In this document: piece by piece, positions 1-64,000 of the stretch
Numbering within the stretch: position 1 is the first letter of the stretch
Layout: each line of letters opens with the position of its first letter
From: Eledone cirrhosa
Taxonomy: Eukaryota
Direction: 5' to 3'
Assembly (NCBI GenBank): GCA_964016885.1
Contig: OZ024743.1
Span: 89,900,001-89,964,000, forward strand
DNA length: 64,000 nucleotides
Position numbers and translations under genes: made by a program
The notes under the pieces: generated by a model
Told to the model about the DNA's origin: nothing
Seen by the model: only the letters and a program-made list of their open reading frames with translations
Databases searched by the model: none

Positions 1-819
1 GCTTTATAGTATCTGATCAGGCTCTGAGCGTAAGGAATTGAAATTCTGCTCTTTCTACCAAAAGGTTGCGACCGTCAGATATTATCTGCAATGAAAACCC
101 TAATAGAAACATTGTTTCCTTGATCCAATCTAACTATCGGTTCCTTTCCTTTCTATTTTCTTAATAGATAAAAACAACAACAGAACTATTTAAAATCTAT
201 AGTTAAGCAATGGTTGAGTTAACGTGACGAGACCCGCTTGTTTGATCATCTTAAGAAAATAACTGTCATTCAGTTAAGTAATTAAGTTGTTAGCAATATT
301 TTTCTAATCGTTAGATTATTATCGTAAGTCTAATTAGATTTAACAGAATCGTTAACTGAAATTTAAAACAGCATTGGTTGATGAAGCCATGAGCAATGTA
401 ATCTTTACGTGGATGATGGTGCAGCCTTGCTCTCCCGTGAGAAAATAACAGCTGTCTAATGATGGACAAGGAAAGATAATAGACATTTTTATATAATTTA
501 TTTATTTATTTATTGTAATAATTATTTCAAATGTTTTTATTATAATCATTTATTAATTAAAAGTGATTTTTTTTTTATTTTACTTATCAAAATCTGTTAC
601 ATAGTTGAAGACAAATAATGATGTTTTGATATTTTAAAATCATTTTCTTCCGAGTAAAACAGTCAGTGTCCATTACTTCTGCAAACCGTTGTAAGCAGGT
701 GAAGTTCAGGTGGATGATGTCCGTTTCAATTTTCCTCTGCTGACAAATTTTGCACAATATTTGATGTAGAATCTTTTAATTATAGAAAGCGAGAAAGCTA
801 ATGCCAGAAGAACAAAAGA

Positions 820-1337
820 TGTGTGAATGCAATAGACTAACACAAAAGGAATACTACTGGAGACATCATGATATTGCTCGGATCGTGCACTGGAAGTTGT
901 GAGATAAACATAATCTGAGCAGGACAGACAACGTGGTGCCAGTACCAGCCTGATCCAGTGGTAGAGGCAAAAGAAGTGAAAATACCTTGGGGTTTTCAAG
1001 ATCCAATATGATCACGAAACACATGAGAGAAGACCTGAGATTGATGCTGTGGATAAGTGAAAATACTTTGCTGGATAACTGGTGTAACATCGCCGAAGGA
1101 TAAGAGAGTATGTGGAAAAAAGTAAAAGATTGTGCAAAGAGAGATTTACAAAACGGTGAGAGGAGGATGACATGAAACAAGGTTGAAGACATGCCAGATA
1201 TAGTAGTTGGGAAAACAGTAACAACTAAAATGAGAGCATGGATTGTGAAATTTGGAACTGGGATCTGTAGAGAACATCTTCAAAAGACAGCAATATTAGG
1301 AACAGCTTGGATCATGAAGAAAGTTCTTGAGATATAA
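820..1337 (+). mobile_element. R4/Dong-clade non-LTR retrotransposon, decayed 3' fragment (zinc-knuckle tail + restriction-like endonuclease)
   Basis: Manual translation gives CECNRLTQKEYYWRHHDIARIVHWKL, later RRPEIDAVDK (PD-type RLE motif) and the C-terminus QKTAILGTAWIMKKVLEI*, followed by (TAAA)n/(GAAA)n. Contains frameshifts and stops. Confidence 0.8.
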
Positions 1338-1352
1338 ATAAATAAATAAATA

Positions 1353-1388
<36 letters not shown>

Positions 1389-1419
1389 AATTTGAAAATC
1401 TCTTAGTCCTTTTTTATGT

Positions 1420-2200
1420 CTCACTACTGCGTAGACGACCACCAGTCTAAAAGCACTACTTTCGATTTTGCCTACATCCAGGACCACCAACTTATCATCG
1501 GGGACTGGTAAGATCGTCCTTACTTCGAGATCTAGACCTTTCCTAAATATCACTGCCACCCTGCCTCCCATTCCATACCAACTAAGTGATGCGTAGATCT
1601 CAAAGTCGACAAGAATAGGGGCTAGAGCGCGCGTGTCGGAAATCCTGGTCTCGCAGACAGTAGTCATATCCTGAGCTAGTGACCTAGGGTCGTTGAACAA
1701 GCGACCTTGCTTCCAGGATGACCCCAAGCCATGCACATTTATACAACCTACTCTTAGAATTGCCACGCTGGCTGGTTAGAATTAAGAGAAAAAAAAGAGG
1801 GGACTACTTATCCTCCGGGTACTGTTGGAGATCGGGTGATTCGATCTCCATATCTCGTTGGGTTCCTTTGGTAAACCTTTTAAAGGCCTACTGATAGCCT
1901 TTATGCTGGGAGTTCCTACGTCGTAGATGAAGTTCTCCTTAATATTTTTTTTATATTTTTCCAGGGACACGCGGACAATTATTAATGTTTTTGCACTTTA
2001 AAAGTGCTGGTGCCGACCCCCCCCCCTCTCTCAGTATCTTTACTTCCTGCTATGACGGCCATCAATTCTTCGTTGGTTCTTCTCAATAGCACGAGGTCTG
2101 GTGTCTGTGTGGCTATTTATTGTTTCATGTGTGTCTTCGTTCTGTGGGTAGTGTTGGTGGTGCTGTTGGTGGTTGTGGCCAATCCACCGCCCTACTATAA
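1420..2200 (-). mobile_element. Tx1/L1-group LINE fragment (ORF1 end + ORF2 APE N-terminus), relative of the 45091-50276 element
   Basis: ORF 1296-1766 (MAILRVGCINVHGLGSSWKQGRLFND...CETRIS...FRLVVVYA) aligns by eye with ORF2 at 46576 (MAMLRVGCLNARGLGSTWKQ...CEARIS...FRLVAAYG). The upstream part resembles the ORF1 end (KKNIKENFIYDVGTPSI vs KTLKNNFKEDVGPPCI). Confidence 0.85.
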
Positions 2201-2384
2201 CAAATTATATTAATTATATTAATGTAGCTGTGTCTGCATTTGTTGTGGGAATAGTTTCTGTTTTCTGGAGTGTATGTTGGAATGATGCATGATGTTTTTT
2301 TTTTTTGTTTTTTTTTTCTGATTTCAATGATTTAAATATGTGAAAACAATAAATTTACGGGAGCCTACAACCAATAGCCAATAA

Positions 2385-3030
2385 TAATTGTTTCTACTTT
2401 TGGCACAAGGCCAGCAATTACCCAATACATTACTGGTGCTTTATTTTATCGACCCCGTAAGGATGAAAGGCAAAGTTAACCTCGGCGGGATTTAAACTCA
2501 GACCGTAAAGGGACGTAACTATGCTAGAAAGCATGGCGTCCAACACTCTACCGTTACTGTCAATTCACCGCTCCTAATAATAATGGTTTCTGATTTAGGC
2601 ACAAGGCCAGCAAATTTTGGGGGAAGGAAAAGTCGACTAAATCGTGTGTTACTAGTACTTTATTTTATCGACCCCGTAAGGATGAAAGGTAAAGCTAACT
2701 TCGGCAGGATTTTGAACGCAGAACTTAAAGGGCCGTAACTCTCTGCTACAAAACATGTTGTCCGGCGCTTAAACCGATACTGCCAATCCACCGCTTTAAT
2801 AATGGTTTCTTATATAGACATAATGCGACCAATTTTTTTTTTTGGGGGGGGGGGGGGGTGATTAAATCGATCCCAGTACGTTACTGGTACTTTATTTTAT
2901 CGACCCCATAAGGATGAAAGGCAAAGTTAACCTAGGCGGGATTTGAACTCAGATCATAAAGGACCGTAACTCTCTGCGTCAAAGCATGGTGTCCGACCCT
3001 CTACCGATACTGCCAATCCACCACCCTACG
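2385..3030 (-). mobile_element. Three head-to-tail tRNA-derived SINE copies (family S1, MetaSINE-like central domain)
   Basis: Units at about 2385-2575, 2583-2797 and 2800-3025. The minus strand has an A-box (TGGCAGTATCGGTAG), a B-box (GAGTTCAAATCCC) and the core CTTTGCCTTTCATCCTTACGGGGTCGATAAAATAAAGTACCAG. Followed by (AAT)n. Confidence 0.85.
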
Positions 3031-3035
3031 CCGTC

Positions 3036-3080
<45 letters not shown>

Positions 3081-3724
3081 GTTCAGTAAAGGAAAGATGT
3101 AGAAATAATTTGGAGGACGTGGGGACATCTTTGTGTTGAACGATGGGAAATATTTCTTCTAACGAGATTCTAGAAAAGCATTTCAGCTTTCAAAACATAT
3201 ATTTGGGTCAAAAACCAAATATATGTTCTAGCACTGGAAGACGGGGTATGATAATGTGATCCGTTAGTGTCGGTCAAATACTATAGAAACATGTTTAGGT
3301 CATTTAAAAACCATTAACCCGGTATTCTAGTGAGATGAGGAAATGACTTGGAAAGAAGAAATATTTAGTTGACTGATATTTTGTCTACAGAAGTCTATCA
3401 GAGATCTAGTCTGTCATCAGGAAGAAGTTAGCTACTAGTTTTCAAGTGACACTTTCAGATAACAAAGTCACTGTTCAGTTGTGTTATCTCCCATTGCGGA
3501 CTTATTGCTACCACAACTAGCCTGTTTCTTATACCTTCTCCTTCCTTTATCCCTACAAATATATTCCATTTACTTCTATCGTATTTAATATGTTGATCGA
3601 CGGAATATATTTATTTTTCTGCCAGCAAAGAATTCATTCATGTCTCATGTCTGTCTCCTAAAACAGAATTATTATTTAAGGGATTGGGGATTAGTGGGCG
3701 GTAAAGTGGTGGAACCGTTAGAGT

Positions 3725-4240
3725 CTTCTTCTTCTTCTCTTCTTCTTCTTCTTCTTCTTCTTCTTCTTCTGCTCCACCTCCCCTCCTTCTCCTCTTCCTC
3801 CTCCGCCTTTTTCTTCTACTTCTGCCTCCTCTTCTTTGCCCACTTATTCCGTGGAGGGTCGTGTTGGATAGAAGCAACTGTCTCCAACTGATCTGGCTGA
3901 ATCCACAAGCGTGACCAGCCAAGTTCATGGATTTTATTCAACCATCCTGCTTGGGGGGTCTACCCCTGGGTCTCCTGCCGATTGGTTTTGCCTGTAAAAC
4001 CAGTCCAGCGATTCCTTCCTGAGACATTCTACATGCTGATAATATCGGAGCTGTGATCTTTCAATTCGGAGAAGTAGCGTCTCTACCTAAAATGATGCTC
4101 TGGTCTCTGAGTTACGCATTCTATTGAGTAACGTTACTCCCAAGACCCTTCGGAGGAACCACATTACGGCTGCTTGTATTCACGATCGTATTCTTTCGGT
4201 CATTACCCAAGATTCATGACCCTAGGTAAGGGTTGGCACG
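3725..4240 (-). mobile_element. RTE-like LINE 3' fragment with (GAA)n tail
   Basis: Minus strand encodes a decayed RTE-type C-terminus (GRRPRGRPP...LGWSRL). Homologous to 20890-21360. Ends in GAA-rich repeats. Confidence 0.65.
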
Positions 4241-4287
4241 AATTGCTGGCCTTGTACCAAATGTAGAAACAATTATTACACTTGTCT

Positions 4288-4452
4288 AGGGAGGTAGATT
4301 GGCAGCATCCTTAGAAGGTCGGACAAATGTGTAGTAGTATTTGTTGCAGCTTTTTACGTTGAGTTCATTTAAAGCCGAGGTTAATTTTGCCTTACTTTTT
4401 CCGAGGTCAATAAAATAAAATACCAGTTAAGTACTGAGGTTGATATAATCGA
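4288..4452 (+). mobile_element. Diverged SINE S1-like copy
   Basis: GGTAGATTGGCAGCATCCTTAG...GAGTTCATTTAAAGCCGAGGTTAATTTTGCC...AATAAAATACCAG. Confidence 0.6.
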
Positions 4453-5064
4453 TGGTGGTGGTGGTAGTAGTCATATGTGTGTGTGCATGTATGAGTAAGT
4501 GTGTGGTGTGTGTGTGTTTGTGCAGGTATATGGACTTGCTTACGTTGTTTGTTTGGAAATGGATTCAAGTCTAGCTAAACTGGTCGAACATGCCGCCGAC
4601 AAGTTTCCATTTATCTAACTTGTTATGAATTCCTCAGCTTCCCATAGATTTATTTTATATTTTATACGACACACTTCATTAAGAAAGATATTTCTGTCTA
4701 AATATTGTAAAAACCAAATACCATCACAGTTCCAATTGAGATAACCTTTAGACAAGGCACGTGTTTCACTACAAGATTAAACCATGAAACTAGCTTACAG
4801 TTTACAAACTTATACTTTAGGATGTTTTGTCCTTTTTTTCTTCATGTGAGAGAGCTCTTCGTAACGAAGCTATTTATATACACAGCAGCAAATTAGTTGA
4901 GCTGTTGGGGCATTAGATGGAATGTCTCGTGGTATTCGATCCGGCTCTCTGAACTCTTCTGGGTTCGAATCTAATCGATGTCGGTAAATAATGTATCAGT
5001 TCAGTACTGGCTTCGATTCTTCTTCTTCGTCTCATCTTCTTCTTTTTCTTCTTTATCATCATCT

Positions 5065-5170
<106 letters not shown>

Positions 5171-5354
5171 CTTGAAGAAATCGGCTGTAGTCAAACCTGG
5201 TTTAAAAAGCCCAAGACACGACGTATGCCATGAAGCCCCTTCCACACACAGACACACAACTCCATTGGTAGTTATGCGAACAGTGACGGAATTATACTCA
5301 CTCTCCTCAATTCATCTTTTTATTATTATTATTTTTAAGAACTTATAAATCATA

Positions 5355-5508
5355 GGTTGCATCTGACAGGATCCGCTGGAGGGAGAGTTTGAGGATTCTG
5401 CTTCCACGAACCTCTCAGAAATAATTGGGCAAAGAAGAAAGAAGAAGAAGAAGAAGAAGAAGAAGAAGAAGAAGAAGAAGAAGAAGAAGAAGAAGAAGAA
5501 GAAGAAGA
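5355..5508 (+). mobile_element. RTE-like 3' tail with (GAA)n
   Basis: GTTGCATCTGACAGGATCCGCTGGAGGGAGAGTTTGAGGATTCTGCTTCCACG matches 23740-23930 and, in reverse complement, 20890-20980 and 24500-24600. Confidence 0.65.
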
Positions 5509-5894
5509 TCATAGCTATGTCAACGAAAACAAATTTGTCATTTTACTATATGGTCATTTTCTTTTTCTTCTGGGAAGAGACGAGAGTAAAAGAGGTTGAT
5601 TGATAAAAGCTGACATTCCTATCAGTTGCTGGGGCGGGTGGAGGACATAGCTATGAAGTTGTGCTGTTTGTAACTTTTAATTCAATTAACTTAGTTTCAT
5701 ATCCAGCTGGGCGCTTAGCTTATCTCTAGTCACACATCTGATTTATATACACAGCGTATGGAGGTCATTTAGTGTTAACCTACCTTCATCAAGGTCATAA
5801 TAGGAATGTATATAGACTCTCTTTACATTTATTATATATTGATTTATTGATATTATGTATATACATGTGTGTAAGTGTGTGTGTATGATGAATT

Positions 5895-6680
5895 TCCGTC
5901 GTTTTCGACGACGAGTTTTCCAGTTGATAGGAACAACGGATCAGCCTCCTCGTGGAATTAACATGCAAGTGGTTGAGCATTTCACAGGCATGTGTACCCT
6001 AATGTAGGAAGATTAAGCGTGACGCAGTGTGACAAAGCTGGTCTTTCGAATCACAAGTACAACTCTTGTTTACCAATTGAGTTGACTGGAGCAACATGAA
6101 ATATGGCGTCTTATTGAAGGACGCAACGTGTCGACGGGAATCCAACTTATGATCAGGGTTGGATTTAGACCTTTGGGGGACACTTCAGGTTTGGGGGGGT
6201 GCTAATACACAAAAACTAGAATATACAGCACCCACCCCCCAATTTTACATATCACAGTTTGCTTGGCGCAAGTAATTGGAATTGAAAAGTTATAAATACA
6301 GGTATTAAATTAACAAATTTTAACCATCCTAAAACTAAAAAGCCCAGCTGAGGACACAAATAAATTGCTACGGATGTCGCTGGTGGGGGCCCCACTGTAG
6401 GGAGCTCGGGGCAATTGTCCCCTTTTCCCGCCATTAAATCCGGCCCTGCTCCTAACTTAACGATCATCATTGGTAGGGGCCCCACTGTAAGGAGCTCGGG
6501 GCAATTTCCCCCTTTGCCCGCCATTAAATCCAGCCCTGCTCATGACTTTACGATCGTCGCTGGTGAGGGCCCCACTGTAGGGAGCTCGGGGCAATTGCCC
6601 CCTTTGCCCGCCATTAAATCCGGCCCTGTTCATGACTTTACGATCGTGAGTCGAACACCCGAACCACGAAGCCTAGCACC
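5895..6680 (-). mobile_element. tRNA-derived SINE (family S2) interrupted by a MITE
   Basis: The tRNA-like head is split between about 6125-6153 and 6629-6680; body at 5895-6120. Confidence 0.65.
6154..6628. mobile_element. hAT-type MITE with triplicated right end (90-bp tandem x3)
   Basis: Left TIR CAGGGTTGGATTTA at 6154; right TIR TAAATCCRGCCCTG ending at 6448, 6538 and 6628. Degenerate 8-bp TSD CTTATGAT / CTCATGAC. A related MITE lies at 30596-30808. Confidence 0.7.
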
Positions 6681-7080
6681 TCACTATTGATATTATAGGG
6701 TTCAAACAATACATTCACATATGTCAAATGTAGGCATTAATATGACCTCTCGACTAGGGCCGGATTTAATGGTGGGGGGTCGGCAAAAGGGGCAGTTGCC
6801 CCGAGCTCCCTATACTGGAGCAATGCAAAACGAAGTGTTTTCCTCAAGATCACAACACACAACCCAGTCCAGGAATCGAACCCATGATGTTATGGTCTTA
6901 AATCCAACATCCTTACCATTAGGCCACCTGCCCCCACTTTACATTACTATAAAACAACATATTCACCGTAGTATTTTGAATTTTAACGATACGTTTCTTC
7001 CTCTGAGTTATTTCTCACATTCTTACATATGTTTAGTCTAGAGGTTTTTATATACATATATGTATATATGTATATATATA

Positions 7081-7436
7081 TGGGGAGCGTCATATTGTTG
7101 TAATAATATTGCCAGAATTAATAACAGAACATGACGTAGATATACAATACAACAGGAGGAACATAATAGCACCACTGACGATGTTGCAGATGTGCAACGA
7201 AAGAACTTTGTATATGTGTTTATATCTATATTATATCTGTATTTTTGACCGTTGGTCAGTCAATGGTAAACATTGAGGACCAAATGAATTAACTAATATA
7301 AAAAATACAGAAGCGAAAATCAACCAAACAGTGAGTGTGTTCTGTTATTAATTCTGGCAATATTATTACAATATGACCCTCCCCAAGTATAACAATATTT
7401 GTTTCGACACACGATTTCATATAAATAACTTCGCAA

Positions 7437-7441
<5 letters not shown>
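7081..7441. mobile_element. Fold-back element family C (Penelope-type 3' end) in (TA)n, with HHR-like motif at about 7170-7215
   Basis: Inverted arms 7081-7131 / about 7338-7385. Motif CTGACGA-t-GTTGCA gatg TGCAAC-GAAA-GAAC-TT. The terminus ATGACCCTCCCCAAGTATAACAATAT is shared with about 12870-13250, 39755 and 42712. Confidence 0.6.
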
Positions 7442-7524
<83 letters not shown>

Positions 7525-7529
<5 letters not shown>

Positions 7530-7587
7530 AGATCCTGTTAAGGGTGAAAGCAGCGATTCTTTGCTTAAACTTTACTCTGTTATTTTA

Positions 7588-7592
<5 letters not shown>
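7525..7592 (+). repeat. Short interspersed repeat with a variant HHR-like core (CAGAAGA...GAAA), flanked by (TA)n
   Basis: Same sequence in reverse complement at about 59492-59556 and 62522-62590. Confidence 0.55.
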
Positions 7593-7625
<33 letters not shown>

Positions 7626-7741
7626 GGAAAAAATGAAACGAAATTTCATTTCTCATACGTACATATATATATGTGTGCATGTACGTATATATATACATAC
7701 TACTGTACGTCTGTATACATATATGTATGTACGTATACATA

Positions 7742-7814
<73 letters not shown>

Positions 7815-8027
7815 GGTGTGTGTGCTGTGTTTAATATATTAAGAGTTAACTATTGTTTATTGAAAATGCTTATATAAAATTATGACGGAAAGTTTTTTTA
7901 ATAAATATAAATACGTATTATGGTAAATAAATATATACATATACATCAAGTCCTAACACAGTGGAACCAAACTCCCAACGTCACTGCTTTCATCCGTCTC
8001 TCTCACTCTCCCCATCTCTCACTATTA

Positions 8028-8230
8028 TAAGCAAATGTGGGCCACGTGCTGGCCGCCCCGCAGCACCAGCGGACAAAATAGAGAAAGTGTTTTCTCGGAG
8101 GATGGTAAGGGAGACACGGTGGAAGAGCCATTCCAGCTTGCAAGGCTCACACCTAGGGGTAGACAATTCCGTGTTGATAGTGGTGAGTAGGGAGGCGGCC
8201 CTAAGGCCAAGGACTCCAGAAGTCTCCACA
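8028..8230 (-). mobile_element. CRE-clade retrotransposon 3' fragment
   Basis: VETSGVLG...EWLFHRVSLTILRENTFSIL resembles the CRE C-terminal FQR.S....RGNA motif; homologous to 19706-19894. Confidence 0.7.
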
Positions 8231-8434
8231 TTCTATTTCTCTTTCTCTCTTTTCTTTACTTCTTTACTGTTATTACTTTATTTTCTTTATTTCTATTTCT
8301 ATATTTTTCTATCCTTTTTCAACACCATTACCTTTTCTGTATTTCGCTCATTCTGTTGTTTTGTTCTTTCTGTCTAACAACGCTTTTTCTTCTCTCTTTG
8401 TATAATTGCTTTATAAGACGAGAGCTGCAAACTT

Positions 8435-8503
<69 letters not shown>

Positions 8504-8510
<7 letters not shown>

Positions 8511-9133
8511 TTCGTATTTCTAAAGAAATACGGTTTTAGAAAGCCATAGCTATGTAAATACCGCTGGGGCGGGGGGGGGGGCTAACGCCCTCTGGTGGTG
8601 TCCAGCAGAAGCAAGGGGGGTAACCGTCTATGCATATCAGGCTTGATGGCCATCGTCAGGACGATCCCTCCCCCCGCTTGCGACTGCTGGACCAGAGGGC
8701 GTTAGCCCCCCGGTGTTTACATAGCTACGGCTTCCTAAAACCGTATTTCTTTAGAAATACGAAATGTCTATACATATTGTATAAAGCTATGCTTGAAACG
8801 AAATCTTATTTCTTTTCTATTATAATTTGAGCCAACTTATGTAGCTTCATATGCAAATGAGATTAATCAGCTCATTTACACAGACGAGAAAACTATATAT
8901 TCTCGGCTGTCTTCTAGTACAGCAGTCGCAAGCGGTGGGAGGTATCGTCCTGACAAAGGCCAGTTAAGCCTGAAATGCATAGACGGTTGTCACCCTTGCT
9001 TCTGCTGGACACCACCAGAGGGCGTTAGCCCCCTGGTTTTTAAATAGCTAAGGCTTCCTAAAACCGTATCTTTAGAAATACGAAATTTCTATACATATTG
9101 AATAAAGCTATGCTTGAAGCGAAATCTTATTTA
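8504..9133. mobile_element. HHR element family F: inverted arm + partial tandem of a ~323-nt unit, flanked by (TA)n
   Basis: 8504-8689 is the reverse complement of the 8920-9095 region. ACCAGAGGGCG recurs at 8691 and 9014. HHR motifs at 8623-8665 (-) and 8944-8987 (+), each with one core substitution. Confidence 0.8.
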
Positions 9134-9149
9134 ATATATATATATAAAC

Positions 9150-9740
9150 GTTCTGAATCAAATTTACCAACAGTTAATTTGAAAAATTCCTGAAATAACA
9201 TGAAAAACTTAACAAATATTAGGTTTTCTAAATAAAGCGCACAACCTCTATAAGAGAAACGCATTTTTATTTACAATAATTTCTATAGATTCAAAAACAT
9301 AATGTGAACACTGAACACTGAATATTGAACATTATTTTTGCATAAGAGAGGATTTAATGGCAGTTGGGTGTGTTTTACGATTTTCGGTAACAATCTATAA
9401 AACAAATTGTTTCTCAGTTTCATCTTTTGTGAGAATGTTATTGTAATCCTGAATGAGTTTGACACCTCTTTCTGCAACATCATTCACAACAACTGTGTTC
9501 TCAAGTTTTTCAAGTCCACTTTTGTAACTAGGATCATCCCTCCATGTCGAAGGGTCTTTGCCGAGGAAATCGGTGGTGATAGAAAATATCGTGAAGAAAG
9601 TTTTTGTACCAGGAGTTACAAAAGAGGAAAACTCGAAGTCATTTTGGTGCATAATGTACCTCTTCAGTTGATTTTTTTCTTCTTTTTCCTCTTCTTCGCC
9701 TTTGTCTGCTTCCAGCATAACTTGAACAATACCTTAACCT
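9150..9740 (-). pseudogene. DNA transposase C-terminal fragment (hAT-like)
   Basis: FLGKDPSTWRDDPSYKSGLEKLENTVVVNDVAERGVKLIQDYNNILTKDETEKQFVL. The VVND.AER.VKL motif is typical of hAT/hATm-like transposase C-termini (superfamily inferred). Confidence 0.55.
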
Positions 9741-9744
9741 CTTC

Positions 9745-10270
9745 TTGCTCTCCCTTTCTACCCCCCCCCCCTCTGCTCTCATTGCTCTCCTTTTCTCCTT
9801 CTTCTCCTTGCTCTCCTTTTACCCCTGCTCGTCTTGCTCTCTTTTTGCCATTGCTCTCCTTGCTCTCCTTTTTTCATTGCTCTCCTTGCTCTCCTTTTCG
9901 CTCCTTCTCCTTGCTCTCCTTTACTCATTGCTCTCCTTTTATCCTTCTCCTTCTCCTTGCTCTCCTTTTCTCATTGCTCTCCTTTTATCCTTGCTGTCCT
10001 TGCTCTCCTTTTCTCATTGCTCTCCCTTTCTCCTTCCTCTCCTTTTATCCTTGCTCTCATTACTCTCCTTTTCTCCTTTCTCTCCTTTTCTCCTTACTCT
10101 CCTTTTCTCCCTACTCTCCTTTTCTCCTTACTCTCCTTTTCTCCTTGCTCTCCTTTTCTCCTTACTCTCCTTTTCTCCTTGCTCTCCTTTTCTCATTGCT
10201 CTAGTTGCTCTCCTTTTCTCATTGTTCTCTCTTTTCTCCTTACTCTCCTTTTCCCCTTGCTCCCCCCCTT
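9745..10270. repeat. Polypyrimidine imperfect minisatellite (TTGCTCTCCTTTTCTCC-like, ~17-20 bp)
   Basis: Directly visible; explains the Leu/Ser/Phe-rich ORFs in three frames. Confidence 0.9.
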
Positions 10271-10383
10271 GTACTTGTTTATATACAAAGAGAAAACGGG
10301 AGCAAGGAGAAGTATGAAAGCAATCGAGTACTCTCAGCTGTCAACCACGTACGGATATATGTATATTAGGGTGGCCCTTAGTG

Positions 10384-10501
10384 AAGGCGTGTGGCTGAGT
10401 GGTTAGAGAATTGGATTCGCAATCGTAAGGTTGTGAGTTCGATTCCTGGACCAGGCGATGCGTTATGTCCTTGAGCAAGACACTTTATTTCACGTTGCTC
10501 C
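10384..10501 (+). mobile_element. tRNA-derived SINE 5' part
   Basis: GGCGTGTGGCTGAGTGGTTAG (A-box)...GAGTTCGATTCC (B-box)...TGTCCTTGAGCAAGACACTTTATTTCACGTTGCTCC. Confidence 0.75.
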
Positions 10502-11166
10502 TTCTACCTGGAGTTGCGACCGATAGATAGTATTAGCAATTGGAAAGACCAACGGAAACATTGTTTCCTCGGTCCGATTTGACGAAAGTCGATCGTTCCT
10601 TAGCAATAGGTAATTTTTTCGAAAGTTAAAATGTTGCTGCTCCCACAGCGAAAAATAGGTGTTTGTCCTATACCTGCGTTCTGTCCCCAGCTTTGCAAGT
10701 TGCCTTCCCCATTATGTTTATTGTCACTTATCCTTCTATTACCAAGAATAAGTCTGAACAAGTTTTTAATTTAAGAGAAAATTATATAAGAGATGAAACA
10801 TTTTTATCTGAAAAAATGACTTTCCGGGCGAAAACTTCAAAATTTCACAGTTGATGAGGGTCACCTCGAGCTAAAATTTGGCATAGATTGGTTCTTTATT
10901 ACTTGAAACAAGATAGGTGGGTGGGAGCTAATCTGTTAGAAAGTTTAAAAATATATATTTTACGAGGCCGAATTCTCGGCTTTTTGAAGCGTTGAGAATA
11001 TATGTATATATATATAAGTATTAAAAGTGTTCAAGCGCAGAAATACTCTAAAGATAACTTATAAAATAGGGTGACGACCCTTAAAAGACGAGAAAAGAAG
11101 TTGCCATCGACCGCTATGAGGAATTGAACTCCTTATCTTCCAGATACCGGCTAGAGGGTTTATATA

Positions 11167-11846
<680 letters not shown>

Positions 11847-12617
11847 AACTATAATAAACTATAATAAATTAAAGAGTGCGGGGCTGCATCCAGAATATAT
11901 TTTTTTATCCTCTTAGTAAAATAAGTTGGATTACTTTGAATAAATAATGAATGAATATTACATAATTTATCTACTAAATTTCGTGGCCGTTCATTAAATA
12001 TATCTTATTACTTATTTAAAGATTCACTTCTTTAAAATTTTCAAATGTCAACACTTCCGGTTAGCGATCGCTTAAATAAACATTCATATATTTCCGTCAC
12101 TAATTTTCTCCTAATGCAGTTTATATATAATATCGTATTTTTTTAATGTATCATAGATTACGTTACTGATTACATAAGACAGTGTAACGCAGTCTTCGTT
12201 CAATTTCTGTGTATATTGTTAATTACGATTTTATTTGATATATCATATCTACATGCATATATACTTGCGTATAATATCAATATGCACTTTACACATGCTA
12301 GCTGAAAAACCACCCGATGGGTGGTTTTTCTGCTAGTATATATAACAAAGAAAGTGTGGTAAGGAACCAGGTGAACCATAACGCACCAGAGTACTCGATA
12401 CTTAGCGAAAAACAACTTCCGATATGTGTGGCAAGCGCTCAATAGATTCTAACGAACCAGAGCTACAACATACGTTAAAAGGCCAAACACACTGAGACGA
12501 TGGTTAAACCATTATCCGCACACCCATAGAAACGACCAAGTAATTCGGGTCAAACAAATAAAAAAATATGATTGAAAAATTTACCCGGAGCCCTGTATAT
12601 ATATATATAGGTATATA

Positions 12618-12654
<37 letters not shown>

Positions 12655-12655
<1 letters not shown>

Positions 12656-12824
12656 TAGAAATGTAAGCTATCGCCGTATTTTGACTAAAGAAATTATTTA
12701 GCCTGATTGTGGGGCTAAGAACCCTCGGAGAAATGGAAAAAGGTGAGTATTAACGTACATGGGAGTCGAACCCACATCTTTGGTTATCCGGACCACTGTG
12801 CTACCATTTACACCAACACATCAC
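12655..12824 (-). mobile_element. tRNA-like SINE in (TA)n
   Basis: Minus strand GTGTTGGTGTAAATGGTAGCAC...TGGGTTCGACTCCCA (A and B boxes) followed by a non-tRNA body. Confidence 0.55.
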
Positions 12825-13250
12825 GTATATATATTTGTTTTGCAAGATTTTTGATATGAAATCGTGTGTCGAAACAAATATTATTATACTTGGGGAGGGT
12901 CATATTGTTGTAATATTGCCAGAAATAATAACAGAATACACTCACTGTTTGGTTAGTTTTCGCTTCTGTATCTCTTATATCTCCATAGTTAATTTATTTG
13001 GAAATTAATGTTTTTCATTGATTGATCAGCTGTTGAAATACAGATATAAAGAACTTTGATAGACTATATATATATATTTATATCTGTATTTTTAACTGCT
13101 GGTCAATCAATGATAAACGTTGATTGACAAATAAATGAACTATTGAGATATAAAAGATACAGAAGCGAAAACCAACCAAACAGTGGGTGTCTTCTGTTAT
13201 TATTTCTGGCAATATCACAACAATATGACCCTCACCAAGTATAACAATAT
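12825..13250. mobile_element. Fold-back element family C
   Basis: Diverged inverted arms at about 12868-13049 / 13077-13250; same terminus as 7081-7441. Confidence 0.75.
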
Positions 13251-13266
13251 ATATATATATATATAT

Positions 13267-13359
<93 letters not shown>

Positions 13360-13749
13360 GTCCCTCATCAGTGATTTTGCCAACCATCATTGGTATTTCA
13401 TCGCATTAAAAATCAGATACCTCAGGTTGGTGCGAGCAATAACTAAAATAAGCTATTGGGACAAGTGAAACGCGTAAAGCGAGTGAGACAAGTAAACAAC
13501 AGAAGGAAAAGCAAACCGAAGGTTGGAAAACAGCAAGCCACATGGTAGTTATCCGATCAGCATGACACTTTTTCTCTCGACTGACCTCTTCCTCGCACTT
13601 CCACTCACTCACTCTCTGTTTCTCCCCTTCTCACTTCCTCCCGTTCCCTACTAGTGGGGTTCCTTCTTTCTCACACCGCACTCACGGCGTACGGTCTGCT
13701 TCTCTGACCGCTCATGAAATTCACCCAGCTTATGCTGATCGGATAACTA

Positions 13750-14698
13750 CCAATTTGCATAGAACGTGAGTCATTGTACGCACCGGTTCAGCGGAAACGA
13801 TAAAAACAAATAACGAAACGAAATTAAATTTCGTTTCGCTTCTAACTCACTTTTGTATGACTGACGCTTAAACAATTAAGTTAAAGTGTACATCTACATA
13901 TGTATACGGAAGTATTAGTATGCATATAAATACACACATGTATACATATGTACATGTACTCAGCTTTTCACTAGACACTTTACAGTGAGTGTCAGCTAGT
14001 CTGTATGTAACCACACAGACGGACCGGGTTTTAGAGTCATACGGGTTTTCAAGGAAACACATTTCCTCTATTCTCCAGAGGGCCAGACAGGAACATTGGA
14101 CTAGTTTCGATGTTATTACATCTCATCAGCAATATTTACCCAAAGCTGAGTACATGTACATATGTATACATGTGTGTATTTATATGCATACTAATACTTC
14201 CGTATACATATGTAGATGTACACTTTAACTTAATTGTTTAAGCGTCAGTCATACAAAAGTGAGTTAGAAGCGAAACGAAATTTAATTTCGTTTCGTTATT
14301 TATTTTTATCGTTTCCGCTGAACCGGTGCGTACAATGACTCACGTTCTATGCAAATTGGTCTACCCACTACTAATTTTCATAGAAAAAGCATATAACGAT
14401 ATGTGCTTTTACAATTCTCCAGAGAAGCCGGAAGATGGGTAAATATTGCTGATGAGATGTAATAACATCGAAACTAGTCCAATGTTCCTGTCTGGCCCTC
14501 TGGAGAATAGAGGAAATGTGTTTCCTTGAAAACCCGTATGACTCTAAAACCCGGTCCGTCTGTGTGGTTACATACAGACTAGCTGACACTCACTGTAAAG
14601 TGTCTAGTGAAAAGCTGAGTACATGTACATATGTATACATGTGTGTATTTATATGCATACTAATACTTCCGTATACATATGTAGATGTACACTTTAAC

Positions 14699-14705
<7 letters not shown>
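13750..14705. mobile_element. HHR element family K: inverted copy + 1.2 tandem copies of a ~469-nt unit
   Basis: 13750-13967 is the reverse complement of 14142-14359, and 13880-14141 is the reverse complement of 14437-14705. AAAGCTGAGTACATG recurs at 14142 and 14611. Confidence 0.9.
14442..14486 (+). ncRNA. Type I hammerhead ribozyme (mirror copy 14092-14136 on -)
   Basis: AATATTG-CTGATGA-GATGT aata ACATC-GAAA-CTAG-TC-CAATGTT: canonical core, GUC cleavage triplet, palindromic stem III. Confidence 0.9.
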
Positions 14706-14737
<32 letters not shown>

Positions 14738-15121
14738 TATAGGTATACTATACAATATAAGTTTATGAATCAATAGTAGTATTCTGAGAGTGTTAAAAGT
14801 CAACGATACTGCTCCTCTTGTTATATTTCTCTCTTTCTTTCTCTTCTTTTCTCCCTCCCCCTCCCTCTCCCCCTCTCTCACTCCCTCTTCCACCCACCCC
14901 CTCTCTCACTCTCTTATGTTCTTATCTCTTGTCTTCTCTTTACTATATTCCTTTCTTACGTTCTTTAATAGTTTAATATTTTCATAGTATTTCAGTGTGA
15001 ATGGATTTTTATGAATGTCTTCAACGTCACACAACTACTGATAACCTAAAAGAATCTCTATTTATTTTCAATTTTCTATCTTATTTTTACTTTTATTTTT
15101 GCAATCACAACAAATCAAAAC

Positions 15122-15239
<118 letters not shown>

Positions 15240-16437
15240 ATGTGTGTGTGTGTGTGTGTGTGTTTAACGCTTCATATAATAGGAAAAGAGCCATGACGTT
15301 TCTAGGACACGGACACACACACACACACACACACACACGCATATATATATATATGTATATATATATACACAGAGGTATCCACAGTAAGTTGTGGGATCTA
15401 TTCTGTATGAAGAACTCAATGTAATCCATATGTTGAAAATGTTGTAGGTTAAGATAAATCTCGGAAAACAATAAAACATTAAAAGGAAAACAGAGTCATG
15501 ATATAAGTTAAAACAGTGAAATAAAAAATCAAGTCCTTAGAGATATACTTCACTGTTTTACGATCATTTCTAGATGGTGATAATACATTGAATCTATACT
15601 CAGTTATTGATCTATGTAAGTTTACAAACTCTCAGATAGAGGAAATATTTACTTACATGCATATCACCAGCTGATTTCAAAAGCAATAATAATTTTATTC
15701 AATAATAATTTTACTCAGAATTAGTATCATGTCCATATTTGAGGTAGTTGAAGAACTAACGAATCAAATTGTTTTTTTCATATGGTGTTAAGATGAAAAG
15801 TAATTCACTTTAGTTGAGGTCATGACCCTTTGAAAGGAATGGTTGAAAGGTGTTAGTAGAAATGGCATAAAAATCTATTAGGAAGGAAGGGGATTGTGAA
15901 ACTGATAGTTGAATGTATCTTGTATAGTGAATTTAAAAGGAATGTCAAAATAAATGGTGATTAGTGTTGTATTGAGTTTTAAGGTGAATATAAATTAATG
16001 TTATGGCTAGGAAAGATAGTATGTTAAAAGATGAAAATTATAATGAGATAATGAGATATAGTAATGCGATAATATACAACTTAACCAACAGAATATAGTA
16101 CGGTGTGATAAATTGCACTCAGTATAATATAACATATTATATATTATACGCTCTAAAATATTGCTAAGTATGTTTATGCATAAACAATCAAACTCAGATA
16201 AGTACATGTTGGCATAGTTAAAACACATAAATTTCATAGTCTACAAAATGCACATATTCACACTATATATAGAGAGAGGTACAGTTATATTGATATCTAA
16301 CCAAAATATACATACGTGCAAATAGATGCAAACCTAAATACACATCCACACGCATGCATATAATCATATATATACATATCCATACATATCTATATCCACA
16401 CATACACATCTATACCTCCATATATACATATACACAT

Positions 16438-16507
<70 letters not shown>

Positions 16508-16676
16508 TCATACATACATACATACATGCATGTACACACACATACACATACATACATACATACATACATACATACATACACACATACATACATACACATA
16601 TATATATATATACATATATATATACACATATATATATATATACATATATATACATATATATATATACATATACAAC

Positions 16677-16709
<33 letters not shown>

Positions 16710-16988
16710 CACACTTGTGTGAGTATATGTACACTCCTTTTACATGTGCACATACTCATATATAAACATTCATACACCTATACTCACATATATACACACA
16801 CACACATATATATATATATACATACACATACACACACATACATATATATATATACACATATATATACACACCCATATATATATATATATATACACACATA
16901 TATACACATACATACACATACACACATTTCATATACATATACAAGCATATACATATATACACATATACACATACATAAACATATATAA

Positions 16989-17080
<92 letters not shown>

Positions 17081-17082
<2 letters not shown>

Positions 17083-17507
17083 GAGGTGAGTTTTATTGTA
17101 GTACAATAAAGCAATGCAGATATCGGATAAGAAGCACTCTACAGTTTGTAGGACTGGAGTATACATAATATATAAGATCAAAAGATGGTTAAAAGAGTTC
17201 CATGTATTTTATTATGCGCATTTCAAAAACAAATATCACCATGCAATAATATTTGTGTTTTCATCAGATAAAATAGGAAGACATGATATGAAGGTTAAAA
17301 AACACTTGTGAATAGTGCCGTTTTAAATCAACATATCATATGTTGATTTAAAACTGCACTATTCACCAGTGTTTTTTTACCTTCATATCATGTCTTCCTA
17401 TTTTATCTGATGAAAACACAAATATTATTGCATGGTGATATTTGTTTTTGAAATGCGCATAATAAAATACATGGAACTCTTTTAACCATCTTTTGATCTT
17501 ATATATT

Positions 17508-17510
<3 letters not shown>
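17081..17510. mobile_element. Fold-back HHR element family A
   Basis: Arms centred at about 17336. HHRs at 17205-17275 (-) and 17399-17469 (+): TATTTTAT-CTGATGA-aaacacAAATATTATTGCATGGTGATATTTGttttt-GAAA-TGCGCA-TA-ATAAAATA. Confidence 0.9.
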
Positions 17511-17580
<70 letters not shown>

Positions 17581-18489
17581 AATATATACACACATAAATA
17601 TATTTCCATATCATACATAGATGTTTATTTTTACTCATGCAATTATGGGTGGGTGTGTATCTTGTTGCCTTTAGTCATTAACGCATAAATCTAAGGAAGC
17701 TAAAACATTAAAGGCAAAAATAAGCATGAAAGCATATAATTAGGGGAAATAGGTACTAATAAATGTTATTCTACACGGAATTATAGTGAGTTGCTATTTA
17801 GAATATTTAATTAGGTTTATAGTATTTAAATGTTTTTCGTATACGGTGATTACAGATTATGATCAATTCCTGTCTTTTATTTAATAAATCGTCCTTAGAT
17901 TTAGTAATTTCCAAGATCTCTCCTGAACATAATCTGCATTCCCTCCTGTTTCCAAGATATGGAGTTTTTTTGTAGAATGGTGTTCCACGATAACTTAAAA
18001 TCTATTTTTTTCTTTTTATAATTATTTACCGCTTCAGCTAAAGATGTGGTGTTTGCTAGTTTATTATTGTTGAAACTACTAGAGTGTGCGTAAAATCTTT
18101 TCTTAAATGTGTTTGATGTAGATCCTATATATGTTTTGTTGGAGTCTGTAGTAGACACAGTGCATTTATATATTACATTATTAATCAAACAGTTTCCATT
18201 TAAGGGGCAAATGCTTCTATTTCTGCAATTACAGCCATACGTAAGATGGTTTTGGGGGGTGCCTATACTATTCTCATTTATCCTTGAGCTATTCCTATTG
18301 TAATTAATGATAGCAGGAGAATGAAGGTTGCTTTGTGGGTGGTTTGGTACTAGAGTTGTATTATAATTTTGTGTTCTGTTGTTTTTGTGTTGGTGATTTG
18401 GGTGGTTGTGTTTTCTAGGTTGAAGGATTGTATTATTTGTCTTTTTAAAAGGTGCAGCCCTATTTAAATTATGTTGCGGTGGTTTGAAG

Positions 18490-18628
18490 CATAGAGTTGC
18501 GTCCCTTTATGATCTGAGTTCAAATCTCGCCGAGGTTAACTTTGCCTTTCATCCTTACGGGGTCGATAAAATAAAGTACCAGTAATGCACTGGGTAGTTG
18601 CTGGCCTTGTGCCTAAAGTAGAAACAAT
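18490..18628 (+). mobile_element. SINE S1 inserted into the Penelope ORF
   Basis: GAGTTCAAATCTCGCCGAGGTTAACTTTGCCTTTCATCCTTACGGGGTCGATAAAATAAAGTACCAG. Confidence 0.85.
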
Positions 18629-19600
18629 TATTTTAAAGTTTATAAATGTTGTAGTTGCTAATTTTTTGTTTGAGATTGTTTGATGTAGAGTATGAGAATT
18701 TAACAGTATATTTGTTAAGTATTTGGTGGTATCTGTGGTTTGGTGAAAAATGTTTATGTAGTATTTCAAAGAATTTTGGGGGGATTTGTCCAATAGTTTG
18801 CAGGTTGAAGGGTGCGTTGTACCATGTTCTCTCTATATATGTAGTGTGAATATGTGCACTTTGTAGACTATGAAATTTATGTGTTTTAACTATGCCAACA
18901 TGTACTTATCTGAGTTTGATTGTTTATGCATAAACATACTTAGCAATATTTTAGAGCGTATAATATATAATATGTTATATTATACTGAGTGCAATTTATT
19001 ACACCGTACTATATTCTGTTGGTTAAGTTGTATATTATCGCATTACTATATCTCATTATCTCATTATAATTTTCATCTTTTAATATACTATCTTTCCTAG
19101 CCATAACATTAATTTATATTCACCTTAAAACTCAATACAACACTAATCACCATTTATTTTGACATTCCTTTTAAATTCACTATACAAGATACATTCAACT
19201 ATCAGTTTCACAATCCCCTTCCTTCCTAATAGATTTTTATGCCATTTCTACTAACACCTTTCAACCATTCCTTTCAAAGGGTCATGACCTCAACTAAAGT
19301 GTATTACTTTTCATCTTAACACCATATGAAAAAACAATTTGATTCGTTAGTTCTTCAACTACCTCAAATATGGACATGATACTAATTCTGAGTAAAATTA
19401 TTATTGAATAAAATTATTATTGCTTTTGAAAACAGCTGGTGATATGCATGTAAGTAAATATTTCCTCTATCTGATAGTTTGTAAACTTACATAGATCAAT
19501 AACTGAGTATAGATTCAATGTATTATCACCATCTAGAAACGATAGTAATGCAGTGAAGTATATCTCTAAGGACTTAATTTTTTATTTCATTGTTTTAACT

Positions 19601-19631
<31 letters not shown>

Positions 19632-19704
19632 ATTGGAATACATATTTTCATTTCCAATGTAATGAAGTCTAAAAACATCTGACTGATAAATGACAAGTCA
19701 GTCA

Positions 19705-20516
19705 ATCATATTGGTGGCCTCCCCACAGCCCCGGCGGACAGAATGGAGAAGGCGTTTCCCCGGAGAACGACAAGGGAGACGCGCTGGAAAAGACATTCCA
19801 GCTCGCGAAGCTCACACCTGCGGTTGGCCAGCTCAGCGCCTATGGTGGTGAGTAGGGAGGTAGCCCTAGGATCGAGGACACCAGAAGTCTCCACTGCAAA
19901 AATGTCTACGGTGGATCCACAGCGACATTAGTGTGGCTCGCAGATCCGGAGGCCGAACCTCAAGGAAACGTCGATGCCCAGGCTATTGTTATCTAGCTGT
20001 GTGCCAGTGGAGAAGGAAGGCAAGGCATGGAGCCAAATACCACAATGGGGTTTGGAGGCCGCACTAAAACAGGCAAGGCGGGGCCAGTCGAGCTGGCGCG
20101 TGAGCCTGTCTGAAGCTAGGCTGCACTGGATGGCATCCCAAATGCTTGGTGGGACTTGACGTTAGCAGGGGCAGGAGGAGGGACGTCTACTGGGCTAAGT
20201 TTCAGCCGGTCCCACGTCTCACAGGCGGCATCACGTTCCCTGATCACACAGGGTTCCATTGTGTTTTGGAGAACCCTGCTGACGAAAACTCGGCATGAGG
20301 TTACCGACGAAAGAAACGCCGGCAAAGCCAGTGAGATCGGCGACCGGAAGCCAAGGCCGCCATACCTGACAGGTAAAGTGGCCGGTTGCCATCCAATGTC
20401 GTCAAACCTGACGTTGCATATCTCCTCGGCTGCTGCTCGGATACAAGTATCGAGGTCAGTGAGGAGAGATGCGTGGGTGTAACACGGAGCGCTGCGAAGG
20501 GTATAGAAGAACTCAG
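19705..20516 (-). mobile_element. CRE-clade retrotransposon, internally deleted 3' portion
   Basis: WQPATLPVRYGGLGFRSPISLALPAFLSS (post-RT region of CRE elements) and LFQRVSLVVLRGNAFSIL (C-terminus). Confidence 0.8.
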
Positions 20517-20676
20517 CAATAACCCAGTGCATTACTGGTACTTTATTTCATCGACCCCATAAGGATGAAAGGCAAAGTTAACCTCCGCGGGATTTGAACT
20601 CAGATCGTAAAGGGGCGCAACTCTATGTTAGAAATTATGGCGTCCGACCCCCTACCGATACTGCCAACTCACCGAG
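20517..20676 (-). mobile_element. SINE S1
   Basis: Matches 2385-2575. Confidence 0.85.
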
Positions 20677-20889
20677 CTCTAGAGTGTTGTGGCCCTTAAC
20701 TTCTCAGATTAATGACCAGTTCGGTGTCAAGTTGCAAACGGCTGAGACAAAGGCTTCGAAAAGTAGGACAGTATTAAGGTCTGAGAGAGGAGGCGGGAAA
20801 GATGGATAGATGGATATAGAGGGAGAAATAGAGATAGATAGAAGCTAAGAAGTTTCTTGTTTACTGTACGTGGAATATTTATATTAATG

Positions 20890-21360
20890 ACTTCTTCTTC
20901 TTCGCCCACTTATCCCTGATAAGGTCGTGGGGCAGAGTCCTCAAACACTTCTACCAGCGGGTCTTGTCAGAAGCAACTATCTGATCTGACTGGATCTCCA
21001 AGCGTGACCAGCCAAGCTCATAGATGTTATCCAACTATCTTGCTCAGGGTCTACCCCTCGATCTCCTGCTAGTTGGTTTTGCCCGTAAAATCTGTCCAGC
21101 CATTCTTTCCTAAGACATTCTAACCACATGCTCATAGTATCAGAGCTGTGATCTCTCAATTCGCAGGAGTAGTGGCTCTACTTGGAGTGACTCTCTGATC
21201 TCCAAGCTATGCACTCTATCGATTAACATTACTCCAAAGACCCTTCGGAGAAATCCCATTTCGGTCGCTTGTATTCGCGACCATATTCTTTCGGTCATTA
21301 CCCAAGATCCATAACTAGATCTAAGGGTTGGTCCAAATAGCGAATTGAAGATAGCGAGTT
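20890..21360 (-). mobile_element. RTE-like LINE 3' fragment
   Basis: Homologous to 3840-4240; short (GAA) tail. Confidence 0.65.
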
Positions 21361-21364
21361 TGGC

Positions 21365-21670
21365 TTAGTCGCCTTGGCCACAAACCCGGTACCGCAGCCG
21401 CAATGTAGAGGACAGGAGGACAAGCAAATGCCGGAGCTTTTCTGGCCACTTTCTCTTTGTATTGGTCGCAGTAGTGGCCTCTGATGTATTTAGACTCCGG
21501 ACAGCTGACCTCCTCCGTAAAATCGGATCGGTAGCAGCCCGTCTGAGGAAAGAGTCTAGCGAAGTGGGGTGGCTGTCGTAGCGGGTGTCGATGGACTTTA
21601 TCCACGGAAATGCGTTTCCCATTTTTCCGAGGGGCGCAACCAAAACACCCCTCTGACCTAGGTGCTACTA
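21365..21670 (+). mobile_element. CRE-clade 3' fragment (decayed)
   Basis: Plus strand reads ...LLRKIGSVAARLRKESSEVGWL..RVSMDFIHGNAFPIF, homologous to the other CRE C-termini. Confidence 0.6.
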
Positions 21671-21999
21671 GACTTTCTAGCAGCAAATATGCCGGGAAGA
21701 AATTTGACACCACATGTACCATCCGAATCTGCTTCGACTGTTGTGGAAAACACTATTGATAATAATAATAATCAAAAGTATGAACAATTGGAATTTTCCT
21801 TAACGAAATATTTCGGAGAGAAAGTAATTCATGTATAAACATTTCTCTTGCTGAACGTAATAAAACAACAATACTAAATAAAACAACAATACTAAATAAA
21901 ACCAAATAATGTATTATTACGTGCTATTGACGAAATAGGGGATGAATATTTACGACGAATTAAAACCCCAACATTTTGGCAAATCAACGCCTGTTTATA

Positions 22000-23740
22000 T
22001 ACCCTAGCAACAACAGTGAAACATTATCTTGGTGATAGCGGAGATATTAACAAGAACAAAACACCACCAAAAATACCATCATATATAACTAAAATAGAAA
22101 AAAGATTGCTGACCTGCGAAAAACTATAGGATATGTGACAATGCTCCTTACATGCAAACAAACACAAAAAAACCTCACTCCTCACCAACAAAGAGTGAAA
22201 AATAAAATAGAAATGATGTCTGGTGACAGTACAACCAGAATTCTTCAATATAAGCTGATCACCCTCAAATAAGAATTGAGAACTGTCAGCCAGAAATATC
22301 GATACCTGAAGAGGATAGATAAAAGAAGAGTACTTAATAAAAGACAGACGAAACCAAACATCAGTCTATAGAGATATGAATAGAAAAGTAATAAATGTCA
22401 CTGAGGCCCCATCCCAAAAGACATAGATTCCTTTTGGAAAAACATATGGAGTGAAAAGAAGAATTTCAACCAAGATGCAGTGTAGCTAAAAGAAATCCAA
22501 AAGAACTATTGATCCTACACTACAACAAAAACATACGAAATAAGTGAGGGTACCCTTGAGACTGTGATAGGAAAACTCCAAGTAAGAGAACAACAGGAAG
22601 AGACTTGATTGTCGACTACTGGTACAAAAAACTGATATTCTATCGGAGGTATCTTATCGACCTCTATCAACAAGTTCTCAAGTGATATACACATATACCA
22701 GAATGGTTAACATTAGCACAAACAATAATGGTCCCCAAAATCAAAGACACCCACCTGGCAAAAAACTACCGACCCATTGCATGCCAGAACCTGATGTATA
22801 AGTTGTATACAGCCTGCCTGAACCTATTCCTCCAAGATCACAGATGAACAAGCAGCTGGAAAGAATGGTATTTGGGGGTGTGCTGAACAATTCCTAGTTA
22901 ACAAAACTGCGATGTATGAGATGCGACAACTTAGGAGGAATATGGCTACAGTCTGGCTGGACGACAGGAAAGCATTTGTTTCTGTTCCCTACTCTTGCAT
23001 GATAGAGGCCCTCCAACTTGCTAAAGTCCCAGACATTATTATCAGAGCCATAGAGAAGCTGTCTTCTTCTTGGGCTACTATCCTAAAGTTAGAGACAGAG
23101 AAGAAGGACTCTATTTTCACTGATAAAATAGAATATCATAGGGGTATATTTCAAGGAGACAGTCTCTCTGTGATATTATTTATCCTGTCATTAAACCCCT
23201 TGTCCTTTGTGCTCAAGAAATGTGAAGGATACATCATTGACTCACAGGAGGACGGAAATACGAACTTAACCCATATTTTCTTTGTAGATGACCGGAAACT
23301 TTATGCTAAGAACATAAATAGGATGAAGAAAAATCTTGACCTGGTTACAACATTCTCAAAGGATGTAGGAATAGTTTGGCCAAGATAAATGCTCGTATAT
23401 GACTGTAAAGGGGAGAAAAACTACAACCCAATCTAACAACGTTTTTATCAATGGCCTAACTGTTTCACCGATATCTGACGAGGACGGCTACAGATACGTG
23501 AGGATAGATGAGAATATGTCCTATAATGGTATCTGTAATAAAGAACGCGTAACCAGGGAATATTACACCCGATTAAGAAAAATATGGTCATCGGAACTCT
23601 CTACGCACAATAAAACAGTGGTTCACAATGTCTTTGCTGTGCCTGTCCTAACACCAACGTCTGGAATACTCGATTGGCCAATAGACGAAATCTGAGCAAT
23701 TGATGTTAAAACTCGTAAAATTCTAAACTGTTTGGACCAA
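22000..23740 (+). pseudogene. R4/Dong-type non-LTR reverse transcriptase, decayed
   Basis: NYRPIACQNLMYKLYT, WLDDRKAFVSVP, RGIFQGDSLS, HIFFVDDRKLY, IWSSELS..NK; multiple stops and frameshifts. Confidence 0.85.
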
Positions 23741-23927
23741 CTGGAAGGTGTGTTTGAGGACTCTGCCTCCACGACCCTCTCATCAATATGTGGGTAAAGA
23801 AGAAGAAGAAGAAGAAGAAGAAGAAGAAGAAGAAGAAGAAGAAGAAGAAGAAGAAGAAGAAGAAGAAGAAGAAGAAGAAGAAGAAGAAGAAGAAGAAGAA
23901 GAAGAAGAAGAAGAAGAAGAAGAAGAG
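23740..23927 (+). repeat. RTE-like tail + (GAA)n microsatellite
   Basis: About 130 bp of pure (GAA)n after the RTE terminal motif. Confidence 0.8.
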
Positions 23928-24246
23928 GTCACCGTCGAAACCTCGGGTGTCCTCGCTACCCGAACTACCGTTTTCATCCGTCAAACTGGAAGGAGTGCAT
24001 ATCTCGCCTGAAATAAAAGCTCTGTAAGGTGGGCTTGCTGATGTAGCTGGCTGTTACCCGCGGCAATGCCTTCGCCATTGTATCCGCGATGTGTAGCTGG
24101 TATATACAACTTAGACAGATGTGTAGTGTCTGCCGTTCCCTCCACACTTTCCTTTACTTTCACTGTTTAACTCACCCAATCTTTCTTTTTCTTTTTTTAA
24201 TTGCAAATATTATATAACCCAATTTGGAGTTTATTGAATAAAAAAT
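23928..24246 (+). mobile_element. CRE-clade 3' fragment with 3' UTR
   Basis: VTVETSGVLATRT...AVTRGNAFAIV; ends in AATAAAAAA. Confidence 0.65.
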
Positions 24247-24904
24247 GTTAATAACGAAGTTAATATTAAACTATAGAAGGTTGATGGTTGGCAGAATTTG
24301 TGAGCGTCGGATAAACTGCCATTGCGGTATTTGTTCTATTGTTCTATTGTTCTAGCTCTCCTCGTTCTTAGGTCAACTTGACCTTTCATCCTTCCTGTTT
24401 CGATAAATAGAGCACCAGTCTGTGGTGCTATAATGAACTGGGGTTAATTTAATGAACTCCGTCCTTCCCTTCATGTCTGTTGGCCTATTCCCTTCTTGTT
24501 CTGCTTCTTCTTCTTCTTCTGAGAGAGAGAGTCGTGGAGCAAGAGTCCTCAAACACTCCTTCCAGCAGGTCCTGTCAGAAGCAACTGTATCCAACTGATC
24601 CCGGGATACCAGCCGAGTTCATGGATATTATGCAACCATCTTGCTCGGGGTGGGTCTTCTACGGTTGAATTTTGCTGTTAATTAATGTTTCTTGCAACGA
24701 AATGACGAAGTATAAACTAGTTTCTGTTCCCTTTATACACATAAAACGAACCAATCTGAATGAAATTTGTTTAAAATATTTATACATGTGTGAGATCTTT
24801 ATCTGTAGTTGCCCCTGAAAGGTTATCATAGGTTACATAACCTAACATTTCTAGAATGAATGATTTTAGCTGGTTATAACCACAAAATTGTGTTAGAGAA
24901 ATAT

Positions 24905-27900
24905 TTCCTTATATACAATACATATGTATACGTTATATAGCATATATGTGTATAGGTTATATAGCATATATGTGTATAGGTTATATAGCATACATATGTA
25001 TAGGTTATATAGCATATATGTGTATACGTTATATAGAATATATATGTATAGGTTATATAGCATATATATGTATAGGTTATATAGCATATATATGTATACG
25101 TTATATAGAATATATATGTATACGTTATATAGCATATATGTGTATAGGTTATATAGCATATATGTGTATACGTTATATAGCATATATGTGTATACGTTAT
25201 ATAGCATATATATGTATAGGTTATATAGCATATATATGTATAGGTTATATAGCATATATATGTATAGGTTATATAGAATATATGTGTATAGGTTATATAG
25301 CATATATATGTATGGGTTATATAGCATATATATGTATAGGTTATATAGCATATATATGTATAGGTTATATAGAATATATATGTATAGGTTATATAGCATA
25401 TATGTGTATAGGTTATATAGCATATATGTGTATACGTTATATAGCATATATGTGTATAGTTTATATAGCATATATGTGTATAGGTTATATAGCATATATA
25501 TGTATAGGTTATATAGCATATATATGTATAGGTTATATAGCATATATATGTATAGGTTATATAGCATATATATGTATAGGTTATATAGAATATATGTGTA
25601 TAGGTTATATAGCATATATATGTATACGTTATATAACATATATGTGTATAGGTTATATAGCATATATGTGTATACGTTATATAGCATATATATGTATAGG
25701 TTATATAGCATATATATGTATAGTTTATATAGCATATATATGTATAGGTTATATAGCATATATATGTATAGGTTATATAGCATATATATGTATAGGTTAT
25801 ATAGCATATATATGTATAGGTTATATAGAATATATGTGTATAGGTTATATAGCATATATATGTATACGTTATATAGCATATATGTGTATAGGTTATATAG
25901 CATATATGTGTATACGTTATATAGCATATATATGTATAGGTTATATAGCATATATATGTATAGTTTATATAGCATATATATGTATAGGTTATATAGCATA
26001 TATATGTATAGGTTATATAGCATATATATGTATAGGTTATATAGCATATATATGTATAGGTTATATAGAATATATATGTATACGTTATATAGCATATATA
26101 TGTATAGGTTATATAGAATATATATGTATAGGTTATATAGAATATATATGTATACGTTATATAGCATATATATGTATACGTTATATAGCATATATGTGTA
26201 TAGGTTATATAGAATATATATGTATAGGTTATATAGAATATATATGTATACGTTATATAGCATATATATGTATGGGTTATATAGAATATATATGTATAGG
26301 TTATATAGCATATATATGTATGGGTTATATAGAATATATGTGTATAGGTTATATAGCATATATATGTATAGGTTATATAGCATATATATGTATACGTTAT
26401 ATAGCATATATATGTATAGGTTATATAGCATATATGTGTATAGGTTATATAGCATATATATGTATACGTTATATAGCATATATATGTATAGTTTATATAG
26501 CATATATGTGTATAGGTTATATAGCATATATATGTATGGGTTATATAGAATATATATGTATAGGTTATATAGAATATATATGTATACGTTATATAGCATA
26601 TATGTGTATACGTTATATAGCATATATATGTATAGGTTATATAGAATATATATGTATAGGTTATATAGCATATATATGTATAGGTTATATAGAATATATA
26701 TGTATAGGTTATATAGCATAAATATGTATAGGTTATATAGAATATATATGTATAGGTTATATAGCATATATATGTATAGGTTATATAGCATATATATGTA
26801 TAGGTTATATAGAATATATATGTATACGTTATATAGCATATATATGTATACGTTATATAGCATATATATGTATACGTTATATAGCATATATGTGTATAGG
26901 TTATATAGCATATATATGTATAGGTTATATAGCATATATATGTATAGGTTATATAGCATATATATGTATAGGTTATATAGCATATATATGTATAGGTTAT
27001 ATAGAATATATATATATAGGTTATATAGAATATATATGTATACGTTATATAGCATATATGTGTATACGTTATATAGCATATATGTGTATAGGTTATATAG
27101 AATATATATGTATAGGTTATATAGCATATATATGTATAGATTATATAGCATATATATGTATACGTTATATAGAATATATGTGTATAGGTTATATAGCATA
27201 TATATGTATAGGTTATATAGCATATATATGTATAGGTTATATAGAATATATATGTATACGTTATATAGCATATATATGTATAGGTTATATAGAATATATA
27301 TGTATAGGTTATATAGAATATATATGTATACGTTATATAGCATATATATGTATACGTTATATAGCATATATGTGTATAGGTTATATAGAATATATATGTA
27401 TAGGTTATATAGAATATATATGTATACGTTATATAGCATATATATGTATGGGTTATATAGAATATATATGTATAGGTTATATAGCATATATATGTATGGG
27501 TTATATAGAATATATGTGTATAGGTTATATAGCATATATATGTATAGGTTATATAGCATATATATGTATACGTTATATAGCATATATATGTATAGGTTAT
27601 ATAGCATATATGTGTATAGGTTATATAGCATATATATGTATACGTTATATAGCATATATATGTATAGTTTATATAGCATATATGTGTATAGGTTATATAG
27701 CATATATATGTATGGGTTATATAGAATATATATGTATAGGTTATATAGAATATATATGTATACGTTATATAGCATATATGTGTATACGTTATATAGCATA
27801 TATATGTATAGGTTATATAGAATATATATGTATAGGTTATATAGCATATATATGTATAGGTTATATAGAATATATATGTATAGGTTATATAGCATATATA

Positions 27901-29580
27901 TGTATAGGTTATATAGAATATATATGTATAGGTTATATAGAATATATATGTATACGTTATATAGCATATATATGTATACGTTATATAGCATATATATGTA
28001 TACGTTATATAGCATATATGTGTATAGGTTATATAGCATATATATGTATAGGTTATATAGCATATATATGTATAGGTTATATAGCATATATATGTATAGG
28101 TTATATAGCATATATATGTATAGGTTATATAGAATATATATATATAGGTTATATAGAATATATATGTATACGTTATATAGCATATATGTGTATACGTTAT
28201 ATAGCATATATGTGTATAGGTTATATAGAATATATATGTATAGGTTATATAGCATATATATGTATAGATTATATAGGATATATATGTATACGTTATATAG
28301 AATATATGTGTATAGGTTATATAGCATATATATGTATACGTTATATAGAATATATATGTATACGTTATATAGCATATATATGTATAGGTTATATAGCATA
28401 TATGTGTATACGTTATATAGCATATATATGTATAGGTTATATAGCATATATATGTATACGTTATATAGAATATATATGTATACGTTATATAGCATATATA
28501 TGTATACGTTATATAGAATATATATGTATACGTTATATAGCATATATATGTATAGGTTATATAGCATATATGTGTATACGTTATATAGCATATATATGTA
28601 TAGGTTATATAGCATATATGTGTATAGGTTATATAGCATATATGTGTATACGTTATATAGAATATATATGTATAGGTTATATAGAATATATATGTATAGG
28701 TTATATAGCATATATATGTATAGGTTATATAGCATATATGTGTATAGGTTATATAGCATATATATGTATAGGTTATATAGCATATATGTGTATAGGTTAT
28801 ATAGAATATATATGTATACGTTATATAGAATATATATGTATACGTTATATAGCATATATGTGTATAGGTTATATAGCATATATGTGTATACGTTATATAG
28901 CATATATATGTATAGGTTATATAGCATATATATGTATAGGTTATATAGCATATATATGTATAGGTTATATAGCATATATATGTATAGGTTATATAGAATA
29001 TATATGTATAGGTTATATAGCATATATATGTATAGGTTATATAGCATATATATGTATAGGTTATATAGCATATATATGTATACGTTATATAGCATATATA
29101 TGTATAGGTTATATAGAATATATATGTATAGTTTATATAGCATATATATGTATAGGTTATATAGCATATATATGTATACGTTATATAGAATATATATAAG
29201 GGCGGTTGATTTGGCAGTATCGGTAGAGAGTCGGACGCCATGCTTTCTAGCATAGTTACGCCCCTTTACGGTCTGAGTTCAAATCCCATCGAGGTTCACT
29301 TTGCCTTTCATCTTTAAGGGGTCGATAAAATAAAGTACCAGTACTCTTACTGGTATAATTGCTGGCCTTGTGCCAAAAGTAGAAACAGTTATATAGAATA
29401 TATGTATAGGTTATATAGAATATATATGTATACGTTATATAGAATATATATGTATACGTTATATAGAATATATGTATAGGTTATATAGAATATATATGTA
29501 TACGTTATATAGCATATATGTGTATAGGTTATATAGAATATATATGTATATGTTATATAGAATATATGTATAGGTTATAT
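24905..29580. repeat. 24-bp satellite array (TATATAGCATATATATGTATAGGT), ~185 monomers, interrupted by a SINE
   Basis: Directly visible; source of the 1400-aa artefactual ORFs. Confidence 0.97.
29199..29387 (+). mobile_element. Full-length SINE S1 inserted into the satellite
   Basis: GGGCGGTTGATTTGGCAGTATCGGTAGAG...GAGTTCAAATCCC...GGCCTTGTGCCAAAAGTAGAAAC. Confidence 0.9.
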
Positions 29581-30099
29581 GAGATAAACTCAAGAGGTTT
29601 TGAGACTTTTATCAGAGAGACATTTATTTAACTCAGATCAACATATTTTTACTTCTGTATCCGGGTATGATAGACAGAAACACAAACTTATACACAGAAA
29701 AGACGGTTGCGATATATATGTGCGTGTGTGTGTATATTTCTGTCTGTCTGTGTATCTGTGTGTCTGTATGTGTGTGTGTGTGCATGTGTTTATGTCGATG
29801 TTTACATTTGCATCTATCTCTATGCCCACTAACTTAGCAAATCGACAAAAAGAGAGTGATGAAATAAGTACCAGACTTGAAAATATATGACAGCTCTCCG
29901 ATATACTCGATATCACATGTAATCTCGCCACCCCACGCACGCCAAATCTGCACTGATTCCATGAGTGGAGACCTTGAAAGGATCTTTAGTCTCATCTCTT
30001 TTAATAGTAAAATATCATCAACACAAATATTGACCATTTCAAGAAAACATCATCGCACCTTAAACATGAGTAGCAAGCCACTAAAGTCCTCGCGGTTTC

Positions 30100-30560
30100 T
30101 CTAAATGGTAGCCCTCACAGTCACAGAGAATCTCTCAAGGCAAACACACACCTTTAACATTATTAGGACGGTACTTCAAATATTTCATCCCCCAACAATT
30201 GATGATCCTCTACAAAGTACAGGTGAGACCTAATGTGAAATACCTTACCCAGGTCCGGGGTGGTGTTCATCTTCTTTATGATATCATACACCACACCCAC
30301 AATAAAGCAGCGCGTCTTATCAGCATAATGAGACTATGCAGGCTCTAGCCCACAGACATCACACTGTCTACTCTCTCTACCTCTTCTACCATTCTTACAA
30401 TGGTCTCTCTACTTGCTGGTCCCCTTTACACAGACATTCCCCACTCTCCTCCTATCAACCATGTTCTGTACAACCCCTCCCATCTCGCACTACTTTCACT
30501 CCTTGTTTACGTCACTTCTTTGGAACCCTTTGTTTTCCCAGCTTTTTTCAGTTGTTATTT
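30100..30560 (+). mobile_element. CR1/Jockey-group LINE 3' fragment, decayed
   Basis: FHPQQLMILYKVQVRPNVKY...NKAARLI...QALAHRH..YSLYLFYHSYNG resembles the CR1-group RT C-terminus. Confidence 0.55.
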
Positions 30561-30595
30561 TTTGTGGGGTTTTTTCTAAAACGAATGGACATGCA

Positions 30596-30808
30596 CAGGG
30601 CTGGATTTAGCCCTTGAGGGCCCCGGGGCACTTCGGTTGGGAGGGGGCTCCCCAATTTTACATATCAAAGTCATATTGCACCCAATTAACTTTGATATGT
30701 AAAATTATGGGGGTTTGGTGTATATTTTAATTTTTTGTGTATGCGTCCCCACCCACCCCGAAAAAAATTGAAGTGCTCCGGGCTCCCCAACATCTAAAAC
30801 AAACCCTG
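30596..30808. mobile_element. MITE (hAT-type TIRs)
   Basis: CAGGGCTGGATTTAG...CTAAAACAAACCCTG, with an internal inverted repeat AATTTTACATATCAAAGT / ACTTTGATATGTAAAATT. Confidence 0.7.
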
Positions 30809-31089
30809 AGAAGGGGTAATGAAGGGCAAATCTGGCTGTATAGGAAAGTAGAGGAAAGATCTATAAATACCATACAAGGTAAAAGAAGGAAAGAGCAAGG
30901 ACTATTAGACCAAAATTGAATCTGTCCTGTTTTTATCTTTTACCAGATTTAAAGTATTTGGCAACCGAGAGTTCTAACATCAAAATGGCGGAAGCGGTCG
31001 CCAGGCTGTTTGAAATGAACAGAAAGGAAGGGTGAGGGCAAATTTACGAGTTTTCTTTTTTTCTTTCCTATTAAATAATGCGATAATGC

Positions 31090-31560
31090 CAGTTCACTCT
31101 TTGATGTTGTCTTGCCAGGATTTTCTTTGTCTGCCTCTTCTTGACTGTGCTCTGATGCATGGTTTTGGACATGGACTTGTGACGAGATATATGACCATAC
31201 CAGACAAGTTTCCGTCTTTTCACCATCGCAAGGAGTGGATCCTGTCGGCCAGCGTGTTTGTTAACTTACTGTCTGACAAAGCTGTTTCTTTTGTGCTCCC
31301 TGTTTGGGATGTATAGCATCCTTCTAAAGCACTTGTGCTCAAACGGCTAGATTCTTCGAACCGTGTCAGGTGTGAGAGTCCAACTCCCACATCTATACAA
31401 AAGGATCGAAGTCACCAAGGACTTGTATAGTTTGAACTTCGTTGGAAATCTGATGGAGTTGCTTTTCCATATGACGTTCAGCTTTCCCATGGCAGAAATG
31501 ACCCAGAAATGGCCATGACGAGTTTTGTCAGTATCACCTTCTCAGATCTGCCATCTCAAT
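31090..31560 (-). mobile_element. RTE LINE 3' fragment
   Basis: Minus strand: KFKLYKSLV.SILLY...WYGHI...SKTMHQSTVKRGRQRKSWQDNIKE.TG. Confidence 0.7.
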
Positions 31561-31875
31561 TCAGCCGAAGTTAAAATAATTGAAAATAATCAATGCAGCT
31601 TAGTTTTGGGGCCCGAATATTAAAAATGTCATTACATTGGACATTTCTGGATTTGATATATTTGAAATAGTCGGGAGGGCGCTATACCCCACCTTCATCC
31701 CAGGGAACGCTATACCTCCTCCCCTCCTCTCAGGGATCGCTATACCTCCTCACTCCCTCTCAGGGAACGCCGTCACCCCATTACTACCCGGCTTAGTACA
31801 TCATTACAGGAGTATACCATTACCTCTATACTAGACAGGAAATATTGTAAATATTGCTGTGTAATGTAAGTTGGT

Positions 31876-31956
<81 letters not shown>

Positions 31957-31959
<3 letters not shown>

Positions 31960-32250
31960 AGTACAACCTGTCTCATGGTCGGGTCGTTGGCGACTAAAGT
32001 GGCAACCCCACCAATGTTTCTTGGTGAGGAGGGTGACTTTGGACATCCTGCAGGACTAAAAACAAAACCTTTCAAAGGGCAAAGGAGCTCTTAAGAGTCA
32101 ATGGCCATCCAAAATCACCGGGAGAGATGACCCCTTAGCCTTTGTTAAGGCAGAATTCTAGGAGAAGGAAAACTCTGATATAACACCTGCAACCCTGATG
32201 GTATCCAATGATGTTGACTTGTTCTTCTTTTTGGTAAATATCATCTTGGT
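31957..32250 (+). mobile_element. Probable RTE-type 5' UTR fragment
   Basis: The CTAGGAGAAGGAAAACTCTGAT motif is recalled from RTE 5' regions (not searched). Confidence 0.4.
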
Positions 32251-32526
32251 TAAGAGAGTGGGACTGGCTTTGTGCAGTGCCTTTGCTCACTATAAAAGCT
32301 TCACGGCACAGGCATTGCTTTATATCTGTAGATCTCTCTGCACTTGTCGTCACATGGTACCATGGGCCCAGCACTATGTGTCAGTAATTGTCACAAGTGT
32401 AGTGTTTGTACCAGAGTTTTCAAGTCAATGGCTGGACTATAAAGTCACACTCGTTCAGCCCATCGGCAGGGGTTCTCCTACATGGATATAAAGTAGAGGC
32501 CGTACTCGAAAACGAGTTGGCAACCA

Positions 32527-32570
<44 letters not shown>

Positions 32571-32575
<5 letters not shown>

Positions 32576-32989
32576 AACAAAAGATGGTTAAAGGAGTTCC
32601 ATGTATTTTATTATACGCATTTCAAAAACAAATATCATCATGCAATAATATTTGTGTTTTCATCAGATAAAACAGGAGGACATGATATGAAGGCTAAAAG
32701 ACACTTGTGGATAGTTCAGTTTTAAATCAACATATGTTGATTTAAAACTGAACTGTCCACAAGTGTTTTTTAGCCTTCATATCATGTCCTCCTGTTTTAT
32801 CTGATGAAAACACAAATATTATTGCATGATGATATTTGTTTTTGAAATGCGTATAATAAAATACATGGAACTCCTTTAACCATCTTTTGTTCTTATATAT
32901 TATGTATACTCCAATCCCACAAACTGTAGAGTGCTTCTTATCCGATATCTGCATTGCTTTATTGTACTACAATAAAACTCACCTCCTAC
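32571..32989. mobile_element. Fold-back HHR element family A (second copy)
   Basis: Palindrome centred on AAATCAACATATGTTGATTT (~32733). HHRs at about 32604-32674 (-) and 32793-32863 (+). Flanked by (TA)n. Confidence 0.9.
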
Positions 32990-33205
32990 ATATATATATA
33001 TATATATATAAAGAAACCGGCTAGTACTTAGTACAATCCCTGATGCTTTCACCTCCTCCAGGGGATTCCTTCCGTGCCAGACAATACAGAATCGTCAGTA
33101 ATGTATTATGTTACTTCTGTTACTCGGAAATTGAGACTCCCCGTATACCACTATATACAGTGACATAAACAACTATGAAAATCTAACTTACACCTTCAAA
33201 TTACA

Positions 33206-34228
33206 GTGGTGGTGGTGGCGGTGGTGGTGCTGGTGGTTGTGGTGGTGGTGGTAGTTGTGGTGGTGGTGGTGGTGGCGGTGGTTGTAGTGGTGGTGGCGGT
33301 GGTGGTGGTGGTTGTGGTGCTTGTGGTGGTGGTGGTGGTGGTGGTGATGGTGGTGGTGGCGGTGGTGGTCTGGTGGTGGCGGTGGTGCTGGTTGTGGTGG
33401 TGGTGGTTGTGGTGATGGTGGTGGTGGTGGCGGTGGCGGTGGTGGTCTAGTGGTGGTGGTGGTGACGGTGGTGGTGGTGGTGGTGGTCTGGTGGTGGTGG
33501 TAGTTGTGGTGGTGGTTGTGGTGGTTGTGGTGGTTGTGGTGGTTGTGGTCTGGTGGTGGTGGTGGTCTGGTGGTGGTGGCGGTAGTGGAGGTGGTGGTGG
33601 TGGTGGTGGTCTGGTGGTACTGGTGGTAGTGGCGGTGGTGCTGGTGGTGGTGGCGGTGGTGGTCTGGTGGTGGCGGTGGTGGTGGTTGTGGTGGTGGTGG
33701 TGGCGGGGGTGGTGGTGGTGGCGGTGGTGGTCTGGTGGTGGTGCTGGTGGTGGTCTGGTGGTGCTGGTGGTGGTGGCGGTGGTGGTCTGGTGGTGGTGGC
33801 GGTTGTGGTGGTGGTGGTGGTGGCGGCGGTGGTGGTCTGGTGGTGATGGTGGTGGTGGTGGTGGTGGTTGTGGTGATGGTGGTGGTGGAGGTGGTGGTCT
33901 GGTGGTGGTGGTGGTGGTGGCGGTGGTGGTTGTGGTGGTGGTGGTTGTGGTGATGGTGGTGGTGGAGGTGGTGGTCTGGTGGTGGTGATGGTGGTGGTGG
34001 TGGTGGTTGTGGTGGTGGTCTGGTGGTGGTGGTGGCGGTGGTGGTGGTGGCGGTGGTGGTTGTGGTGGTGGTGGTTGTGCTGATGGTGGTGGTGGTGGTG
34101 GTGGAGGTGGTGGTCTGGTGGTGGTGGCGGTGTTGGTCTGGTGGTGGTGGTGGTGGTGGTGCTGGTGATAGTGGCGGCGGCGGTTGTGGTGGTGGTATTG
34201 TTGTTGGTGATGGTGGTGGTGATGATGA
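33206..34228. repeat. Imperfect (GGT)n trinucleotide tract, ~1 kb
   Basis: Directly visible. Confidence 0.95.
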
Positions 34229-34546
34229 GCTTGCATCAGACTTCCACAGTTACGGCTTATTAAATACCACTGCTGAGGCTTTAGGCCACTCCAGAAGGCG
34301 ATCGCCCGTAACCACGTGGTTACGAAGCGATCTTCGTAACTGTCGGCTCCGACATGACTGTGGGGTTAAGAAATTTGAGTCGCCATTACGTGGCTTCTCG
34401 TTCAGTCCAACTTCGTGACACCTTGGATAAGTGTCTTCTACTATAGTCTCGGACTGACCAATTCCTTGTGAATGATATTTCTTGAGCGGATAAAAAAAGT
34501 GGTATATATATATAATTCCACCCACCTGTGCCTTCAATCTATCTTA

Positions 34547-34583
34547 TTCTTCTGATGAAGGACTAGTGACCGAAACGTTAAGA
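34547..34583 (+). ncRNA. Minimal type I hammerhead motif (Penelope pLTR type)
   Basis: TTCTT-CTGATGA-aGGactagtgaCC-GAAA-CG-TT-AAGA; palindromic AACGTT stem III; weak stem II. Confidence 0.6.
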
Positions 34584-34675
34584 CCCTCTTCCTGCTATTT
34601 CAAGCGTTAACCTAATATATTCCTTCCATATACTGTACCGATTGTGTTGTTATTTCTGTTTACCTTTACATACAC

Positions 34676-34713
<38 letters not shown>

Positions 34714-34714
34714 C

Positions 34715-34777
<63 letters not shown>

Positions 34778-34864
34778 ACCTTTACTGTTTGTTTATCTTC
34801 CAAAACCTAGCGGTACGATAAAAAGAAATCGATAAAATAACTACTATGGTCGATCAGGCCAGTG

Positions 34865-35107
34865 TTTAACCTGGTTTCTGTGGCGTGAAGCGACTGAGAG
34901 AAGAATATTTACCCCTGGACATGACGCCAGTCCATCCAGGGTTAAGTCCCCAGCTATTGCTGGTACTCATTTTCAGCTGAGTATACTGGAGCAACGTGAA
35001 ATGAAGTGTTTTGCTCAAGAACTCAGCACACAACTCAGCAATGGAATCGAGCCCACAACATGATGATCGTAAGTCCAACACCCTTACCACAAGGCCACGC
35101 GCCTCCA
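34865..35107 (-). mobile_element. tRNA-derived SINE (CORE/V-domain-like)
   Basis: Minus strand GGAGGCGCGTGGCCTTGTGGTAAGG...GGCTCGATTCC...CCCTGGATGGACTGGCGTCATGTCCAGGGG. Confidence 0.75.
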
Positions 35108-35804
35108 CTGTTCTATGGTCCATATGATTGACTATATCAAGGTATTGCCCCAGCAGGGCCACACTCTAATGACTGGAACAAGTAAAAGAATAAAAGAATA
35201 AAATCAAAGCTACGCCCATGTAGGTATAAGTTCGTTGTTTAGAATATCATGTGTGTTTCTATAACAAGTTTGATATTTCTGAAAGTTAATCTTATGTAAT
35301 CTTACTCCGGCTTCGTCTAATTTCATGACAAAGCATTTGAAATAATATCTTCTATGCTTATTAAGACGTATTTGATGGAGAGCCGGATCAAATCTCAGTC
35401 AGCTCTCCATTGAAGGAAGTGAAGTAGAACTATTTAGAAAATGTGACATAGTCACAGTGGCAGTTCTGTGGTGGTAGTGATTCACTTGTATATGATTGGT
35501 TTTGCAAACACTTTTAACTGCTACACTTCTCACTTGTGGTAGCAGTATCTCCGAGTGGTTAACAAGCTTCGATATCCTGTGGTCCGGAGTTCGATCAACA
35601 CTTTTTGCCACATTACCATAGGGCATTGGCCGAATTGATACCACACTGTAACTGGGTTGTCACCTCACTGTCATTGGATTGACCCTTCGCTATTAATGGT
35701 TTGGGTTGACACTTAACTATCACTGGCTTAATAACTTACTATCATTGTTTTCAGTTCACACCTCACTTCCGTTTATTGCGTTGACACTTCACTACCACTG
35801 CTTG

Positions 35805-38800
35805 GAACCACACTATGATGGTCTATGTGGAGTGACACCTTACTATCTTTGGTAGACACCACACTATCATGGTCTATGTGGAGTGACACCTTACTATCAT
35901 TGGTAGACAACATACTAGCGTGGTCTATGTGGAGTGACACCTCACTATCATTGGTAGACACCACTCTATAATTGGTACACACCACACTATCATGGTCTAT
36001 GTGGAGTGACACCTTACTGTCATTGGTAGACACCACACTATCATGGTCTATGTGGAGTGACACCTTACTATCATTGGTAGACACCACACTATCATGGTCT
36101 ATGTGGAGTGACATTTTACTATCATTGATTGACACCACACTATCATGGTCTATGTGGAGTGACATTTTACTATCATTGATTGACACCACACTATTATGGT
36201 CTATCTGGAGTGAAACCTTACTATCTTTGGTAGACACCACACTATCTTGGTCTATGTGGAGTGACACCTTACTATCTTTGGTAGACACCACACTATCATG
36301 GTCTATGTGGAGTGACACCTTACTATATTTGGTAGACACCACACTATCATGGTCTATGTGGAGTGACACCTTACTATCTTTGCTAGACACCACACTATCT
36401 TGGTCTATGTGGAGTGAAACCTTACTATCTTTGGTAGACACCACACTATCATGGTCTATGTGGAGTGACACCTTACTATATTTGGTAGACACCACACTAT
36501 CGTGGTCTATGTGGAGTGACACCTTACTATCTTTGCTAGACACCACACTATCATGGTCTATGTGGAGTGACACCTTACTATCTTTGGTAGACACCACACT
36601 ATCATGGTCTATGTGGAGTGACACCTTACTATCATTGGTAGACATCACACTATCTTGGTCTATGTGGAGTGACACCTTACTATATTTGGTAGACACCACA
36701 CTATCATGGTCTATGTGGAGTGACACCTTACTATCTTTGGTAGACACCACACTATCTTCGTCTATGTGGAGTGACACCTTACTATCTTTGCTAGACACCA
36801 CACTATCTTGGTCTATGTGGAGTGACACCTTACTATATTTGGTAGACACCACACTATCATGGTCTATGTGGAGTGACACCTTACTATCTTTGGTAGACAC
36901 CACACTATCATGGTCTATGTGGAGTGACACCTTACTATCTTTGGTAGACACCACACTATCTTGGTCTATGTGGAGTGACACCTTACTATATTTGGTAGAC
37001 ACCACACTATCATGGTCTATGTGGAGTGACACCTTACTATCTTTGGTAGACACCACACTATCATGGTCTATGTGGAGTGACACCTTACTATCTTTGGTAG
37101 ACACCACACTATCTTGGTCTATGTGGAGTGACACCTTGCTATATTTGGTAGACACCACACTATCATGGTCTATGTGGAGTGACACCTTACTATCTTTGGT
37201 AGACACCACACTATCTTGGTCTATGTGGAGTGACACCTTACTATATTTGGTAGACACCACACTATCATGGTCTATGTGGAGTGACACCTTACTATCTTTG
37301 GTAGACACCACACTATCATGGTCTATGTGGAGTGACACCTTACTATCTTTGGTAGACACCACACTATCTTGGTCTATGTGGAGTGACACCTTACTATATT
37401 TGGTAGACACCACACTATCATGGTCTATGTGGAGTGACACCTTACTATCTTTGGTAGACACCACACTATCATGGTCTATGTGGAGTGACACCTTACTATC
37501 TTTGGTAGACACCACACTATCATGGTCTATGTGGAGTGACACCTTACTATCATTGGTAGACATCACACTATCATGGTCTATGTGGAGTGACACCTTACTA
37601 TCATTGGTAGACATCACACTATCATGGTCTATGCGGAGTGACACCTTACTATCTTTGGTAGACACCCCACTATCATAGTCTATGTGAAGTGACACCTTAC
37701 TATGTTTGGTAGACACCACACTATCATGGTCTATGTAGAGTGACACCTTACTATCATTGGTAGACACCACACTATCATAGTCTATGTGGAGTGACACCTT
37801 ACTATCATTGGTAGACACCACACTATCATGGTCTATGTGGAGTGACACCTTACTATATTTGGTAGACACCACACTATCATGGTCTATGTGGAGTGACACC
37901 TTACTATCTTTGGTAGACACCACACTATCATGGTCTATGTGAAGTGACACCTTACTATGTTTGGTAGACACCACACTATCATCGTCTATGTGGAGTGACA
38001 CCTTACTATCGTTGGTAGACAGCACACTATCATGGTCTATGTGGAGTGACACCTTACTATATTTGGTAGACACCACACTATCATGGTCTATGTGGAGTGA
38101 CACCTTACTATCTTTGGTAGACACCACACTATCATGGTCTATGTGGAGTGACACCTTACTATCTTTGGTAGACACCACACTATCATGGTCTATGTGGAGT
38201 GACACCTTACTATCTTTGGTAGACACCACACTATCATGGTCTATGTGGAGTGACACCTTACTATCTTTGGTAGACACCACACTATCTTGGTCTATGTGGA
38301 GTGACACCTTACTATCTTTGGTAGACACCACACTATCATGGTCTATGTGGAGTGACACCTTACTATCGTTGGTAGACAGCACACTATCATGGTCTATGTG
38401 AAGTGACACCTTACTATCTTTGGTAGACACCACACTATCATGGTCTATGTGGAGTGACACGTTACTATCATTGATAGACACCACACTATCATCGTCTATG
38501 TGGAGTGACACCTTACTGTCTTTGGTAGACACCACACTATCATGATCTATGTGGAGTGACACCTTACTATCATTGGTAGACACCCCACTATCATGGTCTA
38601 TGTGAAGTGACACCTTACTATCTTTGGTAGACACCACACTATCATGGTCTATGTGGAGTGACACCTTACTATCATTGGTAGACACCACACTATCATGATC
38701 TATGTGGAATGACACCTTACTATCTTTGGTAGACACCACACTATCATGGTCTATGTGGAGTGACACCTTACTATCTATGGTAGACACCACACTATCATGG

Positions 38801-39200
38801 TCTATGTGGAGTGACACCTTACTATCTTTGGTAGACACCACACTATCATGGTCTATGTGGAGTGACACGTTACTATCATTGGTAGACACCACACTATCAT
38901 GGTCTATGTGGAGTGACACCTTACTATCATTGGTAGACACCACACTATCATGGTCTATGTGGAGTGACACGTTACTATCATTGGTAGACACCACACTATC
39001 ATGGTCTATGTGGAGTGACACCTTACTATCATTGGTAGACACCACACTATCATGGTCTATGTGGAGTGACACGTTACTATCATTGGTAGACACCACACTA
39101 TCATGGTCTATGTGGAGTGACACCTTACTATCATTGGTAGACATCACACTATCATTGGTAGACACCACACTATCATGGTGTATGTGGAGTGACACTACAA
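35805..39200. repeat. 51-bp minisatellite, ~66 units (GACACCACACTATCATGGTCTATGTGGAGTGACACCTTACTATCWTTGGTA)
   Basis: Directly visible. The minus frame is open from 39195 to 35773, encoding (SLHIDHDSVVSTKDSKV)n. Confidence 0.95.
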
Positions 39201-39344
39201 TATCGTGGTAGACATCACTATTACCACACTATCATTTAGTTAATATCTCTGATCAAACCTAAATTGAAATAGAAAAAGAAACAATTAAAAGTGATATGTT
39301 ATTTATAACCATGTTCTTTGTTCAGTTAATAACTTCAGTTAAAT

Positions 39345-39446
39345 AATTGTTTCTACTTTTGGCACAAGGCCAGCAATTACCCAGTGTATTACTGGTACTT
39401 TATTCTATCGACCCCGGAAGGATGAAAGGCAAAGTTAACCTCGGCA
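39345..39446 (-). mobile_element. SINE S1, truncated
   Basis: Matches the 3' half of S1. Confidence 0.8.
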
Positions 39447-40079
39447 CTTATCTTCAGTTAAATAATATCACTCAATGTTTATTTACTTCACCACAATTCG
39501 CTATAAATATCACCTTCCCTTACATCAGGTCCTCTTATATATGCTATAAATAGGGTCCTTATCAAAAAATAGTACAATATTTGTACTATATATATATACT
39601 GTATATGTGTGTGTATATAAAACATATATTTATGTATATATATCTATAAATATATATATATGCATACATATATATATATATATATATAAATACATATATA
39701 TATATATATATATTTCGTTTCTGAATTTGTTTAGCAAGATTCTTATTGACAACATGACCCTCCCAAAGTATAACAATATATATATATATTTATATATATA
39801 TATTTATATATATATTTATATATATATATTTGTATATATATATATGTATATATATATGCATATATTTATGTGTGTGTGTGCGTGTGTATGTATGTGTGTG
39901 TGTCTGTGTGTGCTGTTTGTAATGTCTTTATTTCCTTTCAACAGAATATCTTTCGTTGTCCAATACAGTAACTGTTGGAAACAGTTAAAAACTACACGAG
40001 AAATTCTATGTTAGAAAGTTGAAAATAGCAAATTGAAAATAGAAACTCATTTATTTATTCAGGGGGAATCGATATAATT

Positions 40080-40209
<130 letters not shown>

Positions 40210-40524
40210 ATCCCTCTCACTCTCTTACACACATAAACACTTGCATACACGCACACAAACACACACACTCTTTATCTCTTTCTCTTTCTCTTTCTCTTTC
40301 TCTTTCTCTTTCTCTTTCCCTTTCTCTCTCTTTCTCTCTCCCTCTACTCTCGCTCTCTCTCTTTCTTTCTCTCTCTCCCTCTCTCTCTCTCTCACACATA
40401 AACGCATGCATACATACACACACACAAACACACACACTCACACACTCTCTCTCACACACATATATTCTCTCTCTCATTCTCTCTCTCACGCGCACACTCT
40501 CTCTCTCATACACACATACACACA

Positions 40525-40578
<54 letters not shown>

Positions 40579-41042
40579 CACACACACACACTCTCTCTCT
40601 CTCCATCCTACATTGGTGGTGAGGTGACTGATGGTGTATGTTTGTTTAGTCTCCAGTTTATATAACAGACAGCCACACAAGCTGATCCAGATTGTACAAA
40701 TACTGATATTGTTCAAAGTCTTTCTCTTACAATTTGCAGTGAAAGACCAAAACAAAATAAAGCAAAGACATTTCCTTCTCCTTTACCAACTGAAAAGAAA
40801 AGAAAAATCTCCCAATTTCCACTCGGCTTAAGTTGAGTTAAACTTCTTTGTTTTATTTTTGAATTTCCTTTCGAAAGTTCATTTGTTTATTTATGTGTTT
40901 GAAAGCTGTATGTCACAGCTTACAACTAAATAGAGCGGTCCCGGCTTATATGATGTCTCAATATGTATGTTAACTCTCTCTCTATATATATTGTGTATAT
41001 ATATATATATGTGTGTGTATACATAAACACACACACACACAT

Positions 41043-41180
<138 letters not shown>

Positions 41181-41781
41181 AAAAATAGACCGAGAAACAA
41201 GAATGTCCTTCATCAGTAGCCTGCTGATTATTGTTGGTATTTTTTCGCATTAAAGACTAGATACCTAAAATCAGTGCGAGCGATAACTAAATTAAGTTAT
41301 CGGGACAGAGGAAAACAGAGGAAAGGAAACAAACAACATGGTAGTAATGCAACGTAAAGAGAGAAAAAGAGAGACAAATCAAACGACGAGAAGAAACAGA
41401 CGCGTCCGAGCCACGTGAAAAGTGAGAGGGGAAAGAAATTCACGTAGGTCAGACGGGAGGAAGTGGAGAGGAGGAGTAGCAGAGAGTGAGTGAGTGAAAG
41501 TGTGAGGAAGAGGCCAGCCGAGAGTGAGTGACCAGCAACGGGAGTGGAGGAAAGCAAGAGGTGAAGGAGAGAGAATGGGGAGAGAGAAAGAGGATGGCAG
41601 TAAGGTGACAGAAAAAATACGAACCACAGCGAAAGGAAAAAATATGTGAATGAAAAATGGCGTGCTGCGTTGTTGCGAATATGAACATATGAATAAAATA
41701 TGTATGTGTGTGTGTGTATGTGTGTATATGCATACACACACATATACACAATATATATATATATGTGTACACTTAGGTGTG

Positions 41782-41820
<39 letters not shown>

Positions 41821-42029
41821 CCAATCCGATCCAATCCGATCCGGGGCCCTCTCTCTCCTGTTGGAGGAACCCTTCACTGGTTGAGGTCCGCTGTTTTATG
41901 TTTGGTTTCGGTCAGGTCAGGGGTGTATCCGTACTCACCAGGCTATTTAATCCATCAGAGCACTGCTGGGAAATGTATAGTCTGAAAATTAAGCCCACAA
42001 ACTTAAATGCAAAACTAGGAACGTAGTAT

Positions 42030-42790
42030 ATAGCCTAAGATGTAGGAATAAGAACACAACTTACATAGGTGAGACAGCCGTAGCATAGGAGAAGGAATAA
42101 ATGAACACTGGCGAGAACTCCAAGATTGGAAGAACTCATCAGTACTACATCAACATGTTAAAATAAAACATGAGGGCACACTAGATAACATAGAAATAAA
42201 GATCATATGAACACACAGAAAAGACGGAATGCTCCGACAGATTACAGAAACGATAAACATAAACGAACTCCAACCAAAATTAAACAGAAGACATGAGTGG
42301 AATAGCAACAACATCACAACTAGTAATTAAGGACAAGATAAAGACATACTGAGACACACAAGAACCAAACTAATAAAACAAACCAGACACACACAGATAG
42401 AACAAGCAACAAACTAGTAACAAGTAAATAAACGTATAAATAACTAAATGAAAACACACGCACACCCGAATATAGCGCATGCCCAACCCAAGTACACATC
42501 ACACTGCTCACAAAAACAACATGAACTAGAACAGAAAAAAAGAGAGACACGAAACACAAATTAGCCACTGAGGAGGTCACATAATGTGTGACGAACGAAA
42601 GAGCTTTGACAATAAACAAATAAACAACCATCCGGTTATTAAAGCAACCAACTAGAAATGTGTAATAAATTGAAGTGAAAACCATCAGGTGCATGTGTTT
42701 TTATTGGCAGCATGACCCTCCCAAAGTATAACAATATCTGTTTCAAGACACGTTTTCTGATAAGAAATCTTGCAAAAGAAATACAAAAAC
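42030..42790 (+). mobile_element. Penelope-like 3' fragment (GIY-YIG C-terminus + 3' region ending in the family C terminus)
   Basis: KHEGTLDNIEIKII...MLRQITETININELQPKLNRRHEW; HHR-like CTGAGGA-GGTCACA..TGTGAC..GAAA-GAGC-TT at about 42565-42610; ATGACCCTCCCAAAGTATAACAATAT at 42712. Confidence 0.65.
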
Positions 42791-42801
42791 GATATATATG
42801 T

Positions 42802-42865
<64 letters not shown>

Positions 42866-42904
42866 CAGGAGGCTGAACTAGTGTAAATCCTTGAAAGGTT
42901 TATT

Positions 42905-42962
42905 ATACTATGATCATTTCAATGACCGGGTTCCATATGAATGCGGTGATATCATCAGGTAT
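42905..42962 (-). ncRNA. Type I hammerhead ribozyme near the 3' end of a minus-strand element (42860-43420)
   Basis: Minus strand: ATAC-CTGATGA-tatcACCG...CGGTcatt-GAAA-TGATCA-TA-GTAT. Confidence 0.7.
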
Positions 42963-43499
42963 TTGAAATATAACAAAGGAATATGTAAAACCATGGGTCC
43001 GAAAAATCAGAGACAGGGAGGACGACTGACCAACTAGCTGTCTTCACCTCGGCCAGTCGCCCTCAAAGTGATGGCAACTCGATCTGCTAATGACCATCTG
43101 GTGAGGGGGCGAAGGCTTATAATGTACTACCACTCTCCGTCAAAGAATAAAAAATAAAAAAGGGGAAGAAAGAAAGAGAGAAGGAAAAAAAAGAAAAACG
43201 AGAAAGAAAGAAGTCAGCGTAAGGGTCACACTACAGTCAAGCTAGAAAACGCCGCGAAAAACGTCTAAAGAATCTATATTTTAACAAAGGCATATATAAT
43301 GGGTGTCTATATGGTCTAATGTGTGAACCGAAATTTGGAACGTTAAACTTATGTTAAGAGTTATAGGATGAAATTAAATTAAAAAATTGAAGATTGGTAA
43401 ATAAATAAAAAAAATTATTTAATGAACTTACAGAGAGGGTTTTATATGAAAAAGTTATATATTTATACATATACATATATATACACACATATATTTATA

Positions 43500-43591
<92 letters not shown>

Positions 43592-43843
43592 TATTGAAGT
43601 TTGCTTGAAGCATTGTGGAACAATAAGTAAATATCTTTAAGTCGTTTGGAAGCCTCGACAATGCAAATGGGTAAATCTCCGGGTAACAAGGTCCGGTGGT
43701 GGAGAGAGAGATGTAAGTGGGTGTACGTTGAGATGCGTGGTGTGTATAAGATGTGTGAGATGTGTAGAATGAAGGGAAGAGTATAAAGGATAAAATTAAA
43801 ATAACAACACAAGAGAGAGTTACCTTGGGAGAGATTTAATAGG

Positions 43844-43899
<56 letters not shown>

Positions 43900-43905
<6 letters not shown>

Positions 43906-44263
43906 GTTTGTATTTGTAAAGCCAAGACAATGCAGGTAAGGACATAGAATAAAGAATACAAATGCAAAAGATATCGTTGACAATTAGTCTTTTAACTTAG
44001 ATTTATTTAAATGTCCTTAATTTTCGAGATAATATCTCTTCTTCGGAGGGAAGTAAAGCGGTTAAACCAGTGTTCTAAATAGCTTGCCAAGTCATGTTAA
44101 AAAAAAAAATAAATAAATAAATCTAAGGTAAAAGACTAATTGTCAACAACATCTTTTGCATTTACATTCTTTATTCTATATCCATACCTGCATTGTCTTG
44201 GCTTTACAAATACAAACGTTTATACCTCATTACACAATGCTTCAAGTGAACTATAACTCCCTC

Positions 44264-44268
<5 letters not shown>
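43900..44268. mobile_element. Fold-back element family E in (TA)n
   Basis: Arms about 43900-44007 / 44115-44223, tail to 44268. The spacer holds a degenerate minus-strand HHR (CCGAAGA-aGAGATAtTATCTC-GAAA-AT-TA). A second copy is at 56555-56738. Confidence 0.8.
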
Positions 44269-44340
<72 letters not shown>

Positions 44341-44353
44341 CACACACACATAA

Positions 44354-44445
<92 letters not shown>

Positions 44446-44448
<3 letters not shown>

Positions 44449-45070
44449 TTGAGTATATGTTGTGGTTGTATACCAACACCTCAGTATGCAGGCTGGAGCA
44501 CTAGACGAAGTGAGTTGGTTGGTTTGCTTACTCCGGAGTAATGTAAAATAAAGTTAAATAAAAAGTCAAATGTTTAAAATTTAGCTTCGTTTATTGCTGC
44601 TATATATATATTCAGTGACAGCCATCTTTGGCTGTGACCTCTTCAGGCAGTCCGAATTAGTGTGGTATAGACAAGTACATATGTTGTTGAGGTGTATAAT
44701 ATTGTCAATACTCTGATATGCCCAGTTCCTGGTTGGGTTGTTATTTCACTGAGGAACTGGAATCATATGAATTCAAACAAACGAATTTCAGTGTCAAATG
44801 GCCTCTTCTCCTCTCATTGGTCAGTTGTTAGAACATTCCTCATTCTAAGTGTTGTTATTGTTGGAGTTAGCTTAAAAAATTGATAAAGTGGTAGAAGGGA
44901 CAAGGTGTTAAAGGAACAAAATAACAAAAAAAGTGTCAAACTTCCCATTGGTCAGTTCTGAGAGCATTCCTCAGTCAGAAGTCTATAGAATTCTTTCTGG
45001 GGTGAGGCTCCCTGTAGTGTTTTTGTTTGCAAACAAAAACACTACAGGGAGCCTCACCCCAGAAAGAATT
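44446..45070 (-). mobile_element. Penelope-type 3' segment with HHR (44597-44650, -) and a perfect 82-bp palindrome at its 5' end
   Basis: Minus strand CTGC-CTGAAGA-GGTcACAGCCA aaga TGGCTGTcACT-GAA(T)-ATATATA-TA-GCAG; palindrome arms 44989-45029 / 45030-45070. Confidence 0.7.
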
Positions 45071-45090
45071 ATATATATATATTATATATA

Positions 45091-46551
45091 TGAGACGACA
45101 AGGAAAACCCTCGACTATCTGCCAGTAGATATAACCAAAGCGAAGGAGCTACTGGCAGATGCGAAAAAATATATAGTGTACGGAGAAAATGGTTCATTCA
45201 CAATCCGTCCCCCCCCCCCCCCGGAACTAAAAAGCCAGAGACTCCTAAACACGGTCATGTTTAGGACAATCTCGAACAAAAGTAAAAAACCAGCTCAACC
45301 ATCACAGAGTGAGATAGAGCTGGTTTTAAAAGACGTCATGAAGGACATCACCTTCATTCAGAAGGATAGACTCTACGGGAGTCTATCAATTCTCATGAAG
45401 GACAGGGACACAGCAGTGAAACTGTCCATCAACCAATCACATCCACCGCATACACCTTCTACCCTACGTACATGGGTAGAAGAACACAAAAAATAAAAAT
45501 CCACACCATCCTGCCGATTATGGACATATGGTGGGTTTTGACAGGTTTTCTGGACCTGGAGGATGACATGCTGGTGTCCATGGGAAAGGCATCGGGTGAC
45601 GCGTTCAGTGGAACGAGCCTCGAACTTGTAGTTCAAATGAGGCCCGAAAGGATCGCCCAGATCCCTGAACGCGTCATACTGGATGATCTAACCTTCATCA
45701 ACATTACCGTTGAGGGTAGACGGCCCTCGTGTTACCTCTGCGGAACCAGAGGTCACCTGAGGGCTGTCTGTCCCCAACTTAATAAGAAAACCCCAATCCT
45801 GCCTACACCACCAACAACTGCACAACCAACACAATCACCACAACTACCACTACAAAAACAACCACCACAGCTCAAACCAAAACAAAACAATGTCCAACCC
45901 ATCCCCTCCACTCAAAAAACAAAAACAATTTCCAAAACACCCGTACCGCAAACACAACCCGAAAATATACCCCTCCCCTCCAACGCGGAAGATGACCCTA
46001 GTTCGTCGTCAGACGAGGAGGAGCACTTCCACACAATCAAAAGAAAAAAAAGAAAACACACCTCAGACACATAAATGAAAACAACCCCTCCCCAAAACAT
46101 AACACTGACACCAACACAAAAGAGCTCACAACAACAGCAAACAAAAAACACCACACAAAAACAAAAACATGCATACACATACATAAACACAAGAAACAAA
46201 AAACTGTTAAACATTGTGTACAACAACAATCTAATAAAAACACAAGGGCCTAACTTCACCCAGGCAGGGGATTTCCCCCACCTCAAAATGATTAAGGCCC
46301 CACAGGACACCTATAAAACTTTAAAAAACAATTTTAAAGAGGACGTGGGTCCCCCCTGCATCGGGCCCATTAACCGCGTCCTCCTAAAAAACTATCCCAC
46401 CCCCTCCCCAAACACCCACACAACTCCAAGCTCCCCAACCACACAACACACTGATGCCCCTACACTTCCACAAACCACCACCCCACCCAACAACCCATCC
46501 CCCACCCTAATGGAAATTGTGCAGCCCGATACCCGGGACGCAGAGAGGTAA
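45091..46551 (+). pseudogene. LINE ORF1 (gag-like CCHC knuckle), disrupted
   Basis: CYLCGTRGHLRAVC zinc knuckle preceded by ITVEGRRP; frameshift near 45470-45496 and a stop at 46074. Confidence 0.8.
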
Positions 46552-46575
46552 GTGCCTTTTCTCTTCACCACCAAC

Positions 46576-49500
46576 ATGGCTATGCTAAGAGTAGGCTGTT
46601 TAAATGCGCGTGGCCTGGGCTCAACTTGGAAGCAAGCAATGCTTCTAAATGACCTCAGGTCACAACGTATAGATGTGATGGTTATTTGCGAGGCCCGGAT
46701 CAGCAACGTGCGACAGCTGGCCCCCACCTTTGATGACTTTGAGATGCACGCATCTCTCTGTCAGCCCGGAGGTGGGGGTGGAGTTGTCGTTCTGCTGCAA
46801 AAACATCTGGGTCTCGCAACACAGATGGTACATTTGGACCCGCAGGGTCGACTAGTGGTTCTGGACCTTGGCAGTGGTAAAGGCGGAGCGTTTAGGTTGG
46901 TAGCCGCCTACGGCCCTTTCGGGTCAATGCGGCCGGACTTCTTCCATCGTCTGGAGACTTTTCTAGGGAGGTCCCGCTCCTTGCTATTAGTGGAGGACTG
47001 GAATGGTATCCTAGATGCACGCTGGGACTACGTAGGGGCCTGTCCCGATAGAGAGGGGTGTAATAGCCTCAAAGGGTTAATCGGTCGATTTGACCTGGCC
47101 GATAGATATCGACTAGATTTTCCGACTGCGCCAACCTGGACTTGGGCAAATCGTAGCGGAACGTCTAGGTCGTACCTAGATAGGTTCTTAGTTAGAATTA
47201 AGGATAAGGACTTTTTAAGTTGTCCAAAAATGCGCATGGTTGGCTATTCAGACCACAAATTAGTGACCTGCATGGTCAACCTTGACAGAACTCATAGACA
47301 GGGACCCGGTTACTGGAAGCTCAACTTGTCCTTACCGGCAAGTAAGGCTTACAGGAACCGGATTAGCACTTTAGTTAAGGAGCGGTTGACGGGCGCCATC
47401 GTCAACAGCAGGTGGTGGGGATCTCTCAAAAGAGAGATTAGAGTAGTCTCTATAGAATTTAGTAAGGAGTTAGCCTCCAATAGAAATAGGAAGGAAAGGG
47501 AGTTGGTAGATAGTGTAGAAGAGGCAATTAGAAGCGGCGACGTGGCCAGCGTGCTAGCGTCGAGAACGGCCCTGGGCCAGTTCTTCGACGCGAAACACGA
47601 AGGCTGCATCGTCCGAAGCAAAATACGTGCTCTGGGAAACGAGGGCACCAAAGCTGTTAGCTGGGCCCGCGTGACAGAAGCCAAAAGAGGGAGCAGATCC
47701 ACTATCCGGTCTTTGCGAGACCAGGATGGACGGGTGATCCTTGAACCTAAGCAGATGTGCGAGGCTTTTCAAAAGCACTTTGCCGAATTGTTCGGAAGGG
47801 GCGGGGGGCCGGTTGGGGACGTGGACTTCGGTCCATACCTCGACGGCCTGCCGCGTCTCTCGGACAGGGAGGCGAAGTCCTGCGAGGAGCCGATTTCAGC
47901 CGCTGAGATAGAGGACGTGCTGAGCCAATGCGGCAAACGCAAATCCCCGTGTCTCGATGGTCTTCCATACGAACTATATCTAGCTATGCCGGACTTATTC
48001 CCCGAACTCCTCGAGGCGGTCTACTGCAACTGGCAACAGAACGGGAGAATTCCCTGTGCTGTGACCAAGGGCGTAGTCACGCTAGTGAGGAAGGACGAGG
48101 ACAAGGGGGACGATATAAATAATTTCAGGCCCATAACTCTGCTAAATACAGAGTTACAGATTTTGGCCAAGGTGCTAGCAAAGAGGTTGGCGCTTGTCGT
48201 GGGCAACCTGGTGGGAGATGCGCAGACATGTGCTATCCCGTCCAGGTCCATCCACAATAACCTCCACCTCATGCGATACATCATAGAGAGGGTTGGGAAC
48301 GAACCCAGCTTTGGTGGGGCCCTGATCAACTTGGATCAATCTAAGGCATTCGATAGGGTCGACCATGGTTACCTGGATGCGGTGCTAGCGGCGGCAGGCT
48401 TCGGACCCGTTTTCAGGGGCTGGATCAATGCCATGCACAGCAGCCGCATCTGCTCTAGGGTCAAGGTGAACGGCTACCTCTCGGAGCCGTTCGAAATCGC
48501 GCGGTCCATCCGACAGGGGTGCCCTCTCTCCTCCCTTCTGTATGTAGTGACTCTAGAGTCACTGCTGCGGAAGTTGGAGTTGTTGCAGGGCATCCCGTTG
48601 GAACCGGGATTGCGGAAAGCGGTGTCAGCCTACGCCGATGACGTAACAGTAATGGTGTCGACGGCCTCGGAAATCGGGGCGATCGGCACCTTACTGGAGG
48701 AGTACGAAAGGTTTACAGGGGCTAAGCTGAACCGGGACAAGTCGATCGGTCTGCAACTCGGCACGTGGAGGGGCAGATCGATGCCCTCCGATGGCGTCGT
48801 CGGGCGCTGGACGGAGGGCCCGGTGAAATTGCTCGGGGTCTGGTTTGGACCAGACCTCCAGGTGGAGAAGAACTGGGGTGAGGTGACGAGCAGGGTGTTT
48901 GCACTGACCCAGAAGTGGGCCGAGTGCAAACTGTCCCTGAAAGGTCGGGCGGAGGTGGCGAACACTTATATAGCGTCCGTCATCTACTACCGCCTGACCG
49001 TGGTGCCTTGCCCAAGGGAAACGCTTGCCAAAATGGTGCGCGCACTCTTCCAATTCCTTTGGAAGAAGCGGGCTCCTATGGTGAGGAGATCCATCTGCTG
49101 TCAACACCCTTCGAAAGGAGGGCTGGGGATGCCGTGGCTGATGATACGTAAACACGCATTAAGGCTACGGCACCTTCAGGTATTCCTCTCCGGTCAACCG
49201 GTGTGGGCCCCGTTTGTGAGGCGAGCCTTTCCCAGACTCGTCTCGCTCACCGAGCTGCAATCCTGGGTCAAGCAAAGACCGAGAAAACTGGGCGCCTGGC
49301 ACACCGAGTGTGCCCAGGCGCTCACGGCTCTCTGGCAGGCGGACCCGGCTGTCAGTGGAGAATCCACCTCGTCATTCTATAGAGGGCTGGTGGTTAGCAG
49401 GTGCGACGACGCCCTCGGAGAAGCCCTAGGCATGGAGGAAGACGAACTGGCCAACCTGTTCAGTAGGACATTCAGCCCGGGACCCATGGATAACTTCCAG

Positions 49501-50013
49501 AGGTCCCTGGCCTGGCAATGCTACAGAAGGGCTCTGCTCGTTCGAGAAAAGCTCTACAGACACGGGCGCCCGGGTAGGGACCCATCGAAAAAGGTCTGTC
49601 CCAGATGCGTGTGCGACGAGGAAACCGTTGCACACGCATTGGTACACTGCTCGGGCATTGCCGATCTGTGGGGCTATGTCGAACAACTGCTGTCAAGGGT
49701 GGGACCGATCCGGTTGACCACCGAGTCTATTGTAACGATCAAGCCGCCTCCCCTCTTCAAAAACGAAGGAGAGGCGGTGTTTCCGTGCGTAATAGCCATG
49801 GCGAAAGAGGTTGTATGGTGGACGCGTCTGAAAGGGCTGAGGTCAGACACCTTTCTCTCTGGCCAACAACTGGTCCGTTTCTTCCGATATCATTTCGGAA
49901 GAAGGATCAGGATAGAGAGAGAGGTGCTGCACCCCAGCCGTTTCTATGAAAGATGGGTGAAAGTGGCGAGAATGGCCCGTGTGAATGGGCCTTCACTCTA
50001 CATCAGACTATAG
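46576..50013 (+). CDS. LINE ORF2: apurinic-like endonuclease + reverse transcriptase + C-terminal CCHC
   Basis: APE: LNARGL, ICEAR, EDWN, YLDRF, SDH. RT: FRPITLLN, DQSKAFDRV, RQGCPLS, YADD, GGLG. C-terminal CPRC...AHALVHC. Uninterrupted 1145 codons from the ATG. Confidence 0.93.
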   Translation: MAMLRVGCLNARGLGSTWKQAMLLNDLRSQRIDVMVICEARISNVRQLAPTFDDFEMHASLCQPGGGGGVVVLLQKHLGLATQMVHLDPQGRLVVLDLGSGKGGAFRLVAAYGPFGSMRPDFFHRLETFLGRSRSLLLVEDWNGILDARWDYVGACPDREGCNSLKGLIGRFDLADRYRLDFPTAPTWTWANRSGTSRSYLDRFLVRIKDKDFLSCPKMRMVGYSDHKLVTCMVNLDRTHRQGPGYWKLNLSLPASKAYRNRISTLVKERLTGAIVNSRWWGSLKREIRVVSIEFSKELASNRNRKERELVDSVEEAIRSGDVASVLASRTALGQFFDAKHEGCIVRSKIRALGNEGTKAVSWARVTEAKRGSRSTIRSLRDQDGRVILEPKQMCEAFQKHFAELFGRGGGPVGDVDFGPYLDGLPRLSDREAKSCEEPISAAEIEDVLSQCGKRKSPCLDGLPYELYLAMPDLFPELLEAVYCNWQQNGRIPCAVTKGVVTLVRKDEDKGDDINNFRPITLLNTELQILAKVLAKRLALVVGNLVGDAQTCAIPSRSIHNNLHLMRYIIERVGNEPSFGGALINLDQSKAFDRVDHGYLDAVLAAAGFGPVFRGWINAMHSSRICSRVKVNGYLSEPFEIARSIRQGCPLSSLLYVVTLESLLRKLELLQGIPLEPGLRKAVSAYADDVTVMVSTASEIGAIGTLLEEYERFTGAKLNRDKSIGLQLGTWRGRSMPSDGVVGRWTEGPVKLLGVWFGPDLQVEKNWGEVTSRVFALTQKWAECKLSLKGRAEVANTYIASVIYYRLTVVPCPRETLAKMVRALFQFLWKKRAPMVRRSICCQHPSKGGLGMPWLMIRKHALRLRHLQVFLSGQPVWAPFVRRAFPRLVSLTELQSWVKQRPRKLGAWHTECAQALTALWQADPAVSGESTSSFYRGLVVSRCDDALGEALGMEEDELANLFSRTFSPGPMDNFQRSLAWQCYRRALLVREKLYRHGRPGRDPSKKVCPRCVCDEETVAHALVHCSGIADLWGYVEQLLSRVGPIRLTTESIVTIKPPPLFKNEGEAVFPCVIAMAKEVVWWTRLKGLRSDTFLSGQQLVRFFRYHFGRRIRIEREVLHPSRFYERWVKVARMARVNGPSLYIRL

Positions 50014-50302
50014 GTGAGGAAGATGAAAGACCAAGGGAGCACCCCTCATCTGTGCTCCTGAGGAGAAGGGTTTCACACTTTTTTCGGGGGTGTGTGCGAC
50101 CCCCCAAGGCGCCTCCTCTCTATTGAGGACTTTGTTATAAATTTTATTTTTTGTTATATTTTATTTTATTTTTATATATTGTTATTGCCTCCTCCTTATT
50201 GAGGACGCCTTGTTTTGTAAACTCCCCCCATTGTACTTGTCCCACTTTTGATGCCCCGGTGGCAAATAAAAGAAACATATATATATATATATTATATATA
50301 TA

Positions 50303-50406
<104 letters not shown>

Positions 50407-50429
50407 TATATATATATATATATATAATA

Positions 50430-50910
<481 letters not shown>

Positions 50911-50914
50911 GTAT

Positions 50915-50966
<52 letters not shown>

Positions 50967-50970
50967 GTAT

Positions 50971-51016
<46 letters not shown>

Positions 51017-51047
51017 CTATATATATATAGATATATATAATATATAT

Positions 51048-51103
51048 ATGTGATTCCTGATGATTTCTAAAGAATGAAACAGTTCTAGTCCTGTAGAATC
51101 TCA

Positions 51104-51104
<1 letters not shown>
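51048..51104 (+). ncRNA. Solitary type I hammerhead ribozyme inside (TA)n
   Basis: ATGTGATTC-CTGATGA-tTTCTaaAGAAt-GAAA-CAG ttctagtc CTG-TA-GAATCTCAT; all three stems can pair. Confidence 0.85.
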
Positions 51105-51184
<80 letters not shown>

Positions 51185-51215
51185 ATATATATATATATAC
51201 ATAATATATAAATAT

Positions 51216-51277
<62 letters not shown>

Positions 51278-51289
51278 ATATATAAATAT

Positions 51290-51357
<68 letters not shown>

Positions 51358-51387
51358 TATATAATATATATATATATAATATATAAT

Positions 51388-51421
<34 letters not shown>

Positions 51422-51950
51422 CAATATATATATATAATATATAAATATAAATATTACTGTATATATATATATATCTACAGTATATATGTATATGCAAAGT
51501 AACTTCACCTGTAACACAGTTCAGACATGACGTGTGGTTATGAGTGTGTGGAATTTGTTGCAGCAGTGAGAATCGATGTGACAGTTCGGGCTTTCATTGC
51601 TCTGAACTTCGTTAATACAAGAACAATGAATAAATTGGAATTTCTGGATAAACCTTAGCCTCATAATACTTAGTCATCTCTGTCATTCGCTTTTTTGGCA
51701 AACACATGAAGCGATCAAGTTGAAACTTTGAAGTCACTGACACTTTCTGACACTCTACGTACCAGTAGTGAATGTTCATTCAGTTAATATTAGAATGATT
51801 TAAGTATTAATACTTTGGTATGTTAAACACATATTCTAATGTATATATACGTAAATAAGACCGTTATTGCTCCAACTGGTCTACTCACCATCAATAACTA
51901 CCTAAATATACATACACACACAAATTACACATATATACACCACACACACG

Positions 51951-52001
<51 letters not shown>

Positions 52002-52213
52002 TAATACGGGATGTTTGTTTACAAACACACCGAGCATTATAATAAATGTTCGGTGAATCCATACGTACATATATGTATGTGTGCATGTATGTAAATATAT
52101 ATACATACTACTGTACGTCGGTATACATATATGTATGTACGTGTACATACTTATATTTAAGTAACAGCCGTACTAAGAGTGGGAAATATAAATTTCGTTT
52201 CATTTTTTCCGTT

Positions 52214-52267
<54 letters not shown>

Positions 52268-52300
52268 GATATAGATATATATATAGATATATATATAGAT

Positions 52301-53230
52301 ATTGGATTAAATGCTCTGAAATAGCGATATATATGTGAAGATAGACATAGAATATTCGAAAATATTCTGTATGTTTATAATAAACATTTTGAAGACCTAA
52401 TCGCTATAGAATAGAATACGTCACGTATTACAATTAGATTCTCGATAAAAGCAAGGGAAGTAACCTACGCGTTTCATTCTTATTAGAAATCTTCAGGATT
52501 ACATATCCAGTGCTTTTATCGAGAATGACACAGCTAGAGACTTATAGAATACTTAGCTGTGTACATGAACTGGTTTGAAAGAGCGGTTGCCGGTCCGGCA
52601 GAAATTAGAAATTGGATTAAATGCTCTGAAATAGCGATATATATGTGAAGATAGACATAGAATATTCGAAAATATTCTGTATGTTTATAATAAACATTTT
52701 GAAGACCTAATCGCTATAGAATAGAATACGTCACGTATTACAATTAGATTCTCGATAAAAGCAAGGGAAGTAACCTACGCGTTTCATTCTTATTAGAAAT
52801 CTTCAGGATTACATATCCAGTGCTTTTATCGAGAATGACACAGCTAGAGACTTATAGAATACTTAGCTGTGTACATGAACTGGTTTGAAAGAGCGGTTGC
52901 CGGTCCGGCAGAAATTAGAAATTGGATTAAATGCTCTGAAATAGCGATATATATGTGAAGATAGACATAGAATATTCGAAAATATTCTGTATGTTTATAA
53001 TAAACATTTTGAAGACCTAATCGCTATAGAATAGAATACGTCACGTATTACAATTAGATTCTCGATAAAAGCAAGGGAAGTAACCTACGCGTTTCATTCT
53101 TATTAGAAATCTTCAGGATTACATATCCAGTGCTTTTATCGAGAATGACACAGCTAGAGACTTATAGAATACTTAGCTGTGTACATGAACTGGTTTGAAA
53201 GAGCGGTTGCCGGTCCGGCAGAAATTAGAA
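52301..53230 (-). mobile_element. Three head-to-tail copies of a 310-bp HHR unit (non-LTR retrozyme-like concatemer)
   Basis: Units 52301-52610, 52611-52920 and 52921-53230 appear identical. Minus-strand HHRs at 52460-52502, 52770-52812 and 53080-53122: GTAATC-CTGAAGA-tTTCTaataAGAAt-GAAA-CGCG-TA-GGTTAC. Confidence 0.88.
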
Positions 53231-53940
53231 AGCTAAGCATTTAAATATTCTGACATCACCACAGATGAACTTCACATCATTCTCACCGCAAGAAGAACCA
53301 TCTTAGAATTCAACAATGAATACTGGACTAGAGCTGATACTTCCAACAACTTTGATATCACAATGGGTGCTTCCGATTCATCGCAATTGACTGATTTGAT
53401 TGGTAATTTTATTTTGAATTCTTTAAATCGGAAAATTCCTCAACTTCGCGGTGGAATTTATCGTGACGATGGACTTTTTACTATCTTAAATTGCAATTTA
53501 GTTAACCTTAATATTATTAAGAACAATTTACGTGATCTCTTTAAGCAATATAACTTAAAATCGAATTTGATAACAACATCAAACTAGCTAACTTCTTGGA
53601 TATATCCCGTAATCTTGACACTGGCCTATAAAAACAATGAGAATCTAAATTATGTTAATTTTAAATCTAACCACCCTACTAACATTAAAAATGCTATCGT
53701 TAGTAATATTGGAAAAAGAATATCAAACCTATCCTCTAATAAAAATATCTTTGATGCTAACGCCAATTACTATAATAATGCGCCGGTTATCCTGATAAAA
53801 TTAAATACAGTAAAGAAACCAATCCTAGAAGGTCTTACAGTAAAATAATTAATTATGATCATTCCAATAACTTAAATAAAAGACCTAGATACAAAAATAT
53901 AATCTGGTATAATGCTCCTTTTTCTATTTCTATTAATAAT

Positions 53941-54117
53941 AATTGTTTCTACTTTAGGCACAAGGCCAGCAATTACCCAGTACATTACTGGTACTTTATT
54001 TTATCGACCCCGTAAGGATGAAAGGCAAAGTTAACCTCGGCGGGATTTGAACTCAGACTGTAAAGGGACGTAACTATGCTAGAATGCATGGCGTCCAACC
54101 CTCTACCGATACTGCCA
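53941..54117 (-). mobile_element. SINE S1 inserted into the Penelope ORF, with TSD
   Basis: TSD ATTAATAAT at 53932-53940 and 54118-54126. Removing the SINE rejoins WYNAPFSISINNIPK. Confidence 0.9.
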
Positions 54118-56103
54118 ATTAATAATATTCCTAAACTATTATTTAGGGCCTTTGATAAATGCTTCTCTCCTTCACATATCTATAGTAAAATGTTTAACAA
54201 ACATACAATAACATTTTCCTATTCCGCCTCCTCCAATATCTCTAACATTATCTCTAAACACAACAATAAAATATTAAATATTAAATCACATCCTTCCAAC
54301 ACTGAGCGTCATAATAATAGCAGTAGTACTCCCGACGTCATTGTTAACTCTAAGCTAGATTCTTCAAATTCAAATACGACGTCAAACGTAACTTCGTTGA
54401 ATGTTCATAATACCAATCTAAATCAGGAAACTATTATTCCTATCGTAAATAACTTCTCCAATCCAATTCCTCCTAGGTCACTTGTTAATAACTGTGTTAA
54501 TTTCTCTAATCGCAATTGTAATTGCCCTGTTAGAACTAAATGTCCTCTCAATAACCATTGTCTTTATAAAAACTTAGTCTATGAATGTAAGGTTATAACT
54601 GATACCAATTCCTTTACCTATTTCGGTTCCACTTCCACCTCCTTCAAAGCTAGATTTTATAATCACAATTCGTCTTTTAAATACCAACTTAAAAGAACTA
54701 ACACGGCACTCTCAGAACTCATATGGTCCTTGAAAGACAAAAATATTAACTATAACATCTCTTGGAGGAAAGTTTGTTCTGCCTCTCCCTACTTGAATGC
54801 CTCCCTATCCAAAACATGTAATCTTTGCCTATCTGAGAAATTTACCATTATATCTAAATTAAATTCTATAATAAATAGACGCACTGATTTATTTTCACTC
54901 TGCTTGCATAAATTCCACAGAACATTCCATAAAGTATACAGCTAATATCTAATACCTTACTAGTTTAAAATCCTTTTCCTCAAAGGCTTATATATTTTTT
55001 TAAAATATACCCATCTTTCTACCTTATTTCAATATTATTTATTATATATTATATAATACAAGTTACTCATTCTATATCATTCCTCTTTATCACTTTCCTT
55101 TCTTCCTCTTTTCTTTTTTCTTTTTAATTTCTAACCTCTAATCTGTACTTTTTCTTCCTAACTACTTCTTAATTCTTATTATTACTCACCACAACATTAT
55201 CCATTCTTCCATCTTTCTTCATATCATTGCCCATAAAAATTATTATTATCTTTTTAATACATTATAGTATTACCTTTAATAGTCCTTCGTAAACATAAAT
55301 ATTTTTTTTACGTTAGATTTTTCTTCCTTAAATTCCTTATCTCTTCCTTTCATGCTCGTTTGACTTTTACATATTACAATACATAAACACAAACTTAAAC
55401 CCTAACTAATTTCTTTTAATATATTATATTATTACCATTAGAAAATATTTCGTAAACATATATATTTTTTGATGTTAGATATTTTCTTCCTTAAACATTC
55501 TTTTCTTCTTTGCTTTCTGCGCTCATTTTTAAACAAACTATTTACGTACATATATTACGCACACATATTACATTACATAAAAACAAACTTAAACACTAAC
55601 TAATTCCTCTAAATTCATAACTCATCCATTCTTCTACTTCTTTTCACATTATATCCTTAATAACATTAATATTTTTATTTTAATAATACATATTAATAAT
55701 TTCTTTTCCTCGCGCATATTATTAAACCCTTCAATATACAAACCTTAATTTAATATTATTCTTAACCCCTTTTTTCTCTTCATCAACTTTTAATTTCAAA
55801 TTCTTTTAAATTATCTATTATCTTCCAACGGCTTTTTAACTTCTCTCTGTGAGACAATATATATTTTTTCTCAGTTGTAAAGGCTATCTCTCTCTATCAC
55901 CCATCTCTCCTCCTCTCTCATCCTTCCTTCTTATACTGCTCCCCCACCATTCTTTACTCTCATCTCCTCCCCTTCCTTACCTTTAGCACCCCCCCCCCCT
56001 CACTTTTTCCAAATATCACACATCAATCTTAAATTATTTTTCATATGTTGATTTAAAACTTCACTATTCACAAGTGTTTTTTAAGCTTCATATCATGTAT
56101 CCC

Positions 56104-56174
56104 TATTTTATCTGATGAACACGCAGATATCATCTCATGATGATATTTGTTTTTGAAATGCGCATAATAAAATA
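56104..56174 (+). ncRNA. Type I hammerhead ribozyme (family A) at the Penelope 3' end
   Basis: TATTTTAT-CTGATGA-...GCAGATATCATCTCATGATGATATTTGT...-GAAA-TGCGCA-TA-ATAAAATA. Confidence 0.85.
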
Positions 56175-56211
56175 CTTCGAACTCTTTTAACCATATTTTG
56201 ATCTTATATTA

Positions 56212-56442
<231 letters not shown>

Positions 56443-56483
56443 TATATATATATATATATAAATAATATATATATATATATATA

Positions 56484-56554
<71 letters not shown>

Positions 56555-56559
<5 letters not shown>

Positions 56560-56735
56560 GTTTGTAAATGTATAATAAAGCCAAAACAATGCAGCTATGG
56601 GCATAGAATAAAGAATGCAAATGCAAAAGATATTGTTGACAATTGTTGTCCATACCTGCATTGTTTTGGCTTTATTATACATTTACAAACGTTTATACCT
56701 CATTACACAATGCTTCAAGTGAACTATAACTTCCT

Positions 56736-56738
<3 letters not shown>
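56555..56738. mobile_element. Fold-back element family E (second copy)
   Basis: Arms about 56555-56606 / 56650-56696; same tail as 44223-44268. Confidence 0.8.
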
Positions 56739-56826
<88 letters not shown>

Positions 56827-57039
56827 GAAAGTATGGAAATTATTGTGAGCGTGAAGCCAACAGTATTTCATAATATATATATATAATATATATATATGAA
56901 AAATTCAGGACCCCGACGACTGAGCTCCGACCGTTTCAACAGCTACCGATATTACCCACTCTACTAACCCAAGTATCGACCACTCTGGTGAGTAATGGTC
57001 TAACTGGTTTTTACCGCCTCCATTCTGACATATATATAT

Positions 57040-57214
57040 ATTAATTCAAAATATTAATAAATATAGACATTCAACGTAATCAAAATATATTTTATTATAT
57101 ATATTTCGGAGGTACTGTGCTGTTTTTTCAGTACGTCCTCATCAGATAAAATATATAAATTGATGTGTGACATACTTCAACTGTGCTGATGGTTCAATTC
57201 CAGTCTTGGCAGTG

Positions 57215-57215
<1 letters not shown>
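57040..57215 (-). mobile_element. Family B single arm with HHR (57088-57153, -)
   Basis: TATTTTAT-CTGATGA-GGACGTACTG...CAGTACCTCC-GAAA-TATATA-TA-ATAAAATA; stems conserved and loop changed relative to 11511. Confidence 0.8.
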
Positions 57216-57239
<24 letters not shown>

Positions 57240-57245
<6 letters not shown>

Positions 57246-57715
57246 ACTCTTAGACAAGAACAAAAAGAGAGAGGCAGTACAAACATGAGTTTATTAGGTT
57301 CACGCTTTTGAGAGTGGGGGGGGGGGACGTTTCCGGCATAAGCCCTTCATCAGGAGAAAAGTCTGTAGGAAGAGAGTTCCGATGGTGTGTGGGGAAGTGG
57401 TGGAAAGACATTTAGAAAAAAAAGCGGGGGGGAGGAAAAACGAATTTAGAAGTACAAATGAAAATAAAAATAAACATAAAAATAAACATAAAAATAAACA
57501 AGTGGTGGAAGGGTGTGAGGCGTGTAGTTGGTAGAGGGAGGCACGGGGTCCGAGTGGGGAGGGCTGAAGGTGGTGTTTGTGTATGTGTGTAGGTGCACGT
57601 GTGTGTGTGTGCGTGTGTATTTGAACGTGTGAGTTGGGGGAAGAACGAGGTTCCATGTTCAGGAAAAGGGAACCGGTGTGTGCGTGGGGTGGGGTGTAAG
57701 TCGGTGTGGGCGTAT
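57240..57715 (-). mobile_element. Penelope-type 3' segment with degenerate HHR (~57320-57357)
   Basis: Minus strand CTGATGA-AGGGCTTATGCCG-GAAA-CG-TC; the 3' strand of stem I is lost. Confidence 0.5.
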
Positions 57716-57728
57716 ATATATATACACA

Positions 57729-57798
<70 letters not shown>

Positions 57799-57799
<1 letters not shown>

Positions 57800-58243
57800 C
57801 CCTTAAATGCATAGACGGTTGTCCCCCTTGCTTCTGCTGGACATCACCAGAGGTGATGCTACGGCTTCCTAAAATCATATTTCTTTGGAGATATGAAATT
57901 CTTATACATATTGTATAAAGCTATGCTTGAAGCGAAATCTTATTTCTTTTCTATTATAAGTTGAGCCAACTTATGCAGCTTCATATGCAAATGAGATTAA
58001 TCAGCTCATTTACACAGACGAGAAAACTATATATTCTCGGCTGTCTTCTAATACAACAGTCGCAAGCGGTGGGAGGGATCGTCCTGACGAAGGTCAGTTA
58101 AGCCTGAAATGCATAGATGGTTGTCGCCCTTGCTTCTGCTGGATATCACCAGAGGGCGTTGCCCCCCCCCCCCCCCCGGTCCTCGGTGTTTCCATAGCTA
58201 TGGCTTCTTAAAACCGTATCTCTTTGGAGATACGAAATTGTTA
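57799..58243 (+). mobile_element. Family F second copy (1.4 tandem units) with canonical HHR at 58078-58121
   Basis: ATCGTC-CTGACGA-AGGtcagttaagCCT-GAAA-TGCA-TA-GATGGT; TGCATAGAYGGTTGTC occurs at about 57808 and 58110. Confidence 0.85.
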
Positions 58244-58260
58244 TACATATATATATATAT

Positions 58261-58783
58261 AAATGTAATCTGACTTTTTCGAATATTAATAATAATATTC
58301 GATTCGTTTGCAATTATGCAAACAAGCCTCATTTTTAAAGCCATGTCAGTAGAATGAGCTCCTCATTCTACTGACAGTTGTCAGGTGAACAGATTACATT
58401 TATTGTATTCAGCCATGTAGAGCGAAAATTCTTTTTTCATTGAAATGTGGCAAAGCCGGCCATTGATCGCTCGTATACAGGAAACTGACAGGTCAGTCTG
58501 CTGAAATGCAAATCTGGCTGATCAGCCAGTCTGCTAATATGCAAATCAAGTCGATCAGTCACTGTATATTTTAAAAAGTAGTATATATTTTCACTAGCTC
58601 TGACATTTGTCAGGTGACAGTGAACTGTACTGATGAAGGGGGATACCAAGAAACATTAGTGTCTGCAATTCTGTTTACTTGCCAAAATGAGGCTGTTTGC
58701 ATAATTGCAAACGAATCGAATATTATTATTAATATTCGAAAAACTCAGATTACATTTATTGTATTCAGCCATGTAGAGCGAAA

Positions 58784-58787
<4 letters not shown>
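58261..58787. mobile_element. HHR element family G: inverted arm + partial tandem of a 356-nt unit; HHR at 58622-58671 (+)
   Basis: 58261-58335 is the reverse complement of 58684-58757. CAGATTACATTTATTG occurs at 58390 and 58746. HHR: GAACTGTA-CTGATGA-agggggataccaa-GAAA-CAttagTG-TC-TGCAATTC. Confidence 0.75.
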
Positions 58788-58814
<27 letters not shown>

Positions 58815-58818
<4 letters not shown>

Positions 58819-59480
58819 GCGGCCCGTCCGGCTGGCGCCCGGCTAAGTATACTGGTATTTTATCTTTTGAGGAATCTCCCCTCCACTCCAGTGCAAGTCA
58901 GCGAGTGGGGTGGGGGTGGGGGGTAACGTGCACTGATGTTGGGTTTGAATATTTTTAGGATTCCCCAGATCAGCAGCCAGTACGTTAAAGAAAATTGATA
59001 GTTACAACAATAAAGGCTGAACAGAGAACACCCTTTTTAACAAACTTTACAATAATTTGTACAACCATAATGGAAATTCCAAGTAACAGAAAATACATAA
59101 ATTACATTGTTAGAGCCTCAGAGTATGCAATATTTTTTTGTTCGGCATTCGGGAGCAAAGATGAAGAGATTGTTTGGCGAGCTCACCCTAGAGCCTCCTA
59201 CACACAATTGACCATGGGAGAAGCATGGTTTTCCCAGATGAAGGCCAGCCACTTAGGGTTTGATCCTGAGCTTTATTGATGGTAATCGCGAAGCTTAGTC
59301 TCTCTGTTGCTCTAGTAACATTTTTCTTCTGGAAAATCTGATCTTGCGGCCAGGCTAGGACTTTTTGGGTGGCATATCGGCAGTAACGATGACGATAAGC
59401 CGTCTGTGTTTTCGTGAAATAAGTACGTTTGTTTATATATATATATTTTTTTTGTTTTTGTGTATGCAAAAATATCTGTA
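58815..59480 (-). mobile_element. Internally deleted Helitron (Pif1-helicase motif remnant + GC hairpin end)
   Basis: RLSFAITINKAQDQTL and, in a shifted frame, PCFSHGQLCV..SR. GC-rich hairpin near 58820-58845. Confidence 0.65.
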
Positions 59481-59792
59481 CTATATATATTAAAATAACA
59501 GATTAAAGTTTAAGCAAAGAATCGCTGCTTTCACCCTTAACGGGATCTTGTGAAACTAAAATAAATCAATCTGTGAACGCAGAAGTAAATATTTCGAAAA
59601 ACATTGCAAGCGAAGGAAAACAGGAAGACGATACTTTGGTTCGTGAAAACGTTCCCTGGCAATGAGCGGAAAAAAAGCGAAGATAATACGTCAGCAATGA
59701 GAATTTTTGCTCTAGGGTTCTTATATATTTGATATATATTTATCCTTATCGAGCCCTCTTTGGTTTTTAGTCTTCACATTTATTATTATTAC

Positions 59793-59914
<122 letters not shown>

Positions 59915-60333
59915 TTGAGAGGGCGTGCGGTATCTTTGCACTGAATTAATTAAAAGTTGGTTAGAAGCGAAGTCAATGCAGACAGGCAGCCAAACAGACA
60001 GATATTATAAGAGTGCGACGTTATAGATATGTATCTAATGCAGACAGCCAGGCATACAGAGACATTATAAGGGCGCGACGTGCTGGCTATGTATCTATCT
60101 AAAAAGAAAGAGAGAGGAATGTCGTATAACAGGAAGTGTTGACATTTGAAAATTTTAAAGAAGTGAATATTTAAATAAACGATAAAATATCTTTAATCTT
60201 TTAACGAAATTTAGAAGACAAAAATACCCTCACTTTCTTACTTGGAAAAAGTTACATCTATGGTGCAAATTTGGTGCTTTTTGGTCCAGCCGTTTGGCAT
60301 ACATACGGCCGTCATCTTTATAATATATTTATA

Positions 60334-62503
<2,170 letters not shown>

Positions 62504-62586
62504 TATACATATACATATTATTAGTAAAAATTAAAGTTTAAGCAAAGATTCGCTGCTTTCACCCTATTACGGGATCTTCTGAAACT

Positions 62587-62645
<59 letters not shown>

Positions 62646-62987
62646 TATATACAAGCGCGTAGGACTACCAAACACGTCAATCTGAACACAAGCACGCCTA
62701 GAACAAACACAAAGTAATCATCGAATGCCTTATACATAAATAATACACACAGAAGACAAAGCCAACAATAAACAAAACATCTAGTGGACAAGACCATCGG
62801 ATTCCAAACTTGTAAAAATTACATTCGTTAAAACAAAGCCAATCATGAACTAAATGTCTATATTAGAACTAAGACAACCCGTATAATCCCTACCTCAGAC
62901 ATCCTCCGTATATCCTAACCCCTAACCCGCTCTAAGTATTAGTATGGGGGGACAGTCTTTTTCAAGCAGCACCTGTCAAATTACGCA

Positions 62988-63198
<211 letters not shown>

Positions 63199-63244
63199 AA
63201 AGTAAAAAACAACAACACAGGAGTAAAAGTTACGAAAGGTATTA

Positions 63245-63289
<45 letters not shown>

Positions 63290-64000
63290 CGAAGGAAATG
63301 TGATAAGGAACCAGATGGACCATAACGCACCAAAGTACTCAATACTTAGGGTAGTAGAGTGGGTAATAGGAACAAGTATGACCCCGACGGCAGAGCTCAA
63401 GCCGTTTCGACGGCTAATTCTGGACTAAATAAGAATTTTTAGCCTGGTAAATAAATAGCCGAACTTCTCAGGGGGTAATTCCTTATATGGGAAGATAGTA
63501 ATTGTCAAAAGGATTGGTCAAAAATTTGTTGTAAAGACAGATGATTCTATCATGGCATTTAGTGGGAGGTAGGGGTGGCTGAACTTGCCAGTAGAACAAA
63601 GAGGGAGTGGGGGAAACAAAGTCAAGCGTTGAAAGTGAAATCTATACAGCAGATTCTAAGGATAGTGTATAGAAGGTCGAAAGAAGTGTGCTGGAAAAGG
63701 GGAGAGGGGGGGTGAAAGAATAGGTAAATCGAAAAGGAGTAAATATATATATGTGTATGTGTGTGTGTGTGTATACATATGTATTTATATACATACACAC
63801 ACAGACACGCACGTATACATAACGTGGAAGGTCTCGATAAACACGGTGGATCAAGTTGTTCTTTAGTCATTTGACTCTGTATTACAGAATGTGCGTGTTT
63901 GGGTGTGCATATGTGTCATTGCGTCTTTAAGTGTGGATATGAGTATGTATGTACTGTCATGCACATATGAGTATCTATAATCAGTTCTAATGTAGGCACA

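Follow-up and report, generated by a model that had tools for sequence, protein, structure and literature searches.

The enzyme that spreads animal retrozymes is an open question. In the cited passages of the two closest studies, Penelope-like elements (PLEs) were named as a strong candidate mobiliser (PMC7229834), and later work backed their role through co-occurrence and pLTR homology and left the mechanism open (bioRxiv 10.64898/2026.07.22.740005). For PLEs themselves, the passages cited here describe copies that are inverted and 5'-truncated, a tail that often sits at one end, and insertion into (TA)n (PMC8557442), and an inverted truncated copy with an optional tail (PMC3846280). The cited part of PMC11167929 identifies the tail as the stretch between two internal start sites of reverse transcription; the PLE enzyme nicks and extends both strands, with extension of both strands seen in vitro, and the PAc protein is a predicted dimer. 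Whereas the cited retrozyme passages infer PLE mobilisation from co-occurrence and pLTR homology, the evidence presented here is insertion anatomy, read from DNA alone. About ninety loci were found to bear a PLE insertion signature, and this is evidence of a more direct kind. Inverted two-arm insertions, two fixed ends and PLE-coding junctions are not described in the passages of PMC7229834 and bioRxiv 10.64898/2026.07.22.740005 used here, and a literature search that took in few subscription papers and left aside bioRxiv supplements gave no description of a two-arm anatomy in retrozymes. The kind of element is already known as a retrozyme; what is added is anatomical evidence, gathered across the family, for mobilisation by PLEs, together with a pairing rule that can be counted.

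The window analysed was a stretch of 64,000 nucleotides from Eledone cirrhosa, and all positions refer to it unless a locus is named. Three identical units of 310 bp were located at 52302-53231, with one further base at 52301. The lag-310 self-comparison showed 0 mismatches from 52301 to 52921 and the tandem-repeat scan gave a period of 310 with 3.0 copies, which bore out the exact triple unit of an earlier sequence-only reading. This retrozyme arm (52301..53231, 3 x 310 bp + 1) carries its ribozymes on the minus strand, its outer end is the fixed 'long' site of the family and its inner end is truncated. As that reading had also stated, the array starts at (TA)n: its left end adjoins a degenerate (TA)n/(GA)n microsatellite at 52214..52300. 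This run was likely the target and primer of the array, and (TA)n bounds nearly all family loci externally. An internal (AT)4 at 52327..52334 (minus strand) is the fixed 'short' end, as mapped across family loci, and the 25-33 nt that separate it from the long end are the counterpart of the PLE tail. The array had been said to end directly at Penelope RT sequence, but a 5-nt filler at 53232..53236 (plus strand) sits between array and PLE. These bases were taken as filler and not as PLE sequence because 19 copies of the PLE family have different bases there. Together with one flanking base on each side, the filler is a 7-nt inverted copy of 53172-53178, which is consistent with end joining and possibly reflects a snap-back templated insertion during it. 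In other samples, depth at the filler was 0 in the contigs of run X1 and about 0 in three RAD runs. This was a weak test, and the RAD runs were unable to probe the junction because most RAD molecules stop at 53226, just short of it. At 53214, 69 reads of run X22 pass from the unit into a young PLE family (that of locus L178, described below), a passage not listed for X21 or X23; these reads possibly represent a polymorphic chimera or a library artefact.

One predicted type I hammerhead per unit was found on the minus strand by our own pattern scan (52460..52502, 52770..52812 and 53080..53122; 3/3 units), in agreement with the sequence-only reading. The core of the motif reads CUGAAGA, helix II has a U-U at its base, and helix III is minimal and palindromic. 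An Rfam scan of the window at gathering thresholds called no hammerhead and gave one tRNA-like match elsewhere. Cleavage is predicted after GUA, between 52466 and 52465 in unit 1. In each unit the hammerhead domain is clamped by a 16-bp inverted repeat on the minus strand (52438..52526 in unit 1, with arms 52438-52453 and 52511-52526), and this clamp and the small hairpins were in the sequence as claimed. The unit-length RNA was highly self-paired and more stable than 100/100 shuffles (z = -4.75). The unit is non-coding, with a longest stop-free stretch of 59 codons, and has no LTR structure. Tandem units of a length within about 150-450 bp, a type I hammerhead in each, dispersed multi-copy occurrence and absence of coding capacity were all found, and by these sequence criteria the element is an animal non-LTR retrozyme; the tandem hammerhead units, the dispersed non-coding family and the self-paired RNA support the identity first proposed. 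The unit resembles the animal non-LTR retrozymes of the cited passages (PMC7229834; bioRxiv 10.64898/2026.07.22.740005) in its tandem 150-450 bp units, type I hammerheads, low G+C, lack of coding sequence and highly self-paired RNA, and its hammerhead is like that of axolotl in the weak helix III and the U-U pair at the base of helix II. Other hammerheads were seen near the array. A lone one of about 55 bp lies between two (TA)n runs at 51050-51107, with a helix II that resembles that of the unit, and an inverted pair of the same kind was found at L093. A further type I pattern was given by the scan at 58077-58122 on the plus strand.

The genome searched comprised about 3.0 Gb. Of 332 candidate places for the unit, 40 were scored, and these yielded 253 matches; identity was 98-100% among the 150 matches listed, and arrays reached about 28 units. 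The exact pattern of (TA)n plus the long end of the unit was present at 108 junctions genome-wide, and the reversed control at 0. In the 69 arms of at least 600 bp, the median difference from the commonest letters was 0.16%. The 310-bp unit is a young, non-autonomous family in its own right and not part of the joined PLE.

Insertion anatomy was scored in two sets. The first consisted of 39 other loci, all that could be delimited from the 150 listed matches of the unit search; the second consisted of 78 further stretches drawn from 100 listed of the 108 long-end junctions and therefore chosen for the long end. The first set contained 26 loci with two inverted arms and both outer ends visible, 3 that were two-armed or cut off, and 10 one-armed loci. 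The second contained 65 stretches with a long and a short end, 2 with two long ends, 1 unclassified and 10 one-armed; three of these last ten duplicate one event. Three tiny second arms, at L159, L187 and L212, were read by eye. An inverted 5'-truncated second arm was thus present at 29/39 first-set loci and 68/78 second-set stretches. The outer ends fell in (TA)n at two fixed sites, 'long' at phase 303-310 and 'short' at phase 26-35, the latter being the unit's own (AT)4. Among loci with both ends classified, 91/93 had one long and one short end (26/26 in the first set and 65/67 in the second, where only the end of the partner arm is tested, the set having been picked for the long end). The flanks, looked at for target-site duplication, were (TA)n on both sides of family loci. 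Inner junctions lay at scattered phases and mostly showed overlaps of 1-8 nt or short fillers. Arm lengths correlated within loci (rho 0.30, p 0.017, 62 loci). Synthesis of both arms in lock-step was rejected, with 5/62 loci within 30 nt and 5.6 given by permutation. The pattern of one long and one short end was also seen in PLE end pairs within the window, at 17080-17510 and 32560-32990. The PLE-type end pieces of the window are mostly inverted pairs between (TA)n runs, and three pairs are clearly long plus short. Short hammerhead-bearing end pieces of this type, from several families, lie at 11298-11717, 13950-14700, 17080-17510, 32560-32990 and 57040-57230. In a 317-bp sister family, our own pattern classified the ends of too few loci for a count.

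Two-armed, tailed insertions in (TA)n are the signature of PLEs, and therefore Penelope enzymes likely copy the family. The inverted arms, two fixed ends and (TA)n targets, seen family-wide, support PLE machinery as the likely mobiliser, as had been supposed. As in the EN+ PLEs of the cited passages (PMC8557442; PMC3846280; PMC11167929), the family has inverted arms with a tail at one end, inserts into AT-rich or (TA)n DNA, starts at two internal sites and shows microhomology where the 5' ends meet; the tail of EN+ PLEs is optional and 30-40 bp, and that of the unit family 25-33 nt. In contrast to those elements, the unit is without coding sequence, and its arms are built of repeated 310-nt units. 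The cited PLE passages state that the tail is often at one end, whereas the long/short pairing (91/93) and the haplotypes shared between arms were counted here. The self-priming model, as given in the cited part of PMC3846280, on its own leaves the two fixed outer ends unexplained.

The predicted ribozyme cut corresponds to phase 164/165, and neither fixed outer end falls there. The cleavage site was passed by 152/201 arms, and twice by 76. Run-off at the hammerhead cut was not seen, with 1 stop at phases 163-166 observed and 2.6 expected in the 201 arms. Since arms run through the ribozyme cut, the template is either circular or an uncut multimer. Arm stops were in excess, by a post hoc count, at phases 150-154 (window 52451-52455; 13/201 with 3.4 expected), at the top of the 16-bp clamp and about 11 nt downstream of the predicted cut. 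These stops possibly mark a pause at the hammerhead domain or the ends of cleaved monomers after trimming.

A variant fixed in one arm was also fixed in the partner arm at 7/7 testable loci (89 analysed). With 4 single-unit cases added, rare variants were common to both arms in 11/11 loci, with 0 discordant. Arm-shared haplotypes and correlated arm lengths point to one RNA per event, and both arms of a locus were likely copied from one RNA molecule, although gene conversion from arm to arm could be an alternative source of the shared variants. A fixed variant was present in 13/67 arms with at least 3 passes, the window array among them. Its three units share a base present in 4/361 sampled unit passes, the result expected if one circle or a homogeneous donor was copied. 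This variant was at first considered strictly private, which was rejected, as one more assembly unit and one X1 contig carry it. At L034 the same deletion and substitution occur in the third unit of both arms, at L039 three variants are shared between arms with an offset of one unit, and several long arrays repeat with a period of 2-5 units. Such unit-specific variants count against a monomer-only model, and multimeric templates would give them. The rolling reverse transcription round a 310-nt circle proposed in the earlier reading was upheld as repeated passage through the unit, but not as strict passage round a monomeric circle. No ADAR-type editing signature was found, with T>C 33 and A>G 32 among 307 substitutions. 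With a family this young and short, the rules of PLE insertion become countable: a long and a short end, one haplotype, and no run-off at the ribozyme cut.

A PLE enzyme likely primes twice on a single circular or multimeric RNA. By analogy with known retrozymes, arrays would be transcribed and hammerheads would cut out 310-nt monomers that may be circularised. The PLE endonuclease would nick both strands of (TA)n, the target observed. The two DNA ends would then prime at fixed internal sites 25-33 nt apart, where the arms are seen to end; these sites lie downstream of the cleavage site by about 135 and 165 nt. Both cDNAs would likely be made off one RNA, each over 0.1 to over 20 units, with strand displacement. 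Finally, the truncated ends are joined head to head, as the junctions show, mostly via overlaps of 1-8 nt or short fillers.

L1 twin priming also uses two primers on one RNA and gives an inverted head-to-head junction with microhomology; its second site pairs with the target, and its two cDNAs cover different parts of a linear RNA. In the model given here, the unit family shares with it the two primers on one RNA, a second site that pairs with the target, the head-to-head inversion and the microhomology. The starts in the unit family, however, are 25-33 nt apart and the cDNAs overlap over whole units, and such overlap needs strand displacement or re-use of the template. The family is also like non-autonomous Chlamys PLEs such as MRC1, which are non-coding derivatives occurring in multicopy head-to-tail form in the cited part of PMC8557442. 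Those elements belong to green algae, are mostly without hammerheads and have 3' ends that resemble their autonomous partners, whereas no autonomous partner of the unit family was found among the fetched loci.

A module of about 155 nt spanning both fixed ends (52564..52721, minus strand) was 70-83% alike in sister repeat families. The 317-bp sister family has this module but a different hammerhead, and further relatives share the module too. The module is a candidate enzyme-recognition region, and its 155 nt would suit the existing in vitro PLE assay. In the fetched loci, 0/116 diverged module matches were downstream of a PLE endonuclease, where an autonomous partner was sought, and the single same-strand PLE neighbour among the 116 was the junction at L083. 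There, the coding part of an element from the Hydra family joined in the window runs into about two sister-retrozyme units that end short in (TA)n (L083:6400-7150), and this junction is a candidate for a true template switch. No homology of the unit to the pLTR of an autonomous partner was found with the joined Hydra family or within the fetched loci. A 317-bp sister arm is joined inverted to a Neptune-like PLE at L057:9003-10000 and L135. Another hammerhead family, tandem with a length of about 519 bp, was found at L052:3560-4080 and L244-L250; its hammerhead is minimal, its insertions are two-armed, and it has 2955 candidates. A young PLE family at L178:495-1950 and L216-L234 shows 0.1-0.7% private change, frames of up to 833 codons and a 62-nt tail. 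It has 1229 candidate places and is joined to the unit at L048 and L178. By its age this young PLE family is a candidate helper, and it has just short words in common with the tail of the unit.

The element joined to the array is a 5'-truncated and frameshifted PLE at 53237..56210 on the plus strand, which ends at the short end of its own family in (TA)n. Its content is, in order, RT fragments, a linker, a GIY-YIG-type endonuclease to 54945 and a 3' UTR. Its own type I hammerhead at 56104..56174 (plus strand) is unlike the unit hammerhead except in the catalytic core, and comparison of the unit with this 3' region gave no match, as had been noted from the sequence. A dispersed SINE-like repeat of about 190 bp, which we take to resemble octopus SINEs, is inserted in the PLE arm at 53933..54120. 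This SINE-like repeat lies at the identical place in Hydra copies of several subfamilies (53933-54120; L121-L132), and this site is possibly an insertion hot spot. A Pfam search of the PLE fragments gave no family above the cut-off. Read by eye, the arm has a CxCX5C linker, no CCHH cysteine pair, a hammerhead and a (TA)n target, and a DKT motif is present in a longer copy of its family. It fits the Hydra clade by comparison of motifs with the cited part of PMC8557442: the shared features are the C-terminal endonuclease, the CxCX5C linker without CCHH, the CxxC and CxH motifs, the canonical hammerhead, the (TA)n target and the DKT in the longer copy. Differences from the clade as described there are that the arm is truncated, frameshifted and SINE-interrupted, that its tail is about 90 nt, and that the RWK motif reads RWI in the copy of the family examined. 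The unit as a pLTR or 5' part of this Penelope, the case that would have spoken against the sequence-only reading, was excluded. In 19 Hydra copies the RT sequence carries on across the position of the array junction, and the 2.3-kb upstream part of a longer copy gave a best match to the unit of 18 nt (E 0.05). The longest copy has its own 3' UTR repeat upstream, which is without match to the unit.

The joined Hydra arm looks older than the array. Among about 30 copies it had 14 private substitutions in 1670 bp and 2 private deletions, a count that overstates age if a closer donor was missed. Its nearest copies among those sampled were 2.0% and 2.8% away, and no near-identical donor was found among the 40 scored of 2592 candidates. 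The array showed 0 unit-specific and 1 shared change in 931 bp, and the age gap was significant (Fisher p 0.003, or 0.015 counting the shared variant). The SINE-like repeat was dropped as a date for the Hydra arm, as about 20 mixed-subfamily copies have it and the 20 nearest copies lack it. Lone arms with a foreign partner were compared across the family. Eight were joined in inverted orientation (the window, L047, L048, L052, L053, L170, L178 and the L191-193 group) and 1 in direct orientation (L040), a bias with p 0.02, and no TA was left at the junction; the other ten lone arms join (TA)n or other flank. The partners belong to at least 5 other repeat families and include a second Hydra-like family, a young CxxC-linker/CCHH PLE, a Neptune-like 3' UTR and the 519-bp hammerhead repeat. 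Since lone arms join several unrelated families, the partner does not name the helper. The L178 partner arm has 1.0% private change, its nearest copy is 1.3% away and the ends are long/long. The nearest copy of the L052 partner arm is at 98% and the ends are short/short. The L053 partner is as young as the array, its nearest copy scoring 9 bits below the self-match over 597 bp.

We lean, at somewhat better than an even chance, towards a young retrozyme arm, likely PLE-copied into (TA)n, whose inner end was likely joined into an older resident Hydra-clade element. The short-end arm is absent at the window locus, and the long-end arm would have been joined via the 5-nt filler into the RT region of the older PLE, where it probably took the place of the inverted arm belonging to that element; the old palindromic insertion would perhaps have broken at its centre. 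Such secondary joining is favoured by the age gap, and the L178 and L052 partners are likewise without close donors and break the end rule. Against it stands the 8:1 inverted bias, which plain deletion into old neighbours does not predict, so that an extra step is needed. That bias is the main point for co-insertion, in which a PLE enzyme, predicted to be a dimer, would prime retrozyme RNA at one nick and Hydra RNA at the other and the cDNAs would be joined. The geometry is that of a normal two-arm insertion, with one end long, the other short and (TA)n on both outer sides, the L053 partner is young, and the PAc protein, a predicted dimer, extends both strands in the cited part of PMC11167929. 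Co-insertion is nevertheless doubtful. The Hydra RNA would have had to come from a decayed copy that carries the SINE, and the candidates scored included no close donor. Where both arms are of the unit family, they have the same haplotype in 11/11 loci, which indicates one RNA per event, and the foreign pairs at L178 (long/long) and L052 (short/short) break the rule. The ends at the window locus are complementary, the array long and the Hydra arm short. This was rejected as proof of one event, as this Hydra family mostly ends short (17/26 RT-bearing copies, by eye). We regard as similarly tentative the general form of this idea, in which a dimeric PLE enzyme primes both (TA)n ends at two fixed points of one circle, goes round it twice over and occasionally takes a second RNA, which would make the locus a hetero-armed insertion. 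If that were true, one step would explain inverted, one-end-tailed PLE insertions, and the locus would be a fossil of rolling-circle reverse transcription in an animal.

The sequence-only reading had instead proposed a template switch, with one enzyme rolling three times round the 310-nt circle and then moving onto the RNA of a helper PLE. Three identical units with a shared rare base and the same-orientation junction of this Hydra family with a sister retrozyme at L083 are in its favour. Switching between two sense RNAs would give the same orientation, but the window junction is inverted, a geometry of two joined cDNA 5' ends that is normal PLE inversion and so not one enzyme switching between sense RNAs. 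The Hydra family has no sequence in common with the unit and a tail of about 90 nt as against 25-33 nt. With a Hydra arm that looks older, no near-identical donor among those scored and partners elsewhere from at least 5 other families, a template switch is improbable, and the proposed physical link of a retrozyme to its helper was not supported, the joined PLE sharing no sequence with the unit. The least probable account, to which we give very little weight, is that an older single unit grew in place by tandem duplication, or that the threefold length or the junction is an assembly artefact. Exactly 3.0 copies are unusual, with 2/201 arms ending at phase 310, a monomer with one change in 310 bp would fit the age of the Hydra arm, local duplication is allowed for by the higher-order periodic variants of L048, L058, L061/62 and L158, and the junction bases are at zero depth in the X1 contigs. 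However, multi-unit arms with a fixed variant are common (the 13/67 with at least 3 passes), often across both arms, other arms end at arbitrary phases, and the outer end lies at the site that is fixed in the family. Fillers like this one occur at other junctions. X1 is perhaps another individual, and zero depth in such contigs proves nothing.

Other repeats were present in the window. A 1153-codon frame at 46552-50013 matched endonuclease, RT and zf-RVT and belongs to an intact-looking LINE. Two tandem arrays were found, one of a 24-bp unit in 179 copies at 24909-29197 and one of a 51-bp unit in 62 copies at 35972-39155.
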